Made by a program: the position numbers and the translations under genes. A DNA stretch of 64,000 nucleotides, taken from the NCBI GenBank assembly GCA_011389895.1, contig JAABTN010000013.1, positions 2,895 to 66,894 on the forward strand. Reading direction: 5' to 3'. Source of the stretch: Maritimibacter sp. (GTDB lineage: Bacteria; Pseudomonadota; Alphaproteobacteria; Rhodobacterales; Rhodobacteraceae). Positions 1-64,000 of the stretch are shown here, piece after piece. The first letter of the stretch is position 1; every line of letters begins with the position of its first letter. The notes beneath the pieces are model-generated. The model did no database searches. It was not told the DNA's origin and saw only the letters and a list, made by a program, of their open reading frames with translations.

Positions 1-635
1 TTGTGGTCATCGTAGAAAATGCCCCCAACGCCGCGCGCCCGTTTGCGGTGCGGGATGAAGAAATACTCATCCGCCCAAGCCTTGTAGCGGTCATGGTAAT
101 CGGCCCCGTGTGGGTCGCAGGCGGCCTTCATGGCGGCATGGAAATGCGCCGTGTCCGCGTCGTATTCGATACAGGGGTTGAGATCGGCCCCACCCCCGAA
201 CCACCATGTGCCGGGGGTCCAGAACATCCGCGTGTTCATGTGAACCGCCGGGGTGTGCGGGTTTTGCATATGGGCGACAAGGCTAATGCCTGAGGCCCAG
301 AACCGGGGGTCGGTCTCCATCCCCGGCACGCCGCGCGCGGCCATGGATTTCTGCGCCGCCGGGCCAAGTTCGCCGTAGACGGTCGAGATATTGACGCCGA
401 CCTTCTCGAACACCCGGCCACCGCGCATCACGCTCATCAACCCGCCGCCCGCGTCCGATCCATCATCGGAGGTGCGCTTGGTTTCGCTTACCGCGAACCG
501 GCCTGCGGCGTTTTCGGCAAAGGGGCCGGTCGTCTGGGTGTCTTCGAGGGTCTCGAAGGCCGCCACGATTTCATCGCGCAGGGTGCGAAACCATGCGCTG
601 GCGCGGGTTTTCTGGTCGTCCATCTGTTCGGTCAT
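1..635 (-). CDS. hemF: Oxygen-dependent coproporphyrinogen III oxidase (5' part; runs off window start)
   Basis: Manual minus-strand translation from ATG at 635 (GGAG upstream): MTEQMDDQKTRASAWFRTLRDEIVAAFE...GRVFEKVGVN...FWASGISLVAH...PAVHMNTR...WWFGGGADLNP...RARGVGGIFYD, the HemF signature segments. Confidence 0.95.
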   Translation of the reverse strand, partial: MTEQMDDQKTRASAWFRTLRDEIVAAFETLEDTQTTGPFAENAAGRFAVSETKRTSDDGSDAGGGLMSVMRGGRVFEKVGVNISTVYGELGPAAQKSMAARGVPGMETDPRFWASGISLVAHMQNPHTPAVHMNTRMFWTPGTWWFGGGADLNPCIEYDADTAHFHAAMKAACDPHGADYHDRYKAWADEYFFIPHRKRARGVGGIFYDDH

Positions 636-729
636 CGCGGCGCTCCTGTCGTCATCCGGTCCTTGCTACCGCAGGGCCGGGAAAAAGGGAATGTGCAGGT
701 CGCGCAACGTGCCGCACTGGTGCCCTGCA

Positions 730-1578
730 TCAATGATGATCGGTGTCGACCACGTCGATCACGGTGCGCCCGCCATCCACCGTGACCACCTGTCCGGTCA
801 TGAAGCGCGACGCGCCCGAGGCGAGGAAGTGGGCGGTTTCGGCCACCTCGCTGGCTTCCGCGATCCGGCCCAGCGGCGTGCCGCCGATCACGTCCTCGCG
901 CAAATTCGGGGCCTGCGCACAGGCGTCACGCAGGCTCGCGGACATGACCGAGCCGAAGCCAACCGCATTCACCCGGATCTTGTTCGGGGCGAGCGCCACC
1001 GCCATCGAGCGTGTCATCTGCTCCAACGCCGCCGAGGCGATGGAAAACGCCATGAGCTGCGGGCGCGTGCGCACCGCCGCGATGGACGTCAGGTTGATGA
1101 TCACCCCGATGGATTGAACATCTTCCTGCTCTTCGTCCTCGGCCTGCTGGATCATCCGCTTTGCCACCGCCTGCGTCAGCCTGAGCGCGCTCAGAAGGTT
1201 CTGGTCAAGGAGCGTTTCGACCATCTTGTCATCGGTGTCGAGCGGATCGGACGCCGCCACTTGGCGCGAGGCATTCACAAGGATATCGACCCGGTCGAAG
1301 GCGTCGATGGTGGCCGACAGCAGGTTGGCGATGGTCAGCTTTTCACGCAGATCGCCCGCGAAGATACGCAGGTTGCCCCCCGGCGCGCTTTCTTCGCCCG
1401 CTTCCGGCAACACGTCCATCTCGGGGTTTGAGCCAAATTCTTCGGCGAGCTTGACCTCGTCCATGTCCGCGCAGATCACGTTCGCGCCCGCGTCGGCGAA
1501 TTGCCGGGCGATGGCGAGCCCGACGCCATTTGCTGCCCCGGTCACGATTGCGGTCTTGCCCGCGATGGAAAACGACAT
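730..1578 (-). CDS. SDR family oxidoreductase with non-canonical active site
   Basis: TGAANGVG Rossmann motif, DILVN, RVNAVGFG, TGQVVTVDGG; YxxxK position reads FSIAS. Confidence 0.9.
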   Translation of the reverse strand: MSFSIAGKTAIVTGAANGVGLAIARQFADAGANVICADMDEVKLAEEFGSNPEMDVLPEAGEESAPGGNLRIFAGDLREKLTIANLLSATIDAFDRVDILVNASRQVAASDPLDTDDKMVETLLDQNLLSALRLTQAVAKRMIQQAEDEEQEDVQSIGVIINLTSIAAVRTRPQLMAFSIASAALEQMTRSMAVALAPNKIRVNAVGFGSVMSASLRDACAQAPNLREDVIGGTPLGRIAEASEVAETAHFLASGASRFMTGQVVTVDGGRTVIDVVDTDHH

Positions 1579-1617
1579 GTCAGGTCTCCTGATTCGTCCG
1601 TGTCAGCCCAGACAGGA

Positions 1618-2586
1618 TCATCCCTTTGAGCGCATGGGTTTGGCAGCTTTCAGCACCTTGAAACCGGGTGTGCCCCCGACCTTGTCAACATCGCGAAACA
1701 CCTCGGCCAGCCTATCTTCGTAGGGTAAATGGCGATTGGCCACCACCCAAAGCTGCCCGCCCGGTTTCAGGATGCGTGCGGCCTGATCGAGAAAGGCGCG
1801 GCCAAGGGCGGGGTCGCCCGCGCGGCCCACGTGAAACGGCGGGTTGGTCACCACCGCGTCCACCAGCGTATCGGGTTTGAACCGGGTCGCATCGGCCCAG
1901 TGAAACCGGGCGCGTGGATCGGTGACATTTTCGCGGGCACAGTCCAGCGCGGTCAGGTCCGCTTCGACGATGTCGAGCGTCATCACCTTGTCCGAAGCAA
2001 GGATACGGCGATCGAGAAACCCCCAGCCAGCGCCGAGATCGACCACATGCCCCGATAAGTCAGGCAGCGCATCGACGAGCGCGAGACTGCCCTTGTCCGG
2101 CCCATCGGCAGAAAAGACGCCCGGCCGGGTGACAAAACCGTCAACGGTGCGCGGTCCGCCCGCCCAAGCGGTCAGATCGGGGGCGGCAAGCCAGAACACC
2201 TTGCCATGTGCCTTGGCCAAGGTGCCCTCGGGTGGTGCGATGGTTTTCATGGCTTTCAGGATCGTCGCGATCCCGTCGGTCTTTTGCCCGTCCACCACCA
2301 GAAGATCACAACAGGCTGCCGCCTGAGCGATCAAGGCACGCGCGGCGTCCTTGGCGCGGGGCAGGGCGACGATTGCGGTCTGGTAATGGCCCTCGGGGGC
2401 CTGCAACACGCGGTATCCGCGCGCCTGCCAAGCCTCAACATCCGGGTAGAACCGGCTGATCACCTCGACCCGCTCCGGGTCGAGCGCGGAGAGGTCCATG
2501 TCGGGCGCGGGCGCGAAAACCGAGATCCGGCCTTCGGGCAGCGCAAGCGCGCCGGTCTCCAGCGCGTGGGTCAGGCGGGCTGACAT
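1618..2586 (-). CDS. Class I SAM-dependent methyltransferase, RsmC/MTS-like
   Basis: VVDLGAGWG SAM motif, VTNPPFH, LWVVANRHLPY. Confidence 0.85.
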   Translation of the reverse strand: MSARLTHALETGALALPEGRISVFAPAPDMDLSALDPERVEVISRFYPDVEAWQARGYRVLQAPEGHYQTAIVALPRAKDAARALIAQAAACCDLLVVDGQKTDGIATILKAMKTIAPPEGTLAKAHGKVFWLAAPDLTAWAGGPRTVDGFVTRPGVFSADGPDKGSLALVDALPDLSGHVVDLGAGWGFLDRRILASDKVMTLDIVEADLTALDCARENVTDPRARFHWADATRFKPDTLVDAVVTNPPFHVGRAGDPALGRAFLDQAARILKPGGQLWVVANRHLPYEDRLAEVFRDVDKVGGTPGFKVLKAAKPMRSKG

Positions 2587-2592
2587 GGCGGG

Positions 2593-2919
2593 TTATTCCC
2601 GCTCCATGGTGCACTGCAGGGGATGCTGGTTCTGGCGGGCCATTTCCATGACCTGATTCACCTTGGTCTCGGCGATCTCGTAGGAAAACACGCCAACGAC
2701 GGCGAGCCCCTTCTTGTGCACCGTCAACATGATCTCGAACGCTTGCGCGTGGTTCATGCCGAAGAACCGTTCCAGCACCATGACGACAAATTCCATCGGT
2801 GTGAAATCGTCGTTGAGAAGCAAGACCTTGTAAAGCGGGGGGCGCTTGGTCTTCGGCTTCGTCTTGACTGCAAGTTCGGTGTCCCCGTTAAACGGGTTGT
2901 CGTCGTCGTCGCCTGCCAT
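2593..2919 (-). CDS. clpS: ATP-dependent Clp protease adaptor ClpS
   Basis: [17 protein letters not shown]...[13 protein letters not shown]...QHPLQCTME; start placed at MAGDDDD (a slightly upstream start is possible). Confidence 0.95.
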
Positions 2920-3037
2920 GAGGATGGGTTCGAAGCGCAAAAGGCTCTCCAATTGGTCCGGTCTGGTCTGCTTGAGGACGTTAATATAGCGAGAGATAGG
3001 GCTAAATAAAGGGGGCGGTAAAGCCGCAAATGCGCAA

Positions 3038-3739
3038 ATGTCCTTGAAATTGGAAACGATTGCCTTCGATGCGGACGATACGCTTTGGCAAAACGAGCAG
3101 TTTTTCCAGCTCACCCAGGAACGATTCGCCACCCTTCTGGCCGATCATGCGCCGCGCGATCACCTTGAGGCGCGGTTGCTGGCGGCTGAGCGCCGGAACC
3201 TTGGCCACTATGGCTTTGGGATCAAGGCGTTCATGCTTTCGATGATCGAAACGGCGATCGAGGTGACGGAGGAAAAGGTGCCCGCCTCGGTGATCTCCGA
3301 GATCATCGCAGCCGGGCAGGAGATGCTGTCGCACCCGATCGAGCTTTTGCCGGACGCGCGTGAAACCGTGGCTGCGCTGACCGACAGCTATCACATTCTT
3401 CTGATCACCAAGGGTGATCTGCTGGACCAGGAGCGCAAGCTGGCGCAATCGGGGCTGGGCGATCTGTTCGACGGGGTCGAGATCGTGTCGGACAAGACCG
3501 CAGGGGTTTATGCCGAAATCTTCCGGCGTCACGGCACGGCGCCGGAGCGGGCCATGATGGTGGGAAACTCGATCAAATCCGATGTCATCCCGGCGATCGA
3601 GGCGGGGGGATGGGGCGTGCATGTGCCCCATGACCTGACCTGGGTGTTCGAGCATGCCGAACCGCCAGTGCACCATCCGCGGTTTTGCAAAATTGCGTCG
3701 CTCGGGGGGTTGCCCGAGGTCGTCGCACGGGTCGCCTGA
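3038..3739 (+). CDS. HAD-superfamily hydrolase
   Basis: Motif I FDADDTLW, motif II ITKGD, motif [12 protein letters not shown]. Confidence 0.9.
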
Positions 3740-3929
3740 CGCGCCACATTTCTGCCGTAATCAACCTGTTGATGTGTCCGACCCGGAACACGCTATATAT
3801 GGCGAGACCTGCGCAAAATGCCGCAAGTTATTTCGATCATTCGCTATTTTCGAATTCGACAGGCCGTGCTACGGTCATGCCAAGCAGAAACGGGCACAAA
3901 AAAACAATCGCCCGGAGAGTGAGGCAGTG

Positions 3930-5591
3930 ATGGTACGCGACAGGATCGGTCGTATCGGGCAAGGTGTCCGTCTTCTCGTTGTATTGATCGGGGTGATGAC
4001 CCTTCCGCTCGGGGCGCTCGCCGCCCCCTATGCGGCCATGGTGATGGATGCGCGCACCGGCGAGGTTTTGCATGCGCGCAATGCCGATACTCAGCTTCAC
4101 CCGGCCTCCCTGACCAAGATGATGACGCTCTACATCGCGTTCGAGGCGGTGAAGAACGGCGAGATCGATCTTGATTCGCTCGTGACGATTTCGCAAAACG
4201 CTGCCTCCGAAGTGCCCTCGAAGATCGGGTTTCGCGCCGGGTCGCAGGTGCGCGTGCGGTACTTGATCCGGGCCGCGGCGGTGAAATCGGCGAACGATGC
4301 CGCAACCGCGCTGGGCGAGGCGATCTCGGGGTCGGAACAGGCCTTTGCCCGCCGCATGAACCGGACCGCCAAGGCGATCGGCATGAGCCGCACGAATTTC
4401 AAGAACATGCACGGGCTGACACAGGCCGGGCACATGTCGACCGCGCGGGATATGACCCTGCTTGGTCGCCAGCTTTTCTTCGACCACCCGGAATATTACA
4501 ACCTGTTCTCCCGTGAATCCGCCAATGTCGGGGTCAAGACGGTGTATCACACCAACCGGCGTTTTCTGAGCGACTATGCCGGGGCGGACGGGATCAAGAC
4601 CGGCTATACCCGTGCGGCCGGGTTCAACCTCGTCGCGTCGGCGCGGCGCGGGGACAAACGCATTATCACCACCGTGTTCGGCGGCCAATCGACCGCCTCC
4701 CGCAATGCCAAGGTGGCCGAGTTGATGGACATGGGGTTCCGCCGTGCATCGTCGCGCGTCGCCGCGCGCGCGCCTGCAAAGCCCCCCTACCTTGGAAATT
4801 CCGGGATCGGGGCGGGCGCGCCGGACATGGTCGCCAATGCGCCCGGCGTGCTGGATCCGGGCGGGGTCGGCAAGACGATCCGCATCGCGGTCGCACCGAA
4901 GAAATCCATCCATCCCAAACCCCGCCCGGCCCCCGAGCCGGTCCTGACCGCCGAAATGGCCGAAGAGGTGGAAGAGGTTCTGGGGACCGTTCTCGCGGAA
5001 GCCACCGAAGCGGAGGTGACCGAACCGGAGACCGCGGAAGCCGCCACAGACGCCGCCGTGGTGGCCGCCAAAAACGCGGTCACGCAGGCCACCACAGACG
5101 CGGTCGCGCAGTCCGAGGCCCCGACGCCCGAGCCGACGGGGGACAGCGCGCCGACGCGTGACGACGCCCAACAGGTGGCCGATGCCGAGACCGAGACCGC
5201 GCGCATCATCGCCGCCTCGCTCGCCGCGCCAAAGGCGGCACCGCAGCCGCCGGAACGCCCCGAAGGTGTCATCCTCGCTTCCGTCGAACGCTCGGCCCCA
5301 CAAGGAAGCGCGGCCCCACAGGTCGTGACCCGTATGTCGACCTCGGGCGGGCGTCATTGGGGCGTGAATGTCGGCGTCTACACCACGCATTACGAGGCGC
5401 AGCGGGTGCTTTTGAAAACCGCCCTCAGCGATCTCACAAGTCTGAGCGACGCGTTGCGCAAGGTCTCGAAAACCCGGCAGGGGTTCAACGCCAATTTCGT
5501 CGGCCTGACCCAAGAGGGCGCGGACCTTGCCTGCCGCCGATTGGCCGCGCGCAACACCTCCTGCACCGTGATCACGCCGACGGGAAGTTGA
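3930..5591 (+). CDS. D-alanyl-D-alanine carboxypeptidase (peptidase S11) with Ala/Glu/Thr-rich linker and C-terminal SPOR-like domain
   Basis: Signal-like N-terminus, HPASLTKMM (SxxK), KSANDAA, DGIKTGYT (KTG), C-terminal WGVNVG...A...C...C segment. Confidence 0.9.
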   Translation: MVRDRIGRIGQGVRLLVVLIGVMTLPLGALAAPYAAMVMDARTGEVLHARNADTQLHPASLTKMMTLYIAFEAVKNGEIDLDSLVTISQNAASEVPSKIGFRAGSQVRVRYLIRAAAVKSANDAATALGEAISGSEQAFARRMNRTAKAIGMSRTNFKNMHGLTQAGHMSTARDMTLLGRQLFFDHPEYYNLFSRESANVGVKTVYHTNRRFLSDYAGADGIKTGYTRAAGFNLVASARRGDKRIITTVFGGQSTASRNAKVAELMDMGFRRASSRVAARAPAKPPYLGNSGIGAGAPDMVANAPGVLDPGGVGKTIRIAVAPKKSIHPKPRPAPEPVLTAEMAEEVEEVLGTVLAEATEAEVTEPETAEAATDAAVVAAKNAVTQATTDAVAQSEAPTPEPTGDSAPTRDDAQQVADAETETARIIAASLAAPKAAPQPPERPEGVILASVERSAPQGSAAPQVVTRMSTSGGRHWGVNVGVYTTHYEAQRVLLKTALSDLTSLSDALRKVSKTRQGFNANFVGLTQEGADLACRRLAARNTSCTVITPTGS

Positions 5592-5594
5592 CGG

Positions 5595-5612
5595 GCACCG
5601 CGCCGCCGGTGC
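5595..5612. terminator. GC hairpin between convergent genes
   Basis: gcaccg-N6-cggtgc inverted repeat between the stops at 5591 and 5619; no clear U-tract. Confidence 0.35.
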
Positions 5613-5618
5613 GGCCCC

Positions 5619-7226
5619 TTACATCGACGCGCCCTTGGTCGCCTTGATGTCGAAGGCGGCGGCCATCAGGGCGCGTGTGTATTCGGTTTGCGGGGCATCG
5701 AATACCTGATCCACGTCACCCTGTTCGACCACGTCGCCCGATTTCATCACCATCACCTTGTGGGCCAGCGCCCGCACGACACGCAGGTCGTGCGAGATGA
5801 ACAGATAGGCCAGCTTATGCTTGCGCTGGAGGTCGCGCAGAAGTTCGACGATCTGCTGTTGCACAGTCATGTCGAGCGCCGAAGTCGGCTCATCCAGCAC
5901 CAAAAGCTTCGGGCGCAGGATCATCGCACGGGCGATGGCGATACGCTGCCGTTGCCCGCCGGAAAACTCGTGCGGGTAGCGATGCATCGTGACCGGGTCG
6001 AGCCCGACTTCGGTCATGATCTCGGCCACCACGGCTTCCCGGCTCTGGCCGCTGGGAAGCCCGTGCACATCGAGCCCCTCGGTGATGATCTCGGCGCAGG
6101 TCATGCGTGGTGAGAGCGATCCATAGGGGTCTTGGAACACGATCTGCATATCCCGGCGCATCGCCCGAAGCGCGCGCGCTTTGCGCCCTTGGATGTTGTC
6201 ACCGAGAAAGACAATCGCCCCGTCCGAAGAAATCAGCCGCATCACCGCGAGCGCCAGCGTGGTCTTGCCCGACCCGCTTTCGCCCACGATCCCCACGGTC
6301 TCGCCCGCCCGCACCGACAGGGTGGCGGCATTGACCGCTTTCACATGCCCCACCGTGCGGCGCAGAAACCCGCGCTGGATCGGGAACCAGATGCGCAGAT
6401 CTTGGGTAGCGGCGATTTCGGGGGCATCGGCGGCAACCGGGTCCGGCTGGCCCGCCGCATGCGCCGACAACAGCATCCGGGTATAGTCATGGCGGGGGTT
6501 GGAAAACAGCGCCTCGGTCTGCCCTTGTTCCACGATCAGCCCGTCTTTCATCACGTAGACGCGGTCAGAGATCCGGCGCACGATCCCGAGGTCATGGGTG
6601 ATGAAGAGCATCGACATGTGTTCGGTGCGCTTGAGATCGGCAAGAAGGTCGAGGATCTGCGCCTGTATGGTCACGTCGAGCGCGGTGGTCGGCTCATCCG
6701 CGATCAAAAGGTCGGGGTTGTTGGCCAGCGCCATCGCGATCATCACGCGCTGGCGTTGCCCCCCGGAGAGCTGGTGGGGATAGGCGGTGATCCGGGTTTC
6801 CGGGTCGGGAATGCCCACCCGTTTGAGAAGCTCGATGATCCGGTCCTGAAGGGCCTGTCCCTCCAGCCCTTGGTGCAGCTGGATCGATTCGCGCAGTTGC
6901 TTTTCCAGCGTGTGCAGCGGGTTGAGCGAGGTCATCGGTTCCTGGAAGATGAAGCTGATGTCATTGCCCCGGACCGCGCGCAGCCGTTCGTCGGGGGCCC
7001 CTACCATCTGCTGGCCATCATAGGTGACCGATCCGCTGATCGTCGCGCTTTCGGGCAGAAGCGACACGGTCGAGAGCGCCGAGACCGACTTTCCCGACCC
7101 GCTTTCCCCGACCAGCGCGACCGTTTCGCCTTTGCCGACCTCGAAGGACACGCCCTTGACCGCCGGGATGTCGCGCCCGTCCTGCCGAAAGCTCACACCG
7201 AGGTTGTCGACCTTGAGAAGGCTCAT
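5619..7226 (-). CDS. yejF: Peptide ABC transporter dual-domain ATPase (YejF-like)
   Basis: Two GESGSGK Walker A motifs, two (L/F)SGGQRQR signatures; ATGA overlap with upstream permease. Confidence 0.9.
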   Translation of the reverse strand: MSLLKVDNLGVSFRQDGRDIPAVKGVSFEVGKGETVALVGESGSGKSVSALSTVSLLPESATISGSVTYDGQQMVGAPDERLRAVRGNDISFIFQEPMTSLNPLHTLEKQLRESIQLHQGLEGQALQDRIIELLKRVGIPDPETRITAYPHQLSGGQRQRVMIAMALANNPDLLIADEPTTALDVTIQAQILDLLADLKRTEHMSMLFITHDLGIVRRISDRVYVMKDGLIVEQGQTEALFSNPRHDYTRMLLSAHAAGQPDPVAADAPEIAATQDLRIWFPIQRGFLRRTVGHVKAVNAATLSVRAGETVGIVGESGSGKTTLALAVMRLISSDGAIVFLGDNIQGRKARALRAMRRDMQIVFQDPYGSLSPRMTCAEIITEGLDVHGLPSGQSREAVVAEIMTEVGLDPVTMHRYPHEFSGGQRQRIAIARAMILRPKLLVLDEPTSALDMTVQQQIVELLRDLQRKHKLAYLFISHDLRVVRALAHKVMVMKSGDVVEQGDVDQVFDAPQTEYTRALMAAAFDIKATKGASM

Positions 7227-8404
7227 TGAAAGGTCTTTCGCGGGTCGAAGGCGTCCCGCACGCCCTCGAATATGAAAACGAGGAGCGACAAGAGCACGGT
7301 AAAGGTGATGAAGGCGGTAAAAGCCAGCCACGGCGCCTGCAGGTTCTGTTTTGCCTGCCGGGTCAGCTCGCCCAGCGAGGGCGACGAGGACGGCAGCCCG
7401 TAGCCGAGAAAATCGAGCGCGGCGAGCGTGCCGATGGTGCCGGTGATGATGAAAGGCAGCATGGTCAGAGTTGCCACCATGGCGTTGGGCAGCATGTGAC
7501 GGAACATGATGGTGCGGTTCGATACGCCGAGAGCCTTGGCCGCGCGCACGTATTCGAAATTCCGGGCCCGCAGGAATTCCGCCCGCACCACGCCCACGAG
7601 GGCGGGCCACCCGAAGAGGACCGTGACGAAGACCAGAAGCCAGAAACTTCGCCCGAGAATCGCGAAGAGGATGATGATGACGTAAAGCGACGGGGTGGAG
7701 GCCCATATTTCCAGGATGCGCTGGAATACAAGGTCAAGCCAGCCCCCGAAATACCCCTGCACCGCCCCCGCCGCGATCCCGACGAGAGACGTGGCGACGG
7801 TCACGATGATGGTGAAGAACACCGACAACCTGAAGCCATAGATGATCCGCGCCAACACATCGCGCGCGGTGTCGTCGGTGCCAAGCCAATGGTTCGCGTC
7901 CGGGGCCGAGGGGGCGGCGGTGCCGATATCGTTGATCGTGTCGTAGCTATACGGGATCGGGGGCCAAAGCATCCAGCCGGTGGTGATCGGCGCACCCGCG
8001 ATCTCGCCATCTTCGGCGTCCTCGATCGTGGCGCGGGGATCGTCCCAACATCTTTGCGAGCCTTGCGAGATGATCAGGCATTTCACCTCGATGTCCGAAT
8101 ACACCGCTTCGGTCCGGAAATCGCCGCCAAAGGCGGTCTCCGGATAGAATTGGAAAATCGGCATGTGGAGCTTGCCATTGTAGCTCACCAAGATCGGTTT
8201 GTCGTTGGCGATGAATTCGGCAAACAGCGTGAGGCCGAAGATCAACGAGAAGATGATGAGCGACCAGAACGCCCGGCGATTGCGTTTGAAATTGCGCCAG
8301 CGTCGCTGGTTCAGGGGCGACAGGAACGGACGCTTGCGCGGGGGTATCGGCGCGGTCTGGGCCGGTGTGCGGGTGTTGGGCGAGGTTTCGACGGGGTCCG
8401 TCAT
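7223..8404 (-). CDS. yejE: Peptide ABC transporter permease (YejE-like)
   Basis: LSPLNQRRWRNFKRNRRAFWS, HWLGTDDTARDV, RAEFLRARNFEYVRAAKALG. Confidence 0.9.
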   Translation of the reverse strand: MTDPVETSPNTRTPAQTAPIPPRKRPFLSPLNQRRWRNFKRNRRAFWSLIIFSLIFGLTLFAEFIANDKPILVSYNGKLHMPIFQFYPETAFGGDFRTEAVYSDIEVKCLIISQGSQRCWDDPRATIEDAEDGEIAGAPITTGWMLWPPIPYSYDTINDIGTAAPSAPDANHWLGTDDTARDVLARIIYGFRLSVFFTIIVTVATSLVGIAAGAVQGYFGGWLDLVFQRILEIWASTPSLYVIIILFAILGRSFWLLVFVTVLFGWPALVGVVRAEFLRARNFEYVRAAKALGVSNRTIMFRHMLPNAMVATLTMLPFIITGTIGTLAALDFLGYGLPSSSPSLGELTRQAKQNLQAPWLAFTAFITFTVLLSLLVFIFEGVRDAFDPRKTFQ

Positions 8405-8405
8405 C

Positions 8406-9500
8406 TCACACCTCGCGCTTTTCAAAGTCGATGCGCGGATCGACCAGCACATACATCAGGTCCGAGAGAATGCCGATCACAAGACCCACGAGGCCAAAGA
8501 CGAACAGCGTGCCGAAGATCACCGGGTAATCGCGCGCCACCGCCGCTTCGAACCCGAGCCGGCCAAGCCCGTCGAGCGAGAAGATCGTCTCGATGATCAG
8601 AGACCCGCCGAAAAAAACCGCGATGAACAGGCCCGGAAAACCCGCGATCACGATCAGCATCGCGTTGCGGAACACGTGGCCATAAAGAACCCGGCTTTCC
8701 TTTACGCCCTTGGCGCGGGCAGTGATCACGTATTGCTTTTTGATCTCGTCGAGAAAGCTGTTTTTCGTCAGCAACGTCAGCGTCGCGAAGCTCGCGATGG
8801 TCGAGGCAAAGACCGGCAGCGCGATGTGCCAGAAATAATCCAACACCTTCCCGATCAGCGAGAGATCCTCCCAGTTGTCCGAGGTGAGGCCGCGTAGCGG
8901 GAAAATCTGCCAATAGGTGCCGCCTGCGAACAACACCAAAAGCAGGATCGCGACGAGAAAGCCGGGTATGGCATAGGCGACGATGATCAGCCCCGAGGTC
9001 CACGTGTCGAACCGCGACCCGTCATTCACCGCTTTGCGGATGCCCAGTGGGATCGACACGAGATAGGCGATCAGCGTCGACCACAGGCCAAGCGTGATCG
9101 AAACGGGGAGCTTTTCCGCCACCAGTTCGAAAACCCCGATCGACCGAAAGTAGCTCTCGCCAAAGTCGAGCCGCATGTAGTTCCAGATCATATTGAAGAA
9201 ACGCTCGACAGGCGGTTTGTCGAACCCGAATTCGCGTTCAAGCTCTTCGATAAACTCGGGGGGCAGGCCGCGCGCACCGGCATATTCGCTCCCGCCCTGC
9301 ACGTCGGACCCGCTGGTATCGGCGAAATCACCGCTCCCGCCGGAGATCGCGCCGAACACGTCGCCCTCGCCCTCGATCTGGGCGATGATCTGTTCGATCG
9401 GCCCGCCAGGGACGAATTGGGTGAGTGTGAAGTTGATGACCATGATCCCGAACAGCGTCGGAATGATGAGCAGCAACCTGCGGAGAATATAGGCGCCCAT
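8406..9500 (-). CDS. yejB: Peptide ABC transporter permease (YejB-like)
   Basis: [43 protein letters not shown]-terminus. Confidence 0.92.
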
Positions 9501-9515
9501 GGGGTCCTTTCGCCT

Positions 9516-11444
9516 TTAACGCAAAGCGCCCGCTTCAATGAGCGCGTCGTGTTTCTCGGCGTCATACCACCAGAAATCAAGATACCCCAGTCCAAGCGGC
9601 GGGATCTCGTCGGGGCGGCCATACATATCCCAATAGGCGACCGTGTGCACGGGCTTGAACCACTGTGGCACGGTGAAGCCGATCGAACGCAACACGCGGT
9701 CCAGCGCATGGACCGAGGTGCGCAATTCATCGAGCGTCTCGGCATCGACCACGGTCGGCAGGATCGCGTCCACGGCGTCGTTGCGCAGCCGCATGAGGTT
9801 GCGCGAACTGTCGTCGGCGGTCTTGGAGGCGAACCATTGTTCCAACCCGATGCCCGGCTCGAACCCCATCTGGAACGAATGGCTCACAAGGTCGAAATCG
9901 CCCGCGCGACGGCTTTCGACATACTGCGCGGTATCGACCCGGTTCAGCTCGGCATCGAAGCCAAGCAGGCGGAGGTTCTCGATATAGGGGTTGAGGATGC
10001 GGTCGAAATTCGGATCGAACGAAAGGATTTCAAGCCCAAGGGTCTCGCCCGCGTCGTTGCGGCGCAGCCCGTCGTCGCCGACCACCCAGCCCGCGTCTTC
10101 CAGAATTTGCCCGGCTTCGCGATACATGCGGCGCGGCGGGCGGTTCTGATCGGTGGTGTTCACGGGGGGCAGAACCGCCTCGTCGGTCAGGATCGAGGCG
10201 TCCAGAAGACCCTCGTCGACCAGCGGCTGAAGGATCGCGATCTCGGCTTCGGACGGGGTGCCGGTGGCGGCAAGATCGGTGCCGGGCCAGAAGCTGTCAA
10301 CCCGGTCGTAAAGCCCGTAAAACAGCGCCTGGTTCGACCATTCGAAGTTGAACATCATCTCGGCAGCCTTGCGCACCCGCCGGTCCTGCCACGTTTCGCG
10401 ATCGAGATTGAAAACGAAACTCTGTGCGGTGCCCACGGTGCCATCGGGGATTTCTTCCTTAATGACATTGCCCTCGTTCAGCGCCGGGAAATCATAGCCG
10501 GTCGCCCAGATCAGCGACGAGTTTTCGATCCGGTAGGTGAAGGCCCCGGCCTTGAACGCTTCGAAGGCCGCTTGGCTGTCGGCAAAATATTCGACCCGGA
10601 TACGGTCGAAATTGTTGCGCCCGACGTTCATCGGGTGATCGGTGCCCCAGTAATCCGGGTTCTTCGCGTAGATGATCTGGCGGTTGAAATCCTTGCTTTC
10701 CAGAACATAGGCCCCGGTGGCCATGAAGGGTTCCTCGGAACTGTCGTCAAGCCGCGTGCCGGTCTCTTCAAACCACGCCTTCGAGAACACCGGTGTGCCG
10801 CCGGCAAACCCGATGCGTTCGCGGATCGGGGATTGGTCGGTGAAGGTGAAGGTTATGGTATGCTCATCCTCGATCTCGACATCTTCGAGGAACCCTTCGA
10901 CGATCCGCCGATATTCGGTGATCCCCTGTTCCAAAAACAGGTTGAACGAGAACAGCACGTCTTCCGCCGTCATCGGCGTGCCATCGGCAAAGGTCACGTC
11001 ATCGCGCAGGTTGAAGGTGACCCATTTCAGATCCTCGGGATATTCCATCGTCTCGCAGAGAAAACAATAAATGCCGTAGGGGTCGTCGAGCGCGGTCGAC
11101 ACGATGGATTCCGACCCGATGGTGGCAAGCGCGGCAGCAACGCCCTTGCGCGAATAATTGTTGAAACTGTCAAAGGTTCCCATGGCCGAGATCGAAATCT
11201 CGCCCCCTTTCGGCGCGTCCGGGTTCACGTAGTCCAGATGCGCCATGTCGGGGCCGTATTTGACAGCGCCGAAGTTCGAGTACGCATGTGTCGTGGTCGT
11301 GTCCTGACCAAGAACCGCGGGCGCTGTCGCGATCAGCCCGGCTGTGGCAAGGGCAAAGGCCATGAGCGGCATGGGCACCGGGCGCACCGGGCGCACCGGG
11401 CGCGGAGCGGCGGCGCTTTGGGCCTGCGGGCGATGTGGCGTCAT
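9516..11444 (-). CDS. yejA: Peptide ABC transporter substrate-binding protein (family 5, YejA-like)
   Basis: HLDYVNPDAPKGG, GTFDSFN, GRNNFDRIRVEY, WWYD C-terminus; signal peptide. Confidence 0.9.
   Translation of the reverse strand: MTPHRPQAQSAAAPRPVRPVRPVPMPLMAFALATAGLIATAPAVLGQDTTTTHAYSNFGAVKYGPDMAHLDYVNPDAPKGGEISISAMGTFDSFNNYSRKGVAAALATIGSESIVSTALDDPYGIYCFLCETMEYPEDLKWVTFNLRDDVTFADGTPMTAEDVLFSFNLFLEQGITEYRRIVEGFLEDVEIEDEHTITFTFTDQSPIRERIGFAGGTPVFSKAWFEETGTRLDDSSEEPFMATGAYVLESKDFNRQIIYAKNPDYWGTDHPMNVGRNNFDRIRVEYFADSQAAFEAFKAGAFTYRIENSSLIWATGYDFPALNEGNVIKEEIPDGTVGTAQSFVFNLDRETWQDRRVRKAAEMMFNFEWSNQALFYGLYDRVDSFWPGTDLAATGTPSEAEIAILQPLVDEGLLDASILTDEAVLPPVNTTDQNRPPRRMYREAGQILEDAGWVVGDDGLRRNDAGETLGLEILSFDPNFDRILNPYIENLRLLGFDAELNRVDTAQYVESRRAGDFDLVSHSFQMGFEPGIGLEQWFASKTADDSSRNLMRLRNDAVDAILPTVVDAETLDELRTSVHALDRVLRSIGFTVPQWFKPVHTVAYWDMYGRPDEIPPLGLGYLDFWWYDAEKHDALIEAGALR
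11375..11401. repeat. Three perfect 9-bp tandem copies (gcaccgggc) in the yejA signal-peptide region
   Basis: gcaccgggc x3 read directly; encodes the RPVRPVRPV tract on the minus strand. Confidence 0.9.
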
Positions 11445-11559
11445 GGGGTCTCCTGCTGCTGGTCGTCTCCGTCCGGAACAAGCTAAGGCCGCGTTGCGCC
11501 GATATTCAAGGCGAGAATTCGTGAGGTGCATTGCAGCGCCTATACAGGGCGCCACGAAA

Positions 11560-11589
11560 AAGGCCGCCTCGCGGGTGCGAAGCGGCCTT
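11560..11589 (-). terminator. Probable intrinsic terminator of the cytochrome c gene
   Basis: aaggccgc...gcggcctt stem with a flanking A-run (U-tract on the minus strand). Confidence 0.55.
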
Positions 11590-11620
11590 GGATCGCGGTC
11601 GAAGCGACCCGGTATTGCGG

Positions 11621-12169
11621 TCACTGTTCCTGAAGATAGGCGATCAGGTCGGCGCGATCTTCAATGTCGTCGAGACCGGCAAAGGACATCTTGGTGCCGG
11701 GCATGTTCTCGCGCGGGTTTTCCAAGAAGGCTTGGAGCACTTCGGGTGTCCATTCGCCGCCAAAAGAAGCCATCGCGTCGGAATATCCGAACCCGTCAAC
11801 CGCCGCGACTTCGCGCCCGACCACGCCATCAAGATAGGGGCCGGTGCCGTTCGATCCGTCAAGCTTGTGACAGGCTTTGCACTTGTTGTAGACGCGCTCG
11901 CCGCTTCCCGCATCGGCTTCGGCAAAAACGTCTTCAAAGCTGACTTCGACCACTTCTTCCTGTTCTTCGGCGTCATCGTTGGCTTCCAGCGACGCGATGA
12001 CGTAGCCTTGGGTCGGGCCATGGTCATCGGATTCATCGCCGTGGCCACCGCCATGCTCGGCCATCTCGGTCGAATACAATGCGTCCGCGGCCCAGTTTGA
12101 GAAGAGAAAGATCAAAAGCGCGGCGCAGACAGCAGCGCCAGCCTTGGTGAAGGTCATTGTGTCGAACAT
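11621..12169 (-). CDS. cycM: Membrane-anchored class I cytochrome c (cytochrome cY / c552 type)
   Basis: N-terminal TM helix, acidic/His-rich linker, CKACH heme motif, GPYL, PGTKM axial Met. Confidence 0.85.
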   Translation of the reverse strand: MFDTMTFTKAGAAVCAALLIFLFSNWAADALYSTEMAEHGGGHGDESDDHGPTQGYVIASLEANDDAEEQEEVVEVSFEDVFAEADAGSGERVYNKCKACHKLDGSNGTGPYLDGVVGREVAAVDGFGYSDAMASFGGEWTPEVLQAFLENPRENMPGTKMSFAGLDDIEDRADLIAYLQEQ

Positions 12170-12298
12170 GTCGCGTTCCGTTCTTGGCAAGGTCTCGCGG
12201 GTGTCTACACGCTTTAACCCGCGCGTTTCAAGCGCTATGAGCCGCGTCAAATTGTATTAAATGCTCCACGTGGGCCGATCACGGAAAAGGGACAGGGT

Positions 12299-13132
12299 GT
12301 GACCAGAAAAATCGCATTTCAGGGTGAGCCGGGTGCCTATTCCCACCAGGCCTGTCTCGACGCACGTCCCGATCTCGAAGCCTTGCCGTGCGCGACCTTC
12401 GAAGAGGTTATCGACGCGGTGCGCACCGGGGCGGCGGAACAGGCCATGCTGCCGGTCGAAAACTCGACCTATGGGCGCGTGGCGGATATTCACCGGCTCC
12501 TGCCCGAAAGCGGGCTTCACATTCACGACGAGGCTTTCCTGCGGGTTCGGATCGCGCTCTTGTCGCTGCCGGGCCGGACATTGGCCGACATTCGCGATGT
12601 GCGCGCGCATCTGGTGCTGCTGCCGCAATCGGCGCAGTTTCTCAAGGCGCACGGGATCACGGGCCATGCCGCCGCCGACAGCGCGGGGGCTGCCGCCGAG
12701 CTTGCCCACCTGCGCACCCCGCACGAGGGCGTGCTGGCGTCCGAAATCGCCGCCGAGATCTATGGTCTCGACGTGCTGGCCCGCGATATCGAGGATCATG
12801 GGCACAACACCACGCGCTTCGTGATCATGGGCCGCGCCCCGGACATGCGCCGACGCAGCGACGAGATGATGACCACCTTCGTGTTCGAAGTGCGCAACAT
12901 TCCGGCGGCGCTTTACAAGGCGATGGGGGGCTTCGCGACCAACGGCGTCAACATGACGAAACTGGAAAGCTACATGATCGACGGCTCGTTCACCGCGACG
13001 CGGTTCTATTCCGACATCGAGGGCCACCCGGACGATCCGGCGGTTGCCCGCGCGCTGGAAGAACTGTCGTATTTCACCAACAACGTCGACATCCTCGGGG
13101 TCTACCCCGCCGACCCGCGCCGCCACGGCTGA
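12299..13132 (+). CDS. pheA: Prephenate dehydratase (PDT + ACT)
   Basis: IAFQGEPGAYS, LPVENSTYG, NTTRF, NMTKLES. Confidence 0.95.
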   Translation: MTRKIAFQGEPGAYSHQACLDARPDLEALPCATFEEVIDAVRTGAAEQAMLPVENSTYGRVADIHRLLPESGLHIHDEAFLRVRIALLSLPGRTLADIRDVRAHLVLLPQSAQFLKAHGITGHAAADSAGAAAELAHLRTPHEGVLASEIAAEIYGLDVLARDIEDHGHNTTRFVIMGRAPDMRRRSDEMMTTFVFEVRNIPAALYKAMGGFATNGVNMTKLESYMIDGSFTATRFYSDIEGHPDDPAVARALEELSYFTNNVDILGVYPADPRRHG

Positions 13133-13141
13133 CGCGGGGCT

Positions 13142-13612
13142 TTAGAACCCGCGCGTCTGGCAGCGTTCTTCCAACTCTGCCGCGTATTCGGCGATCCGGT
13201 GGCGATAGCGCTTTTCGATCTTCGTGCGCGCCAGCTTTGCCGATTGGATCATCAGCCGGGCCGGAATGGTGCGCGGTGTCGTCTCGATGGTGATCTTCAT
13301 GCGGGTGCGGGTGCGCGACATCGCGACCAGCTCGATCACGCAATCAAGGTCAAGCCCGGCGGCCCGCGTCACCACTCGCATTCCCTCCGGCGGATCGTAG
13401 GATTTCAGGTCCACGTCTGCCTTCCGGTCCCGTCCGCGAAATTGAAACTCCGCATGCCACGACATGCCCGGCCCCGGCTCTGCGAGGGTATCGGTGCGCA
13501 CCACGTCGGCCCCGCGCCGCATGGCCGCGCGTTCGAACCACGCGAAATCCGAGACATGCGCAAAGACCGCTTCGATCGGTGCGGCGACGTCTTCGCTCGT
13601 GGAGAGTTTCAT
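13142..13612 (-). CDS. SRPBCC/START-fold protein
   Basis: Size and pattern (EDVAAPIEAVFAHVSDF...W) typical of polyketide cyclase/SRPBCC proteins. Confidence 0.6.
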   Translation of the reverse strand: MKLSTSEDVAAPIEAVFAHVSDFAWFERAAMRRGADVVRTDTLAEPGPGMSWHAEFQFRGRDRKADVDLKSYDPPEGMRVVTRAAGLDLDCVIELVAMSRTRTRMKITIETTPRTIPARLMIQSAKLARTKIEKRYRHRIAEYAAELEERCQTRGF

Positions 13613-13694
13613 GTGTCGTGACCCTTTTTCTGCTCGTCGGGTGCCTTGATGCCCCGTTGGTTGCCCGGTTGGTTTTCAGGGCCGAAGTGTGCGG

Positions 13695-14663
13695 TCAGGG
13701 AAGCGTTCCGGCAAGCCAATTCTTCATGAGAACCTGCGCAATTGCCCCGCTGCGCGGCCTGCGGATCACAGGATGGGTGCCGGCAAAGACATCCACCAAC
13801 GCCTCGCGGGTGATCCAGAGCGCGTCTTCGATCTCCTTCGGGTCGAGCGTGATCTCGGTCGACCGGGCCTCGGTGGCGCAGCCGATCATGAGAGAGGCCG
13901 GGAAAGGCCAAGGCTGGCTTGCGATCAGGCGCACCGGGCCGACCGTGACGCCGACCTCTTCGGCCACCTCGCGCGCCACCGCGCTTTCGATCGTTTCGCC
14001 CGGCTCCATGAACCCGGCGAGCAGCGAATACATCGCCTCGGGCCATCCCGGCGAGCGGCCCAGAAGGATCGAGTTGCCATGGGTCACGAGCATGATGACC
14101 ACCGGGTCGGTGCGCGGGAAATGCATCCGCCCGCAGGCCGGACAGTCGCGCCGCCACCCGGCCTGTGACACGTTCGATTTCGCCCCGCAGGAGGCACAAA
14201 AGCCATGGCTCCGGTGCCATTCGATGATCCCGCGCGCGGTCGCCGCGAGCTCGCCCTCGAACGCCGTGAGACCCATCAGGATGCCCCGCATGTCGGGAAA
14301 CCGGGCGTCGTCGGGCAGGCTGCCCATGGTTGGCGCAGGCTGCGCCTCGCCCGGATCGCCGGGGCCTCCGTCCCGCGCCGTATCCTCGGGCGACCAGCCC
14401 GAAATGTCGGCGGCGAACAGGGGCCCGTCGTCATCCTGCCCAAGAAACAGGGGTTCGGCGGTCTGGAGCGCGGCGATGGGGTGATCGGAGGCGAGAAGAC
14501 ACAGGTGAAGATCGCCCCCGCGCCCGCTTTCACCGGCCACGAGAGGGCGACCACGCCAGATCGGCAGAATGCGCGCGCTTGGCCAAAGGCGCGTCCAGTC
14601 CCCGCGCAGATGGTCGGCGCGATCCAGTCCGCCGGCGCGGAATGCGAGTTGGTTCAGATCCAT
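13695..14663 (-). CDS. nudC: NAD(+)/NADH diphosphatase NudC
   Basis: CASCG...CPACG zinc finger, Nudix box GFMEPGETIESAVAREVAEEVG, SQPWPFP. Confidence 0.95.
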   Translation of the reverse strand: MDLNQLAFRAGGLDRADHLRGDWTRLWPSARILPIWRGRPLVAGESGRGGDLHLCLLASDHPIAALQTAEPLFLGQDDDGPLFAADISGWSPEDTARDGGPGDPGEAQPAPTMGSLPDDARFPDMRGILMGLTAFEGELAATARGIIEWHRSHGFCASCGAKSNVSQAGWRRDCPACGRMHFPRTDPVVIMLVTHGNSILLGRSPGWPEAMYSLLAGFMEPGETIESAVAREVAEEVGVTVGPVRLIASQPWPFPASLMIGCATEARSTEITLDPKEIEDALWITREALVDVFAGTHPVIRRPRSGAIAQVLMKNWLAGTLP

Positions 14664-14728
14664 GGTGCCCCCTTTATCCCGGCCTTGGGGTAGCCAGTGC
14701 GACCGCCCCTGTCAAAACAATCGACGGG

Positions 14729-14757
14729 TTGAAACGGGCGCTGTGATATCCTAAATA
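14729..14757 (+). promoter_or_regulatory. Sigma70-like promoter of ffs
   Basis: TTGAAA-17 bp-TAAATA ending 4 nt before the SRP RNA. Confidence 0.7.
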
Positions 14758-14761
14758 CTCC

Positions 14762-14861
14762 GGTGAGAGGTTGGCGCGGGCAGGCGCCTCGCCAACCCGG
14801 TCAGGTCCGGAAGGAAGCAGCCGTAACGAGCCCCGCTTGGGTCGTTGTCCAGCCTCTCACC
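14762..14861 (+). ncRNA. ffs: Small bacterial SRP (4.5S) RNA
   Basis: Conserved domain IV TCAGGTCCGGAAGGAAGCAGC; terminal pairing ggtgagagg/cctctcacc. Confidence 0.95.
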
Positions 14862-14961
14862 CCATCCCTCGTTTGCCGATCCATGTCGCGAGTATCTATC
14901 GCCCCCGGACACAGGGGCGGCGCGTTTGCCCCATTGCCCTTGCGTCTCTTGCGAAAGGAAA

Positions 14962-15990
14962 TCAGGCCGAGCGCACCGCGTCGATCATCTTCGCCACGTT
15001 GTCGGGGTCCGAATCCGGCGTGATGCCGTGGCCGAGGTTGAAGATATGCGGTCCGCCGCGCAGCGCGCGCGTGATCGCCTGCGCGTCATCCACAAGCGCC
15101 TGCCCGCCGGTCACCATGTGGCCCGGGGCGAGGTTGCCCTGCACACATCCGTCCACCTGCACATATTTGGCCGCCCATTCGGCGGTGATGGAATTGTCGA
15201 GGGCCACGCAATCCGCGCCGGTCGCCTTGGCAAACCCGATGTAACGGTCGCCTGCTTCGCGGGGGAAGGCGATGATCGGCACATCGGGGTGACGGGCCTT
15301 CAGGGCCGAGATGATCCGTTTCGCGGGCTTCAGCGCGAAATCGTCGAAATCCTGACCCTTGAGCGACCCGGCCCAGCTGTCGAATATCTTGACCGTTTCC
15401 GCCCCGGCCTCGATCTGTTTCGAAAGATACTCGATCGTCGCCTCGGTCAGAAGGTCGATAAGCTGGACGAACAGCGCCCGGTTTTCGGACTTGAGCGCAT
15501 GGGCCGGCCCCTGATCCTTGGTGCCGCGTCCCGCGATCATGTAGGTCGCCACGGTCCACGGTGCCCCGGCGAACCCGATAAGCGCGGTTTCCTCTGGCAG
15601 CTCGCGCGACAGGATGCGGATGGTTTCATAGATCGGGGCGAGGTGATCGTGAATGTCGTCATGCCCGCCCAGCTTTGCGAAATCCGCCTCGCCCTCGATG
15701 GTCGACAACCGGGGGCCTTCGCCGGTCACGAACCAAAGATCCGCGCCAAGCGCCTGTGGAAGCAGCAAGATATCGGCAAACAGGATCGCGGCATCGAAGC
15801 CGAAGCGCCGGATCGGTTGCAACGTGACCTCGGCGGCGAGATCGGAATTGTAGCACAACGACAGGAAATCCCCGGCCTCGGCCCGCGTTGCGCGGTATTC
15901 CGGCAGGTAACGTCCAGCCTGCCGCATCATCCAGATCGGCGGGGTTGGAAGAGTTTCGCCCGCGAGGGCGCGCATCAGAAGCTTTGCCAT
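14962..15990 (-). CDS. hemE: Uroporphyrinogen decarboxylase
   Basis: [33 protein letters not shown]. Confidence 0.97.
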
Positions 15991-16091
15991 ATTCGATCCT
16001 TTCGAAGCTTGGCTTGGGTCGTCAATCCGGACGAACATGTCAAGTGTCTCGGGCATGGACAGGGCAATCGGTCACGGCTAAAGCTGCGCGC

Positions 16092-17051
16092 ATGACCATG
16101 ATACTTCCCGACCCGTCCAAACCCTTCAAGATCGGCACGCGTGGATCGCCTCTCGCCCTCGCGCAGGCGCATGAAACGCGCGATCGTCTGGCAAAGGCCT
16201 TTGATCTGCCCGCGCCTGCCTTCGAGATCGTGGTGATCAAGACGACAGGGGATGACCGCGCGATGATCGCGGCGGACCGGCCTTTGAAGGAAATCGGCAA
16301 CAAGGGGTTGTTCACGCGCGAAATCGAAGAGCAGCTTCTGAATGGACGGATCGACATCGCGGTGCATTCGATGAAGGATATGCCGGTCGAGCAGCCCCCC
16401 GGTCTGACCCTCGATTGCTACCTGCCGCGCGAGGACACGCGTGATGCTTTCGTGTCGATCAACGCAAAGGCAATCGCCGATCTGCCCGAGGGGGCGGTTG
16501 TCGGAACCTCGTCCCTGCGCCGAAAATCTCAGCTTCTCAACCGCAGACCGGACCTCAGGGTGGTCGAGTTTCGCGGTAATGTTCAAACCCGGCTTGGAAA
16601 ACTGCGCGACGGGGTGGCGGATGCCACGTTTCTCGCCATGGCCGGGCTGACGCGTCTCGGGATGCTGAAAGATGTGCCTCATGCGGCGATTGCCCCGGAC
16701 GACATGTTGCCCGCCATCGCGCAAGGCGCCATCGGGATCGAGCGGCGCGCGCATGATGACCGCACGGGCGAAATGCTGGCCACGATCCACCACGCTGAGA
16801 CCGCGCAACGGCTCGCTGCCGAACGCGCGTTCCTTGCCGCGCTGGACGGGTCTTGCGAGACGCCTATCGCGGGGATCGCGGAGCTTGATGGCACGCAGAT
16901 GCGTCTGCGGGGCGAAATTCTGCGCACCGATGGGACCGAAGCCTTGGCAGACGATGTCACCGGCCCGATCGCGGACGGGCCGGCTTTGGGTCGGGCTATG
17001 GCCGCAAGGCTTCTGGAACAGGCCGGAGACGGGTTTTTCGACTGGCATTGA
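16092..17051 (+). CDS. hemC: Hydroxymethylbilane synthase (porphobilinogen deaminase)
   Basis: IGTRGSPLALAQA, KGLFTREIE, AVHSMKDMP, GTSSLRR, RGNVQTRL, GSCETPI. Confidence 0.97.
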   Translation: MTMILPDPSKPFKIGTRGSPLALAQAHETRDRLAKAFDLPAPAFEIVVIKTTGDDRAMIAADRPLKEIGNKGLFTREIEEQLLNGRIDIAVHSMKDMPVEQPPGLTLDCYLPREDTRDAFVSINAKAIADLPEGAVVGTSSLRRKSQLLNRRPDLRVVEFRGNVQTRLGKLRDGVADATFLAMAGLTRLGMLKDVPHAAIAPDDMLPAIAQGAIGIERRAHDDRTGEMLATIHHAETAQRLAAERAFLAALDGSCETPIAGIAELDGTQMRLRGEILRTDGTEALADDVTGPIADGPALGRAMAARLLEQAGDGFFDWH

Positions 17052-17075
17052 GACCTGCGCCGGAGGATCAGGCCG

Positions 17076-18446
17076 TCAGGGCAACAGCTTGCCGGGGTTC
17101 AAGATCCCCTTCGGGTCCATCGCCGCCTTGATCGCGCCCATAACGTCAAGCGCGACGGGGTTCTTGAGCCTCTGCATGGAGGGCAGCTTCGAGGTGCCGA
17201 TCCCGTGTTCGGCGGAAAAGCTGCCGCCCAGATCGCCCACTACGCCTTCGACAGCCTGCACCACGGCATCGGCCAGCGTGGGCTCGTCACGGGTCGGGTA
17301 GACGACGAAATGGATGTTTCCATCCCCGAGATGCGCCACGCAGGTGTCCGTCACGCCCGGATCGAGATCACCCAGAACCGGGCGCACCCTGTCAAAGAAA
17401 GACGACAGGCGATCCAGCGGAAGGGCAATGTCGGTGGTGACCCGGGGACTGCGGGCAAAGGCGATTTCCGCCGCCGCTTCGCGACGGGCCCAGATTTCGC
17501 GCCGCTGGGTGTCGTTCTGGGCAATGGTGGCATCCGCGATCTCGCCCCGCTCCAGCGCAGCGGCCAATTCCGTCTCCAGCATGCCGCCTATGTCGCCGGG
17601 ACCGGCCATTTCGACCATGACGTTGACCGCGTGGGGTGCATCGAAGGGTTCGCGCGCGCCCGGAACCCGCGCCACGTGCGTTTCGATGTAATCGCGGGGC
17701 ATGTATTCGAAAGCCTCGACCAACCCGCCGCTTATCGTCTGTAATCGCCCGAGCAGGGCGAGCGCGGCGTCCAGATCGCGGGGCGCGACCATCGCGGTGG
17801 CATGGGTTTGCGGGGCAGGGACGAGCTTGACCACCGCCGCGGTGATGATGCCCAGCGTGCCCTCGGCCCCGATGACCAGATCGCGCAGGTCGTAGCCGGT
17901 GTTGTCCTTGTGCAGTTCGGACATCAGGTCCATCACACGCCCATCGGCGAGCACGACCTCGACCCCGAGCACCTGCGCGCGGGTGTTGCCATATCGCAGC
18001 ACGTTTGAGCCGCCCGCGTTGGTGGAAAGAATGCCGCCGATCCGTGCTGAACCTTGCGCGCCGAAGCTGACGGGAAACATCAGCCCCTGCTCAGCGGCCG
18101 TGTTGCGCAGGGTTTCGACCACCACGCCCGCCTCGACGATGGCGAGCCGCGTCTTTGTGCGTATCTCTCGGATGCGGCTCATCCGGTCGAGCGACAGCAT
18201 CGCGGCCCCGTCGGCCCGGGTGCCGCCCGACAGCCCGGTGTTGCCCGACACCGGCACCACCGGCGTGCCGGTCTCATGTGCCAGCGCCATGAGCGCCGAA
18301 ACCTCGCCGGTCGTGCCTGGACGCAGCACGCACAGCGGGGTCCATTGGTAGGCCCCGGTCCAATCCTGCGATAATCCCGCGGCATCGGGACCGGTCAGCA
18401 CATGGTCGGCGCCGATCAGGGCGGCGGCGTTTTCGATAAATGGCAT
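17076..18446 (-). CDS. FAD-binding oxidoreductase (D-2-hydroxyacid dehydrogenase / GlcD-like)
   Basis: GNTGLSGG, NAGGSNVLRYG, HKDNTGYDL, AHLGDGNIH, SAEHGIG, DPKGILNPGK. Confidence 0.9.
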   Translation of the reverse strand: MPFIENAAALIGADHVLTGPDAAGLSQDWTGAYQWTPLCVLRPGTTGEVSALMALAHETGTPVVPVSGNTGLSGGTRADGAAMLSLDRMSRIREIRTKTRLAIVEAGVVVETLRNTAAEQGLMFPVSFGAQGSARIGGILSTNAGGSNVLRYGNTRAQVLGVEVVLADGRVMDLMSELHKDNTGYDLRDLVIGAEGTLGIITAAVVKLVPAPQTHATAMVAPRDLDAALALLGRLQTISGGLVEAFEYMPRDYIETHVARVPGAREPFDAPHAVNVMVEMAGPGDIGGMLETELAAALERGEIADATIAQNDTQRREIWARREAAAEIAFARSPRVTTDIALPLDRLSSFFDRVRPVLGDLDPGVTDTCVAHLGDGNIHFVVYPTRDEPTLADAVVQAVEGVVGDLGGSFSAEHGIGTSKLPSMQRLKNPVALDVMGAIKAAMDPKGILNPGKLLP

Positions 18447-18558
18447 GGTGTCCTCCCGTTCCGGCGTTTCGCGCCAGTCTGCCCATGGTTACGACCCCTG
18501 CGACCCCGGCTCAAGGCCGGGGGGCACGGGGAAAGGTGGGAGAGGGAGGGGCCTGTGT

Positions 18559-19914
18559 TCAGACCGCTTGGCTGTGGCCCGAGGCGTTCATCTCGTAGGC
18601 ATCGAAATACCTTGCGATGATCCGGGTCAGGGGCCGGGCGCTGTCGCGGATCGACAGGACGCCGTTCACCATGTCGACGCTGCCGGGCATGCTTTCGGCC
18701 AGCCCGTCGGCCAGCGCGATGGTGGTGGCCCGGTCGGCCCCCATTTCATCTGCCGTGGCCGCCAGATCAACTTTGAAATCGCACAGAAGATGTTCGATGA
18801 TCCGCCCGCGCAGCTTGTCGTCCCGCGAAAAGCTATGGCCGCGCGCGATGGCAAGCTCGCCCTTGCGCACCCGTTCCTGGTATTTCGAGGTGGCGCTTTC
18901 GTTCTGCGCATACCCCTGCGGGTAGCGCGAAATGGACGAGGCCCCGACACCGATCAGAACCGGCGAGGCGTCTTCGGTATAACCTTGGAAATTGCGCCGC
19001 ATGGTGCCGGCCTTGCGCGCTTTTTCCAGTCCATCTTCGGGCAGCGCGAAATGGTCGATGCCGATCTCGGCAAATCCGTCAGCCATGAAAAGCGCGCGCG
19101 CCGTATTGAACAGGTCGAGCCGCGCTTCCGGAGAAGGCAGCGCCTCGGTCGGGATCAGCGTCTGACGCCGGGCCATCCACGGCACATGGGCATAACCGAA
19201 CAACGCGATGCGGTCGGGGTCGAGCGACAGGACCTTTTGCACCGAATCGGTGATGCGTCCCTTGGTCTGGTGCGGCAGGCCGTAGAGCAGATCGACATTG
19301 AGCGACTGAATACCCCGCGCGCGCAACGCGTCGACCGCCTCTTTCGTGATCTCGAAACTCTGCGGTCGTCCGATGACTTCCTGGATCATCGGGTCGAAAT
19401 CCTGCACACCCAGCGAGGCACGGTTGAGCCCGGCGGCGGCGAGCGCGTCAAGCCGGGGACCGTCGATCTCGTTCGGGTCGATTTCGACCGAAAACTGTGC
19501 CCTGTCGCCCAACGGCGCGACATCGAAGATCGCGCCGGTCAGGTCGGCGATCATATCCGGTTCCAGCAACGTGGGGGTGCCACCGCCCCAATGCAAGTGG
19601 CTGATACGCACATCATCGGCAAGGTTCTGCTTGAGCGTGGCCAGCTCTTTTTTCAGCGTTTCCACGTAGGCGCGCACCGGGCCCGCGTTGCTCGTGCCCT
19701 GGGTGCGACAGGCGCAGAACCAGCACAACCGGCGGCAGAACGGCACGTGGATATAAAGCGATATTTCGGACGCCGATGGAATGGCCTGAATCCATTCCGA
19801 TACGTGGCCGGACCCGACACCGCCGGCAAAGTGCGGCGCAGTCGGATAACTGGTGTAGCGGGGCACGCGCGCGTCGAACAGACCTAGCTTGCGAAGTTGC
19901 GAATATGTTTCCAT
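18559..19914 (-). CDS. hemN: Oxygen-independent coproporphyrinogen III oxidase (radical SAM)
   Basis: PRYTSYPTA, YIHVPFCRRLCWFCAC (CX3CX2C), HWGGGTPT, RRNFQGY. Confidence 0.97.
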   Translation of the reverse strand: METYSQLRKLGLFDARVPRYTSYPTAPHFAGGVGSGHVSEWIQAIPSASEISLYIHVPFCRRLCWFCACRTQGTSNAGPVRAYVETLKKELATLKQNLADDVRISHLHWGGGTPTLLEPDMIADLTGAIFDVAPLGDRAQFSVEIDPNEIDGPRLDALAAAGLNRASLGVQDFDPMIQEVIGRPQSFEITKEAVDALRARGIQSLNVDLLYGLPHQTKGRITDSVQKVLSLDPDRIALFGYAHVPWMARRQTLIPTEALPSPEARLDLFNTARALFMADGFAEIGIDHFALPEDGLEKARKAGTMRRNFQGYTEDASPVLIGVGASSISRYPQGYAQNESATSKYQERVRKGELAIARGHSFSRDDKLRGRIIEHLLCDFKVDLAATADEMGADRATTIALADGLAESMPGSVDMVNGVLSIRDSARPLTRIIARYFDAYEMNASGHSQAV

Positions 19915-19949
19915 TGGGATAGCGTAGAACGTGCATCAGCAGCGCGACT

Positions 19950-19963
19950 TTGACACGGATCAA
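19950..19963. promoter_or_regulatory. FNR/FnrL box between divergent hemN and fnrL
   Basis: TTGAC-acgg-ATCAA versus consensus TTGAT-N4-ATCAA. Confidence 0.85.
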
Positions 19964-19976
19964 AAAAGAGAAACGA

Positions 19977-20717
19977 ATGTCTGTGCTTCACATGGATTTC
20001 AAGGACTGCGGGCAATGCCCGATCCGACATCGTGCGGTTTGTTCGCGCTGTGAACCCGATGAGCTCGAAGCTTTGGAGGCCGTGAAATATTACCGGACCT
20101 ATGATGCGGGCCAGCCCATCCTGTGGTCGGGTGACCATCTGGAATTCGTGGCCTCGGTGGTGACCGGGATCGCGACCCTGAGCCAGACGATGGAGGACGG
20201 ACGCACCCAGATGGTGGGGCTGCTTTTGCCGTCTGATTTCATTGGCCGCCCGAACCGCGAGACCGCCCCCTTCGACGTGGTGGCGGTGTCGGACGTGACG
20301 CTGTGCTGTTTCCGCCGCCGTCCGTTCGAGAACCTGATGGCCTCGACACCGCATATCGGCCATCGGCTTTTGGAAATGACGCTGGACGAATTGGACAGCG
20401 CGCGGGAATGGATGCTGGTTCTGGGACGCAAGACGGCGCGTGAAAAGATCGCCTCGCTGCTTTTGATCATCGCGCGCCGGGATGCGGTCTTGCGCAAGAA
20501 GGTTCCATCGGACGGGATGACCTTTGACCTGCCGCTTACGCGGGAATCGATGGCCGATTATCTTGGCCTGACGTTGGAAACCGTGAGCCGCCAGATCTCG
20601 GCGCTGAAAAAATCCGAGGTGATCGAACTGCAGGGCAAGCGCCGCGTCCTTGTGCCCGAGCTTGAACGGCTCGTCGCCGAGACCGGAGATGATTTCGATG
20701 GCGGGATGATTTCCTGA
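19977..20717 (+). CDS. fnrL: Fnr-family oxygen sensor FnrL
   Basis: N-terminal Cys cluster CGQC...C..C, later CC, HTH LTRESMADYLGLTLETVSRQ; context hemN-usp-ccoN. Confidence 0.95.
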   Translation: MSVLHMDFKDCGQCPIRHRAVCSRCEPDELEALEAVKYYRTYDAGQPILWSGDHLEFVASVVTGIATLSQTMEDGRTQMVGLLLPSDFIGRPNRETAPFDVVAVSDVTLCCFRRRPFENLMASTPHIGHRLLEMTLDELDSAREWMLVLGRKTAREKIASLLLIIARRDAVLRKKVPSDGMTFDLPLTRESMADYLGLTLETVSRQISALKKSEVIELQGKRRVLVPELERLVAETGDDFDGGMIS

Positions 20718-20761
20718 CCGGGCGCTGACCCGGACAACGCGCCAACCCCGAAGTAAGCACC

Positions 20762-20793
20762 GAAAAAAAGGGCCGGTGAACGTGTCACCGGCC
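20762..20793 (-). terminator. Intrinsic terminator of usp (possibly bidirectional with fnrL)
   Basis: ggccggtga-N5-tcaccggcc stem with an A7 run on its left. Confidence 0.75.
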
Positions 20794-20825
20794 AGTCAGG
20801 GAAGTTCCTTGTGGCTGCTGCCCCG

Positions 20826-21665
20826 TCAGTGGGCGAGAAGCAGCGGTGTTTCGGTTGATTCCAACATGCTGCGCGTCGCCCCGCCGAGGATCGATTCGCG
20901 GAAGCGGGAATGGCTGTAGGCCCCCATGACGACGAGGTCGGCGTCGGTGTCGCTGGCATGACGGGTCAGCACATCGGCGACCTTCGGCATGGTTTTCGAC
21001 AGCACTGACACCTCCGGGCGAATCCCGTGGCGCGAGAGCATCTGGCTCAACTGCCCGCCGGGGTCCGAACGCTCCGGGCCATGCTGTGGCGGGTCGATGA
21101 TGGCGATGTTGACTGTCTCGGCCTTTTTCAGAAATGGCATGGCGGCCTTCACCGCGCGCAATGCCTCGCGGCTTTCGTTCCAGGCGATCAGGATGCGGTT
21201 GATCTCTTGCGGGAATTCCTTGTCGGCGGGCTGGATCAGAACCGGCACATCGCCATCGAACATCGCGGCCTCTGTAATCGCCTCAAGATCGTGACTGCCG
21301 TTGTCGCCGTAGGGGCGCGGCATGACCACGAGGTCGGAAAACCGGGTGCGCTGGGCGATCAGGCCGTTGAGCGCGACCATCTGCGCCGACAACCCGGTGG
21401 CCGACCAGTTGAAGGATGCGCCTTTCAGCGCCTTGCGCGCGTGGTCTTCCAGCTCCAGCGCATCTTCGCGGGCCTGCCCAAGGCTGTCTTGCATGACGAC
21501 CGCCGTTGCCCCGGCGTAGTAAAAGCCCGGCTGGGTCCGGTCGAGACCGAGACAGATCACGTCGAGATGGGCCCCGAGCGTTTGGGCGAGCGTTTGCGAC
21601 GCCGCAAACGCCGGTCGGTTCTTTTCAATATCGGTGAGCACCGTGGTGATCGTTTGGTATGTCAT
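20826..21665 (-). CDS. Tandem-domain universal stress protein
   Basis: ILIAWNESREALRAV, DLVVMGAYSHSRFRESILGGATRSML. Confidence 0.92.
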   Translation of the reverse strand: MTYQTITTVLTDIEKNRPAFAASQTLAQTLGAHLDVICLGLDRTQPGFYYAGATAVVMQDSLGQAREDALELEDHARKALKGASFNWSATGLSAQMVALNGLIAQRTRFSDLVVMPRPYGDNGSHDLEAITEAAMFDGDVPVLIQPADKEFPQEINRILIAWNESREALRAVKAAMPFLKKAETVNIAIIDPPQHGPERSDPGGQLSQMLSRHGIRPEVSVLSKTMPKVADVLTRHASDTDADLVVMGAYSHSRFRESILGGATRSMLESTETPLLLAH

Positions 21666-21741
21666 GTGCGTGCCTCGATTTTTTGCCCGTGAAGCGGTGA
21701 GTGATTGGCGACGATCATGGGAGCGGTGAGAAGGCTTTTCC

Positions 21742-21755
21742 TTGATTTGGGTCAA
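21742..21755. promoter_or_regulatory. FNR box (usp side)
   Basis: TTGAT-ttgg-GTCAA. Confidence 0.8.
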
Positions 21756-21789
21756 TGCGCCGCACGGACCGAGGTTCCATTTGATTGTA

Positions 21790-21803
21790 TTGATATGGAT
21801 CAA
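21790..21803. promoter_or_regulatory. FNR box (ccoN side)
   Basis: Perfect TTGAT-atgg-ATCAA. Confidence 0.9.
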
Positions 21804-21911
21804 AGCGAATTGACCCCCTACGGTTCAAACCCGCATCCAGTCAAAGAGTGCGTCTGGAATCGGTCTGCAAACCGATAGGGCGTGCGAAGAAAGACACTGA
21901 AGGGACGAAAC

Positions 21912-23507
21912 ATGTGGGATTACTTGAAACTGGTGATCTACGGCCTGATTGCAATCTTGGCCGCAATCGCCTCCACCTATGCCCGCGATCTTGCCTACTT
22001 GGTCCACGCCATTCTGGTCGTGGCGATCGCAGCCGGGCTGTTCATCTATACGCTGCGGCGTATGGGGCATGAAAAGCCAGCTATCTCCGGGTATCTCGAC
22101 GCGCCGATCAGGGTTGGCGTGGCGCTTACCGCCTTTTGGGGCGTCGTGGGGTTCCTCGTCGGGACCTATATCGCGTTCATGCTGGCCTTCCCGGAGATGA
22201 ATTTCGCCTGGGCGGAAGGGTATCTGAACTTCGGGCGTCTGCGTCCGCTTCATACCTCGGCGGTCATTTTCGCCTTTGGTGGCACGGCGCTGATCACCTC
22301 GTCGTTCTACGTGGTGCAACGGACGACCGGTGCCCGCCTCTGGAACGATGGCTTGGCATGGTTCGTCTTCTGGGGCTATCAGATCGTGATCCTGCTCGCC
22401 GCGACCGGGTATATCCTCGGGTCCACGCAGAGCAAGGAATATGCCGAACCCGAATGGTATACCGACATCTGGCTGACCCTCGTCTGGGTCGGGTATCTCG
22501 TCCTGTTCATGGGCACGCTGATGAAGCGGAAAGAACCGCACATCTACGTCGCCAACTGGTTCTACCTGTCTTTCATCATCACCATCGCCATGCTGCACGT
22601 GGTCAACAACCTGTCGATCCCGGTGTCGGTCTTCGGCTCCAAGTCGGTGCAGGTCTTTGCCGGTGTGCAGGATGCGATGACGCAGTGGTGGTATGGCCAC
22701 AACGCCGTGGGCTTTTTCCTGACCGCGGGCTTCCTCGGGATGATGTACTACTTCATCCCGAAACAGGCCGAGCGACCGGTGTTCTCCTATAAGCTGTCGA
22801 TCATCCACTTCTGGGCGCTGATCTTCCTCTACATCTGGGCCGGTCCGCACCACCTTCACTACACCGCGCTGCCCGATTGGGCCTCGACCCTTGGCATGGT
22901 GTTCTCGGTGGTCCTGTGGATGCCGTCCTGGGGTGGCATGATCAACGGCCTGATGACGCTTTCGGGCGCTTGGGACAAGCTGCGCACAGACCCGATCATC
23001 CGCATGATGGTTGTCTCGGTCGGCTTTTACGGCATGTCCACCTTCGAGGGCCCGATGATGTCGATCAAGGCGGTCAACTCGCTCAGCCACTACACGGACT
23101 GGACCATTGGTCACGTGCACTCCGGTGCTCTCGGCTGGAACGGCATGATCACCTTCGGGATGCTCTACTTCCTGTTCCCGAAACTGTGGAACAAGGCCGG
23201 GCTCTACAGCCTTCGTCTGGTAAGCTGGCACTTCTGGCTCGCCACCATCGGGATCGTGCTCTACGCCGCCTCGATGTGGGTGACGGGGATCATGGAAGGC
23301 CTGATGTGGCGTGAAGTCGATGCGCAGGGTTTCCTCGTGAATTCCTTTGCTGACACGGTTGCCGCGAAGTTCCCGATGTATCTGGTCCGTGGCTTTGGCG
23401 GGGTGCTCTACCTCACCGGTGCGCTGATCATGGCCTATAACCTTTGGATGACCGTGCGTCGTGCGCCTCTTGATGAGAGTGCACCCGCCACGGCAGCCGC
23501 TGAATAA
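21912..23507 (+). CDS. ccoN: cbb3-type cytochrome c oxidase subunit I
   Basis: [43 protein letters not shown]. Confidence 0.98.
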
Positions 23508-23521
23508 GGGGAGCGCAGACA

Positions 23522-24274
23522 ATGGCAATCCTTGATAAACACGCCGTCCTTGAGAAGAACGCCACGCTTTTGCTGGTCGCCTCTCTCCTGGTTGTCTCCG
23601 TCGGGGGCATCGTCGAAATCGCCCCGCTGTTCTATCTTGAGAACACGATCGAGGATGTTGAGGGCGTGCGCCCCTACTCCCCGCTCGAGCTTGAGGGCCG
23701 GAACATCTATGTGCGCGAGGGCTGCTATGTCTGCCACTCGCAGATGATCCGGCCGATGCGGGACGAGGTGGAGCGTTACGGGCACTATTCCCTGGCAGCG
23801 GAGTCGAAATACGACCACCCGTTCCAGTGGGGGTCCAAGCGGACCGGGCCAGACCTGGCCCGTGTCGGGGGCCGGTATTCGGACGAGTGGCACGTCGATC
23901 ACATGGTGAACCCGCAGGCCGTAGTGCCGGAATCGGTCATGCCGAAATACGCCTTCCTTCTCGATCGTCCGATCGACGGTGAATACATCGCGGACGTGAT
24001 GGAAACGAACCGGTTCGTCGGGGTGCCCTACTCTGACGAAGATATCGAGATGGCGGTGGCCGATTTCATGAGCCAGGCCGACCCGTTCGGCGATGTCTAT
24101 GAAAACGCCGATCCGGACGCCGTGGTCGAACGCTACCCGGGGGCGCAGGTGCGCAACTTCGACGGGCAGCCCGAAGTCACCGAAATGGACGCGCTGATTG
24201 CCTACATGCAGATGCTGGGCACGCTCGTGGACTTCTCGGAGTTCGAACAGACGCCCGACGACTGGATCCGCTAA
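23522..24274 (+). CDS. ccoO: cbb3-type oxidase subunit II
   Basis: [32 protein letters not shown]. Confidence 0.98.
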
Positions 24275-24281
24275 GGAGGAT

Positions 24282-24473
24282 ATGATGGACACTTACAGCA
24301 TCTTTCGCCAAATCGCGGACAGCTGGGTTCTCTTGGCCATGTTCCTGTTCTTCATCTTCACTGTTCTTTGGGTGTTCCGCCCGGGCAGCAAGGAGTTGCA
24401 CAAGGACGCGGCACAGGCGCCATTCCGGCACGACGATCAACCCGCCCAAGACACCGAGGAGGCGCGGCAATGA
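24282..24473 (+). CDS. ccoQ: cbb3-type oxidase subunit IV (CcoQ)
   Basis: 63 aa, single TM (WVLLAMFLFFIFTVLWVFRP), AQAPF; between ccoO and ccoP with GGAGGA RBS. Confidence 0.92.
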   Translation: MMDTYSIFRQIADSWVLLAMFLFFIFTVLWVFRPGSKELHKDAAQAPFRHDDQPAQDTEEARQ

Positions 24474-25330
24474 GTGATAAGAAACAAGACGTCGAAACCA
24501 CTGGACACGAGTGGGACGGAATCCAGGAATTCAACAACCCGCTTCCGCGGTGGTGGCTGTGGACCTTCTACGCCACGATCATCTGGGGCATCGGCTACAC
24601 CATCGCCTACCCGGCATGGCCCTTGGTCGAAGGCGCGACCCGCGGTGTTCTGGGCTACTCGACCCGGACCGAGGTTGTCGCCGAGATCGACCGCTTCGCC
24701 GAGATGAACGCGGGCGTGAAGGCCGAATTGGCGGCGATGGACGCAAACGAGATCCCGAACAACGAGGCCGTGTATAACTACGCGATCCAATCGGGCCGGG
24801 CGACCTTTGCAACCTTCTGTTCGCAGTGTCACGGATCGGGTGCCGATGGCATCGCGGCGGGTAACGGGTATCCCAACCTTCTGGATGATGACTGGCTCTG
24901 GGGCGGCACGCTCGATGCCATCGTGACCACGGTCGCGCATGGGATTCGGAACGAGGACGACATGGACGCGCGTTACTCGGAAATGCCCGCCTTTGGCGAC
25001 GACTACCTGTCGGATGACGAGATCAGCAACGTGGTGGCCTATATCGGGTCGCTGTCGGGGATGGAGTTCTCGGGCGACGCAACCGCCGGTGAAACCGTCT
25101 ATCTCGACAATTGTTCGGCCTGCCACCTCGAAGACGCCAGCGGCGACCAGATGCAGGGCGCGCCCAACCTGAGCGATGCGATCTGGCTCTACGGCTCGTC
25201 CGAAGAGGCCATCGAGCATTCGGTGCGCGTCGGCCCCTATGGCGTGATGCCGAGCTGGACCACCCGTCTCGACGAAGCCGAGATCAAGGGTGTCGCGGCC
25301 TATGTTCACCAGTTGGGCGGCGGCGAATAA
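24470..25330 (+). CDS. ccoP: cbb3-type oxidase subunit III (diheme)
   Basis: TTGHEWDGIQEFNNPLPRWW, CSQCH and CSACH heme motifs. Confidence 0.98.
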   Translation: MSDKKQDVETTGHEWDGIQEFNNPLPRWWLWTFYATIIWGIGYTIAYPAWPLVEGATRGVLGYSTRTEVVAEIDRFAEMNAGVKAELAAMDANEIPNNEAVYNYAIQSGRATFATFCSQCHGSGADGIAAGNGYPNLLDDDWLWGGTLDAIVTTVAHGIRNEDDMDARYSEMPAFGDDYLSDDEISNVVAYIGSLSGMEFSGDATAGETVYLDNCSACHLEDASGDQMQGAPNLSDAIWLYGSSEEAIEHSVRVGPYGVMPSWTTRLDEAEIKGVAAYVHQLGGGE

Positions 25331-25349
25331 GCCGGCCAACATAGCAGAT

Positions 25350-25553
25350 CCGGGGCCTCACTCCCCGGTAACGGCACCGACCCCTGATCCTGTTCGCGCG
25401 TTTCTCCGGGGTTGGTGCCACCTTCTTCACAGGGGCAAGGGGCAACCTTTGCCCCTGTTTCCATGGTCGCCCGACCGGGCAAGCAGACAGCAAGAAGCGG
25501 CCCTCCAATCAGAGTGCCGCTTCCCCCTGATCCTGTTCGCGCAGTCTCCGAGG
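25350..25553 (+). repeat. Hairpin array with two identical 19-bp copies (cccctgatcctgttcgcgc) downstream of ccoP; candidate structured RNA
   Basis: Copies at 25381-25399 and 25524-25542; stems at 25350-25368, 25373-25419, 25429-25458 (GCAA tetraloop) and 25495-25522. The repeat is directly visible; the RNA role is inferred. Confidence 0.7.
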
Positions 25554-25742
25554 TCATGGGCGTTTTGTCACAGGCGGTGAGCCGGGTCAAAAGAACAACG
25601 AAAAGGGACAGGTTATCAGGCACTTGAGACCCGGCGCGACGCCCTGCCGCACTGGGTTGAATGTTAGTGATTTCAGGTGCTTAAAAGATATGGTGAAAAT
25701 TAACATTACGTTGCGTAAACGGCTGCCGGGGGACAGGGAATG

Positions 25743-25756
25743 TTGATCCAAGTCAA
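25743..25756. promoter_or_regulatory. FNR box upstream of ccoG
   Basis: TTGAT-ccaa-GTCAA. Confidence 0.8.
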
Positions 25757-25818
25757 GGCTCGCAAGGCCTGCGAAAACCTAGAACCGATGAGACACGCCA
25801 AGCCAGGAATGGAACCCC

Positions 25819-27255
25819 ATGTCCACCAGCGAAACACCTGATCCAGCCCCGAACCTCTATGCAAAACGCGAACCGATCTTTCCGCGCCGGGTGCAGGGCC
25901 CGTTTCGGGCGCTGAAGTGGATTCTCATGGCGGTCACGCTGGGGATCTACTACCTCACGCCGTGGATTCGTTGGGACCGGGGTCCGAACCTTCCCGATCA
26001 AGCGGTGCTTGTCGATCTTGCCAGCCGCCGCTTCTATTTCTTCTGGATCGAGATCTGGCCGCATGAATTCTACTTCGTCGCGGGGCTTTTGATCATGGCC
26101 GGTCTCGGCCTGTTTCTGTTCACCTCGGCGCTGGGCCGGGTCTGGTGCGGCTATGCCTGCCCGCAAACCGTCTGGACCGACCTTTTCATCCTTGTCGAAC
26201 GCTGGATCGAAGGCGACCGCAATGCGCGGCTTCGGCTTTGGAACCAGAAGCTTGATGCGCGCAAATTCCGCCTGCGTTTGACCAAGTGGACCGCTTGGCT
26301 TTTGATCGCGCTGGCGACCGGCGGGGCGTGGGTGTTCTATTTCACCGATGCGCCCACGCTTCTGGTCGATCTCTTCACGCTGAATGCGCATCCGGTGGCC
26401 TATACCACAGTGGCCATCCTGACCTTCACCACCTTTTTCTTCGGCGGCTTCGCACGCGAGCAAATCTGCATCTACGCCTGCCCGTGGCCGCGCATTCAAG
26501 CCGCGATGATGGACGAGGATACGCTTACCGTCGCCTACCGCGAATGGCGCGGTGAACCGCGTGGCAAGCACCGCAAGGGCGAGGGCGCAGAGGAGCTTGG
26601 CGATTGCATCGACTGCATGGCCTGCGTGAACGTCTGCCCAATGGGCATCGACATTCGCGATGGTCAGCAGATGGAATGCATCACCTGCGCGCTTTGCATC
26701 GACGCCTGTGATGACGTGATGGCCAAGATCGGCAAGGAACGCGGCTTGATCGACTACTTCGCCCTGAAGGACGAAGAGCATGAACGGGCGGGGGGCCAGA
26801 AAAAGCCGCTTATCAAACATGTCCTGCGCCCGCGCACGTTGCTTTATACCTTCCTCTGGGCGGCAGTCGGTGTCGGCCTGACCGTGGCGCTTTTCGTGCG
26901 CCCGGATCTTCAGATCACCGTGCGCCCGGAACGCAACCCGACCTTCGTGACCCTCTCGGACAGCTCCGTGCGCAACACCTACGAGGTCGGCGTGCGCAAC
27001 AAGCATGGCGAAAGCCGCCCCTACTACTTCTCGCTCGGCGTCGACAGCCCGTTCGATGTTCAGGTAGAAGGGACGGAGGAGCGCATGATCGTTGTGCCGC
27101 CGGACACCGAAACCAAGATCCGGGTCTATGTGACATCGCAGCCCGGCTCGGAACAAAGCCGCCGCGACCGCACCGAAATTCGCCTCTGGGTCATCGACGG
27201 GGTCGAAGGCAATCGGGCTTACCGTGACACAGTCTTCAATGGGAGAGGGCAATGA
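25819..27255 (+). CDS. ccoG: cbb3 assembly ferredoxin-like membrane protein CcoG/FixG/RdxB
   Basis: GRVWCGYACPQTVW, CIYACPWPRIQ, CIDCMACVNVCPMGIDIR, CITCALCIDAC. Confidence 0.97.
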   Translation: MSTSETPDPAPNLYAKREPIFPRRVQGPFRALKWILMAVTLGIYYLTPWIRWDRGPNLPDQAVLVDLASRRFYFFWIEIWPHEFYFVAGLLIMAGLGLFLFTSALGRVWCGYACPQTVWTDLFILVERWIEGDRNARLRLWNQKLDARKFRLRLTKWTAWLLIALATGGAWVFYFTDAPTLLVDLFTLNAHPVAYTTVAILTFTTFFFGGFAREQICIYACPWPRIQAAMMDEDTLTVAYREWRGEPRGKHRKGEGAEELGDCIDCMACVNVCPMGIDIRDGQQMECITCALCIDACDDVMAKIGKERGLIDYFALKDEEHERAGGQKKPLIKHVLRPRTLLYTFLWAAVGVGLTVALFVRPDLQITVRPERNPTFVTLSDSSVRNTYEVGVRNKHGESRPYYFSLGVDSPFDVQVEGTEERMIVVPPDTETKIRVYVTSQPGSEQSRRDRTEIRLWVIDGVEGNRAYRDTVFNGRGQ

Positions 27256-27746
27256 CAATGCTTCAAGACACGCAAACCAAGGATCGCAAATTCACCGGCT
27301 GGCACGCGTTGGCGGTCTTCGTGGGGGCCTTTGCGATCATCATCGGCGTGAATATCTTCATGGCGACCAAGGCGATCTCGACCTTTCCGGGGCTGGAGAC
27401 GAAGAACTCCTATGTCGCGAGCCAGAAGTTTGACAACGATCTGCGCGAACAGCGCGCGCTGGGCTGGGAGATTAGCCCGACGATGTCGGGTGAAACCCTG
27501 ATGCTGATGATCACGGACGAGGCGTCCGGGCAACCGGTCGAGGTCCGGGATCTTGGCGGCATCCTTGGGCGTGCGACCCACGTGAAGGATGATCAGGAAC
27601 CGGTGTTCAGCCGCACCATGTCAGGTGCCTATGTTGCCGAGGTCGGTGCGCTGGATCACGGCAAATGGGAGCTGCGCCTGACCGCCACCGCCGCCGACGG
27701 CACGCCGTTTCGACGGATCATCGAACTCTACGTTCCCCGGAGCTGA
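27252..27746 (+). CDS. ccoH: CcoH/FixH assembly protein
   Basis: FTGWHALAVFVGAFAIIIGVN, TFPGLETKNSYVASQKF. Confidence 0.92.
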   Translation: MTMLQDTQTKDRKFTGWHALAVFVGAFAIIIGVNIFMATKAISTFPGLETKNSYVASQKFDNDLREQRALGWEISPTMSGETLMLMITDEASGQPVEVRDLGGILGRATHVKDDQEPVFSRTMSGAYVAEVGALDHGKWELRLTATAADGTPFRRIIELYVPRS

Positions 27747-27754
27747 GCTGAGCC

Positions 27755-29956
27755 ATGGCCGCCCCTGTCTCTGCCTGTCCTGCCTGTGACGCTGCACATT
27801 TCGCCGAAGAGACGGCGGGGCGTGGATATGCGGGTGATGGCGGCGAAGCGAAGCGCATCATGCTGTCTTTGCCCCAGGTCTATTGCGCCGCCTGTATCGT
27901 CGGCGTTGAAAGGGGGCTGGCGGGTTTGCCCGGGGTGCGCTCGGCGCGCGTGAACCTGACCCTGAAACGCGCCACGGTCGAGGCCGACAAGGATGTCGAG
28001 CCCGAGGATCTCGCCAGCTATCTCACCGGGATCGGGTTCGAAGCCTATGAACTCGACGCGGGCGCGCTGTCGGCCACCGAAACCGACAAGCGCGGTCGCG
28101 ATCTCATGATGCGGATGGGCGTGGCGTTCTTCGGGATGATGAACGTGATGCTTTTGTCCGTGGCTGTATGGTCGGGTGCGACCGAGGCGACGCGGGACAT
28201 GTTTCACTGGGTCTCGGCGGCGATCGCGCTGCCCATCGTCGCCTTCTCGGCGCAGCCGTTCATCAAAAGCGCGTGGAGCGCGCTTCGCGTCGGGCGGCTC
28301 AACATGGATGTGCCGATCTCGCTGGCCATCGTGCTTGCCGCCGGGATGTCGGTCTACGAGACGATGCACTCGGGCCAACACGCCTATTTCGACGCCGCGC
28401 TGTCTTTGACCTTCTTCCTTCTGGCCGGGCGCTACCTTGATCACCGGACCCGCGCCGTTGCGCGGTCTGCGGCCGAGGAGCTTGCCGCGCTCGAAGTGCC
28501 GCGCGCCCACAAGGTCGTCGAGGGTCAGGATATCGTGGTGCCGGTCGCCGAATTGTCGGTGGGCGATGTCGTGCGGGTCACGCCGGGGAACCGGGTGCCG
28601 GTCGACGGAATGGTGGAAGAGGGCGAGAGCGAAGTGGACCGATCGCTTCTGACCGGTGAGAGCCTGCCGGTCTTCGCCGGCCCCGGCGAGATGCTGAACG
28701 CGGGCGAGGTGAATCTCACCGGGCCGCTCATGATCCGCGTCGCGGCGGCGGGCAAGGATACCGCGCTGCACCGCATGGCCGACCTTGTCGCCATCGCCGA
28801 GACGGCGCGCAACAAATACACCTCGCTGGCCGACAAGGCGGCAGCCCTCTATGCCCCGGCGGTGCATTTGCTGGCGCTGGGGGCGTTCATCGCATGGCTG
28901 TTCATTTCTGGCGGCGATGTGCGGCTTTCGATCAACATCGCGGTCGCGGTTCTCATCATCACCTGCCCCTGTGCGCTTGGGCTTGCGGTGCCTGCCGTGA
29001 CCACGGCGGCCTCTGGGCGGCTGTTCAAGAAGGGCATGCTGTTGAAATCCGCCACCGCGATGGAGCGGTTGGCCGAGGTCGATCACGTGGTGTTCGACAA
29101 GACCGGGACACTGACTGAGGGCGATCCGAAGCTCGACAATCTGGGCGATCATGACCCGGCAGACCTGGCCATTGCCGCCGCTCTTGCACAGGGGTCGAGC
29201 CATCCCTTGGCCCAGGCCATCAGCCGGGCCGTGGCAGGCGCCAAGGTGCTGCCCGCCGTTGTGAGCGATGTGCGCGAGAAACCCGGTTTCGGGATCGAGG
29301 CGCGGCATGCGGGCGAGGTGGTGCGCCTTGGCCGGGCCGAATGGCTGGGGGCCAAGGGCATCGACCGCACCGCGACATATCTCAAGATCGGCAAGCGCCC
29401 GGCGGTTGCCTTCACCTTCAACGACGCGCTGCGCGAAGGCGCGGCCGAGGCGGTTGCGGCGATGAAGGCGCAGGGCTGCAAGGTCACACTTATCTCCGGC
29501 GACGCCCCGGCTGCGGTGCAGGACGTGGCCTTCCGGCTGGGGATCGAGGATTATCGCGCGGGCATGTTGCCGGAAGGCAAGCTGGCCGCGCTGGACGCGC
29601 TGTCGGCAGAGGGCGCGAAGGTTCTGATGGTCGGTGACGGGCTTAACGACACCGCCGCATTGGCGGCGGCGCATGTGTCGATCTCGCCCGCCTCCGCGCT
29701 GGAAGCGGCGCGGGTGGTGTCCGACATCGTGCTGCTTGGCAAGACGTTGGAGCCGCTTGGGGACGCGCTGTCGACAAGCAGGAAGGCGACCCTTCGGATC
29801 AAGGAAAACTTCGCAATTTCGGCGGCTTACAACGTCGTGGCCATTCCCATCGCGCTGCTTGGATTCGCAACGCCCCTTGCCGCTGCCTTGGCAATGTCGC
29901 TGTCATCCATTACCGTGTCCCTGAATGCTCTCCGATTGAAAGCCCGCGCGCGATGA
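27755..29956 (+). CDS. ccoI: Cu-translocating P1B ATPase CcoI/FixI
   Basis: CAAC metal-binding motif, TGES, CPC, DKTGTLT, MVGDGLND. Confidence 0.97.
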   Translation: MAAPVSACPACDAAHFAEETAGRGYAGDGGEAKRIMLSLPQVYCAACIVGVERGLAGLPGVRSARVNLTLKRATVEADKDVEPEDLASYLTGIGFEAYELDAGALSATETDKRGRDLMMRMGVAFFGMMNVMLLSVAVWSGATEATRDMFHWVSAAIALPIVAFSAQPFIKSAWSALRVGRLNMDVPISLAIVLAAGMSVYETMHSGQHAYFDAALSLTFFLLAGRYLDHRTRAVARSAAEELAALEVPRAHKVVEGQDIVVPVAELSVGDVVRVTPGNRVPVDGMVEEGESEVDRSLLTGESLPVFAGPGEMLNAGEVNLTGPLMIRVAAAGKDTALHRMADLVAIAETARNKYTSLADKAAALYAPAVHLLALGAFIAWLFISGGDVRLSINIAVAVLIITCPCALGLAVPAVTTAASGRLFKKGMLLKSATAMERLAEVDHVVFDKTGTLTEGDPKLDNLGDHDPADLAIAAALAQGSSHPLAQAISRAVAGAKVLPAVVSDVREKPGFGIEARHAGEVVRLGRAEWLGAKGIDRTATYLKIGKRPAVAFTFNDALREGAAEAVAAMKAQGCKVTLISGDAPAAVQDVAFRLGIEDYRAGMLPEGKLAALDALSAEGAKVLMVGDGLNDTAALAAAHVSISPASALEAARVVSDIVLLGKTLEPLGDALSTSRKATLRIKENFAISAAYNVVAIPIALLGFATPLAAALAMSLSSITVSLNALRLKARAR

Positions 29957-30114
29957 ATGTTCTCGTCTACCTGATCCCGGTCTCGATTTTTCTCGGTGCC
30001 ATGGGGCTCGCGTTCTTCTTCTACACGATGAAGACGCGGCAATATGACGACCCCGAAGGCGATGCGCGGCGGATCCTGTCCGGTATTTACGACGACGCTC
30101 CGCCGGAAGACTAA
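29953..30114 (+). CDS. ccoS: CcoS/FixS maturation protein (absent from the ORF track)
   Basis: Manual translation MNVLVYLIPVSIFLGAMGLAFFFYTMKTRQYDDPEGDARRIL...; ATGA overlap with ccoI. Confidence 0.95.
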   Translation: MNVLVYLIPVSIFLGAMGLAFFFYTMKTRQYDDPEGDARRILSGIYDDAPPED

Positions 30115-30284
30115 GACCGATTTTCACTGTGCGATTCCTGAGCGCCTAAAAAGCAGGCGCTCTGCCGTGAATTCAGGCAATTGCCCGGCTGCATCCCGGC
30201 TTTGTCGCACCGAACGCCTGCGCGCGTCCTGACTCTCATCCTGCGATACGAAACACTCTGGCGACAGGCACAGCCGGAGGAATC

Positions 30285-31109
30285 ATGACCCAACTCGCCG
30301 CGATCACCGAGGCCGCCCAGCCACGTGCGCGGGGCCATGCCCGGGTGTCGGCGAAGCGGCGCGGCGAGATGAGCGTGATCGACGGACTCGCGATGTCCGG
30401 GTCGATGAAGGTGCTGTTTCCGCGCGCCCCCCGTGGGCTGGACGCGATGTTGATCAACACGGCAGGTGGCGTGACCGGGGGTGACCGGTTCGAGATCGAA
30501 GCGGACGTGGGCGAGGGGGCGGACATGACCCTGACCACGCAGGCCGCAGAACGCGCCTACGCGGTGCGCGGTGTCGACCCCGGGTCGGTCGAGACACGGT
30601 TGCGCGTCGCAAAGGGCGCGCGTCTCAACTGGTTGCCGCAAGAGACGATCCTGTACGATCGCGCGCGCTTCACCCGACGTCTGCGCGTCGACCTGGCGGG
30701 TGATGCCCGGTTCTTCATGGTCGAGCCGCTCATCATGGGGCGGGTGGCCATGGGCGAAGTCCTGCGCGACCTGTGGTTTCGCGACCGGGTCGAGATCACG
30801 CGAGAGGGGTGCAAGCTCTATCTCGATGCCCTGCGCATGACCGGTGACGTTGAGGCCCAGATGGCGCGCGCGGCGACCATGGGCGGTGCCCGGGTGATGG
30901 CCGCGCTGGTTTATGCCGGGCCCGAGGCCGAGGGATTTCTCGACCGCCTGCGCGCCCTTCTTCCCGAAACCGCGGGGGCGAGCCTTCTGGCCCCTGACCT
31001 GCTTGTTTCCCGGATCGTGGCCCCGGATAGTCTCGCGCTGCGGCGCGTTCTGGTCCCCGCGATCCGTCTTCTGAACCACGACGAAATCCCAAGACCATGG
31101 ATGCTGTGA
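30285..31109 (+). CDS. ureD: Urease accessory protein UreD
   Basis: [30 protein letters not shown]. Confidence 0.95.
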
Positions 31110-31110
31110 C

Positions 31111-31413
31111 ATGAACCTTTCCCCAAGAGAAAAAGACAAGCTGATGGTGGCCATGGCCGCCGTGGTCGCGCGCAAGCGGCTGGAGCGTGGCGTGAAGCTG
31201 AACCACCCCGAGGCGATCGCGCTGATCACCGACGCGGTGGTCGAAGGCGCGCGCGACGGGCGGTCGGTCGCCGAGATGATGCAGGCGGGGGCCGAGGTCA
31301 TCACCCGGGAGCAATGCATGGAGGGCGTGCCCGAGATGATCCACGATGTTCAGGTCGAGGCGACCTTTCCCGACGGCACGAAGCTCGTCACCGTTCACAA
31401 CCCCATTCGTTGA
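31111..31413 (+). CDS. ureA: Urease gamma subunit
   Basis: [37 protein letters not shown]. Confidence 0.98.
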
Positions 31414-31424
31414 GGAGACACCAG

Positions 31425-31493
31425 ATGTGCCATGACATGACGAAGCGTTTCGGAGCAGACCCGGCCCCAATGATTGTGGGGGGCAAGCCATGA
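31425..31493 (+). other. 22-codon micro-ORF coupling ureA to ureB
   Basis: [31 protein letters not shown], stop overlaps the ureB start as ATGA. Confidence 0.4.
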
Positions 31494-31795
31494 TCCCCGG
31501 AGAAATCATCGCAGCCCCCGGTGAGATCGTTTTGAACGCGGGGGCCGGGGTGGTGACGCTGCTGATCGCCAACACCGGCGACAGGCCGGTTCAGGTGGGC
31601 AGCCATTACCATTTCTACGAAGCCAACCCGGCGCTTGAGTTCGACCGGGAAGCGGCGCGCGGCCTTCGGCTCGACATCGCGCCGGGCACCGCCGTGCGGT
31701 TCGAGCCGGGGCAAAGCCGTGAGGTGAACCTGATCCCCTACGGCGGCACGCGCAAGGTCTATGGCTTCAACCAGAAAATCATGGGCGGGCTATGA
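31490..31795 (+). CDS. ureB: Urease beta subunit
   Basis: [35 protein letters not shown]. Confidence 0.98.
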
Positions 31796-31895
31796 GCCGG
31801 GTCGAGGATTTTCAAGGCGCGGTGTTTGGAGATCGGCGCAATGCGGAAGGGGTTTTGGTGGTGTGATGGCTGACATCGGGAAAGCGACAGACAGA

Positions 31896-31977
31896 GGTTT
31901 GCGCCCGGCCCGAGGGAGGGCGCTTGCGCCCGCCCTGGGGGCGGGTCGGGCGCAAACCGGATCGCGAGCGATCCGGT
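31896..31977. repeat. REP-like palindrome (17-bp arms) followed by a second hairpin
   Basis: ggtttgcgcccggcccg (31896-31912) / cgggtcgggcgcaaacc (31942-31958), one G-U pair; accggatcgc-ga-gcgatccggt (31956-31977). Confidence 0.7.
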
Positions 31978-32011
31978 GCAAGCAAATCAATCGCGCGTTG
32001 TACAAGTTAAA

Positions 32012-32116
32012 TCACTTTATGCGAGGCCATCGGTCGGCAATCCAATTGAACAGTTTCACGAGGAGTACTTTGAATACTTCCAGTGACGCGCGCGCGAGGA
32101 AATCGATTGGGTCCAT
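32012..32116 (-). CDS. Putative 34-aa small amphipathic peptide, antisense to the urease operon
   Basis: MDPIDFLARASLEVFKVLLVKLFNWIADRWPRIK with upstream purine-rich AAAGAAGGG; located in an AT-rich insert; no family recognised. Confidence 0.3.
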   Translation of the reverse strand: MDPIDFLARASLEVFKVLLVKLFNWIADRWPRIK

Positions 32117-32385
32117 GTCGTGTCGCCCTTCTTTTAATTCAAGGATCAATGCGTGTTGGCGACTCCTTTTGGTAAGCACAATTCGTATGAAGGAAAGGTT
32201 AAAATGTTGCTTTGTCGAAAATAGGGAAACGGTTTTTGTTCTTGCGCCTACTGCTGATCTATCAGTTGTTCCGGCTTTTCGAGTTCTGTTCAAGTATCTG
32301 AAAAATATATGGGAAAATATTCTCTGTGCCTGTGTTGGATCATCGGCGTGATCCAACTGAAATGAAATGACCGGAGTAACTGCAC

Positions 32386-34107
32386 ATGCCCGCAACGATT
32401 AAACGATCCGATTATGCCGCGATGTTTGGCCCGACCACGGGCGACCGCGTGCGGCTGGCCGACACCGACCTGATCATCGAGGTCGAGGCCGATCTGACCG
32501 CCGAGACCCATGGCTACGGCGAACAGGTGAAATTCGGGGGCGGCAAGGTGATCCGCGACGGGATGGGCCAGAGCCAGGCGAGCCGGGCTGAAGGCGCGGT
32601 CGATTGCGTCATCACCAACGCGCTGATCGTCGATCATACCGGCATCTACAAGGCCGATGTCGGGATCAGGAGCGGGCGCATCCACGCCATCGGCAAGGCC
32701 GGTAACCCGGACACGCAGGACGGTGTGACCATCGTCATCGGGCCGGGGACCGAGGTGATCGCGGGCGAGGGGCGCATTCTCACCGCAGGTGGTTTCGATA
32801 GCCACATCCATTTCATTTGCCCGCAACAGATCGAAGATGCCTTGCACTCCGGCCTGACCACCATGCTGGGTGGTGGCACGGGGCCTGCGCAGGGGTCCAT
32901 GGCGACGACCTGCACCCCCGGTCCGTGGAACATCGGAAGGATGTTGCAGGCGGTCGACGGTCTGCCGATGAACATCGGGTTCGCCGGCAAGGGCAACGCG
33001 AGCCTCCCCGCAGCGCTGGAGGAACAGGTCATGGCCGGGGCTTGTAGTCTCAAGCTGCATGAAGACTGGGGCACCACGCCGGGGGCGATTGATTGCTGCC
33101 TGGGCGTGGCGGATGACCTGGACGTTCAGGTGATGATCCACACCGATACGCTCAATGAATCCGGGTTTGTCGAGCATACCATGGCCGCGATCAAGGGCCG
33201 GACCATCCACGCCTATCACACCGAGGGGGCCGGCGGGGGGCATGCGCCGGACATCATCCGGGTGTGCGGCGAGGAACACGTGATCCCGTCCTCGACCAAT
33301 CCGACGCGGCCCTTCACCGTGAACACGTTGGAAGAGCATCTGGATATGCTGATGGTCTGTCACCACCTCGACAAATCCATTCCCGAGGACGTGGCCTTTG
33401 CCGAAAGCCGTATCCGGCGCGAAACCATCGCGGCCGAGGATATCCTGCATGACATGGGGGCGTTCTCGATCATCGGATCGGACAGCCAAGCCATGGGGCG
33501 CGTGGGTGAGGTGATTATCCGCACATGGCAGACCGCCGACAAGATGCGAAAGCAGCGCGGGCGGCTGTCCGAGGAAACCGGCGACAACGACAATTTCCGG
33601 GTGCGCCGCTATATCGCGAAATACACCATCAACCCGGCCATCGCGCATGGCACAAGCCATGAAATCGGGTCGATCGAGGTGGGCAAACGCGCCGATCTCG
33701 TCCTGTGGGATACCGCGACATTCGGGGTAAAGCCCGAAACGGTGATGATCGGCGGCATGATCGTGCTCGCCCAGATGGGCGATCCGAACGCCTCGATCCC
33801 GACGCCGCAGCCGGTGTATTCGCGGCCCATGTTCGGGGCGATGGGGCGGGCGGTCGAGAACTGCGCCGTGTCTTTTGTCAGCGCCTGCGCGCATGACAAT
33901 TCCATCGCCAAGACGCTTGGCCTGATGAAGAACACCTTGGGGGTGCGTAACACGCGCGGGATCGGGAAGAAGGATCTCATGCTGAACGACGCGACCCCCA
34001 CGATCGAGGTCGATCCCGAAACCTACGACGTGCGCGCGGATGGCGAGCTTTTGACCTGTGAACCGGCAAGCGAGCTTCCCATGGCGCAACGGTATTTCCT
34101 GTTCTGA
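32386..34107 (+). CDS. ureC: Urease alpha subunit
   Basis: [58 protein letters not shown]. Confidence 0.99.
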
Positions 34108-34116
34108 GGACGGATC

Positions 34117-34617
34117 ATGACACAAACCACCGCTCTGCCCACCGCCCAAACCACCGCGCACGAGCATCACCCGGATGCCACCGTGACGCTCACCTACGAC
34201 GACCGGTTCCTGCGGCGAAAGGTGTTGACCACGGACCGGGGCGAGCGGTTCTTGGTGGATCTTGCCCAGACCATGAGCGTGAACGCGGGCGATGCCTTTG
34301 TTCTGGATGACGGGCGGCGGGTCGGGGTGCGGCCCGCGCCCGAGTCCTTGATCGAGGTGACGGGCGACCACCTCGTGCGGCTGGCATGGCACATCGGCAA
34401 TCGCCACACGCCCTGCCAGATTGAGGACACCCGGCTGTTGATCCAGCACGATCACGTGATGGCCGACATGCTGTCGCGTCTCGGGGCCACGACCCGCGCG
34501 GTGACGGAACCCTTCACGCCCGAAGGCGGGGCCTATGGCCATGGCCGCACCCACGGGCATGACCACGGCCATGTGCACGAAAGCCTCCATGACGCGGAGC
34601 ATGACCATGCGCACTGA
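34117..34617 (+). CDS. ureE: Urease Ni chaperone UreE
   Basis: RLAWHIGNRHTP, PFTPEGGAYG, His-rich tail. Confidence 0.96.
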   Translation: MTQTTALPTAQTTAHEHHPDATVTLTYDDRFLRRKVLTTDRGERFLVDLAQTMSVNAGDAFVLDDGRRVGVRPAPESLIEVTGDHLVRLAWHIGNRHTPCQIEDTRLLIQHDHVMADMLSRLGATTRAVTEPFTPEGGAYGHGRTHGHDHGHVHESLHDAEHDHAH

Positions 34618-35245
34618 TGCCATTCTGACGCTGTCGCAATGGGTTTCACCGGCGTTTCCGGTGGGGGCGTTTACCTATTCCCACGGGCTCGAGGCGGCGT
34701 TCGAGGCCGGGTGGGTCACCGATGCCCGGAGCCTGAAGGAATGGCTTGTGGACCTGTTGACGCTCGGGTCGGTCAATGCGGATGCGCATTTCCTCGCCGC
34801 CGCCGCGTTGCACAAGGGCAAGCCGGGCGAGGTGGACGACATGGCGCGCGCCTTTGCCCCGTGCCATGAGCGGCTTGTGGAAGCCTGCGCACAGGGGCAG
34901 GCGTTTTGTGACACCGTCTCGGCGGTCTGGGCCAAGGATCTTGATGGGCTGACCTATCCGGTCGCGCTGGGCCATGCGGTGCGGGTGGAGGGATTGCCCG
35001 TGGGTCTTGCCCTGACGCTCTATCTTCAGGCCTTCGTGACCAATCTTGTCGCCAATGCGCAGCGGTTGGGCCCGATCGGGCAAACCGAGGCGCAAAGGGT
35101 GATCCGGGACATGACCCCGGTGATCGAGGAAACCGCGCGCGAAGCGGCGGATGGCGATCTGACCCATGTCGCCTCGACCGCGTTCCTGTCGGATATCGCC
35201 GCGATGAAACACGAAACGCAATACGCCCGGATTTTCCGGTCGTGA
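34607..35245 (+). CDS. ureF: Urease accessory protein UreF
   Basis: [29 protein letters not shown]. Confidence 0.96.
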
Positions 35246-35258
35246 AGGAGAGGTGAAG

Positions 35259-35900
35259 ATGACCACGAATGGACCGTTGCGCATAGGGGTGGGTGGCCCG
35301 GTGGGGGCCGGCAAGACGACGCTGACCGCCGCGCTTGCCAAGGCGTTGAAGGATCGCTGTTCGATGGCCGTGATCACCAACGACATCTACACCCGTGAAG
35401 ATGCCGAGGCGCTGATGCGGATGCAGATCCTGCCAGCCGACCGGGTCAAGGGCGTCGAGACGGGCGGCTGCCCCCATACCGCGATCCGCGAGGATGCGAG
35501 CATCAATCTTGCCGCCGTGGCGGAATTGACCGGGGCGCACCCGGACCTCGACCTGATCCTGATCGAAAGCGGCGGTGACAATCTCTCGGCGACCTTCAGC
35601 CCGGAACTGGCCGATATCACGCTCTATGTCATCGACGTGGCGGCGGGCGAAGAAATCCCGCGCAAGGGCGGGCCCGCGATCACGCGCAGCGATCTTCTGA
35701 TCATCAACAAGCGTGACCTGGCCCCCTATGTTGGCGCGAGTCTTGAGGTCATGGCGCGCGATGCGGCACGGATGCGCGGCGATAAACCCTTTGTTTTCTC
35801 TGCGCTGCGGCATGGCGAAGGGGTGCAGGAGATCATTCAGCATATTGAAAACATTGGCGGATTGAAGCTCGCCCCCGCAAGGGATGCAAATGCTGCATAG
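35259..35900 (+). CDS. ureG: Urease GTPase UreG
   Basis: [38 protein letters not shown]. Confidence 0.98.
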
Positions 35901-35996
35901 CCGCGCTGCAGCATTGTCTGTTCTCATCCGGGACAGCATGTCTTACCCATAGAGCCAAGGGGGGAAACGCAGACACAACTTTCTGAGGGTTTCCAA

Positions 35997-36218
35997 ATGG
36001 CTCATACCGCTACAAACACAGACTTCGCCGCGTCGCACCCGGTCTTTGCCCGTATGCTCGACGCGCTCAAGAATTTCGGCACCGCCTATATCGAGGCGCG
36101 CTCCCGGCAAGGTCAAATCGCCGCATATCAGGCGATGAGCGACGCCGAGTTGGCAGAACGCGGGATCGAACGCGACAACATCGTGCGACACGTTTTCGCG
36201 GACACCTACTACCTGTAA
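35997..36218 (+). CDS. Small DUF1127-like protein
   Basis: 73 aa with MSDAELAERGIERDNI resembling the DUF1127 LSDxxLxDxGxxRxDI motif. Confidence 0.65.
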   Translation: MAHTATNTDFAASHPVFARMLDALKNFGTAYIEARSRQGQIAAYQAMSDAELAERGIERDNIVRHVFADTYYL

Positions 36219-36240
36219 CGCTCCACGATCGACGCGTGTG

Positions 36241-36270
36241 AAAGGCCGGGCGCACTGCCCGGCTTTTTCG
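36241..36270 (+). terminator. Intrinsic terminator after the DUF1127-like gene
   Basis: gccgggc-gcact-gcccggc stem followed by a T-run. Confidence 0.8.
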
Positions 36271-36399
36271 TGTTCTTCGGGGTCCGTCTTTGCCCCTCTC
36301 CGCGCATTTCGAGACGCCGGGGCGCATGAAACGCTGCGTGTGATCCCGAGTTCAACGCGGCGGGAGCAAATAAAAACAATTATTATCAGCGCTTTGCAA

Positions 36400-36422
36400 C
36401 CCACCCTATCCTTTGGGGTGGG
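36400..36422. promoter_or_regulatory. Candidate operator upstream of the ABC-hydantoinase operon
   Basis: CCCACCC-N9-GGGTGGG inverted repeat next to an AT-rich promoter-like tract. Confidence 0.35.
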
Positions 36423-36530
36423 GCTACTTTCTGTCGACACCCCTCATGACCCCGGCACACTATCCGTTTCGGCCCTCGTCCGGATCGGTCTCGCGCGTAC
36501 CTTTCCTGCATCGCCACAGGAGAGGTAGAC

Positions 36531-37526
36531 ATGACACTTGAAACGCTGAAATCCGGGGTCCGCACCGCGACGCTTGGCCTGATGGGCGCAACGGCGCTTG
36601 GAAGCACCGCGATCGCGCAGGACTATGAAGTCGCTTATTTGTCGGCAAGCTCGGCCAACACCTGGCTGTCGCGCTCGTTCGAAGAGATGACGGTGGTCGC
36701 CGAAGCCAATGGCATCGAGATCACCGAATTCGATGGCCAATTCGACCCGGCCGCCCAGACCGCCCAGTTGCAGGATGTGATCGCTTCGGGCCGCTATGAC
36801 GGGATGATCGTCGTGGCCATCAACGGACCCGGCGTGGTGCCCGACATCGAAGCCGCCCTGAGCGAAGGGATCGAGGTTGTCGTTCTGAACCAGGTTCTGG
36901 GCACCGATCTGACCACCTCCGATCCGCAGGTCGAGGGCATCTCGGCCTCGGTCATGGTGGCACCCTACATGTCCGGCACGCGGCTGGGTGGTCTGGCCGT
37001 GGATGCCTGCGCGGGGATCGACCCCTGCGAGGTCGTCTATCTTTACGGGATTAAGGGCATTCCGCTCGACACCGCGATTCGCGAAGGGTTCGATGAGGCC
37101 ACCAAGGACAGCCCGAATATCACCGTGGTTGCCGAGGGCGAAGGCAAATACCTTGGTCCCGATGGCGGCATCGCGGCCACGCAGGACATCTTGCAGGTCA
37201 ATGACGGGTTTGATGTGATGGTCGGCCCGGATCAGGCGATCCAGGGGGCCGAGATTGTGCTTGATGAAGAGGGGCTGCTCGATGGAGTGAAGCTCATCGG
37301 GTTCGGCGGATCGTCCCCCGCCTTCGCGGGGATCAAATCGGGCGCGTGGTTCGGCACCGTCATGGGGGCCCCGGCGGACGAGGGGCGCCTCGCGATGGAG
37401 GCCATGGTCGATGCGTTGAAGAACGGCACCGACCGGGGCGGGATCGACCCGCTGACCACCATGCCGGCCAATGGCAAGGTGACGGCGGACAACATCGAGC
37501 AGTTCTCGGCCCAGTGGGACGGCTGA
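36531..37526 (+). CDS. CUT2 (RbsB-like) ABC substrate-binding protein
   Basis: Signal peptide, FDGQFDPAAQ..QLQD.IA, class I periplasmic binding protein pattern, GGAGAGG RBS. Confidence 0.88.
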   Translation: MTLETLKSGVRTATLGLMGATALGSTAIAQDYEVAYLSASSANTWLSRSFEEMTVVAEANGIEITEFDGQFDPAAQTAQLQDVIASGRYDGMIVVAINGPGVVPDIEAALSEGIEVVVLNQVLGTDLTTSDPQVEGISASVMVAPYMSGTRLGGLAVDACAGIDPCEVVYLYGIKGIPLDTAIREGFDEATKDSPNITVVAEGEGKYLGPDGGIAATQDILQVNDGFDVMVGPDQAIQGAEIVLDEEGLLDGVKLIGFGGSSPAFAGIKSGAWFGTVMGAPADEGRLAMEAMVDALKNGTDRGGIDPLTTMPANGKVTADNIEQFSAQWDG

Positions 37527-37529
37527 GGC

Positions 37530-39026
37530 TTGGCCTCTGACGCCGAAACCCTGCTGACCCTTTCGGGGGTTGGCAAATCCTTTGGCGGCACCGTCGCGCT
37601 GCAAGGGATCGACCTGGCCGTGCAAACCGGCCGGGTCCATGCCTTTGTCGGGGAAAATGGCGCAGGCAAATCCACCTTGGGCAAGCTCATCGTCGGGGTG
37701 CATGAACCCAGCGCCGGGGCCATAACGCTGGACAACACCCCGGTGCATTTCGCCAGCCCGGCGCAGGCGTTGGAGCGGGGATTGGTCGCGATTTCGCAGG
37801 AATTGTCCCTGATGCCGCAGCGAAGCGTGTTGGACAACATTGCGCTGGGGCGCGAGATGACGCGCGGACCATTTGTCGATGATCGGGCCACGCGCGCGCA
37901 TGTGCAGGCTCTGATGGATCGCCACGACATGCAGATTGCCCTCGATGCCCGTGTCGGCGATTTGTCGGTGGTCGAGCGTCAGAAGGTCGAGATTCTGCGT
38001 GCGCTCGGGCGCGATGCACGGCTGATCGTTTTCGATGAACCAACCGCGCGCCTGCCATCAGATCAGGTCGCGCCGCTTCTCGCCCTCGTGCGGTCGCTGG
38101 CGGCGGCGGGCAAGGCGGTGATCTACGTGTCGCATTTCCTTGATGAAATCTTGGAGGTGTCCGATACCGTCACGATTTTGCGCAACGGTGAGCATATCCG
38201 CACCGGGCCAACGGCGCGGGAAACCCGCGAAACGCTTGTCGAAGGGGTGACGGGCCGGGTTCTGGGCGATCAGTATCCGGACATTGCGCCGCCTGACCGG
38301 GCGGCGGCCCCGGTGTTGTCGGTCACCGGGCTGGCGCGCAGGGGCGTGTTCTCGGACGTCTCCTTCGATATCCGCCCCGGCGAGGTTCTGGGGCTTGCCG
38401 GGCTGGTGGGATCGGGGCGGAGCGAGATTGCCCGCGCCATCCTCGGGGCCGATCCGGCGGAGGGTGACATCCGTTTGAACGGAGCGCTCGCCGGGGCCAG
38501 CATTGCCGACCGGCTGGCGGGCGGAATTGCGATGATCCCCGAAAGCCGCCGCGACGACGGGCTGATGATGGGGCGCCCGATCTTTGAGAACGTGGCGCTG
38601 CCGCACCTGCGCCAACTGTCGGGGGCACTGGGTCTGAACCGGCGGCAAGAACGCGATGAGGTCACACGGGCCTGCGCCGCGACGGAAATGAAATATGCCG
38701 CGCTCGACGATCCTGCCGAGGCCTTGTCGGGCGGCAACCAGCAAAAGATCCTCTTTGCGCGCGCCGCCATGGGCGACCCCGTGCTTTTGATCGCCGATGA
38801 GCCGACACGCGGTGTCGACGTGGGTGCCAAACAATCCATCTATAACCAGATCGCCACGCTTGCCGCCAGCGGCAAGGCCGTATTGCTCATCTCGTCCGAG
38901 ATCGAGGAAATCATGGGCCTGTGCCACCGCGTGCTCGTCGTGTCACGCGGGCGAATCGTGGGCGAGCTTGCCGATACCGCCCTTACCGAAAATGCCCTGA
39001 TGACAGCGGCCTTCAGCGGAACCTGA
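37530..39026 (+). CDS. CUT2 ABC ATPase (RbsA-like, two domains)
   Basis: GENGAGKST, FDEPTA, GLAGLVGSGRSE, LSGGNQQK, DEPTRGVDVGAK; TTG start. Confidence 0.93.
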   Translation: MASDAETLLTLSGVGKSFGGTVALQGIDLAVQTGRVHAFVGENGAGKSTLGKLIVGVHEPSAGAITLDNTPVHFASPAQALERGLVAISQELSLMPQRSVLDNIALGREMTRGPFVDDRATRAHVQALMDRHDMQIALDARVGDLSVVERQKVEILRALGRDARLIVFDEPTARLPSDQVAPLLALVRSLAAAGKAVIYVSHFLDEILEVSDTVTILRNGEHIRTGPTARETRETLVEGVTGRVLGDQYPDIAPPDRAAAPVLSVTGLARRGVFSDVSFDIRPGEVLGLAGLVGSGRSEIARAILGADPAEGDIRLNGALAGASIADRLAGGIAMIPESRRDDGLMMGRPIFENVALPHLRQLSGALGLNRRQERDEVTRACAATEMKYAALDDPAEALSGGNQQKILFARAAMGDPVLLIADEPTRGVDVGAKQSIYNQIATLAASGKAVLLISSEIEEIMGLCHRVLVVSRGRIVGELADTALTENALMTAAFSGT

Positions 39027-39029
39027 TCC

Positions 39030-39968
39030 ATGCAGACAGCCATCACCTTCGCCCGGACTTACGGCATCCTTGTCGTCACCCTGCTTTTGTTCTGCCTTCT
39101 CACGCTCACCACAGATGGCTTTTTGTCCGAGCGGAACATGCGCAACATCCTTGATCAGCAATCGGGCGTGTTGATCGCGGCGAGCTTCATGACCATGGCG
39201 ATCATCGCGGGGAATTTCGACATCTCGGTCGGGGCCGTCTATGTCGCAACGCCGCTTGTCGCGCTGCTGGTCGAGAACGCCACCGGGTCGATCCCGCTGG
39301 CGCTCGTCGCCGGTTTGGCGGCGGGCGCGGTGATGGGGGGGATCAACGGGTTCGCGGTCACGCGGCTGAAGGTCAATTCCTTCATCGCCACGCTCGCAAC
39401 CTCGTTCATGTTCTTCGGGGCTGGGTATCTTGTCTCTGACCGGTCGATCATGCGACCCGAAGGCGAAGGCTGGCGCGCGCTGGCTCGGACCCGGGTTTTC
39501 GAGCTTACGACAGCGACATGGATCGCCCTCATCGTGGTGATCCTTGCCGGTATTCTGCTGACCCGGACCCGCTTTGGCCGCAACGTTTATGCCACCGGGG
39601 CGAACCGGGAAGCGGCGCGTTTGGCGGGCGTGAACGTGGACCGGGTGCAGATGATCACCTTTGTCCTGCTCGCCGGGTCGGCGGCGCTGGCGGGCATTCT
39701 CGGGTCGTCGCGGGCGATCTCGGCCCAGCCCTCGGATGATTTCAGCTTCATCTTCGCCGTGCTGACCGCTGTGATCGTGGGCGGCACCTCTATCGCGGGC
39801 GGCTCCGGCGCAATCTGGCGCACCGTCACCGCCGTCTTTTTTCTCGCCTTCCTTTCGAACGGCTTCAACCTCCACCAGATCGACCCGATCTGGCAGCGGC
39901 TGATCGAGGGGTTCGTCATTCTCGTCGCGGTCAGCATCGACGCGGCCAGCCAGCGTCGAAGCGGCTGA
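39030..39968 (+). CDS. CUT2 ABC permease (RbsC-like)
   Basis: GNFDISVG, SFIATLA, TRFGRNVYATGANREAARLAGV, VIVGGTSIAGGSG. Confidence 0.93.
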   Translation: MQTAITFARTYGILVVTLLLFCLLTLTTDGFLSERNMRNILDQQSGVLIAASFMTMAIIAGNFDISVGAVYVATPLVALLVENATGSIPLALVAGLAAGAVMGGINGFAVTRLKVNSFIATLATSFMFFGAGYLVSDRSIMRPEGEGWRALARTRVFELTTATWIALIVVILAGILLTRTRFGRNVYATGANREAARLAGVNVDRVQMITFVLLAGSAALAGILGSSRAISAQPSDDFSFIFAVLTAVIVGGTSIAGGSGAIWRTVTAVFFLAFLSNGFNLHQIDPIWQRLIEGFVILVAVSIDAASQRRSG

Positions 39969-39990
39969 ACAACCAAGCAAGGAGAACACC

Positions 39991-41535
39991 ATGATCCGTA
40001 TCGGGGTCGATGTGGGCGGCACGAATACCGACGCCGTCGTGATGCGCGACAAGTCCTTTGTCGCCGGGGCGAAATCACCAACGTCGCCGGATGTGACAAG
40101 CGGCGCGCGCGCGGCGATCGACAAGGCCATCGCCCGGTCGGGGATCGATGTTGGGGTGGTCGATGCCGTGATGTTGGGAACCACGCATTTCGTCAACGCG
40201 CTGGTGCGGCGACGTGATCTTGCCTCGACCGGGATCATCCGGCTTTGCCTGCCGTCCGGGGCGTCGCTTAACCCCTTTGCGGCCTGGCCTGCTGACCTGG
40301 TCAAGGCGATCGGGGGCAAATTTCGGCTGGTTGACGGCGGCTACGAGATGGACGGGCGCGAAATCGCGCCGCTGGACCGGGCGCAGCTTCTTGCCGCGGT
40401 CGATGACCTGCGGGCCGCCGGGTGCACCGAGATCGCCATATCGGCGGTGTTCTCGACCGTGCGGGGCGACATGGAGATGGAAGCCGCCGATATCATCCGC
40501 GCGGCGCACCCGGACCTCCAGGTGACGGTGAGCCAGGAGATTGGGCGGATCGGGCTTCTTGAACGGGAAAACGCCGCCATCATTAACAGCGCGCTAAGGC
40601 CGCTTGCGGGACAGGTCGTGGCGGCCTTCAAGCGGATGAAGGAAGAGCTCGGGCTGACCTGCCCGGTCTATTTCACTCGCAATGACGGCACGCTGATCGA
40701 CACCGAAGAGGTCGAGCGTCTTCCGGTTCTCACCTTTGCCTGCGGTCCGACGAATTCGATGCGCGGGGCGGCGTTCCTGTCCGGGCTGGCCCATGCGCTG
40801 GTCGTCGATATCGGCGGCACGACGGCGGATGTGGGCGAGGTGCGGGATGGCTTCCCCCGGCTTGCAGGCACCTCGGTCACGGTGGCCGATGTGCAGACGA
40901 ATTTCTCCATGCCGGATGTGATTAGTCTTGGGTTGGGGGGCGGATCCTTGGTGAACCGCGAAACCGGGCGGATCGGGCCGGATTCTGTTGGTCTCGACCT
41001 GCTGACACAGGGCGTGGTCTTTGGAGGCGATACGCTCACCGCGTCGGATGTGGCGGTTGCGTCGGGGCGTGCGCAGATGGGCACCCATCCCGCCCCGCCC
41101 CTGCCGGAGGTTGAGGCGCTGACTGCCGAGATCGACAGGATGCTTGCAGATGTCGTCGCCCGTTCGCGCACCAGTGCCGAGGAAATGCCGGTGTTGGCCG
41201 TGGGGGGTGGATCGGTCCTGATGGGCCCGGTGGTGGACGGGCTGACGGTGATCCGGCCCGAGCACCACGACCTTGCCAATGCCGTGGGTGCGGCGATTGC
41301 GCAGGTGTCGGGCGAGGTGTCGCGCATCGTGCAACTGACCGAGGGGCTGACCCGCGAGGCCGCGATTGCGCAGGTGACGCAGGATGCGTCTGACGCCGCC
41401 GTTGCGCGCGGTGCGGACCCCGCGACACTGACCACGTTGTCGGTGGCCGATGTGCCGCTGGCCTATCTGCCCGGAAACAATCTCGCCATCAGTGTTAACG
41501 TTGTTGGCGATCTCAACCTGGAGGCAAAAGGATGA
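39991..41535 (+). CDS. Hydantoinase/oxoprolinase-A family protein (short form, no B subunit nearby)
   Basis: IGVDVGGTNTDAV, GLLERENAAIINS, VVDIGGTTADVG, NAVGAAIAQVSG. Confidence 0.88.
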   Translation: MIRIGVDVGGTNTDAVVMRDKSFVAGAKSPTSPDVTSGARAAIDKAIARSGIDVGVVDAVMLGTTHFVNALVRRRDLASTGIIRLCLPSGASLNPFAAWPADLVKAIGGKFRLVDGGYEMDGREIAPLDRAQLLAAVDDLRAAGCTEIAISAVFSTVRGDMEMEAADIIRAAHPDLQVTVSQEIGRIGLLERENAAIINSALRPLAGQVVAAFKRMKEELGLTCPVYFTRNDGTLIDTEEVERLPVLTFACGPTNSMRGAAFLSGLAHALVVDIGGTTADVGEVRDGFPRLAGTSVTVADVQTNFSMPDVISLGLGGGSLVNRETGRIGPDSVGLDLLTQGVVFGGDTLTASDVAVASGRAQMGTHPAPPLPEVEALTAEIDRMLADVVARSRTSAEEMPVLAVGGGSVLMGPVVDGLTVIRPEHHDLANAVGAAIAQVSGEVSRIVQLTEGLTREAAIAQVTQDASDAAVARGADPATLTTLSVADVPLAYLPGNNLAISVNVVGDLNLEAKG

Positions 41536-42617
41536 CCGCTGATAAGACCCCCGTGATGAATGTCGACAAGGCCGCACTGCGCCGGATCGCCCGGGGCGGG
41601 GCGGTGTTGGGATCGGGCGGCGGCGGCGACCCCTACATCGGGCGGCTCATGGCCGAACAGGAGCTGGGCGATGACGGGTCGGTGCCCGTGGTGTCTTTAG
41701 ACGATCTGCCCGATGATGCGCTGATCCTGCCGATCGCGATGATGGGCGCGCCGCATGTCATGCTGGAACGGTTCCCGTCGGGCAACGAGATTCCGGCGTT
41801 GGTCGCCACGATGGAGAAGCTCATGGGGCGCCGCGTGTCGGCGATCCTGTGCATCGAGGCGGGCGGGCTGAATTCCGTCATCCCGTTCATCGCGGCGGCA
41901 CAGATGGGGTTGCCGATCATCGACGGCGACGCCATGGGCCGGGCGTTTCCCGAGCTTCAGATGGTGACCTTTACCCTCGCCGGTCTGGGGGCGACCCCGA
42001 TGGCGATGTATGATGACAAGGGTAACGGGGCCACCTTTGACACGGTGTCGAACCAATGGACCGAACGGCTCGCCCGCGCGCTTACGATCGAGATGGGTGG
42101 GGCGGCGATGGTCGGGCTGTACCCGGTGACGGCGGCGCAATGCCGCCCCTGCCTGATCCGGGGAAGCCTTAGTCTTGCCCACCGGATCGGGGACCTGATC
42201 GAAACCTATGGCGGGCAGGCAACCGAAACGCTTGCCACGTCGCTTGGCGGAACGATGTTGTTTCATGGCCGGGTGCGCGATGTCGATCGGCGCCTCGAGG
42301 GGGCCTTTGCCAAGGGGAGCGTGCGGGTCGAAGGGCAGGGGGATTTCCGGGGGCGGACCGTGACGCTCGGGTTCCAGAACGAATTCCTCTCGGCAGAGGA
42401 AGACGGGCGCATGCTGGCAACCACCCCGGACCTGATCACGCTGGTCGATGCCAACACCGGTGCGCCGGTGCCGACGGATACGGTCAAGTATGGTTTGTCG
42501 GTCAAGGTGCTGGGCCTGCCGTGCGATCCGATCTGGCGGTCGGACGAAGGACTGGCGCTGGTTGGCCCGCGTTACTTCGGGATCGACGTGGATTACACGC
42601 CGTTGGACGTCGCCTGA
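41532..42617 (+). CDS. DUF917-family protein
   Basis: GGAVLGSGGGGDPY, IEAGGLNS, DGDAMGRAFPELQM, FQNEFL, ATTPDLIT; ATGA coupling to the hydantoinase gene. Confidence 0.85.
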   Translation: MTADKTPVMNVDKAALRRIARGGAVLGSGGGGDPYIGRLMAEQELGDDGSVPVVSLDDLPDDALILPIAMMGAPHVMLERFPSGNEIPALVATMEKLMGRRVSAILCIEAGGLNSVIPFIAAAQMGLPIIDGDAMGRAFPELQMVTFTLAGLGATPMAMYDDKGNGATFDTVSNQWTERLARALTIEMGGAAMVGLYPVTAAQCRPCLIRGSLSLAHRIGDLIETYGGQATETLATSLGGTMLFHGRVRDVDRRLEGAFAKGSVRVEGQGDFRGRTVTLGFQNEFLSAEEDGRMLATTPDLITLVDANTGAPVPTDTVKYGLSVKVLGLPCDPIWRSDEGLALVGPRYFGIDVDYTPLDVA

Positions 42618-44125
42618 CCGATCCAGCCAAGCCTGCGCGCGGCAAGGATCGCATCGCGCCTGCGACCTACACCGAGCTTTGCGTAGATGCTCTTGAGGTG
42701 GAATTTTACCGTCGCCTCGCTGACCCCGCGCATTCGGGCCAGCGCCTTGTTCGATGTGGAATCGGGCAACAGGCACAGCACGGCGTATTCGGCGCGGGTC
42801 AATTCGGGCGGGACCGGGTCCACCCGTTCGCGTGCCGCCAACGGCCCGAGATAGGCATCGCGGATGTGGCGCGCGCGGTCGACGAACCGGCGACGGATGC
42901 GACATTCGGCACAAAAGGTTTCAAAGGTCTGCTGCGCGGTCGAGAAGAGATAAGTCCAGCCCTGCGCCTCGATCTGCTCGAACGTGGGTAGAAGGTGATG
43001 CGCGGCCTCGTCGAACCGCCCGGCCTGCAACGCCTGCTCCCCGCACAAAAGCGCCTGTGTCGCCTGCAATCGGGCGAGCCGAAGCGGGACGTCCCCCGCC
43101 GCGTCGCCCCAGTTCACCTGCATCGAGGTGAGGTTCGGCATCACCAGGACCATGTGCCGCTCTGCCAACCCGAGAGCGGCCATGCCGTGTTGTGTCCCGC
43201 GTGGGACGCGGTAGAAAAATTCGTCCCGCAAAAGCTGCATCGCGGGCAAAACGTCGGTCATACCCCGCACCCGCAACAGCGTTTCAAGCGCCGCGTGACG
43301 TTCCAGAACGGCGTCGTCATGGCTGGCCAGCGCGACCCGGAACCTGAGCGTTGCGAGAACCAGCAATGTCTCGGGCCAGAATTCGCCGTGGACCAGCGCA
43401 TCCTGCATCGGGTCAAGCGCTGCGGCTTCGGGCAGGCGACCGGTTGCCTCGGCCACGATCCACCAGCGCACCAATGTGACCATCGCCATTTCGCAGATCG
43501 GCGCGCCTGCAGCGTTGAAACACCGCCCGGCTGCGTCAACCGCACGGTGCGCCGCCACAAGATCACCGGCGCTGATGTTCAGGAAACCGAGGTGCAGGTG
43601 GATGAAGCCTTCGAGGTAATCCGACCCGCAGGCGCGGTAGCTGTCGATCGCAAGCTGACCGAACTCGACCCCCGCACTCAGGTCGAGCCGCCGGAAGGCG
43701 ATCATCAAAAGCATGTTGTAGACCGCGCCGTGGCACACGTGATCGTCGGGATCGAACAGCGATATCGTGTCGACATAGGCCCACATCGCCTCCGGGCTAA
43801 GAGTCGTATCGTGCCCCATGTGGCCAAGCATCTCGATGATGATAAGCGGTGCGCTTTCCTCGGAGAGTCGGTCTTGTTGCTTCAAGAGCGGCACATCGGG
43901 GTCGAGCCCGCGGGCGGCGACGAGGTTGTGAAAACGTTTCATCGCCTGTCGAAAACGCCCGGTCTTGTAGTCGATGAGGATCTTCACAAGCGTCGCGTCA
44001 AGGCCGGTGTCGGGCGTGTCGAACGCCCCCGCGTAGGCGGCAAGGGGCATCTTCAGCGCGGATCGAAAGCTGATCCCTGTCTCTGTCGATCCCCCGTCCA
44101 AATGTAGCACCCCGGCTCTCGTCAC
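42593..44125 (-). CDS. LuxR-family regulator, MalT-like helical sensor + HTH, no N-terminal ATPase
   Basis: C-terminal LTRAEYAVL...SNKALARMRGVSEATVKFHLKSIYAKLGV; no Walker A seen. Confidence 0.8.
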   Translation of the reverse strand: MTRAGVLHLDGGSTETGISFRSALKMPLAAYAGAFDTPDTGLDATLVKILIDYKTGRFRQAMKRFHNLVAARGLDPDVPLLKQQDRLSEESAPLIIIEMLGHMGHDTTLSPEAMWAYVDTISLFDPDDHVCHGAVYNMLLMIAFRRLDLSAGVEFGQLAIDSYRACGSDYLEGFIHLHLGFLNISAGDLVAAHRAVDAAGRCFNAAGAPICEMAMVTLVRWWIVAEATGRLPEAAALDPMQDALVHGEFWPETLLVLATLRFRVALASHDDAVLERHAALETLLRVRGMTDVLPAMQLLRDEFFYRVPRGTQHGMAALGLAERHMVLVMPNLTSMQVNWGDAAGDVPLRLARLQATQALLCGEQALQAGRFDEAAHHLLPTFEQIEAQGWTYLFSTAQQTFETFCAECRIRRRFVDRARHIRDAYLGPLAARERVDPVPPELTRAEYAVLCLLPDSTSNKALARMRGVSEATVKFHLKSIYAKLGVGRRRDAILAARRLGWIGQATSNGV

Positions 44126-44233
44126 GTTGCCGACAGTCTAGGCCCCGCCCCCGGTTCCGGCAAGGCTGTGCACCGGACCGCCACAAGGCCCGCAGATGGC
44201 CCCCGGACGACCGGCCAGGGAAAAATTGGTTTG

Positions 44234-44260
44234 TCAAAAACTTCCCACGCGCTAAGTTTT
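44234..44260. promoter_or_regulatory. Candidate LacI operator 1
   Basis: AAAACTT-N10-AAGTTTT perfect inverted repeat upstream of the lacI-family gene. Confidence 0.55.
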
Positions 44261-44296
44261 CCTTGGCGCGCCACCAACGGCGGTCAGAAGGGGCAG

Positions 44297-45334
44297 ATGC
44301 AGATGAGCGGGCACAAGATCCGAACCATGGAAGACTTCGCGCAGGCCAGCGGCATTTCCCGCCCCACGGTGTCGAAGTATTTCAACGACCCAGACAGCGT
44401 GCGCAAATCGACCCGTGCGCGGATCGAAGAGGCGTTGGAAACCTACGACTATCGTCCCAACATCTACGCGATGAACCAGAACCGGCGATTGACCAAGAAT
44501 ATCGGGATCGTCGTGCCATACCTTGCCGATCCGTTCTTTGCCGAGATCGCCCGCATGATCGAGAATCACGTGATCGCTGCCGGGTTCCGCCCGATCCTGT
44601 TGTCGTCGCATGGCAGCACGCAGCAGGAAATCGAGAACATCGACAGCCTGCGCACGATCCGTCCGGCGGGCGTCTTGATGGCCCCGCTTGGGCGCACGTC
44701 CGACCGGGGCGCGCTTGAATCCTTTTGCGCCGAAGTGCCGACCATCCTGTTCGACAGCTACATCAGCGATCTGGGGGATGCCTTCGTCGGGCATGACAAC
44801 GAGGTGTCGACCGAGCTGATTTGTGACTACCTGTGCCGGTCGGGAGAGCCGCCCGCGTTTTTCGAGATGCGCACCCCGACCAACCCGAACGCCTACCGGC
44901 GGCGCAACACTTATCTGGCGACGATGGAGAAGCTGGGCAACGATCCGCATTTGATTCAAGTCGAGGGCGAGGATTGGGAATTCGAGCGTATCGGCATGGA
45001 GGGCGGCATCAAGGTGATCTCGGAGAACGGGCTTCCGTCCAACACGATCCTGTGCTCGAACGACCGGCTGGCCATCGGTTTGCTCGCCGCTGCCTATCAA
45101 AAAGGGCTGCGCGTCGGGCATGGTCCGGGCTGTGCGCTGAGAATCGCGGGGCATGACAATCACCCGTGGTCGCAGTTTGCCTGCCCCCCGCTCACCACCG
45201 TCAGCCAGAATTATTCCGCGATCGCCGAGCGTGCGGTCGAGTTGATGATGGATGAGATCGTTTCGGGGCAACGTCCTGACAAACGGGAAGAAATCTTCTT
45301 TGAAGGCAAGCTGGTCATGCGCGAATCCGCGTGA
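44297..45334 (+). CDS. LacI-family regulator of the polyol operon
   Basis: TMEDFAQASGISRPTVSKYFN HTH, YRPNIYA, PPLTTVSQN, LVMRES. Confidence 0.93.
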   Translation: MQMSGHKIRTMEDFAQASGISRPTVSKYFNDPDSVRKSTRARIEEALETYDYRPNIYAMNQNRRLTKNIGIVVPYLADPFFAEIARMIENHVIAAGFRPILLSSHGSTQQEIENIDSLRTIRPAGVLMAPLGRTSDRGALESFCAEVPTILFDSYISDLGDAFVGHDNEVSTELICDYLCRSGEPPAFFEMRTPTNPNAYRRRNTYLATMEKLGNDPHLIQVEGEDWEFERIGMEGGIKVISENGLPSNTILCSNDRLAIGLLAAAYQKGLRVGHGPGCALRIAGHDNHPWSQFACPPLTTVSQNYSAIAERAVELMMDEIVSGQRPDKREEIFFEGKLVMRESA

Positions 45335-45354
45335 ATCCAGCTGGCCCGCAGAAA

Positions 45355-45381
45355 TCAAAAACTTATCGGGCGTAAAATTAT
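45355..45381. promoter_or_regulatory. Candidate LacI operator 2
   Basis: TCAAAAACTT identical to the left arm of site 1, followed by a degenerate right arm; upstream of smoE. Confidence 0.5.
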
Positions 45382-45450
45382 TGGTTGACGGATGCAGTAA
45401 CACCCCCTTACCCATGATGTAGACATCCGAGAACCAAGGGAGGAGATAGG

Positions 45451-46752
45451 ATGAAACTCAAGAACGCACTCGTTGCGGTCTCTGCACTCGTGTCCGTGGG
45501 GGCGACAGCCGCCTACGCCGAGACGCTGACCATTGCCACCGTGAACAACGGTGACATGATCCGCATGCAGGGTCTCACCGACGATTTCACCGCCAAGACC
45601 GGCCACGAGGTCGAATGGGTCACCCTGGAAGAAAATGTGCTGCGCCAACGTGTGACGCAGGACATCGCCACCAAGGGCGGTCAATTCGACATCATGACGA
45701 TTGGCATGTACGAGGCTCCGATCTGGGCCGCCAATGATTGGCTCGTCGCGCTTGACGATCTGTCAGAAGACTATGACGTGGACGACATCCTGCCCGCGAT
45801 GCGCGATGGCCTGTCGTATGACGGCACGCTCTTTGCCGCGCCGTTCTATGGCGAAAGCTCGATGATCATGTATCGGACCGATCTCATGGAAGAGGCCGGG
45901 CTTGAGATGCCCGAAGCCCCGACTTGGGATTTCGTGAAGGACGCTGCCATCGCGATGACCGACCGGGAGAACGAGATCTACGGTGCCTGCTTGCGTGGCA
46001 AGGCGGGGTGGGGCGAGAACATGGCCTTTCTCACCGCGATGTCAAACTCGTTCGGCGCACGGTGGTTCGACGAGGAGTGGAACGCGCAATTCGACAGCGA
46101 TGCGTGGAACCAAACCTTGACCTTCTATCTCGACCTGATGGAACAGGCGGGCCCTCCGGGTGCCTCGACCAACGGGTTCAACGAGAACCTCGCGCTGTTC
46201 CAACAGGGCAAATGCGGCATGTGGATCGACGCCACGGTGGCGGCGTCCTTCGTGACCAACCCCGAGGATTCGACCGTGGCTGACAGTGTCGGCTTCGCGC
46301 TCGCCCCCGATGCGGGCATGGGTCCGCGCGGCAACTGGCTCTGGGCATGGGCGCTTGCCATCCCGGCTGGCACCGAGAAAGAGGCGGCGGCGAAAGAGTT
46401 CATCGAATGGTCGACCTCGAAAGACTATATCGAGCTTGTGGCGGAGAACGAAGGCTGGGCCAACGTCCCGCCGGGTGCGCGCACCTCGCTTTACGAGAAC
46501 CCGAACTACGCCGACATTCCGTTTGCGCAGATGACGCTGGAGTCGATCAATTCGGCTGACCCGCTGAACCCGACCGTGGACCCGGTCCCCTACCAGGGCG
46601 TGCAGTTTGTCGCGATCCCGGAGTTTGCGGGGATCGCCACGCAGGTGGGTCAGGAATTCTCGGCCGCCCTTGCCGGTCAGCAATCCGCCGAAGACGCGCT
46701 TGCCAAGGCACAGGTGCTGACCACGGAAGAGATGGAAGCCGCAGGCTACTGA
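45451..46752 (+). CDS. smoE: Sorbitol/mannitol ABC substrate-binding protein
   Basis: TIATVNNGDMIRMQ, WVTLEENVLRQRVT, PYQGVQFVAIPEF. Confidence 0.92.
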   Translation: MKLKNALVAVSALVSVGATAAYAETLTIATVNNGDMIRMQGLTDDFTAKTGHEVEWVTLEENVLRQRVTQDIATKGGQFDIMTIGMYEAPIWAANDWLVALDDLSEDYDVDDILPAMRDGLSYDGTLFAAPFYGESSMIMYRTDLMEEAGLEMPEAPTWDFVKDAAIAMTDRENEIYGACLRGKAGWGENMAFLTAMSNSFGARWFDEEWNAQFDSDAWNQTLTFYLDLMEQAGPPGASTNGFNENLALFQQGKCGMWIDATVAASFVTNPEDSTVADSVGFALAPDAGMGPRGNWLWAWALAIPAGTEKEAAAKEFIEWSTSKDYIELVAENEGWANVPPGARTSLYENPNYADIPFAQMTLESINSADPLNPTVDPVPYQGVQFVAIPEFAGIATQVGQEFSAALAGQQSAEDALAKAQVLTTEEMEAAGY

Positions 46753-46764
46753 TCATTCTCCCTC

Positions 46765-46797
46765 GGACGAGGGCGGCACGCATCGTCGCCCTCGTCC
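46765..46797 (+). terminator. Intercistronic stem-loop after smoE (mRNA stabiliser or partial terminator)
   Basis: ggacgagggcg...cgccctcgtcc 11-bp stem. Confidence 0.65.
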
Positions 46798-46865
46798 AAT
46801 AACCCGTCCACGAAGCTGTCACTGTCCTGCCGCGCAGATACCGCGTGCCTGAAGGAGGGGAAGAC

Positions 46866-47732
46866 ATGGCGACCCAGCATTCCCGATCTGCTGCCCGGAT
46901 CATGATGGCCCCCGCGGTTATTCTGCTTCTCGGTTGGATGCTCATCCCGCTTACCATGACCGTGGTGTTCTCATTCAAGAAATACCTGCCGATGCGCGGG
47001 GGCGATCTTGGATGGGTCGGGTTCGAGAACTACGCCCGCTTCGTTACCTCATCGTCATTCTGGCCCGCCGTCGCCACGACGCTCATCGTCGTTGGCGGCG
47101 TGTTGCTTATCACCGTGATCTTGGGTGTATTGCTCGCCCTGCTTCTGGATCAGCCGATGTGGGGGCAGGGGATTGTTCGCCTGCTTGTCATCTCGCCCTT
47201 TTTCGTGATGCCCACCGTTTCCGCCTTGGTCTGGAAGAACATGTTCATGGACCCGGTGAACGGTATCTTTGCCCACTTATGGAAATTCTTCGGGGCTCAG
47301 CCGATCGAATGGCTGTCGAATGCCTCGGTCACCTCGATCGTGATGATCGTGAGCTGGCAGTGGTTGCCCTTCGCGACGCTCATCCTGCTGACCGCGATCC
47401 AGTCTCTCGATAGCGAACAGCTTGAAGCCGCCGAAATGGACGGGGCAAAGGCGGTGTCGCGTTTCGGCTACATCATCCTGCCGCACCTCGCCCGTGCGAT
47501 CACCATCGTGGTCCTGATCCAGACGATCTTCCTGCTGTCGATCTTTGCCGAGATCTTCGTGACCACGCAGGGGTCATTCGGCACCCGCACGCTCACCTAC
47601 CTGATCTATCAACGGGTGCTTGAGAGCCAGAACGTCGGTCTCGGGTCCGCAGGCGGTGTCTATGCCATCATCCTCGCCAATATCGTTGCCCTCTTCCTGA
47701 TGCGCATCGTTGGCAAGAATCTCGACACCTGA
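46866..47732 (+). CDS. smoF: Polyol ABC permease
   Basis: WQWLPFA, EAAEMDGA EAA loop; operon context. Confidence 0.9.
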   Translation: MATQHSRSAARIMMAPAVILLLGWMLIPLTMTVVFSFKKYLPMRGGDLGWVGFENYARFVTSSSFWPAVATTLIVVGGVLLITVILGVLLALLLDQPMWGQGIVRLLVISPFFVMPTVSALVWKNMFMDPVNGIFAHLWKFFGAQPIEWLSNASVTSIVMIVSWQWLPFATLILLTAIQSLDSEQLEAAEMDGAKAVSRFGYIILPHLARAITIVVLIQTIFLLSIFAEIFVTTQGSFGTRTLTYLIYQRVLESQNVGLGSAGGVYAIILANIVALFLMRIVGKNLDT

Positions 47733-47744
47733 GGGGGGAAGATC

Positions 47745-48575
47745 ATGGGACGTTCCGTCACGACACAACGCAAGGCGTTCAACACGCTCTTCGCATGGGG
47801 CATCGGGCTTTTGATCTTCTTCCCGATCCTCTGGACCATCCTCACCAGCTTCAAGACCGAGGCCACGGCGATTGCCGATCCCCCGGTGATCTTTTTCTTC
47901 GACTGGACCGTTGAGAACTATGTGGTGGTGCAGGAGCGCTCGAATTATCTCAGGTTCCTGTGGAATTCCGTGATCATCGCGGGGGGGTCGACCGTGCTCG
48001 GGATCATCATCGCGGTGCCCGCGGCGTGGTCCATGGCTTTTGTTCCGTCGCGCCGGACCAAGGACATCCTGCTTTGGATGCTGTCGACCAAGATGCTGCC
48101 TGCCGTCGGCGTTCTCTATCCGATCTACCTGATTTTCATCAAGCTGGGCATTCTCGACACCCGCATCGGGCTGGTCGTGGTGATGATGTTCATCAACCTG
48201 CCGATCATCGTCTGGATGCTCTACACTTATTTCCGCGAAATTCCCGGCGAGATCCTTGAAGCGGCGCGGATGGACGGGGCGTCCTTGCGGGCCGAGATCA
48301 TTCACGTGCTCACGCCCATGGCGATCCCCGGCATCGCCTCGACCGTCCTTTTGAATTTTATCCTCGCCTGGAACGAAGCGTTCTGGACGCTCAACCTGAC
48401 GGCGGCCAAGGCCGCGCCTCTGACCGCCTTCATAGCAAGCTATTCGTCCCCCGAGGGATTGTTCTACGCCAAGCTTTCGGCGGCTTCCGTCATGGCCATC
48501 GCGCCAATTCTCGTCATGGGCTGGTTCAGCCAGAAACAACTTGTCCGGGGCCTGACCTTCGGCGCTGTCAAATAG
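47745..48575 (+). CDS. smoG: Polyol ABC permease
   Basis: [34 protein letters not shown]. Confidence 0.9.
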
Positions 48576-48583
48576 GGGAAACC

Positions 48584-49584
<1,001 letters not shown>

Positions 49585-49588
<4 letters not shown>

Positions 49589-50358
49589 CCAGACTTGCTG
49601 GAAAGTCAGCGCTTATCACCGGGTCTGCCCGGGGGATCGGGCGCGCATTCGCCGAAGCCTATATCGCCGAAGGGGCGACGGTCGCGATTGCCGACATGAA
49701 CCTTGAGGCCGCACAAGCCACGGCCGGGGCGCTTGGGGACGCGGCCTTTGCGATCGGCATGGATGTGACCGACCGCACCGCGGTCGAGGCCGGGGTCAAT
49801 GCCGTGGTGGAAAAGGTCGGCAAGCTTGACATCGTGGTCAACAATGCCGCGCTGTTTTCGGCCGCGCCGACCGTTGAGATCGACCCGGACGACATGAATA
49901 AATTGTTCAACGTCAACGTGTTCGGCACGCTCTACACGCTTCAGGCCGGGGCGAGACAGATGATCGCGCAAGGCCATGGGGGCAAGATCATCAACATGGC
50001 GTCACAGGCCGGGCGGCGCGGTGAACCGCTTGTCGCGGTCTACTGTGCGACCAAGGCCGCGGTCATATCGCTTACCCAATCGACCGGTCTCGACCTGATC
50101 AAGCACGGGATCAACGTGAATGCCATCGCACCAGGCGTGGTGGATGGCGAACACTGGGACGGTGTGGATGCCTTTTTCGCAAAATATGAAGGCAAAGCGC
50201 CGGGGCAGAAGAAAAAGGAAGTCGGTGACGCCGTGCCATTTGGCCGTATGGGAACCGCCTCGGACCTCACAGGAATGGCCGTGTTCCTCGCGACACCGGA
50301 GGCCGACTACATCGTTTCGCAATGCTACAACGTGGATGGTGGCCAATGGATGAGCTGA
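49585..50358 (+). CDS. smoS: Sorbitol (L-iditol) dehydrogenase, SDR
   Basis: [38 protein letters not shown]. Confidence 0.9.
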
Positions 50359-51833
50359 CCTCCAGCGTGAAGCTGTCGAACGCCACGCTTGGTGATCTGC
50401 CAAGCCTCGTCTCGGTCCCGACCTATGATCGTGCGGCGCTGACACCGGGTATCGTTCACATCGGGCTGGGCAATTTCCACCGGGCGCATCAGGCGTGGTA
50501 TCTTCACCGGCTCATGCAGGCGGGGTGGGCGCAGGATTGGGCGATCATCGGCGCGGGCGTGCGCAGCTTTGACACGGCGCAACGCGAAAAGCTTGTCGCA
50601 CAGGATCACCTGACCACCCTGATCGAACTATCCCCCGACGCGACCCGGGCCGAGGTGATCGGCGCGATGATCGGATACGTGCCGATTGAAGAAGGCAACG
50701 GGCCCCTGATTTCCCAGATGGCGGACCCGGCCATCCGGATCGTGGCCCTGACCGTGACCGAGGGCGGCTATTACATCGACCCGGTGACCAACCGGCTCGA
50801 CACCCGTCACCCCGACATTCAACACGATGCAGCGCATCCGGGCACGCCGCACACGGCCTTCGGGGCGATGGTGGCGGCGTTGAAGATACGCCGGGACCGG
50901 GGGCTTGGGGCTTTCACCGGGCAAAGCTGCGACAATCTTCAGGGCAATGGCGCGATCCTGCGCGACACCGTGGTGACGCTCGCCCGGCTTTCTGACCCGG
51001 CGCTTGCAGATTGGATCGACGCGCAGGCGACCTTTCCCAATTCCATGGTCGATTGCATCGTGCCCGCCACAGGCGCGACGGAAATCGCGCTTGCGCGCGA
51101 TCTTGGCGTCGATGACGCGGTGCCGGTGACACATGAGAACTTCCGTCAATGGGTGATCGAGGATGACTTTTGCGCCGGGCGCCCCGATTGGGACCGTGTC
51201 GGGGCAACATTTACCGATGATGTCCACAGTTTTGAGGCCATGAAGATCCGTATTCTTAACGGCGGGCATCAGGTGGTTTCCAACCCCGGCGAGGTGCTGG
51301 GTGTCGCAACCATCGCGGGCTGCATGGAGCATCCGCTTATCGGCCCGCTGTTTCGCAAGGTGGCGCTGGAAGAGATCGCGCCGCATGTCGAGGCCGTGCC
51401 GGGGTGGACGCCCGAGGCCTATGTCGCGCTGATCGAGGCGCGCTTTTCCAACCCCAAGATCGAAGACACGGTGCGCCGCGTCGCCTTTGACGGATCAAGC
51501 CGTCACACCGGCTTCATCCTGCCCGTGATCCGCGATGCATTGGCCGCAGGCGGGGCCATCGACGGGCTGGTGTTGAGCCAGGCGATCTGGGCACGCATGT
51601 GCGCGGGCACGCGCGCGGATGGCAGCACCATCGCCCCGAACGATCCGATCTGGGACAGCCTGAACAGCGCGGCAAAGGCGGCGAAAAGCGACCCTGCCGC
51701 ATGGCTCGCCCAACGAAACCTCTATGGCGATCTTGGCGACAACGCGACCTTTGCGGCCCGCTTCGATCACTGGTTGCGCAAGGTCTGGGGCGACGGGGTC
51801 GAGGCCGCGATCACCGCCTACCTTGAGGCCTGA
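50346..51833 (+). CDS. mtlK: Mannitol 2-dehydrogenase
   Basis: GIVHIGLGNFHRAHQA, LTVTEGGY, SCDNL, FPNSMVDCIVP, KIRILNGGH; start may instead be GTG 50367. Confidence 0.93.
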   Translation: MDELTSSVKLSNATLGDLPSLVSVPTYDRAALTPGIVHIGLGNFHRAHQAWYLHRLMQAGWAQDWAIIGAGVRSFDTAQREKLVAQDHLTTLIELSPDATRAEVIGAMIGYVPIEEGNGPLISQMADPAIRIVALTVTEGGYYIDPVTNRLDTRHPDIQHDAAHPGTPHTAFGAMVAALKIRRDRGLGAFTGQSCDNLQGNGAILRDTVVTLARLSDPALADWIDAQATFPNSMVDCIVPATGATEIALARDLGVDDAVPVTHENFRQWVIEDDFCAGRPDWDRVGATFTDDVHSFEAMKIRILNGGHQVVSNPGEVLGVATIAGCMEHPLIGPLFRKVALEEIAPHVEAVPGWTPEAYVALIEARFSNPKIEDTVRRVAFDGSSRHTGFILPVIRDALAAGGAIDGLVLSQAIWARMCAGTRADGSTIAPNDPIWDSLNSAAKAAKSDPAAWLAQRNLYGDLGDNATFAARFDHWLRKVWGDGVEAAITAYLEA

Positions 51834-51897
51834 TCCCGGCAGGGTGCCCAGGTCGCGACGTGTATGAGGCATACGTCATTCGTGCTATGATGGGCGG

Positions 51898-51931
51898 AAT
51901 GTCGCAAGGGGAGCAATGTCGCAGGGGGAAC
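51898..51931 (+). repeat. 17-bp tandem direct repeat upstream of the beta-propeller gene
   Basis: aatgtcgcaaggggagc / aatgtcgcagggggaac (15 of 17 identical). Confidence 0.75.
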
Positions 51932-51936
51932 ACAGC

Positions 51937-53121
51937 ATGGCGTCAGGCAACATCCAAATCCTTGTCGGGACGACAAAAGGTGCCTTTCTCATTTCCGACG
52001 ACGGGGATCGACGCGGCTGGCGCGTGACCGGCCCGTTTTGCGAAGGCTGGCCGATCAACCATGTGGTGGGTGACCCGGAAAGCGGTGCGCTTTGGGCCGG
52101 TGGTGGCGACGATTTTCATGGTGCGGGCATCTGGCGCTCGGACAACGGGGGGGAAAGCTGGACCCTCGCGCGGCTTACCAAGGGCATGATGGACGACTGG
52201 GCCGCCAATGATCCTGAATTTGCCGAGATGGTCGGCTGGACCGAGGCGCCTCTGCCTTTTGGCGACGCCTTTTCGCAGGTCTGGTCGCTTTGCCATGCGC
52301 ACGGCACGCTTTATGCCGGGACAAAGCCCGCCGGCCTGTTGCAAAGCCGCGATGACGGCGTGACGTGGGACATGGTCGACGGGTTGACCAATCACCCCTC
52401 AGCCGAAAGCTGGACCCCCGGCGGTGCCGGTCTTGTCCTGCACACGATCGTGGCCGACCCGGGCAATCCCGGCAAGCTCTGGGTCGCCATCTCTGCCGCA
52501 GGCGTCTTTGCCACCGAGGATGGGGGCAAGACATGGGATCGCCGAAATCGCCTGTCAAACGCCGAGGCACAGCCTGATCATGGCCACCCCGCGGGGCCGC
52601 AGGGCGGCGAAACCGGCCATTGCGTGCACAACATGACCCGCGCGCCCGGGGAGGAAGACGTGGTTTACCAGCAAAACCACCACGGCGTCTGGCGCTCGGC
52701 GGATGGCGGGCGCAGTTGGGATGATATCACCGAAGGCCTGCCCTCGACCTTCGGGTTTCCGATCCGGGTGCATCCACGAGATCCGAACACGATCTGGACC
52801 CTGCCGCTGAACGGCGACATGGCGGGCCGGTTCCCGCCCGAGGCCGCCGCAGCGGTCTGGCGGTCGCGCGATGGGGGGCAAAGCTGGCAAGACCTGCGCA
52901 CCGGATTGCCCCAGACGGCGTGTTATTTCACGGTGTTGCGACAGGCCATGGGGGGCGATACGCGCGACCCTGCGGGGCTCTATTTCGGCACCAACAGTGG
53001 ATCGGTGTTCTCAAGCACGGACGAAGGTGACACGTGGGACGAGATTGCCCGCCACCTTCCAACCATCCTCGCCGTCGAGGTGCTCGACCCCGCCGGTCAA
53101 AAAGCGGCACCTGCGACCTGA
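51937..53121 (+). CDS. Asp-box (BNR) beta-propeller protein, sialidase/WD40-YVTN-like, unknown function
   Basis: Six S/T-x-D-x-G-x-S/T-W Asp-boxes; no signal peptide. Confidence 0.85.
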   Translation: MASGNIQILVGTTKGAFLISDDGDRRGWRVTGPFCEGWPINHVVGDPESGALWAGGGDDFHGAGIWRSDNGGESWTLARLTKGMMDDWAANDPEFAEMVGWTEAPLPFGDAFSQVWSLCHAHGTLYAGTKPAGLLQSRDDGVTWDMVDGLTNHPSAESWTPGGAGLVLHTIVADPGNPGKLWVAISAAGVFATEDGGKTWDRRNRLSNAEAQPDHGHPAGPQGGETGHCVHNMTRAPGEEDVVYQQNHHGVWRSADGGRSWDDITEGLPSTFGFPIRVHPRDPNTIWTLPLNGDMAGRFPPEAAAAVWRSRDGGQSWQDLRTGLPQTACYFTVLRQAMGGDTRDPAGLYFGTNSGSVFSSTDEGDTWDEIARHLPTILAVEVLDPAGQKAAPAT

Positions 53122-53164
53122 CAGGCCGCGCGACGCCGGGCTTTGGCGATGGCCGGATGGCCGC

Positions 53165-53413
53165 TTATTGGTAGGCGAGCAGGTCACTGAACCCTGGGGC
53201 TGCGTCGCAGGATTTCGACGTTCGGATCGCGACATAAGAAAAGCCGGTGTCTTCGCGTCTATGCACCAAGAGGACAAGACCGCTTGTATAGAGATATCGG
53301 GCCAGTTCCATGACCGAAAAGGCCGCGCGTTGGGAGCTGTGGCCATAGGCATAGCTATCCCGCGGCCCTGCGGTCTCGACGAAGGCGAGAAGCTTGCGTT
53401 CTTCATGGTTCAA
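53165..53413 (-). CDS. Small hypothetical protein (~82 aa)
   Basis: TTG start (L/M)NHEERKLLAFVETAG...VMELARYLYTSGLVLLVHRREDTGFSYVAIRT; protein-like composition, family not recognised. Confidence 0.45.
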   Translation of the reverse strand: MNHEERKLLAFVETAGPRDSYAYGHSSQRAAFSVMELARYLYTSGLVLLVHRREDTGFSYVAIRTSKSCDAAPGFSDLLAYQ

Positions 53414-53930
53414 TCTACGCGAAAGGGGTCGCATACTGCTGCCGCCTGTTTATTCTGTCTGGTGGGCCCGGCGCCAAGGCCACGCTCATGCAAGTGATGT
53501 GCGTGTGGTCCCGCATGTTGGCTGACACGCCATGTCTCCCAATTTCGCGCGCTGCCGTGAAACAGCACGCGCCGCCTACACGCGCCCTGCATCGCGGCGA
53601 CGGTCAGAAAAGTCCCGACCGAAGCAAAATATTGGGGCGATTGCCTCGGCCGGGGAGTGAAACGACCCGATTCCGCATATCACAGAGCATGATGAGGGCG
53701 CGAAATCAGCCATCCAACGGAGAAGTAGACGAACCTCTCAAAGGCACTTTTTGCTGAATTGGCAAACAGCTGCAATAAATCGAAAGTTTTTTGAGAGTTC
53801 TTTCGTTTCCGACCCAGTGAGAGGGTGATTTACTCTCTGTGCGCGCACGCGGGGGCCAAGGATCGCAATCAACCTTGTCGGATTTGTCATCGGTTGGAAC
53901 AGGCGCGATCCGGATAGGAACCAGACGGTG

Positions 53931-54581
53931 TCAGATGATCCCTTGCTGCGTCGCGATGATGACCGCATGCGCACGGTTTCGCGCATTAAGACGACTGTAG
54001 AGACCGCGCATCTTCATTTTAATGGCGAGTTCGGTCAACCCCAGCTCGACCGCGATTTCCTTGTTGGTCTTTCCCTCGGACACCGATTTCAGGATCAAAC
54101 GATCCCGGCTGGTGAGGCCCCCGGGTTCATCGGTCTCGCCGGGCCTTTGCCGCGACAAGGTGATCGGGACAAATTCATGACCGTCCGCGATGAGCCGAAG
54201 GGTCGCGGGCAAGCTGCGAAGCGGTTGATCTTTCGAAATGTACCCTTTTGCGCCAAGCTCGATCGCCTGCCACACAAAGTCCGGTTCGGTCGTTCCCGAG
54301 AAAACCACGACCGAAGCATCCCGCGCCGTATCGATGACATGCTTGACCGAGCGTAATCCCTGCATGCCCGGCATCGACACGTCGAGCAGAATGAGATCGA
54401 AGGATACGGATTTGCGACGCAACGCATCGAGGGTTTCCGACAGGCTTGCGGCCAAATAAACGTCGAACCCTTCATCGGGCGAGAGTAACGCCTTCAGGGC
54501 TTCCGAGATCATCTTGTGGTCGTCCGCAATCAAGACGGTTATCGTTTCCGCATCAGACGCAAGGGCCGCCTGCCTGTCCAT
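53931..54581 (-). CDS. NarL/FixJ-family response regulator (REC + LuxR HTH)
   Basis: VLIADDH, LILLDVSMPG, GAKGYISK, GKTNKEIAVELG. Confidence 0.93.
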   Translation of the reverse strand: MDRQAALASDAETITVLIADDHKMISEALKALLSPDEGFDVYLAASLSETLDALRRKSVSFDLILLDVSMPGMQGLRSVKHVIDTARDASVVVFSGTTEPDFVWQAIELGAKGYISKDQPLRSLPATLRLIADGHEFVPITLSRQRPGETDEPGGLTSRDRLILKSVSEGKTNKEIAVELGLTELAIKMKMRGLYSRLNARNRAHAVIIATQQGII

Positions 54582-54786
54582 GGAACCATTTTCCGAATTC
54601 ATCACTTGATACGCTCCCTTCCCACGTTTTGGGTGCCGGACAACCGCTTCCTGTCCTTCGGGGTTTCAGTGTACATCTTTCCGCAGGAAAGACGCGCATA
54701 CGACCGTTCGTTTCACACGAATGCCCCACAGCAGACAATAGAGGCACAGAAAGTGTGATATAGTGCTTCATTTGAGTCTGAAAGCG

Positions 54787-54816
54787 AAACCTTAGTTTCC
54801 CGCAAAACTAAAGTTT
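54787..54816. promoter_or_regulatory. Inverted repeat in the divergent promoter of the signalling module
   Basis: aaaccttagttt-N6-aaactaaagttt (11 of 12 complementary). Confidence 0.55.
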
Positions 54817-54872
54817 TGTTTGGGATTCGGATAGTTGTGGTAGAAATCGCGTGCGAACAGAGAAGAAAAATC

Positions 54873-55385
54873 ATGCACATGATCACACGACACGCCCGCA
54901 GCGTCAGCCTTTTGGTCTCCGTCCTCCTGCTACTTTTGCAGGTGAAAGCGGTCCTTGCGCAGGAGGCCCAGGTTCAGCTTACGATACATCTTGATCCCAA
55001 GGCCGAGCCTATCGCTTTGACCGACGCTGACCTGATGGCCTTGGACCAGGAAGCCTTCGTGACATCGACGCTTTGGACCCCTGCACCGCAGCGTTTCTCG
55101 GGCCCCTCATTGCACAGTATCTTGACCATGGCGGGCGCGACCCCACCCTTCGAGATTACGCTGGTTGCGGCGAATGATTATGCCGTGACAATCGGGCCCG
55201 ACCTGATTGACGAAACCTACCCGATCATTGCCAACAGGATCGACGGGGCCGCCTTCTCGGTCCGCGAAAAAGGTCCGCTTTGGGTCATGTATCCCTTCGA
55301 TCACCATAAGAAGTTCAAGAGAGAAGATGTCTACGCCGCTTCCGTTTGGCAGTTGACCGAGATAAAGCTGACCACGCCGGACTAA
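54873..55385 (+). CDS. Exported protein of the molybdopterin-dependent oxidoreductase (sulfite oxidase/YedY) fold family, short and Cys-free
   Basis: Signal peptide ending AVLA; TSTLW..FSGPSL, AANDYAV, IIANRIDG, REKGPLWVMYP; no Cys in the protein. Confidence 0.7.
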   Translation: MHMITRHARSVSLLVSVLLLLLQVKAVLAQEAQVQLTIHLDPKAEPIALTDADLMALDQEAFVTSTLWTPAPQRFSGPSLHSILTMAGATPPFEITLVAANDYAVTIGPDLIDETYPIIANRIDGAAFSVREKGPLWVMYPFDHHKKFKREDVYAASVWQLTEIKLTTPD

Positions 55386-55424
55386 GCGCCGAGCGCCCGG
55401 ACATGATGCGAGGGACCGCAACGC

Positions 55425-58034
55425 ATGGCAAAATTGCAGCAGATCAGCGGACTTTTGGCCCTGATCACCGCCGTGGCCGTTCTGGGGATTCTGGTCAGTC
55501 AGCTCTCGCAAAAAGTCGAGCAGTTCTCGTTTGCCCGTTCTGACAGCGACGCGTGGAATTTTGCCCAGGTCGAGGTTGCCTTTACCCGCCTTCACGCGGC
55601 CTTGCTTGAGGGGCAGACCGAAGTCCGCGCGCAGGGGCGTGTCGACATCGAAGGTGATACCGAGATCCTTGCGCGTTTTGATATATTCTATTCACGGGTC
55701 GATACGGTGTCGGACCGCTACGGCATGTTCCCGGGGCAAAACGCGATGCGCCCGACGCTCGCGCAGATTCGTGAGGCGCGCGACCTTATGGCGGAAACGC
55801 TTGATGCGGGGCGATATCTGTCCGAACCACAGTATTATGCGCTTCTCGAAAAAGCGGAAAACCTGCGCCCATTGGTTCGTAATTTTGCGCTAGCCGCCAC
55901 GCATTCTTCCATCGAGGATCAGGAACGCGTGCGGGTCGACGTATATTCATCTTTGCGCAATGCTTTCATTACCCTGTCCGCACTTGCCTTCTTGTTGTTG
56001 GTTCTGGCCGCCAGTCTTATTCACGTGTCACGCAGGTTGGCGGCGAAGAATATATCTGAGTTGAATATTATCAGGTATTTGACCCAACTGATCGAGGTCT
56101 CGACGGACGGGATCGTTATCCTCGACCGGGATTTGAAAGTTATCAATGTAAACCGCGCGGCGGAGTGGATATTTGGTTGCGATCGTTCCGTGCTTATGGG
56201 ACGGGATGCGATGCAAACCCTGTGCCCTCAGCGCCGCACGGGGGGCATGGAGAAACGGCTACGCGCGCTGTTTGATGACGAATTCGATTCAAAAAACAAT
56301 CTATACCAGGTGCCGATTTTCGCGCGCCGCAAAGATGGTGCCTTGTTCCCGGCCGAGCTGAGCGTTGTCTGTGTCAGAGATCAATCCTGCCAGAAGGTGC
56401 TGGTCGGCTTCGTGCGCGATCTGTCATCGCAACGCAAGGCCCGGAAGGTCACGAAAAGCGCCCTTGCGCGCGCGCGTAATGATGCTGCTGCAAAACAACG
56501 GTTTCTCGCCACCATGAGCCATGAAATGCGCACGCCTTTGCATAGCATCATCTTGGCCAGCGACATGGCGCTGACACCCGACACGCCGACTGTCCCGGAA
56601 AGCTCGATTTCGGTGATTCGTGCCGCCGCGCAAACGGCGCTGGACCAAGTCGAGGATGTTCTTGAGATCGCGCGGGACAGCGCCATTTCGCCAGAGGAAA
56701 AAGTCGAAGACCTTGATGCCGAAGCGGTTGCCAAATCGTTGGTCATGCAGATGCACCCCATGGCGCGGGCCCGAGACAGTCAGCTTGTCTTCAACTGGAC
56801 CGCGCCCGACAGGCTGCGCGGCGCACCGGGTCCGTTTACCAAGATCATACAAAACCTCGTCTCGAACGCGATCAACGCCACGCAACACGGAACGGTCACC
56901 ATCACCGGATCGCCCGGCACCCTGAAGGGTCGCCCTGCCTTGCAGATCGAGGTTGCGGATACCGGGCGGGGGATCAGCGACGCCGACAAGGAAAATGTCT
57001 TTCATGATTTCTTCTCGGGGACTGGCCTGGACGAAAACACCACCACGGGCACGGGGCTCGGGCTGGGGATCGTGAAAAGGGCGCTGGACACGATGGGGGG
57101 CCAGATCACCTTTGAAAGCGCCCTCGGGGAGGGGACAAGATTTCAGGTCTTGATCCCGCTGTCACACCCCCCCGCGCGCCCGTTCGAAAGTAAGACACAT
57201 CCTGTCTCCCGCGACCAGAACGCCGGGCCCGATGGGGCGTCTGATCCGCACCTGGCCCCGCCAAGAAACCCGACAGGCGAGAAGGTTCTCGTGATCGAGG
57301 ATCATGCGACCAATCGACAGCTTCTTGAGGCCATGCTGATCAAGCTGGGCTACGAGGTTACAACCGCAGCCGATGGGGTCGAAGGGGTCCGGTGCGCGAT
57401 TGAAACGGACTTTGACCTGGTTCTCACCGATATTAATATGCCAAGGTTGTCTGGCGACAAGGTTGCAAGATGCCTGCGGCATTCAAGCGTTTCTGGCAAT
57501 GCCTGCATCATCGCCGTGACCGCGAAGTCGGGGGTCTCGGACGCGCAGGGCGCAGCGATCGTCTCCGGAAACATAGACGCCTTCTTGTTCAAACCCTTCG
57601 ACAGTGTGCGGCTGGCCACTGTCATTTCCGAAGCCCGCGAAGAACGGTCCTTCGCGGCGGAAGACATAGAAAAAGAGGTCTCGGACCGCGGTGATCTTTC
57701 GGCCCCCGCGCAAAAGAGACTGGTTGAAACCAGCCCATACCCAGACCTCATGGCGCAGGCCAAGACAGACATGCGGGCGCTTCTTGCACGAATGGCGGAT
57801 GTGACCGGAGCCGATATCATGCAAACCGGCTTTGACGATCTGGCGCGTTTTGCACATTACGTTGCGGGAAGCCTCTTGGTCTTGGGGTTGCTTGACCTTG
57901 GCCATGCAGTGGCCGACGTCGAACGCATGTGTCACGACAGGGATCGGCAAAGCCTTGTCGCCTTCACCATCATCCTTGCGGCGGAAACCGACCGATTGTT
58001 CGGGGATGCGCCTGCGGAAGTCACACCGGCCTGA
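55425..58034 (+). CDS. Hybrid sensor kinase: TM-periplasmic-TM, PAS, HisKA, HATPase, REC, HPt
   Basis: PAS (VNRAAEWIFG...ARRKDGALFPAELSV), FLATMSHEMRTPL, NLVSNA, DTGRG, GTGLGL, LVLTDINMP, FAHYVAGS. Confidence 0.93.
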   Translation: MAKLQQISGLLALITAVAVLGILVSQLSQKVEQFSFARSDSDAWNFAQVEVAFTRLHAALLEGQTEVRAQGRVDIEGDTEILARFDIFYSRVDTVSDRYGMFPGQNAMRPTLAQIREARDLMAETLDAGRYLSEPQYYALLEKAENLRPLVRNFALAATHSSIEDQERVRVDVYSSLRNAFITLSALAFLLLVLAASLIHVSRRLAAKNISELNIIRYLTQLIEVSTDGIVILDRDLKVINVNRAAEWIFGCDRSVLMGRDAMQTLCPQRRTGGMEKRLRALFDDEFDSKNNLYQVPIFARRKDGALFPAELSVVCVRDQSCQKVLVGFVRDLSSQRKARKVTKSALARARNDAAAKQRFLATMSHEMRTPLHSIILASDMALTPDTPTVPESSISVIRAAAQTALDQVEDVLEIARDSAISPEEKVEDLDAEAVAKSLVMQMHPMARARDSQLVFNWTAPDRLRGAPGPFTKIIQNLVSNAINATQHGTVTITGSPGTLKGRPALQIEVADTGRGISDADKENVFHDFFSGTGLDENTTTGTGLGLGIVKRALDTMGGQITFESALGEGTRFQVLIPLSHPPARPFESKTHPVSRDQNAGPDGASDPHLAPPRNPTGEKVLVIEDHATNRQLLEAMLIKLGYEVTTAADGVEGVRCAIETDFDLVLTDINMPRLSGDKVARCLRHSSVSGNACIIAVTAKSGVSDAQGAAIVSGNIDAFLFKPFDSVRLATVISEAREERSFAAEDIEKEVSDRGDLSAPAQKRLVETSPYPDLMAQAKTDMRALLARMADVTGADIMQTGFDDLARFAHYVAGSLLVLGLLDLGHAVADVERMCHDRDRQSLVAFTIILAAETDRLFGDAPAEVTPA

Positions 58035-58102
58035 CGGGGGGCCCGTGGCACCATACCATGCGCACTCCCGAAAGGGTTTCATCGAAACTTATGCGGGCAG
58101 GT

Positions 58103-58115
58103 CAAAACCAAAGTT
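58103..58115 (+). promoter_or_regulatory. Second copy of the module half-site
   Basis: CAAAACCAAAGTT versus CAAAACTAAAGTT at 54803-54815. Confidence 0.4.
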
Positions 58116-58180
58116 GAAAAGCCACGGTCGGCTAGCCGCGTTAACCTCTTTCTACGTTTCTTGGCGAGAGGTGACATCCG

Positions 58181-58726
58181 ATGTTTACGATTTTTGACGG
58201 CCCCGATGCCAATTGTATCTTGCTCAGCGGGACCCGGCCCACGGTTTCGGACCTGTCTCAGTATCTTGAGCAGAACGAGGTCGCGCTTCGCCATGTCACG
58301 TCTTACGAAGCCTTGCACACCACGCTTGAGACCGGAGGGGACGCGAATTACATCCTCGTCGATGTCGATGCGTTCGGTGGCATCGATACCCAGTTCGAGC
58401 GTTTGCGATCGCTCCGCGATGCCTTTCCGGACAAGCCGACAATCCTGCTGTCCGCCGCGTTCGGGAGGGATGAATTCGGCACCCATCGCATGATGCTTGG
58501 GGATGTGTCCCTGCGCGTGCCTGTCCTGCATGCCTCGATCGAAATCGCCTTGCTCCAAGCCCCCGTCAACAATGCGGAATGGCGCGCTCGGTTCGATGAG
58601 ATGCAATATGAACGCTCCAGCCAGCGCGTCTGGTCGGCCGGGTGGTGGAAAACCCTTTCGGCTGGCGTGGACGCCCCAAAGGACCCTGTCAGATTGATGA
58701 ACCACCCCAGTTTCGCGGCAGGTTAA
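58181..58726 (+). CDS. Atypical stand-alone receiver-like protein
   Basis: Predicted receiver strand pattern: CILLSG (no acidic pair), YILVDVD (Asp kept), TILLSA, SLRVP (no KP). Confidence 0.55.
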   Translation: MFTIFDGPDANCILLSGTRPTVSDLSQYLEQNEVALRHVTSYEALHTTLETGGDANYILVDVDAFGGIDTQFERLRSLRDAFPDKPTILLSAAFGRDEFGTHRMMLGDVSLRVPVLHASIEIALLQAPVNNAEWRARFDEMQYERSSQRVWSAGWWKTLSAGVDAPKDPVRLMNHPSFAAG

Positions 58727-58758
58727 CGCCGAATGCGATCTATCCGTTCAGGTCCATG

Positions 58759-59568
58759 TCAATATCCCTTGTAGTCGGGTTTGCGCTTCTCCATGAAGGC
58801 GCGCGGGCCTTCGCGGGCATCTTCGGTCGCCATCACGACCGCTTTCGACGCATTTTCCAGCGCGTAACCTTCGTCGAGCGGACGCCCCATGCTCCGCGTC
58901 ACGGTCTTCTTGATCTCCTGCACCGAGACGGGGGCGTTCTCGGCGATCCGGTCCGTCATCGCCCGCGCCTCGGCCATCAGGTCTTCGGGTGCGACGATCC
59001 GGTTGATGAGCCCGTGCCTTAGCGCGCCTTCGGCATCAAGCGGCACATTGGCCACCATCATCTCCATCGCGGCCGTGTACGGGATCTGGCGCGGCAGTCT
59101 GGCCAAAGCGCCCGCGAAGGGGATGACCCCGCGCGCCGCTTCCGGCAGGGCAAAGGTCGCGCCGGGCACGGCAAGCCGGATGTCGGTCGCGAGCAGGATC
59201 TCCATCCCACCTGCCATGCACGGGCCATTCACCGCCGCCACGATGGGCTTGTACATCTCGAACCCACGCAGCGCGGTGCGGGCATGAACGCTTTCGTCCT
59301 CAAGAAACCGGCGGTCCCAATCCGTTTCAACCGGACGTGCGCCGGAGAGCAGAGGCAGGGACAGTTCAAGATCACCGCCCGAGCAAAACGCCTTGTCGCC
59401 GGAACCGGTCAGGATGACTGCGCGGATCGTGTCGTCCTCGGCGATCTCGGCCATTGCGTCGGCCATCAGGCAGGCGACTTCCGGGCTGATCGCGTTGCGC
59501 CGTGCAGGGCGGTTGAATGTCAGCGTGGCGACATGTCCGTCGCGTTCGAACAGGAACGGCGCGCTCAT
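58759..59568 (-). CDS. Enoyl-CoA hydratase/crotonase family
   Basis: FNRPARRNA, AFCSGGDL, AAVNGPCMAGGMEI, FALPEA, EDAREGPRAFMEKRKP. Confidence 0.93.
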   Translation of the reverse strand: MSAPFLFERDGHVATLTFNRPARRNAISPEVACLMADAMAEIAEDDTIRAVILTGSGDKAFCSGGDLELSLPLLSGARPVETDWDRRFLEDESVHARTALRGFEMYKPIVAAVNGPCMAGGMEILLATDIRLAVPGATFALPEAARGVIPFAGALARLPRQIPYTAAMEMMVANVPLDAEGALRHGLINRIVAPEDLMAEARAMTDRIAENAPVSVQEIKKTVTRSMGRPLDEGYALENASKAVVMATEDAREGPRAFMEKRKPDYKGY

Positions 59569-61286
59569 GTGCGGGGCACCGGCTTGAGCGTGCCGTCTTC
59601 GATGGCGCGCGACGCCTGTATGCGCAGGGCGAATTTCTGGACCTTGCCGTTGGCGGTCATGGGCAAGGTTTCGATCCCGACGATGTATTTCGGCATCTTG
59701 TGGCGGGCCATGTTCGCGCGGCAGAACGCCTGAAGTGTCGCTGGGTCGATGTCGTCCCCCGGCATCGGCACGACATAGGCGCAGATTTCTTCTCCGAGAT
59801 CGGGGTCGGGCACCCCCACGACCTGCGCTTCGCTGACGGTGATATGGTCGAGCAGACAATCCTCGATCTCGACCGGGTAGACGTTTTCGCCCCCGCGAAT
59901 GATCATGTCTTTCAGACGCCCGACGATCTTGAGATGTCCGGTCTGCGCCAGTTCGGCAAGGTCGCCGGAATGCAGCCAACCGTCGGCATCGATCGTCTCG
60001 GCGGTCTTTTCGGGCATGTCGAAATAGCCGGTCATCGTGTTGTAGCCGCGGATGCACAGCTCGCCGCTTTCCCCCCAGCCGCAGGTTGCGCCGGTTTCCG
60101 GATCGACAATCCGAATCTCGGTATGGGGCAGGGGCGTTCCCGCGGTGGTGAGTTGGTCCTCGAAACTGTCGGTGGGGGTGGTCAGCGTGATGACCGGGCT
60201 GCACTCGGTCATGCCCATGAGCACGAGCGGGTCACCGCCGGTCTTGTCCTTCATCGCGCGCAGAAGGCTTGGCGGGATGGTCGTGCCGCCGGTGAAGGTC
60301 TTGCGCAAGGTGCGCGTGTTGAAGCTGGCCCAATCGGGATGCTCCATCATGCGGGTCATCATGGTGGGCACCGCGTTCAGGATCGTGGGCGCGTGGGCAT
60401 CCCAAAGCTCCAGCATGCGACGCGGTTCGAAGCTGTCCATCGTCACGAGATGGCCGCCCGAGACGAGCATCGTCATCACGTTGCAGACGCAGCCCGCCGT
60501 GTGGAAGAGCGGCATGGCAGACAGCAGCGTATCGTCCGGGCCGAACCCGCCGCGATCCGCTGTCAGCCGCGCGTTGTTCACTGTCGAGCGGTGGGTCAGC
60601 ATTGCGCCCTTGGGCTTGCCGGTGGTGCCCGAGGTATACTGGATCTGCGTGACGCTATCGCTTTCAACCGATGCCTGACGCCTGGCCAATGCCTGCGCCG
60701 GCGTGTCCTTTGCAAGCGTGCGGAGGTGTGCAAACGGCATTGCGAAGTCGGGCGCGTCGCCGACGGCGATCAGGGCCTGAAGGTCCGGGAGCGTCGCGCC
60801 GCCTGCGCGCCGTCCGCCGGTGGTGTCGGCCAGGTCGGGCATGAGTGCGGTCAAGTGTGCTGCAATGTTGTTCGCGCGGGCCATCGGCGAGAACACCAGG
60901 GCTTTCGCGCGGCTCTGGGCGAGAAGATACGCCAATTCGCCCTGCAGAAGCGCGGGGTTCACCGTGACCAGCACTGCCCCCGCCTTGGCCAGCGCGTATT
61001 CGAGCAGGATCCACTCGGCGCCATTCTGGGCCATGACCGCGACATGGTCACCGCGCTCGATCCCAAGCGAGATGAAACCTCGCGCGATCACGTCCGCGTC
61101 GGCCTTCAATTTGCCATAGGTCCATGTGGTGGTGCCCGCCCCCGCCTGTTCATCGACCGTCACGGCGGGGCGGTCTCCATGGGTCCGGGCCTGCTGGTCC
61201 AGCATGCCGCCCAAGGTCACATCGAGAATGGCCGGACCCGATGCATCAGGCCGCCACCATGCGATGTTTTCCGTATCTGTCGTCAT
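59565..61286 (-). CDS. Acyl-CoA synthetase (AMP-binding)
   Basis: YTSGTTGKPKG, GMTECSP, GWLHSGDL, IIRGGENVYPVEIE, GKVQK. Confidence 0.95.
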   Translation of the reverse strand: MTTDTENIAWWRPDASGPAILDVTLGGMLDQQARTHGDRPAVTVDEQAGAGTTTWTYGKLKADADVIARGFISLGIERGDHVAVMAQNGAEWILLEYALAKAGAVLVTVNPALLQGELAYLLAQSRAKALVFSPMARANNIAAHLTALMPDLADTTGGRRAGGATLPDLQALIAVGDAPDFAMPFAHLRTLAKDTPAQALARRQASVESDSVTQIQYTSGTTGKPKGAMLTHRSTVNNARLTADRGGFGPDDTLLSAMPLFHTAGCVCNVMTMLVSGGHLVTMDSFEPRRMLELWDAHAPTILNAVPTMMTRMMEHPDWASFNTRTLRKTFTGGTTIPPSLLRAMKDKTGGDPLVLMGMTECSPVITLTTPTDSFEDQLTTAGTPLPHTEIRIVDPETGATCGWGESGELCIRGYNTMTGYFDMPEKTAETIDADGWLHSGDLAELAQTGHLKIVGRLKDMIIRGGENVYPVEIEDCLLDHITVSEAQVVGVPDPDLGEEICAYVVPMPGDDIDPATLQAFCRANMARHKMPKYIVGIETLPMTANGKVQKFALRIQASRAIEDGTLKPVPRT

Positions 61287-61351
61287 GTGCCTAACTCCTC
61301 CACGCCAATTTCATGCTGCCTCGATCCCCGACGACAATGCTGGACATGATT

Positions 61352-61388
61352 TTGATTTGTTGCTACCAAATAGTTTGATAACAATCAA
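61352..61388. promoter_or_regulatory. AT-rich imperfect inverted repeat, candidate MarR operator
   Basis: ttgatttgttgc...gataacaatcaa between the divergent ligase and marR genes. Confidence 0.4.
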
Positions 61389-61419
61389 TCTGTGATCAAC
61401 CAATCCATGATCAACCGGA

Positions 61420-61941
61420 GTGCCGGATATGACGCAAACAGGTGATCTATCGAAGACGTCGCAGGGGGCGCAGGGAACGCAGGATGCTGCGCTGAGCGAT
61501 CTCTTGCCGCTCGGGGCCGATCTTGAAAACTCGTTGAACTTCCGCATTCGCATGGCTCAGATCCTGTCGTTTCGTCATTTCGAGAAGCAGCATCCAGGAT
61601 ACGGCGGTGCGTCGCGCTTTCTGGGTCTGTTGTCGATCATCCGGGCGAACCCCGGCAGCCCGCAAAACCGGCTTGCCGAGGCCGTGGGTCTCCAACGATC
61701 CAGCCTGGTGCCGATCCTCGACCGCATGGAGGACGAGGGCATCGTGGAGCGTCGAAGCGTCGAAGGTGATCGTCGTTCCAAGGCCGTGTTCCTGACGGAA
61801 AAAGGCGAGGACGTCGTGTCCGAACTGAGCGAGTCGGCGCTGGAGGTGGAGAAATACATCAGCGCGGGTCTGACGGAAGAACAGCGCTCTGCGCTGCTCC
61901 AGGCGCTTGACCAGGTCATCTATAACCTGCGGAGGCTTTGA
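61420..61941 (+). CDS. MarR-family regulator
   Basis: LAEAVGLQRSSLVPILDRMEDEGIVER...DRRSKAVFLTEKG. Confidence 0.93.
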   Translation: MPDMTQTGDLSKTSQGAQGTQDAALSDLLPLGADLENSLNFRIRMAQILSFRHFEKQHPGYGGASRFLGLLSIIRANPGSPQNRLAEAVGLQRSSLVPILDRMEDEGIVERRSVEGDRRSKAVFLTEKGEDVVSELSESALEVEKYISAGLTEEQRSALLQALDQVIYNLRRL

Positions 61942-62033
61942 CTTCGCAGATACGAAGAAGGTCGCGCGAAGGAGGTGCGACCGCACACATGGACGGACCG
62001 ACTGTGTTGGCCGTCGTTTTAGGGAGGAACAAG

Positions 62034-63062
62034 ATGAAAAACCTACTTCTTACCGCCGTTGCGGCGACCGCAATCAGCGCACCGCTGACCGCGTCCGCGC
62101 AGGACGTGACACTCGCCTTGTCACATTGGGTGCCGCCGGTGCATGCGCTTCAGCCCACCGGCTTCGAGCCATGGGCGGAGTCGATCAACGAGGCGTCAGA
62201 CGGGCGTATCCAGATTGACATATTCCCGGCGCAGCAGCTTGGCGCGGCGCCTGACCACTACGACATGGCCCGCGACGGCATCGTGGACATTGGCTTCGTC
62301 AACCCGGGCTATCAAGCCGGGCGTTTCCCGATCATCGCCGCCGCCGAGCTTCCGTTCCTCGTCTCGAACGCCACCACGGCGTCGAAGGCGCTGCACGAAT
62401 GGTATATGCAGTATGCCGAGCAGGAGATGGGGGATGTTCACGTCTGCCTCGTACACCTGCACGATCCGGGCACCTTCCACGCCACGGAAGGCCCGATCGC
62501 GGGCCCCGAGGATCTGGCGGGTAAGAACGTCCGCCCGCCGCAGGGCACCATCGCCAAGATGATCTCGGAAGCAGGCGGGAGCCCGGTTCAGGTGCCGGTC
62601 CCGGAAATGCGCGAAATCTTGTCGTCGGGCGGCGCCGACATGACCGTGGGTCCGTGGAATTCGATCATCCTCTTCGGGGTGGACGATGTGGTGACCCATC
62701 ACCTCGATCTGCCGCTCTACTCGGTGGCATTCGTCTACGCCGTGAACAAGGGCGTCTACGAGGGCCTTTCGGACGAGAACCGCGCGGTGATCGACGATCA
62801 CTGCACACCGGAATGGTCGCAGCAGATCGCGACCGGCTGGGCCGAAGTGGAATCGGGAAGCTACCCGGACTTCGCCTCCCGCGAGAACCACACGCTTTAT
62901 ACGCCCAACGACGAGCAGATGGCCGCGTGGAACGAGCTTTCCGACAGCAGCCGCGCGAACTGGTTCGAGGAAGCGGCAGAAGCGGGTCTTGAAGATCCGG
63001 AAGCTGCCCTCGCCGATCTCGAAGAGCGTCTGCAAGAAGCTGGTGGCGCCTTCGGCCAGTAG
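62034..63062 (+). CDS. dctP: TRAP substrate-binding protein DctP, TarP-like
   Basis: Signal peptide; DHYDMARDG, NPGYQAGRFP, HDPG, VRPPQGTI, IDDHCTPEW. Confidence 0.92.
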   Translation: MKNLLLTAVAATAISAPLTASAQDVTLALSHWVPPVHALQPTGFEPWAESINEASDGRIQIDIFPAQQLGAAPDHYDMARDGIVDIGFVNPGYQAGRFPIIAAAELPFLVSNATTASKALHEWYMQYAEQEMGDVHVCLVHLHDPGTFHATEGPIAGPEDLAGKNVRPPQGTIAKMISEAGGSPVQVPVPEMREILSSGGADMTVGPWNSIILFGVDDVVTHHLDLPLYSVAFVYAVNKGVYEGLSDENRAVIDDHCTPEWSQQIATGWAEVESGSYPDFASRENHTLYTPNDEQMAAWNELSDSSRANWFEEAAEAGLEDPEAALADLEERLQEAGGAFGQ

Positions 63063-63076
63063 GCCAAACCACCACG

Positions 63077-63108
63077 GGCCGGAGCATTCCTGAGGGGTGT
63101 TCCGGCCT
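63077..63108 (+). terminator. Intercistronic stem-loop after dctP
   Basis: ggccggagca...tgttccggcc stem followed by ttt. Confidence 0.55.
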
Positions 63109-63140
63109 TTCCCGTCCATGCCAACGATCGGAGGTCGCCC

Positions 63141-63665
63141 GTGCGCGCGATCAATACCATCTGCCGGGTGATCGAAGTCGTCGCCGGCCTTCTTCTGGGC
63201 GGCGTCATGCTTCTGGTGGTCGCCTCGACGTTTGGCCGCTATGTGTTCGCTGAACCCATTCCCGACAGCTTCGACATCGCCCGCCTGCTGATCGGGGCTT
63301 GCCTGTTCTGGGGGTTTGCGGTGGTCGGGTTGCGTGGCGGGCATATCCAGGTGGACCTTCTGGCCGACTTTGCCACGCCGGGCATCCGGCGTGCCATCGA
63401 CACCTTTGCCTGGATCTTGCTCTTCGTCTTCATTTGCCTGCTGGTCTGGAAGGTCTGGGATGGCACGCTCAACGCGATGACCACAAATCAGAAGACCTAT
63501 GATCTGCGCCTGCCGATCTGGCCTTTCTACGGCCTGATCTGGCTGGGACTTGCAGCCAGTTTCTTCACTGTCGGTGTGAAAGTATGGCTGCTTGCCACGG
63601 GGCGGGACAAGCTCACCTCTGCCGAGGCGCAGGAAATCGAGGATGTCACCCATGACACTCGCTGA
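63141..63665 (+). CDS. dctQ: TRAP small permease DctQ
   Basis: Four TM helices, GGHIQVDLL. Confidence 0.9.
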   Translation: MRAINTICRVIEVVAGLLLGGVMLLVVASTFGRYVFAEPIPDSFDIARLLIGACLFWGFAVVGLRGGHIQVDLLADFATPGIRRAIDTFAWILLFVFICLLVWKVWDGTLNAMTTNQKTYDLRLPIWPFYGLIWLGLAASFFTVGVKVWLLATGRDKLTSAEAQEIEDVTHDTR

Positions 63666-64000
63666 TTACACTGCCATCGGCGGCTTTGTCGCGCTGTTCG
63701 CGATGCTGCTTCTGCGTGTTCCGATCGGGGTTGCGCTGGGGCTCGTCGGTGTTGGCGGTTTTGCGATGATCCGGGGCATCGACCCGGCGTTGAACCTGCT
63801 CGCCTCCGCCCCGATCCGAACCGTCACGGATTTCAACCTGACGCTTGTGCCATTCTTTATTCTGATGGGGATTTTCGCTACGAATTCCGGCATGAGCCGG
63901 GAAATGTTCCGGGCCGCCAACGCGTGGCTCGGGCGGTTCAGAGGCGGGCTCGCGCTTTCGACCGTCGCGGCGTGCGGCGGGTTTTCGGCGATCTGCGGAA
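63652..64000 (+). CDS. dctM: TRAP large permease DctM (truncated by window end; absent from the ORF track)
   Basis: Manual translation MTLADYTAIGGFVALFAMLLLRVPIGVALG...LVPFFILMG...WLGRFRGGLA..TVAACGGFSAICG. Confidence 0.92.
   Translation, partial: MTLADYTAIGGFVALFAMLLLRVPIGVALGLVGVGGFAMIRGIDPALNLLASAPIRTVTDFNLTLVPFFILMGIFATNSGMSREMFRAANAWLGRFRGGLALSTVAACGGFSAICG

Follow-up and report, generated by a model that had tools for sequence, protein, structure and literature searches.

Organisation of the locus

The window analysed here is a stretch of 64,000 nucleotides from Maritimibacter sp. (contig JAABTN010000013.1). The genes under study within it are a pruR homologue, the gene of a hybrid histidine kinase located exactly 39 bp 3' of it, a divergent response regulator gene, and the gene of a stand-alone receiver-fold protein (Table 1). 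An earlier note on this DNA had described five features here, all of which were found at the positions that it gave. The regulator it had called NarL-type is indeed of the NarL/FixJ family, the exported 170-aa protein contains no cysteine at all, and the periplasmic, PAS, HisKA, REC and HPt domains that it had read in the kinase are borne out by Pfam or (for the periplasmic domain and the HPt) by profile. The immediate flanks in the window (mannitol dehydrogenase, a BNR-repeat protein and an acyl-CoA ligase/hydratase cluster) give no clue to target genes, and between positions 53600 and 59000 no intrinsic-terminator-like sites were found, versus 5.8 expected.

Table 1. Genes, domains and sites of the module, with positions in the window
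Feature	Position	Strand	Description
NarL/FixJ-family response regulator	53931..54605	-	REC + GerE HTH; Response_reg E 1.8e-22; GerE/LuxR HTH E 1.5e-12
Divergent control region	54606..54872		267 bp; 47.6% GC
Sigma70-like match	54712-54739	+	one match in the control region
Imperfect inverted repeat	54782-54798 / 54805-54821		putative element in the control region
pruR homologue	54873..55385	+	exported Cys-less truncated SUOX-fold protein, 170 aa, predicted pterin-binding
Signal peptide of PruR homologue			about residues 1-29
Codons of PruR homologue	55074, 55173, 55179, 55347		W68, N101, Y103 and W159, respectively
DTB-type hybrid (unorthodox) histidine kinase	55425..58034	+	869 aa; TM1 about 9-27, DcpA-type periplasmic domain about 28-182, TM2 about 183-205, PAS 218-337, HisKA 356-417, HATPase 471-580, REC 621-734, HPt about 775-842
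Periplasmic sensor domain of kinase	55506..55970	+	about 155 aa; homologous to DcpA periplasmic domain
Residues of periplasmic domain	55554 (W44), 55578 (A52)		W44, Q48, E50, A52; A52 is at the Glu position of DcpA-type WX7E
H366 codon	56520..56522	+	HisKA autophosphorylation site (SHEMRTP); invariant in 20 homologues
D669 codon	57429..57431	+	internal-receiver phospho-acceptor; invariant with D626, T699 and K723 in 20 homologues
H811 codon	57855..57857	+	HPt phosphotransfer His (AHYVAGS); invariant among homologues compared
Stand-alone receiver-fold protein	58181..58726	+	probable pseudo-receiver, 181 aa

The exported protein and its predicted ligand

By sequence reading, the 170-aa protein begins with a basic n-region and a hydrophobic stretch of at least 12 residues, the signal ending in VLA/QEA, and residues 11-30 are modelled by AF2 as a separate helix of low confidence. 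A twin-arginine motif is absent from this signal peptide, and the protein is predicted to be exported by the ordinary route.

Single-sequence Pfam and NCBIfam scans gave nothing relevant, and the protein was identified only by profile and fold searches. Against the PDB its profile matched PruR structures 7KOS (E 1.3e-41), 7KOM (1.7e-37), 7RKB (3e-35) and 7KP2 (1.3e-34), which, together with 7KOU, are crystal structures of PruR-family pterin-binding proteins. The same five structures occupy Foldseek ranks 1-7 for the AF2 model (pLDDT 91), with a TM of 0.83-0.88 and an rmsd of 2.0-2.5 Å, and sulfite dehydrogenase, sulfite oxidase and YedY rank below them. The sulfite-oxidase-type fold suspected in the earlier note is confirmed by both kinds of search, and the comparison with sulfite oxidase and YedY that it had proposed shows that the fold is shared, but that the PruR structures match better. 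Judged by these profiles and models, the 170-aa protein is a member of the PruR family and a predicted pterin binder.

Identity to the crystallised PruRs is 26-35% (about 33% for that of A. tumefaciens). All 36 homologues compared have N101, Y103 and W159, which align with N102, Y104 and W160 of A. tumefaciens PruR, residues that contact neopterin and are required for function (PMC11194511). The nearly invariant W68 corresponds to W70 of the same protein (7KOS), the residue that replaces the Mo-ligand Cys; it is preceded by Leu (L-W) where most PruRs have Pro (P-W).

That the protein is instead an active periplasmic molybdoenzyme of the sulfite oxidase/YedY type, with the adjacency of the kinase being incidental, is hardly credible. 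Its homologues are publicly annotated as 'molybdopterin-dependent oxidoreductase' or 'oxidoreductase' and several of them pass PF00174 (Oxidored_molyb), and it does share the core beta-sandwich of the Moco-binding domain and a conserved Tyr (here Y103) with SorA, SorT, chicken sulfite oxidase and YedY/MsrP. Unlike these enzymes, however, it has a Trp instead of the Mo-ligand Cys, a truncated cofactor cleft and a mature domain of only about 140 aa (half of YedY), without dimerisation or haem domain, while its TM to PruR, in which the Moco cleft is likewise truncated, contrasts with 0.25-0.40 to the enzymes (normalised to target). The ordinary signal peptide and the fact that in 75 of 80 related loci the kinase gene directly follows pruR also argue against an enzyme, and a catalytic role would not be expected from sequence and model. 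The present identification as PruR corrects the label 'molybdopterin-dependent oxidoreductase' for this gene family, a label that hundreds of plasmid-borne copies carry, including those on enterobacterial conjugative plasmids.

As for the supply of a pterin, the genome encodes an SDR just upstream of uvrC that passed NF006597 at 327 bits and has pteridine reductase models as its next matches, being below the curated cut-off of those models themselves. The order of SDR and uvrC is that of pruA-uvrC in A. tumefaciens (PruA, Atu1130), and the protein is a candidate PruA-like pteridine reductase. Alternatively, the same architecture could sense another small planar or redox-active compound that is not a pterin made by the cell, e.g. 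a flavin/lumazine breakdown product, a folate fragment or an algal metabolite. The in-vivo ligand is unsettled even for A. tumefaciens PruR, and the low identity to the crystallised proteins, the L-W in place of P-W, and nearest relatives in the marine Roseobacter group (where exogenous signals are plausible) would all fit such a ligand. With the ring-contact residues invariant across the homologues and a PruA-like reductase encoded in the genome, it nevertheless seems unlikely.

The hybrid kinase and the PruR-DTB class

In the kinase, Pfam detects PAS, HisKA, HATPase_c and Response_reg, and the cytoplasmic part has its best NCBIfam match in TorS (183 bits, below cut-off). The C-terminal HPt is only weakly detected by Pfam (E 0.036), whereas a profile of 41 kinase tails matches LuxU (1e-10) and the ArcB HPt (9e-7), as well as plant AHPs and the BarA HPt, and of 73 related kinases, at least 66 have the domain as well. 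At the level of sequence profiles, it is confirmed as a true HPt.

A word-indexed search with the periplasmic region returned hybrid kinases only, with zero GGDEF/EAL proteins, and the link to the DcpA type was made via annotated plasmid loci and hhalign. A 52-sequence profile gave hhalign probabilities of 96.2% and 95.3% against the N-termini of pruR-adjacent EAL proteins from Klebsiella and Aminobacter, over 178-188 columns and with the Trp aligned.

The module is coherent and belongs to the published PruR-DTB class, which means that this kind of system is already known. The architecture was named by Greenwich et al. (PNAS 2024; PMC11194511) and reviewed in 2026 (PMC13259868); of about 5,600 pairs linked to pruR, 23-29% are of this type, which is described as 'frequently proximal to response regulator genes'. 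As in the class, the gene immediately 3' of pruR specifies a protein with a DcpA-type periplasmic domain between two TM segments, followed by a cytoplasmic part that resembles TorS/BaeS and includes PAS and REC; a response regulator gene is close, and the distribution is patchy, the class being frequent in Alphaproteobacteria including the Roseobacter group (PMC13259868 draws a Ruegeria pomeroyi DSS-3 protein as an example). Different are the Ala at position +8 of WX7E (instead of Glu), the C-terminal HPt, which is undrawn in the published example, and the pseudo-receiver gene that accompanies the module in the present sub-branch.

The statement in the earlier note that there is no characterised signal for such a module does not survive, since the PruR family binds pterins and kinase-linked PruR-DTB systems have been published (PMC11194511, PMC13259868). 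Its central idea, on the other hand, of a Mo-enzyme fold without the catalytic Cys acting as the periplasmic ligand receptor of the adjacent kinase, stands. Family membership, fold, contact and phospho-site residues, gene order and conservation across loci are established computationally, and it is likely that the module operates as a PruR-DTB signalling module, i.e. a pterin-responsive phosphorelay. No biochemical or genetic test of any PruR-DTB member was found in the literature searched.

The WX7E motif, reported as two invariant residues of DcpA-type domains (a family description rather than a published search criterion), is incomplete in the kinase: its invariant Trp is there as W44, but Ala52 occupies position +8, with E50 at +6. 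Among 70 related loci, position +8 is Glu in 40, Asp in 27 and Ala in 3, so that the Glu is not strictly invariant in the kinase's branch. Because the homology extends over the full length of the domain and the Glu is kept in the near relative Celeribacter, the kinase was placed in the DcpA-type family despite Ala52. The deviation is real and may be of importance for docking, which may be altered or lost if the WX7E Glu contacts PruR.

It could therefore be argued that the module has decayed or been rewired, with a kinase that is deaf to PruR and signals via its PAS domain and the pseudo-receiver, and with pruR as a passenger. The rarity of the Ala, which besides the window is found in just those three loci, would fit this, as would the low GC content of what is probably an imported island. 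Likewise, no PruR substitution was found that tracks, and might compensate for, the change from Glu to Ala (only three columns distinguish the Ala group, and in all of them Celeribacter, which keeps the Glu, agrees with it), and the PAS domain could provide an independent cytoplasmic input, which is a point against the PruR-DTB reading. However, pruR is intact with all ligand residues present, and the periplasmic domain has kept its near-invariant residues W44, Q48, D40, R91, D127, R152 and R170. Moreover, the same Ala occurs together with an intact pruR in Salibaculum (2 loci) and Pacificibacter, which indicates a maintained state and not a one-off lesion. Decay of this kind is consequently very unlikely.

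Response regulator and receiver-fold protein

The divergent regulator has an acidic pair (D28-D29) and a phospho-acceptor (D75), and is presumed to be the terminal acceptor of the relay through D75. Its best NCBIfam match is NarL, at 98.7 bits versus a cut-off of 250, which rules out NarL orthology.

The fourth protein has no Pfam matches, Response_reg included. Its AF2 model (pLDDT 84) finds almost exclusively REC domains in Foldseek (TM about 0.73-0.78, normalised to target), but has a loop (residues 92-108) in place of alpha4 and a long helix at its C-terminus. The catalytic quintet is incomplete, with S16-G17 at the site of the acidic pair and R112 at that of the beta5 Lys, while D61/D63 and S91 are retained. 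These features, the missing alpha4 included, are shared across the family; among 80 representatives, S, G, A or T is found at the beta1 positions, and beta5 has Arg in 66 and Lys in 4. This widespread and unnamed family, for which Pfam has no model, comprises 955 clusters at 50% identity and has an invariant set of its own (R79, R103, D108, N130, N131 and W134). One representative is fused to GGDEF-EAL, although this is a partial match and possibly an artefact of gene calling.

For the receiver-like protein of the earlier note, the model points to a receiver-type fold, though one lacking alpha4, and a role as phospho-acceptor is unlikely, the acidic pocket having been lost and the Lys replaced by R112; judging from sequence and model, the protein is probably not phosphorylated. 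The same applies to the 'four-component phosphorelay' of that note: the four His-Asp-His-Asp sites are there (H366, D669, H811 and D75), but since the fourth protein is unlikely to accept phosphate, the term overstates its role.

In 11 of 80 loci, a homologue of the fourth protein is encoded no more than 7 kb from pruR. A tie between pseudo-receiver and PruR at the genome level was rejected: in 40 relatives the only matches were weak and partial, at sites away from pruR; of the four same-genus genomes in which one occurs, two lack pruR. A further but doubtful reading is that the sub-branch comprising the source genome, Salibaculum, Pacificibacter and some Roseovarius-like metagenome contigs is a rewired PruR-DTB, in which the supposedly universal Glu was given up and the pseudo-receiver recruited as a fourth component to tune or redirect the flow from the HPt. 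If true, characterisation of the module would reveal, for the first time, the output and mechanism of a pterin-sensing two-component system, as well as a function for a new receiver-derived family.

Conservation and origin of the module

The co-occurrence check suggested in the earlier note was run and, besides the pruR-kinase linkage given above, showed a homologue of the divergent regulator at most 1.2 kb upstream of pruR in 50 of the 75 related loci with enough flank. The genome itself contains one PruR and one matching periplasmic domain.

The low GC content that had been noted for the region is confirmed: the module has 57.5% GC versus a genome mean of about 63.4 ± 1.6% (same-length windows), i.e. 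the 0.04th percentile. PruR is 57-63% identical to copies in other genera versus 39-40% to copies in the same genus, where pruR was found in 5 of 9 genomes. These three observations suggest lateral acquisition of the module. The nearest relatives of all four proteins are from marine Roseobacter-group bacteria. Nothing seen around the low-GC island points to a mobile element: there is no tRNA, and flanking direct or inverted repeats are no better than chance.

Proposed mechanism and comparison with known systems

In the proposed mechanism, PruR would be exported via its ordinary signal peptide and would bind, in the periplasm, a small non-molybdenum pterin. By analogy, this pterin would be of the reduced monapterin/neopterin type, and the PruA-like pteridine reductase whose gene adjoins uvrC would contribute to its synthesis; the pterin ring would lie between Y103 and W159 and be hydrogen-bonded by N101. 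Liganded PruR would dock on the helical DcpA-type periplasmic domain, at the helix face with W44 and Q48, and docking would alter the kinase/phosphatase balance. Phosphate would then travel from H366 to D669, H811 and finally D75 of the divergent NarL-family regulator, resulting in a change in transcription. The fourth protein, its phosphorylation chemistry lost, would most likely bind to the kinase or the regulator as a modulator or adaptor. We infer the ligand, docking step, sign of regulation and target genes from the work on PruR-DcpA in Agrobacterium.

The A. tumefaciens system (Atu3496-Atu3495) shares the PruR fold, the N/Y/W ligand residues and a partner with a homologous periplasmic domain directly 3', and the uvrC-adjacent SDR has its counterpart there as well. 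Its output, however, is c-di-GMP turnover (GGDEF-EAL), whereas here it would be a phosphorelay to a DNA-binding regulator. Gating of a membrane sensor by a soluble periplasmic binding protein is also seen in TorT-TorS-TorR of E. coli, LuxP-LuxQ-LuxU-LuxO and NspS-MbaA, and TorS is likewise an unorthodox kinase (HisKA-REC-HPt) that feeds one regulator. TorT, LuxP and NspS, in contrast, have periplasmic-binding-protein (Venus-flytrap) folds instead of the SUOX fold, and in these systems the periplasmic domain of the kinase is unrelated and the ligands are different.

Only in the c-di-GMP branch, in Agrobacterium, has pterin signalling by PruR been elucidated, while the kinase-linked branch, a quarter or more of the catalogued pairs, has no known output. 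The present locus is a clean single-copy example (one PruR, one kinase, an adjacent regulator and a candidate pteridine reductase) with a full set of phospho-sites, which makes it, or a culturable near relative such as Salibaculum halophilum, Celeribacter baekdonensis or Ruegeria pomeroyi, convenient for study and for learning how marine Roseobacter-group bacteria respond to periplasmic pterins. Regarding the targets, no gene family beyond the regulator recurs in 46 related loci. The targets may be genes for surface polysaccharides or attachment, of the kind found beside related modules: polysaccharide synthesis/export genes account for 15 of 68 first-downstream neighbours in related loci, and the copy in Ruegeria sp. 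B32 sits within a polysaccharide synthesis/export cluster.

Gene layout and composition

The elements described in the earlier note were all borne out: the gene order, domains and spacing of the four genes, the absence of cysteine from the exported protein, and the low GC content. The block has 57.5% GC against a genome mean of 63.4 ± 1.6% in windows of equal length, i.e. the 0.04th percentile. Window positions 54782-54821, 50-90 bp upstream of the pruR start, form an imperfect inverted repeat whose 17-nt arms are 82% complementary and separated by a 6-nt spacer; the divergent LuxR-type regulator could use it as an operator.

Genes of the module and the divergent spacer (window positions)
Feature	Position or length	Strand	Spacing or composition	Pfam
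Response regulator	53931-54605	minus		Response_reg, GerE
Divergent spacer, regulator/pruR	267 bp		47.6% GC	
PruR homologue, 170 aa	54873-55385		after the 267-bp divergent spacer	no match
Hybrid kinase, 869 aa	55425-58034		39 bp after PruR gene	PAS, HisKA, HATPase_c, Response_reg, weak Hpt match
Fourth protein, 181 aa	58181-58726		146 bp after kinase gene	no match

The exported protein

The 170-aa exported protein, which carries a standard signal peptide and zero cysteine as read from its sequence, is a PruR. A homology search retrieved 73 relatives, mostly from Roseobacter-group bacteria, which bear the label 'oxidoreductase' and in several cases PF00174. When a profile made from 36 of these was searched against the PDB, it matched 'pterin binding protein' structures of PruR alone (7KOS/7KOU, Agrobacterium; 7KOM, Vibrio vulnificus; 7RKB, Klebsiella; 7KP2, V. 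cholerae; E 1.3e-41 to 1.3e-34), with sulfite oxidases far lower at E 0.1. Foldseek with the AlphaFold model (pLDDT 91) likewise placed PruR structures at ranks 1-7 (target-normalised TM 0.83-0.88), followed by sulfite dehydrogenase, sulfite oxidase and YedY. The earlier note, in proposing a catalytically dead molybdoenzyme fold, thus recognised the fold rightly, while the profile and Foldseek results assign the protein to a family characterised in the meantime.

PruR is a truncated SUOX fold with Trp70 in place of the Mo-ligand Cys (Greenwich et al., PMC11194511), in which the pterin ring is sandwiched by Y104 and W160 and hydrogen-bonded by N102; these ring-contact residues are required for function and for cross-linking to DcpA, the GGDEF-EAL partner in A. 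tumefaciens (PMC11194511). The corresponding residues here are W68, N101, Y103 and W159, the last three being invariant across the 36-sequence alignment.

Many PruR homologues in that family's alignment A1 open with R-R-x-F/L-L, a start like that of twin-arginine (Tat) signals; in the window protein the pair is R-H, in an 86%-identical relative R-R. The motif raises the question of export in the folded state for some PruRs, perhaps with pterin already bound.

The kinase and its relay

Among about 5,600 pruR-linked genes, 23-29% encode a DcpA-like periplasmic domain with a TorS/BaeS-like kinase (PMC11194511); this class, named PruR-DTB in the same paper, often has PAS and REC domains and often lies near a regulator gene (PMC11194511), and a Ruegeria pomeroyi example is drawn in a 2026 review (PMC13259868). 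The window kinase is of the DTB type. On a Klebsiella and an Aminobacter plasmid, PruR homologues precede DcpA-type EAL-domain proteins, and a 52-sequence profile of kinase N-termini aligned with the N-termini of these proteins at hhalign probabilities of 96.2% and 95.3% over 178-188 columns, with the conserved Trp in register.

DcpA-type proteins carry W-x3-Q-x3-E (the published WX7E), whereas the window kinase reads W44-x3-Q48-x-E50-x-A52, so that the Glu at +8 is replaced by Ala. Of 70 related loci, 40 have E at +8, 27 have D and 3 have A. Salibaculum accounts for two of the Ala carriers and Pacificibacter for one; in Celeribacter, which is more closely related than Pacificibacter, E is retained. 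No PruR substitution tracking the change from Glu to Ala was found.

The C-terminal 120 residues, as a profile of 41 tails, match LuxU (1e-10), plant AHPs, the ArcB HPt (9e-7), CheA P1 and BarA, and by this sequence comparison are a real HPt domain. H811 and G815 are invariant in the alignments, and the H-x3-G tail signature is present in at least 66 of 73 related kinases. Since the kinase has H366, D669 (with D626, T699 and K723) and H811, and the regulator D28-D29 and D75, the complete His-Asp-His-Asp path proposed earlier exists on paper, with all its residues in place.

A PruR-DTB system

The module falls within the PruR-DTB definition, and is of a kind already known: a PruR homologue is encoded next to a protein with a DcpA-type periplasmic domain and a kinase output, and a regulator gene lies close by. 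It follows the same logic as TorT-TorS-TorR and LuxP-LuxQ, is by descent the kinase-output sibling of PruR-DcpA, and differs from the class in its +8 Ala and its accessory pseudo-receiver. The searchable literature yielded no experimental study of any PruR-DTB member.

The earlier note had staked its reading on the genes recurring together elsewhere, and they do. Among 185,579 species genomes, the 80 best related loci come almost entirely from Rhodobacterales. The kinase core lies directly downstream of pruR in 75 of the 80; of the 75 loci with enough flank, 50 have a divergent NarL-family regulator no more than 1.2 kb upstream, the count rising to 60 when the whole flank is considered. The window's own genome has a single PruR and a single matching periplasmic domain.

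PruR homologues also occur on 387-653 records of a plasmid collection, among them numerous conjugative plasmids from Klebsiella, E. coli, Salmonella, Shigella and Serratia. Their annotation is always 'molybdopterin-dependent oxidoreductase' or 'hypothetical protein', and in some cases the gene overlaps a hybrid kinase gene or lies next to one. On Rhizobium/Agrobacterium Ti and At plasmids (L081, L083), the gene after pruR and the kinase is annotated as an 'HD domain-containing phosphohydrolase' and carries a phosphorelay GO term; its product may be an HD-GYP-type response regulator, which would link the kinase branch back to c-di-GMP.

The fourth protein

For the 181-aa protein, 19 close homologues (150-180 aa) were identified, and other pruR loci contain weaker ones; a homologue lies within 7 kb in 11 of the 80 loci, its position relative to kinase and regulator varying, and there is no tie to PruR at genome level. 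Its model (pLDDT 84) has the receiver strand order without alpha4 and ends in a long C-terminal helix. Nearly all Foldseek matches are receiver domains, and the PDB profile search gave weak receiver matches alone (E 0.016 and above). In 80 family representatives the acidic pair after beta1 is replaced by S/G/A/T, 66 carry Arg and 4 Lys at the beta5 position, and the family has its own (nearly) invariant set (R79, R103, D108, N130, N131, W134); the protein is therefore read as receiver-derived and probably not phosphorylated.

Scanned in full with HMMER, 1.84 billion representative proteins yielded 955 clusters (50% identity), 714 at E 1e-10 or better; most are stand-alone proteins, 150-260 aa long, in which Pfam recognises no domain. 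The family is large and unnamed, and has no Pfam model.

Origin of the module

The very low GC for this genome, a PruR identity of 39-40% to same-genus copies versus 57-63% to Salibaculum and a Roseovarius MAG, and the patchy presence of pruR (found in 5 of 9 genomes searched within the genus and 13 of 24 within the family) together point to lateral acquisition. No tRNA or flanking repeat was found as a border marker around the module. In the roughly 800 bp that separate a BNR-repeat gene from the regulator (window 53130-53930), GC falls and there are only short ORFs without family matches, e.g. 53488-53757 (plus) and 53011-53406 (minus); this stretch may be the edge of an imported island.

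Likely output and possible pterin supply

The first downstream genes are NAD-dependent epimerase/dehydratase or polysaccharide-export genes in 15 of 68 related loci, which are mutually related, so that the count is not a statistic, and the Ruegeria sp. B32 plasmid copy (L082, NZ_CP081107.1) sits within a polysaccharide cluster. These neighbourhoods hint at an exopolysaccharide or attachment output for the related modules, in agreement with what PruR-DcpA does in attachment and polysaccharide control. Polysaccharide genes beside or around such modules include epimerase/dehydratase, Poly_export, glycosyltransferase and O-antigen ligase genes. In the window, the downstream flank (58759-63062) holds an enoyl-CoA hydratase and an AMP-binding acyl-CoA ligase (minus), then MarR and TRAP DctP (plus), and no link between these and the signalling module was seen.

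On contig C47 of the same genome, an SDR (L092:988-1839, minus) passes NCBIfam NF006597 at 327 bits, its next-best models being pteridine reductase, TmpR, Leishmania PTR1 and dihydromonapterin reductase. It lies just upstream of uvrC (N-terminus at L092:2-664, minus), as in A. tumefaciens the pteridine reductase gene pruA (Atu1130) lies directly upstream of uvrC (Atu1129) (PMC4488946), and is a plausible candidate for the PruA counterpart. On the Aminobacter aminovorans plasmid pAA01 (L085), pruR and its EAL partner are divergent from a 6-carboxytetrahydropterin synthase (PTPS/QueD-like) gene, a direct genomic link from a PruR pair to pterin chemistry.

Follow-up and report, generated by a model that had tools for sequence, protein, structure and literature searches.

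The right-hand end of the window, which is the stretch of 64,000 nt that was analysed (Maritimibacter sp., a marine member of the Rhodobacteraceae, assembly GCA_011389895.1, contig JAABTN010000013.1, positions 2,895 to 66,894 of the forward strand), raises the question of what kind of acid is imported by a transporter encoded next to a CoA ligase and a crotonase, and whether its side chain is shortened by hydration and beta-oxidation or by a lyase. In public genomes, the module carries generic labels, such as "AMP-binding protein", "enoyl-CoA hydratase-related" and "SDR". Genes were called with a GC3-based caller, longest-ORF calling being unfit at this G+C content, and all coordinates are window positions:

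58759..59568, minus strand: enoyl-CoA hydratase (crotonase), 269 aa, PF00378 (E-value 1e-53), motifs GGME...LPE
59565..61286, minus strand: acyl-CoA ligase (AMP-binding), 573 aa, PF00501 and PF13193
61363..61407, no strand: conserved intergenic block and candidate MarR operator, from an alignment of five regions
61429..61941, plus strand: MarR-family regulator, about 170 aa, PF01047 and PF12802
62031..63062, plus strand: TarP-like TRAP solute-binding protein (DctP), 343 aa, signal peptide, PF03480 (110 bits)
63141..63665, plus strand: TRAP small permease (DctQ/TarQ), 174 aa, PF04290
63652..64000, running off the window end, plus strand: TRAP large permease (DctM/TarM), PF06808

The six genes, their divergent layout and the ATGA coupling, which had been described in an earlier note on this DNA, were all recovered as ORFs and Pfam matches. 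The ligase-crotonase pair is divergent from marR-dctPQM, with marR as the first gene of the rightward operon and the crotonase as the final gene of the leftward operon in the Maritimibacter sp. genome. The ligase and crotonase genes overlap by ATGA at 59568-59565 (minus strand, ...CGC ACA TGA GCG...), and an alternative GTG start for the MarR gene is located at 61420. The complete ORF for DctM was found in locus L006, where it ends at L006:6839 and encodes 430 aa, 92% identical to the nearest relative. All six genes are under purifying selection, with pairwise dN/dS values of 0.06-0.13 and a value of 0.07 for the crotonase in comparison to its nearest relative.

Homology and gene context suggest, with a probability of roughly 0.6, that the module shortens the side chain of a hydroxycinnamate-like acid by a CoA-dependent route of the beta-oxidative type. 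The TRAP transporter would import an aromatic acid whose side chain is unsaturated, most likely one of the hydroxycinnamate type and possibly methoxylated, which the ligase would convert to its CoA thioester. The two-glutamate crotonase would then hydrate the double bond to yield 3-hydroxy-3-arylpropionyl-CoA, and the SDR dehydrogenase encoded next to it in related loci would oxidize this product to a beta-keto thioester. Cleavage by a hydrolase or thiolase would release a benzoate-level product (beta-oxidative deacetylation), from which the LigM/DesA-like O-demethylase encoded after tarM may strip a ring methoxy group. No acyl-CoA dehydrogenase was identified in the module, as expected because the substrate would already be unsaturated. 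Both divergent operons are probably kept repressed by the MarR protein as long as the CoA thioester has not built up; MarR proteins that sense CoA thioesters have published precedent (PMC7797058, 10.1101/160747, PMC10458429).

The best match of the DctP protein in the PDB is 7NQG (E-value 5e-90, 305 bits, residues 26-336), followed by 7NSW, 7NRR and 7NR2 at approximately 164 bits. We take 7NQG to be the TarP protein of Rhodopseudomonas palustris, as reportedly described by Bisson and co-workers in 2022. The likeness to TarP that had been proposed from four motifs (DHYDMARDG, NPGYQxGRFP, HDPG and IDDHCTPEW) was borne out, in that all four are present in DctP and align residue for residue with 7NQG. 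The protein has a domain of the DctP family (solute-binding protein family 7) and a signal peptide and is encoded next to dctQ and dctM, and a comparison within the family placed it in a clade composed solely of loci with the ligase-hydratase module. Rhizobial TarP homologs are located next to LigM-like genes, while TarP-family proteins of about 50% identity are also encoded next to IlvD-like dehydratases and GlcD-like oxidases, a context that does not look aromatic. Because of these mixed gene contexts, membership in the TarP family does not fix the ligand; TarP itself binds hydroxycinnamates (PMC3610893).

The ligase reached no NCBIfam cut-off (best PRK12583, 511 of 832 bits), and its best match in the PDB, the feruloyl-CoA synthetase 8WEV, covers residues 207-555 only. 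For the crotonase, the best NCBIfam match was EchA19 (261 bits, under the 400-bit cut-off) and the best PDB matches were 3RSI and the EchA19 structures. Its two glutamates, in the motifs GGME and LPE, are located 20 residues apart and are invariant across the orthologous family. HCHL enzymes, with their one-glutamate active site, have a serine at the position of the first catalytic glutamate. The presence of two glutamates was thus correctly described in the earlier note, but it does not discriminate, because a second family of TarP-linked crotonases, of the PRK08150 type, likewise keeps both. With the HCHL model NF006588, the crotonase scored 108 bits (108.5) as compared to a cut-off of 276 bits, a cut-off that no protein anywhere in the Maritimibacter sp. 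genome reached. Judged by sequence, the crotonase is not a hydratase-lyase of the HCHL type, in agreement with the earlier claim that it is not a classical lyase.

A gene for an SDR dehydrogenase (PF00106, about 300 aa) directly follows the hydratase gene in all 16 close orthologous loci examined (L010, L011, L012, L044, L052, L094-L097, L103-L107, L112/L113), and it is for this reason that a route by hydration and oxidation fits the module, although the SDRs of these relatives reach no curated family cut-off. The Maritimibacter sp. copy is without the SDR, since homology to L010 and L011 breaks exactly at the stop codon of the crotonase, position 58759. No SDR remnant was detected to the left of the hydratase in a tblastn search at an E-value of 100 over 57900-58900, which yielded noise, and a pseudogene was rejected; this space holds the PruR-like gene of the neighboring signaling module. 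The best match to the relatives' SDR in the Maritimibacter sp. genome is 40% identical, and a ligase-crotonase pair without the SDR is also present in Maritimibacter UBA3975. The oxidation step would therefore be supplied in trans, or else the branch is incomplete. The module, marR / ligase-hydratase-(SDR) / tarPQM, is a conserved and patchily distributed catabolic module. Its carriers include Pseudooceanicola antarcticus, in which the SDR gene is located at L010:5861-6772, Alloyangia pacifica and Cereibacter sphaeroides. In L012, L052, L094 and L106, tarM is followed by a tannase/feruloyl esterase gene, in L112 by a BD-FAE esterase gene, and in Sagittula a P450 gene occupies the position of the post-tarM demethylase. 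Both L094 and L070 have an Amidohydro_2 gene inside the module or close to it, and L112 has one at a distance of about 4 kb; CouO of Rhodococcus jostii is said, by Otani in 2014, to belong to the amidohydrolase superfamily.

The idea of a variant that uses hydration and beta-oxidation is thus supported by the SDR in the relatives and by the failed HCHL model, but not by an SDR in this genome, nor is the pathway new, because a CoA-dependent route that deacetylates hydroxycinnamates by beta-oxidation, controlled by a MarR repressor, has already been published for Agrobacterium fabrum (Atu1415-1417, 1421, HcaR) and R. jostii (PMC7797058, 10.1101/160747, PMC10458429).

The gene directly after tarM codes for a LigM/DesA-like O-demethylase (498 bits for DesA, and 458 bits; PDB 5TL4, E-value 3e-115), and among the loci compared only the Maritimibacter sp. 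genome has such a gene at this site. Further on are genes for a ligase of the PaaK type, a thioesterase, another MarR protein and a benzoate-type ABC importer. The cluster includes marR-dctPQM as noted before, but continues past the window with the aryl O-demethylase and a second uptake set for aromatic acids. The binding protein of the ABC importer matches 4F06 and 4EVS, presumably R. palustris binders of benzoate derivatives, and a CouP-like partner was rejected on these grounds. A DMSP/acrylate pathway (DmdA/B/D-like) was also rejected, as the GCV_T protein scored 498 bits for DesA versus 35 for DmdA and DmdB-type models were absent from the top matches of the ligase.

No enzyme for the cleavage of beta-ketoacyl-CoA (thiolase or CouO/Atu1421-type hydrolase) was identified in the locus; the thioesterase gene located 4 kb past the window end is of the 4HBT type. 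Two more ligase/crotonase/TRAP clusters, of the commoner Fcs-like type, are present in the same genome and could handle coumarate and ferulate. One of these, on contig C2, consists of genes for an Amidohydro_2 protein, a crotonase, a divergent Fcs-like ligase, a GntR regulator and a LigM-like protein. In related loci, the C2-type crotonase and ligase families are 28-37% and 23-28% identical, respectively, to the window proteins. A search with the C2 crotonase for named Agrobacterium proteins recovered none among the matches listed, a list filled by marine relatives. For downstream routes, the genome contains four LigB-family genes and boxB, while protocatechuate 3,4-dioxygenase was not found over the cut-off in the genome search. 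We tentatively suggest that the module may be a distinct, horizontally mobile pathway, run in parallel in the same cell, for a phenylpropanoid that is poorly handled by the common Fcs/crotonase clusters, such as sinapate, a methoxycinnamate or the esters that the linked esterases of the tannase family release, with enzymes closer to those for steroid side chains than to any characterized hydroxycinnamate enzyme.

For the regulator, the earlier note had pointed to CouR/FerC-type MarR proteins, which respond to hydroxycinnamoyl-CoA. The window protein has the winged helix-turn-helix domain of the MarR family and is divergent from the catabolic genes, but appears only weakly CouR-like, with an E-value of 5e-10 for the CouR structure 6C28 as compared to 6e-15 for SlyA, and a weak match to the Saro_0803 family (62 of 200 bits). 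The block at 61363-61407 is conserved in the alignment of five orthologous intergenic regions and contains a palindrome, CAAA-TAG-TTTG in Maritimibacter sp. and TCGAA-TAG-TTCGA in the relatives. A search of the intergenic region for inverted repeats with a seed of 6 identified none. We infer from the alignment that the palindrome is a candidate MarR operator.

The same enzyme logic could act on a different carboxylate that is unsaturated or bulky, for instance a terpenoid, alicyclic or aryl-alkenoic acid. This is suggested by the mixed contexts of the TarP family and by the resemblance of the enzymes to those for beta-oxidation of steroid and branched-chain side chains, the top curated matches being EchA19, ligases (FadD3-type, PRK12583) and SDRs of the PRK07791 type. 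We consider such a substrate unlikely, as these matches are all below the cut-offs, as genes of the feruloyl esterase family, for aryl O-demethylases and for a P450 repeatedly accompany the module, and as the nearest solved binding protein is 7NQG, taken here to be TarP, which binds hydroxycinnamates (PMC3610893).

A hydratase-lyase that yields an aldehyde and acetyl-CoA, as in the classical, non-beta-oxidative Cou/Fer route, would explain how the genome manages without the SDR, and R. palustris CouA is reported as such an enzyme in a passage of PMC7260809 that cites Hirakawa 2012. The SDR-free sets in the two Maritimibacter genomes are in line with this, but it seems highly improbable given the score far under the HCHL cut-off, the retained first glutamate, the tight coupling to the SDR in the 16 loci and the absence of an aldehyde dehydrogenase gene from the locus. 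There is a similarly slim chance that the side-chain branch is a remnant with little use for the ligase and hydratase, and that the transporter mainly feeds the O-demethylase with vanillate- or syringate-type acids. The clean absence of the SDR, the DesA/LigM-like gene that follows tarM in this genome only and the rhizobial TarP homologs beside LigM-like genes point in this direction, whereas the intact ORFs with low dN/dS values and the conservation of the ATGA coupling and of the divergent MarR promoter region argue against decay. Side-chain shortening of the beta-oxidative type thus remains our preferred reading, and the module opens no new mechanism; it is an uncharacterized member of a published pathway type.

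At coasts, phenolics derived from plants and algae are processed by bacteria of the Roseobacter group, and some interactions between algae and bacteria use p-coumarate as a signal. A defined substrate would improve the annotation of aromatic carbon turnover, and would yield a compact importer-plus-enzyme cassette for lignin valorization.

We compared the module to the known systems. With HCHL/Ech (NF006588), it shares the crotonase fold and probably a hydroxycinnamoyl-CoA substrate, but differs in the model score and in the two glutamates. The A. fabrum SpG8-1b region encodes a ligase (Atu1416), a hydratase (Atu1417), a dehydrogenase (Atu1415), an enzyme for beta-ketoacyl-CoA cleavage (Atu1421), a THF-dependent O-demethylase (Atu1420) and the MarR regulator HcaR (PMC7797058). 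By described functions, the ligase, the plain hydratase, the dehydrogenase (in relatives of the module), the THF-dependent aryl O-demethylase and the MarR repressor at a divergent promoter are similar, and the chemical steps come in the same order, whereas the window copy has a built-in TRAP importer and is without the dehydrogenase and the cleavage enzyme; the A. fabrum layout is better matched by the C2 cluster. The cou/tar locus of R. palustris (TarPQM, CouA, CouB, CouR and CouPSTU; PMC3610893) likewise links a TRAP importer with a TarP-like binding protein to a CoA ligase, a crotonase and a MarR regulator, with a second, ABC-type importer of aromatic acids nearby. It differs in that CouA is described, in the passage cited above, as a hydratase-lyase, in that the window MarR protein is only distantly CouR-like, and in that the nearby ABC binder resembles 4F06/4EVS rather than CouP. 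In R. jostii RHA1, couHTL/couNOM/couR reportedly encode a beta-oxidative deacetylation in which an enzyme of the amidohydrolase superfamily replaces thiolase and thioesterase (Otani, 2014). From this description, the module is similar in its CoA-dependent, non-lyase route and in the Amidohydro_2 genes that accompany it in some relatives, and differs in the type of transporter.

Two divergent units, ligase-hydratase and marR-dctPQM, make up the cluster, with the ligase and hydratase genes joined by an ATGA overlap. All of these genes were located as the earlier note had claimed, so that its observation is confirmed; its interpretation is partly supported. The features are:

58181-58726, plus strand: PruR/hybrid-kinase module gene, neighbour of the hydratase gene
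58759-59568, leftward unit: enoyl-CoA hydratase, crotonase family, 269 aa
59565-61286, leftward unit: AMP-binding acyl-CoA ligase, 573 aa
61429-61941, rightward unit: MarR regulator
62031-63062, rightward unit: DctP-family binding protein with a signal peptide
63141-63665, rightward unit: DctQ
from 63652, rightward unit: DctM, interrupted by the window end (the window is G000:C4:2895-66894, and contig C4 holds 12 kb more sequence)

Two copies of the 9-nt sequence TGATCAACC, 16 nt apart, lie immediately 5' of the marR start (61393-61417), and this repeat was observed solely in the version of the intergenic region in this genome.

Species-representative genomes were scanned for TarP relatives, which returned 80 loci; the window proteins were mapped onto these loci and the called genes were clustered. 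The ligase-hydratase, MarR and TarPQM unit was recovered from Pseudooceanicola antarcticus, two Pararhodobacter/Rhodobacter genomes, one Paracoccus MAG, Alloyangia pacifica (on plasmids), Sagittula marina, Cereibacter sphaeroides, five more genera of Rhodobacteraceae and the nearest metagenomic relative, the hydratase of which is 92% identical. In all loci with a hydratase at least 57% identical (16/16), the next gene after that for the hydratase encodes an SDR dehydrogenase (about 300 aa). In Aquabacterium (58%), the same SDR is encoded on the opposite strand, and a TctC binding protein replaces the TRAP system. Because the spread is patchy, with hydratase orthologues in 9 of the 300 genera sampled in the family, and because copies reside on plasmids, the data suggest that the ligase-hydratase-SDR-TarPQM module is mobile.

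The copy in the window is without its SDR dehydrogenase. The hydratase stop codon, at 58759, is the exact start of DNA homology to the P. antarcticus locus (L010) and an orthologous locus (L011), and no SDR remnant was detectable in 57900-58900. The closest match to the module's SDR in the whole genome is 40% identical, as compared to 56-88% among the orthologues themselves. The genes that encode the ligase, the hydratase and the transporter remain intact, with pairwise dN/dS values of 0.06-0.13 against the nearest relative. Maritimibacter sp. UBA3975 has a ligase-hydratase pair (hydratase 84% identical) without SDR or TarPQM; that pair adjoins two Amidohydro_2 genes, a FAD ring-hydroxylase-like gene and a TAXI-type TRAP system.

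Among solved structures, the binding protein matched 7NQG best (E 5e-90, 305 bits, residues 26-336 aligned), as compared to only about 164 bits for related entries. We take 7NQG to be R. palustris TarP and the related entries to be its Sagittula and Chromohalobacter homologues (Bisson et al. 2022). All four TarP motifs named in the earlier note align with 7NQG, which bears out its comparison with TarP. For TarP, nanomolar Kd values are published for coumarate, caffeate, ferulate and cinnamate (PMC3610893). The clade of the window protein comprises exclusively module-carrying loci; the TarP relatives of other carriers fall in other parts of the tree. IlvD-like dehydratases and GlcD-like oxidases also adjoin TarP-family proteins that share about 50% identity with the window protein. 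In six loci (L034, L042, L047, L049, L051, L057) with TarP-family importers 49-54% identical to that of the window, the genes after tarM encode an IlvD/Edd-family dehydratase (716 bits, above the PRK00911 cut-off) and a 146-aa product, a context with no obvious aromatic role.

The hydratase retains the two crotonase glutamates, spaced 20 residues apart, but these are no distinguishing mark, since PRK08150-type crotonases, the other family adjoining TarP homologues, keep both as well. It scored 108 bits on the hydroxycinnamoyl-CoA hydratase-lyase model NF006588 (cut-off 276), which no gene in the whole 92%-complete genome passed. Among curated families and solved structures, it is closest to EchA19-type hydratases, with every match under cut-off.

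No acyl-CoA dehydrogenase is encoded in the module, consistent with an acid that needs no prior desaturation. Downstream of tarM, four loci carry tannase/feruloyl esterase genes and the closest relative carries a BD-FAE esterase gene; in Sagittula, a P450 lies downstream of the transporter. Several module loci are accompanied by an Amidohydro_2 gene, from the superfamily to which CouO, the beta-keto-thioester hydrolase of R. jostii, belongs. In the genome of the window, the gene after tarM encodes a THF-dependent aryl O-demethylase that is LigM/DesA-like (498 bits and 458 bits, each under cut-off; 5TL4 in the PDB, E 3e-115). The aromatic-acid island extends past the window end over L006:7001-15508 on the same contig (window-equivalent 65106-73613). 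Beyond the demethylase follow, in this order, a CoA ligase that is PaaK-like, a 4HBT thioesterase whose family also occurs in other TarP-linked clusters, a second MarR, and an ABC importer of Liv type, the binding protein of which matches 4F06 and 4EVS (E 1e-109), which we take to be R. palustris binders of benzoate derivatives. Combined, these clues suggest a methoxylated acid of the hydroxycinnamate type as candidate substrate.

The genome holds two further TRAP-crotonase-ligase clusters of a commoner type. That on contig C28 (L099, G000:C28:1-20000) encodes a TarP paralogue (34% identical), DctQM, a crotonase, MarR, an Fcs-like ligase and an acyl-CoA dehydrogenase; it adjoins boxB/boxC and another AMP-binding CoA ligase, a context that connects side-chain shortening with the aerobic benzoyl-CoA route. 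That on contig C2 (L102, G000:C2:42000-58000, genes at 3195-10694) contains DctPQM, Amidohydro_2, a two-glutamate crotonase of PRK08150 type, a divergent Fcs-like ligase, GntR/FCD and a LigM-like demethylase, with no dehydrogenase gene in view in L102. Many relatives of its crotonase (L102:5658-6440) are named "(methylthio)acryloyl-CoA hydratase" by JGI; they represent the common TarP-linked crotonase family, here adjoining Fcs-like ligases and LigM-like genes, and these names may be an annotation transfer error.

Since the C2 cluster mirrors the layout of the A. fabrum SpG8-1b region (PMC7797058), the window module probably provides a parallel pathway with a distinct substrate preference rather than the main route for coumarate/ferulate. 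For both A. fabrum and R. jostii, the literature already describes CoA-dependent beta-oxidative deacetylation of hydroxycinnamates under the control of a MarR protein that senses the CoA thioester (PMC7797058, 10.1101/160747, PMC10458429). The pathway "variant" proposed in the earlier note is therefore of an already known kind. The enzyme trio of the module is annotated generically everywhere, and what is new relative to these systems is only this uncharacterised ligase-hydratase-SDR trio, in combination with a TarP-type importer.
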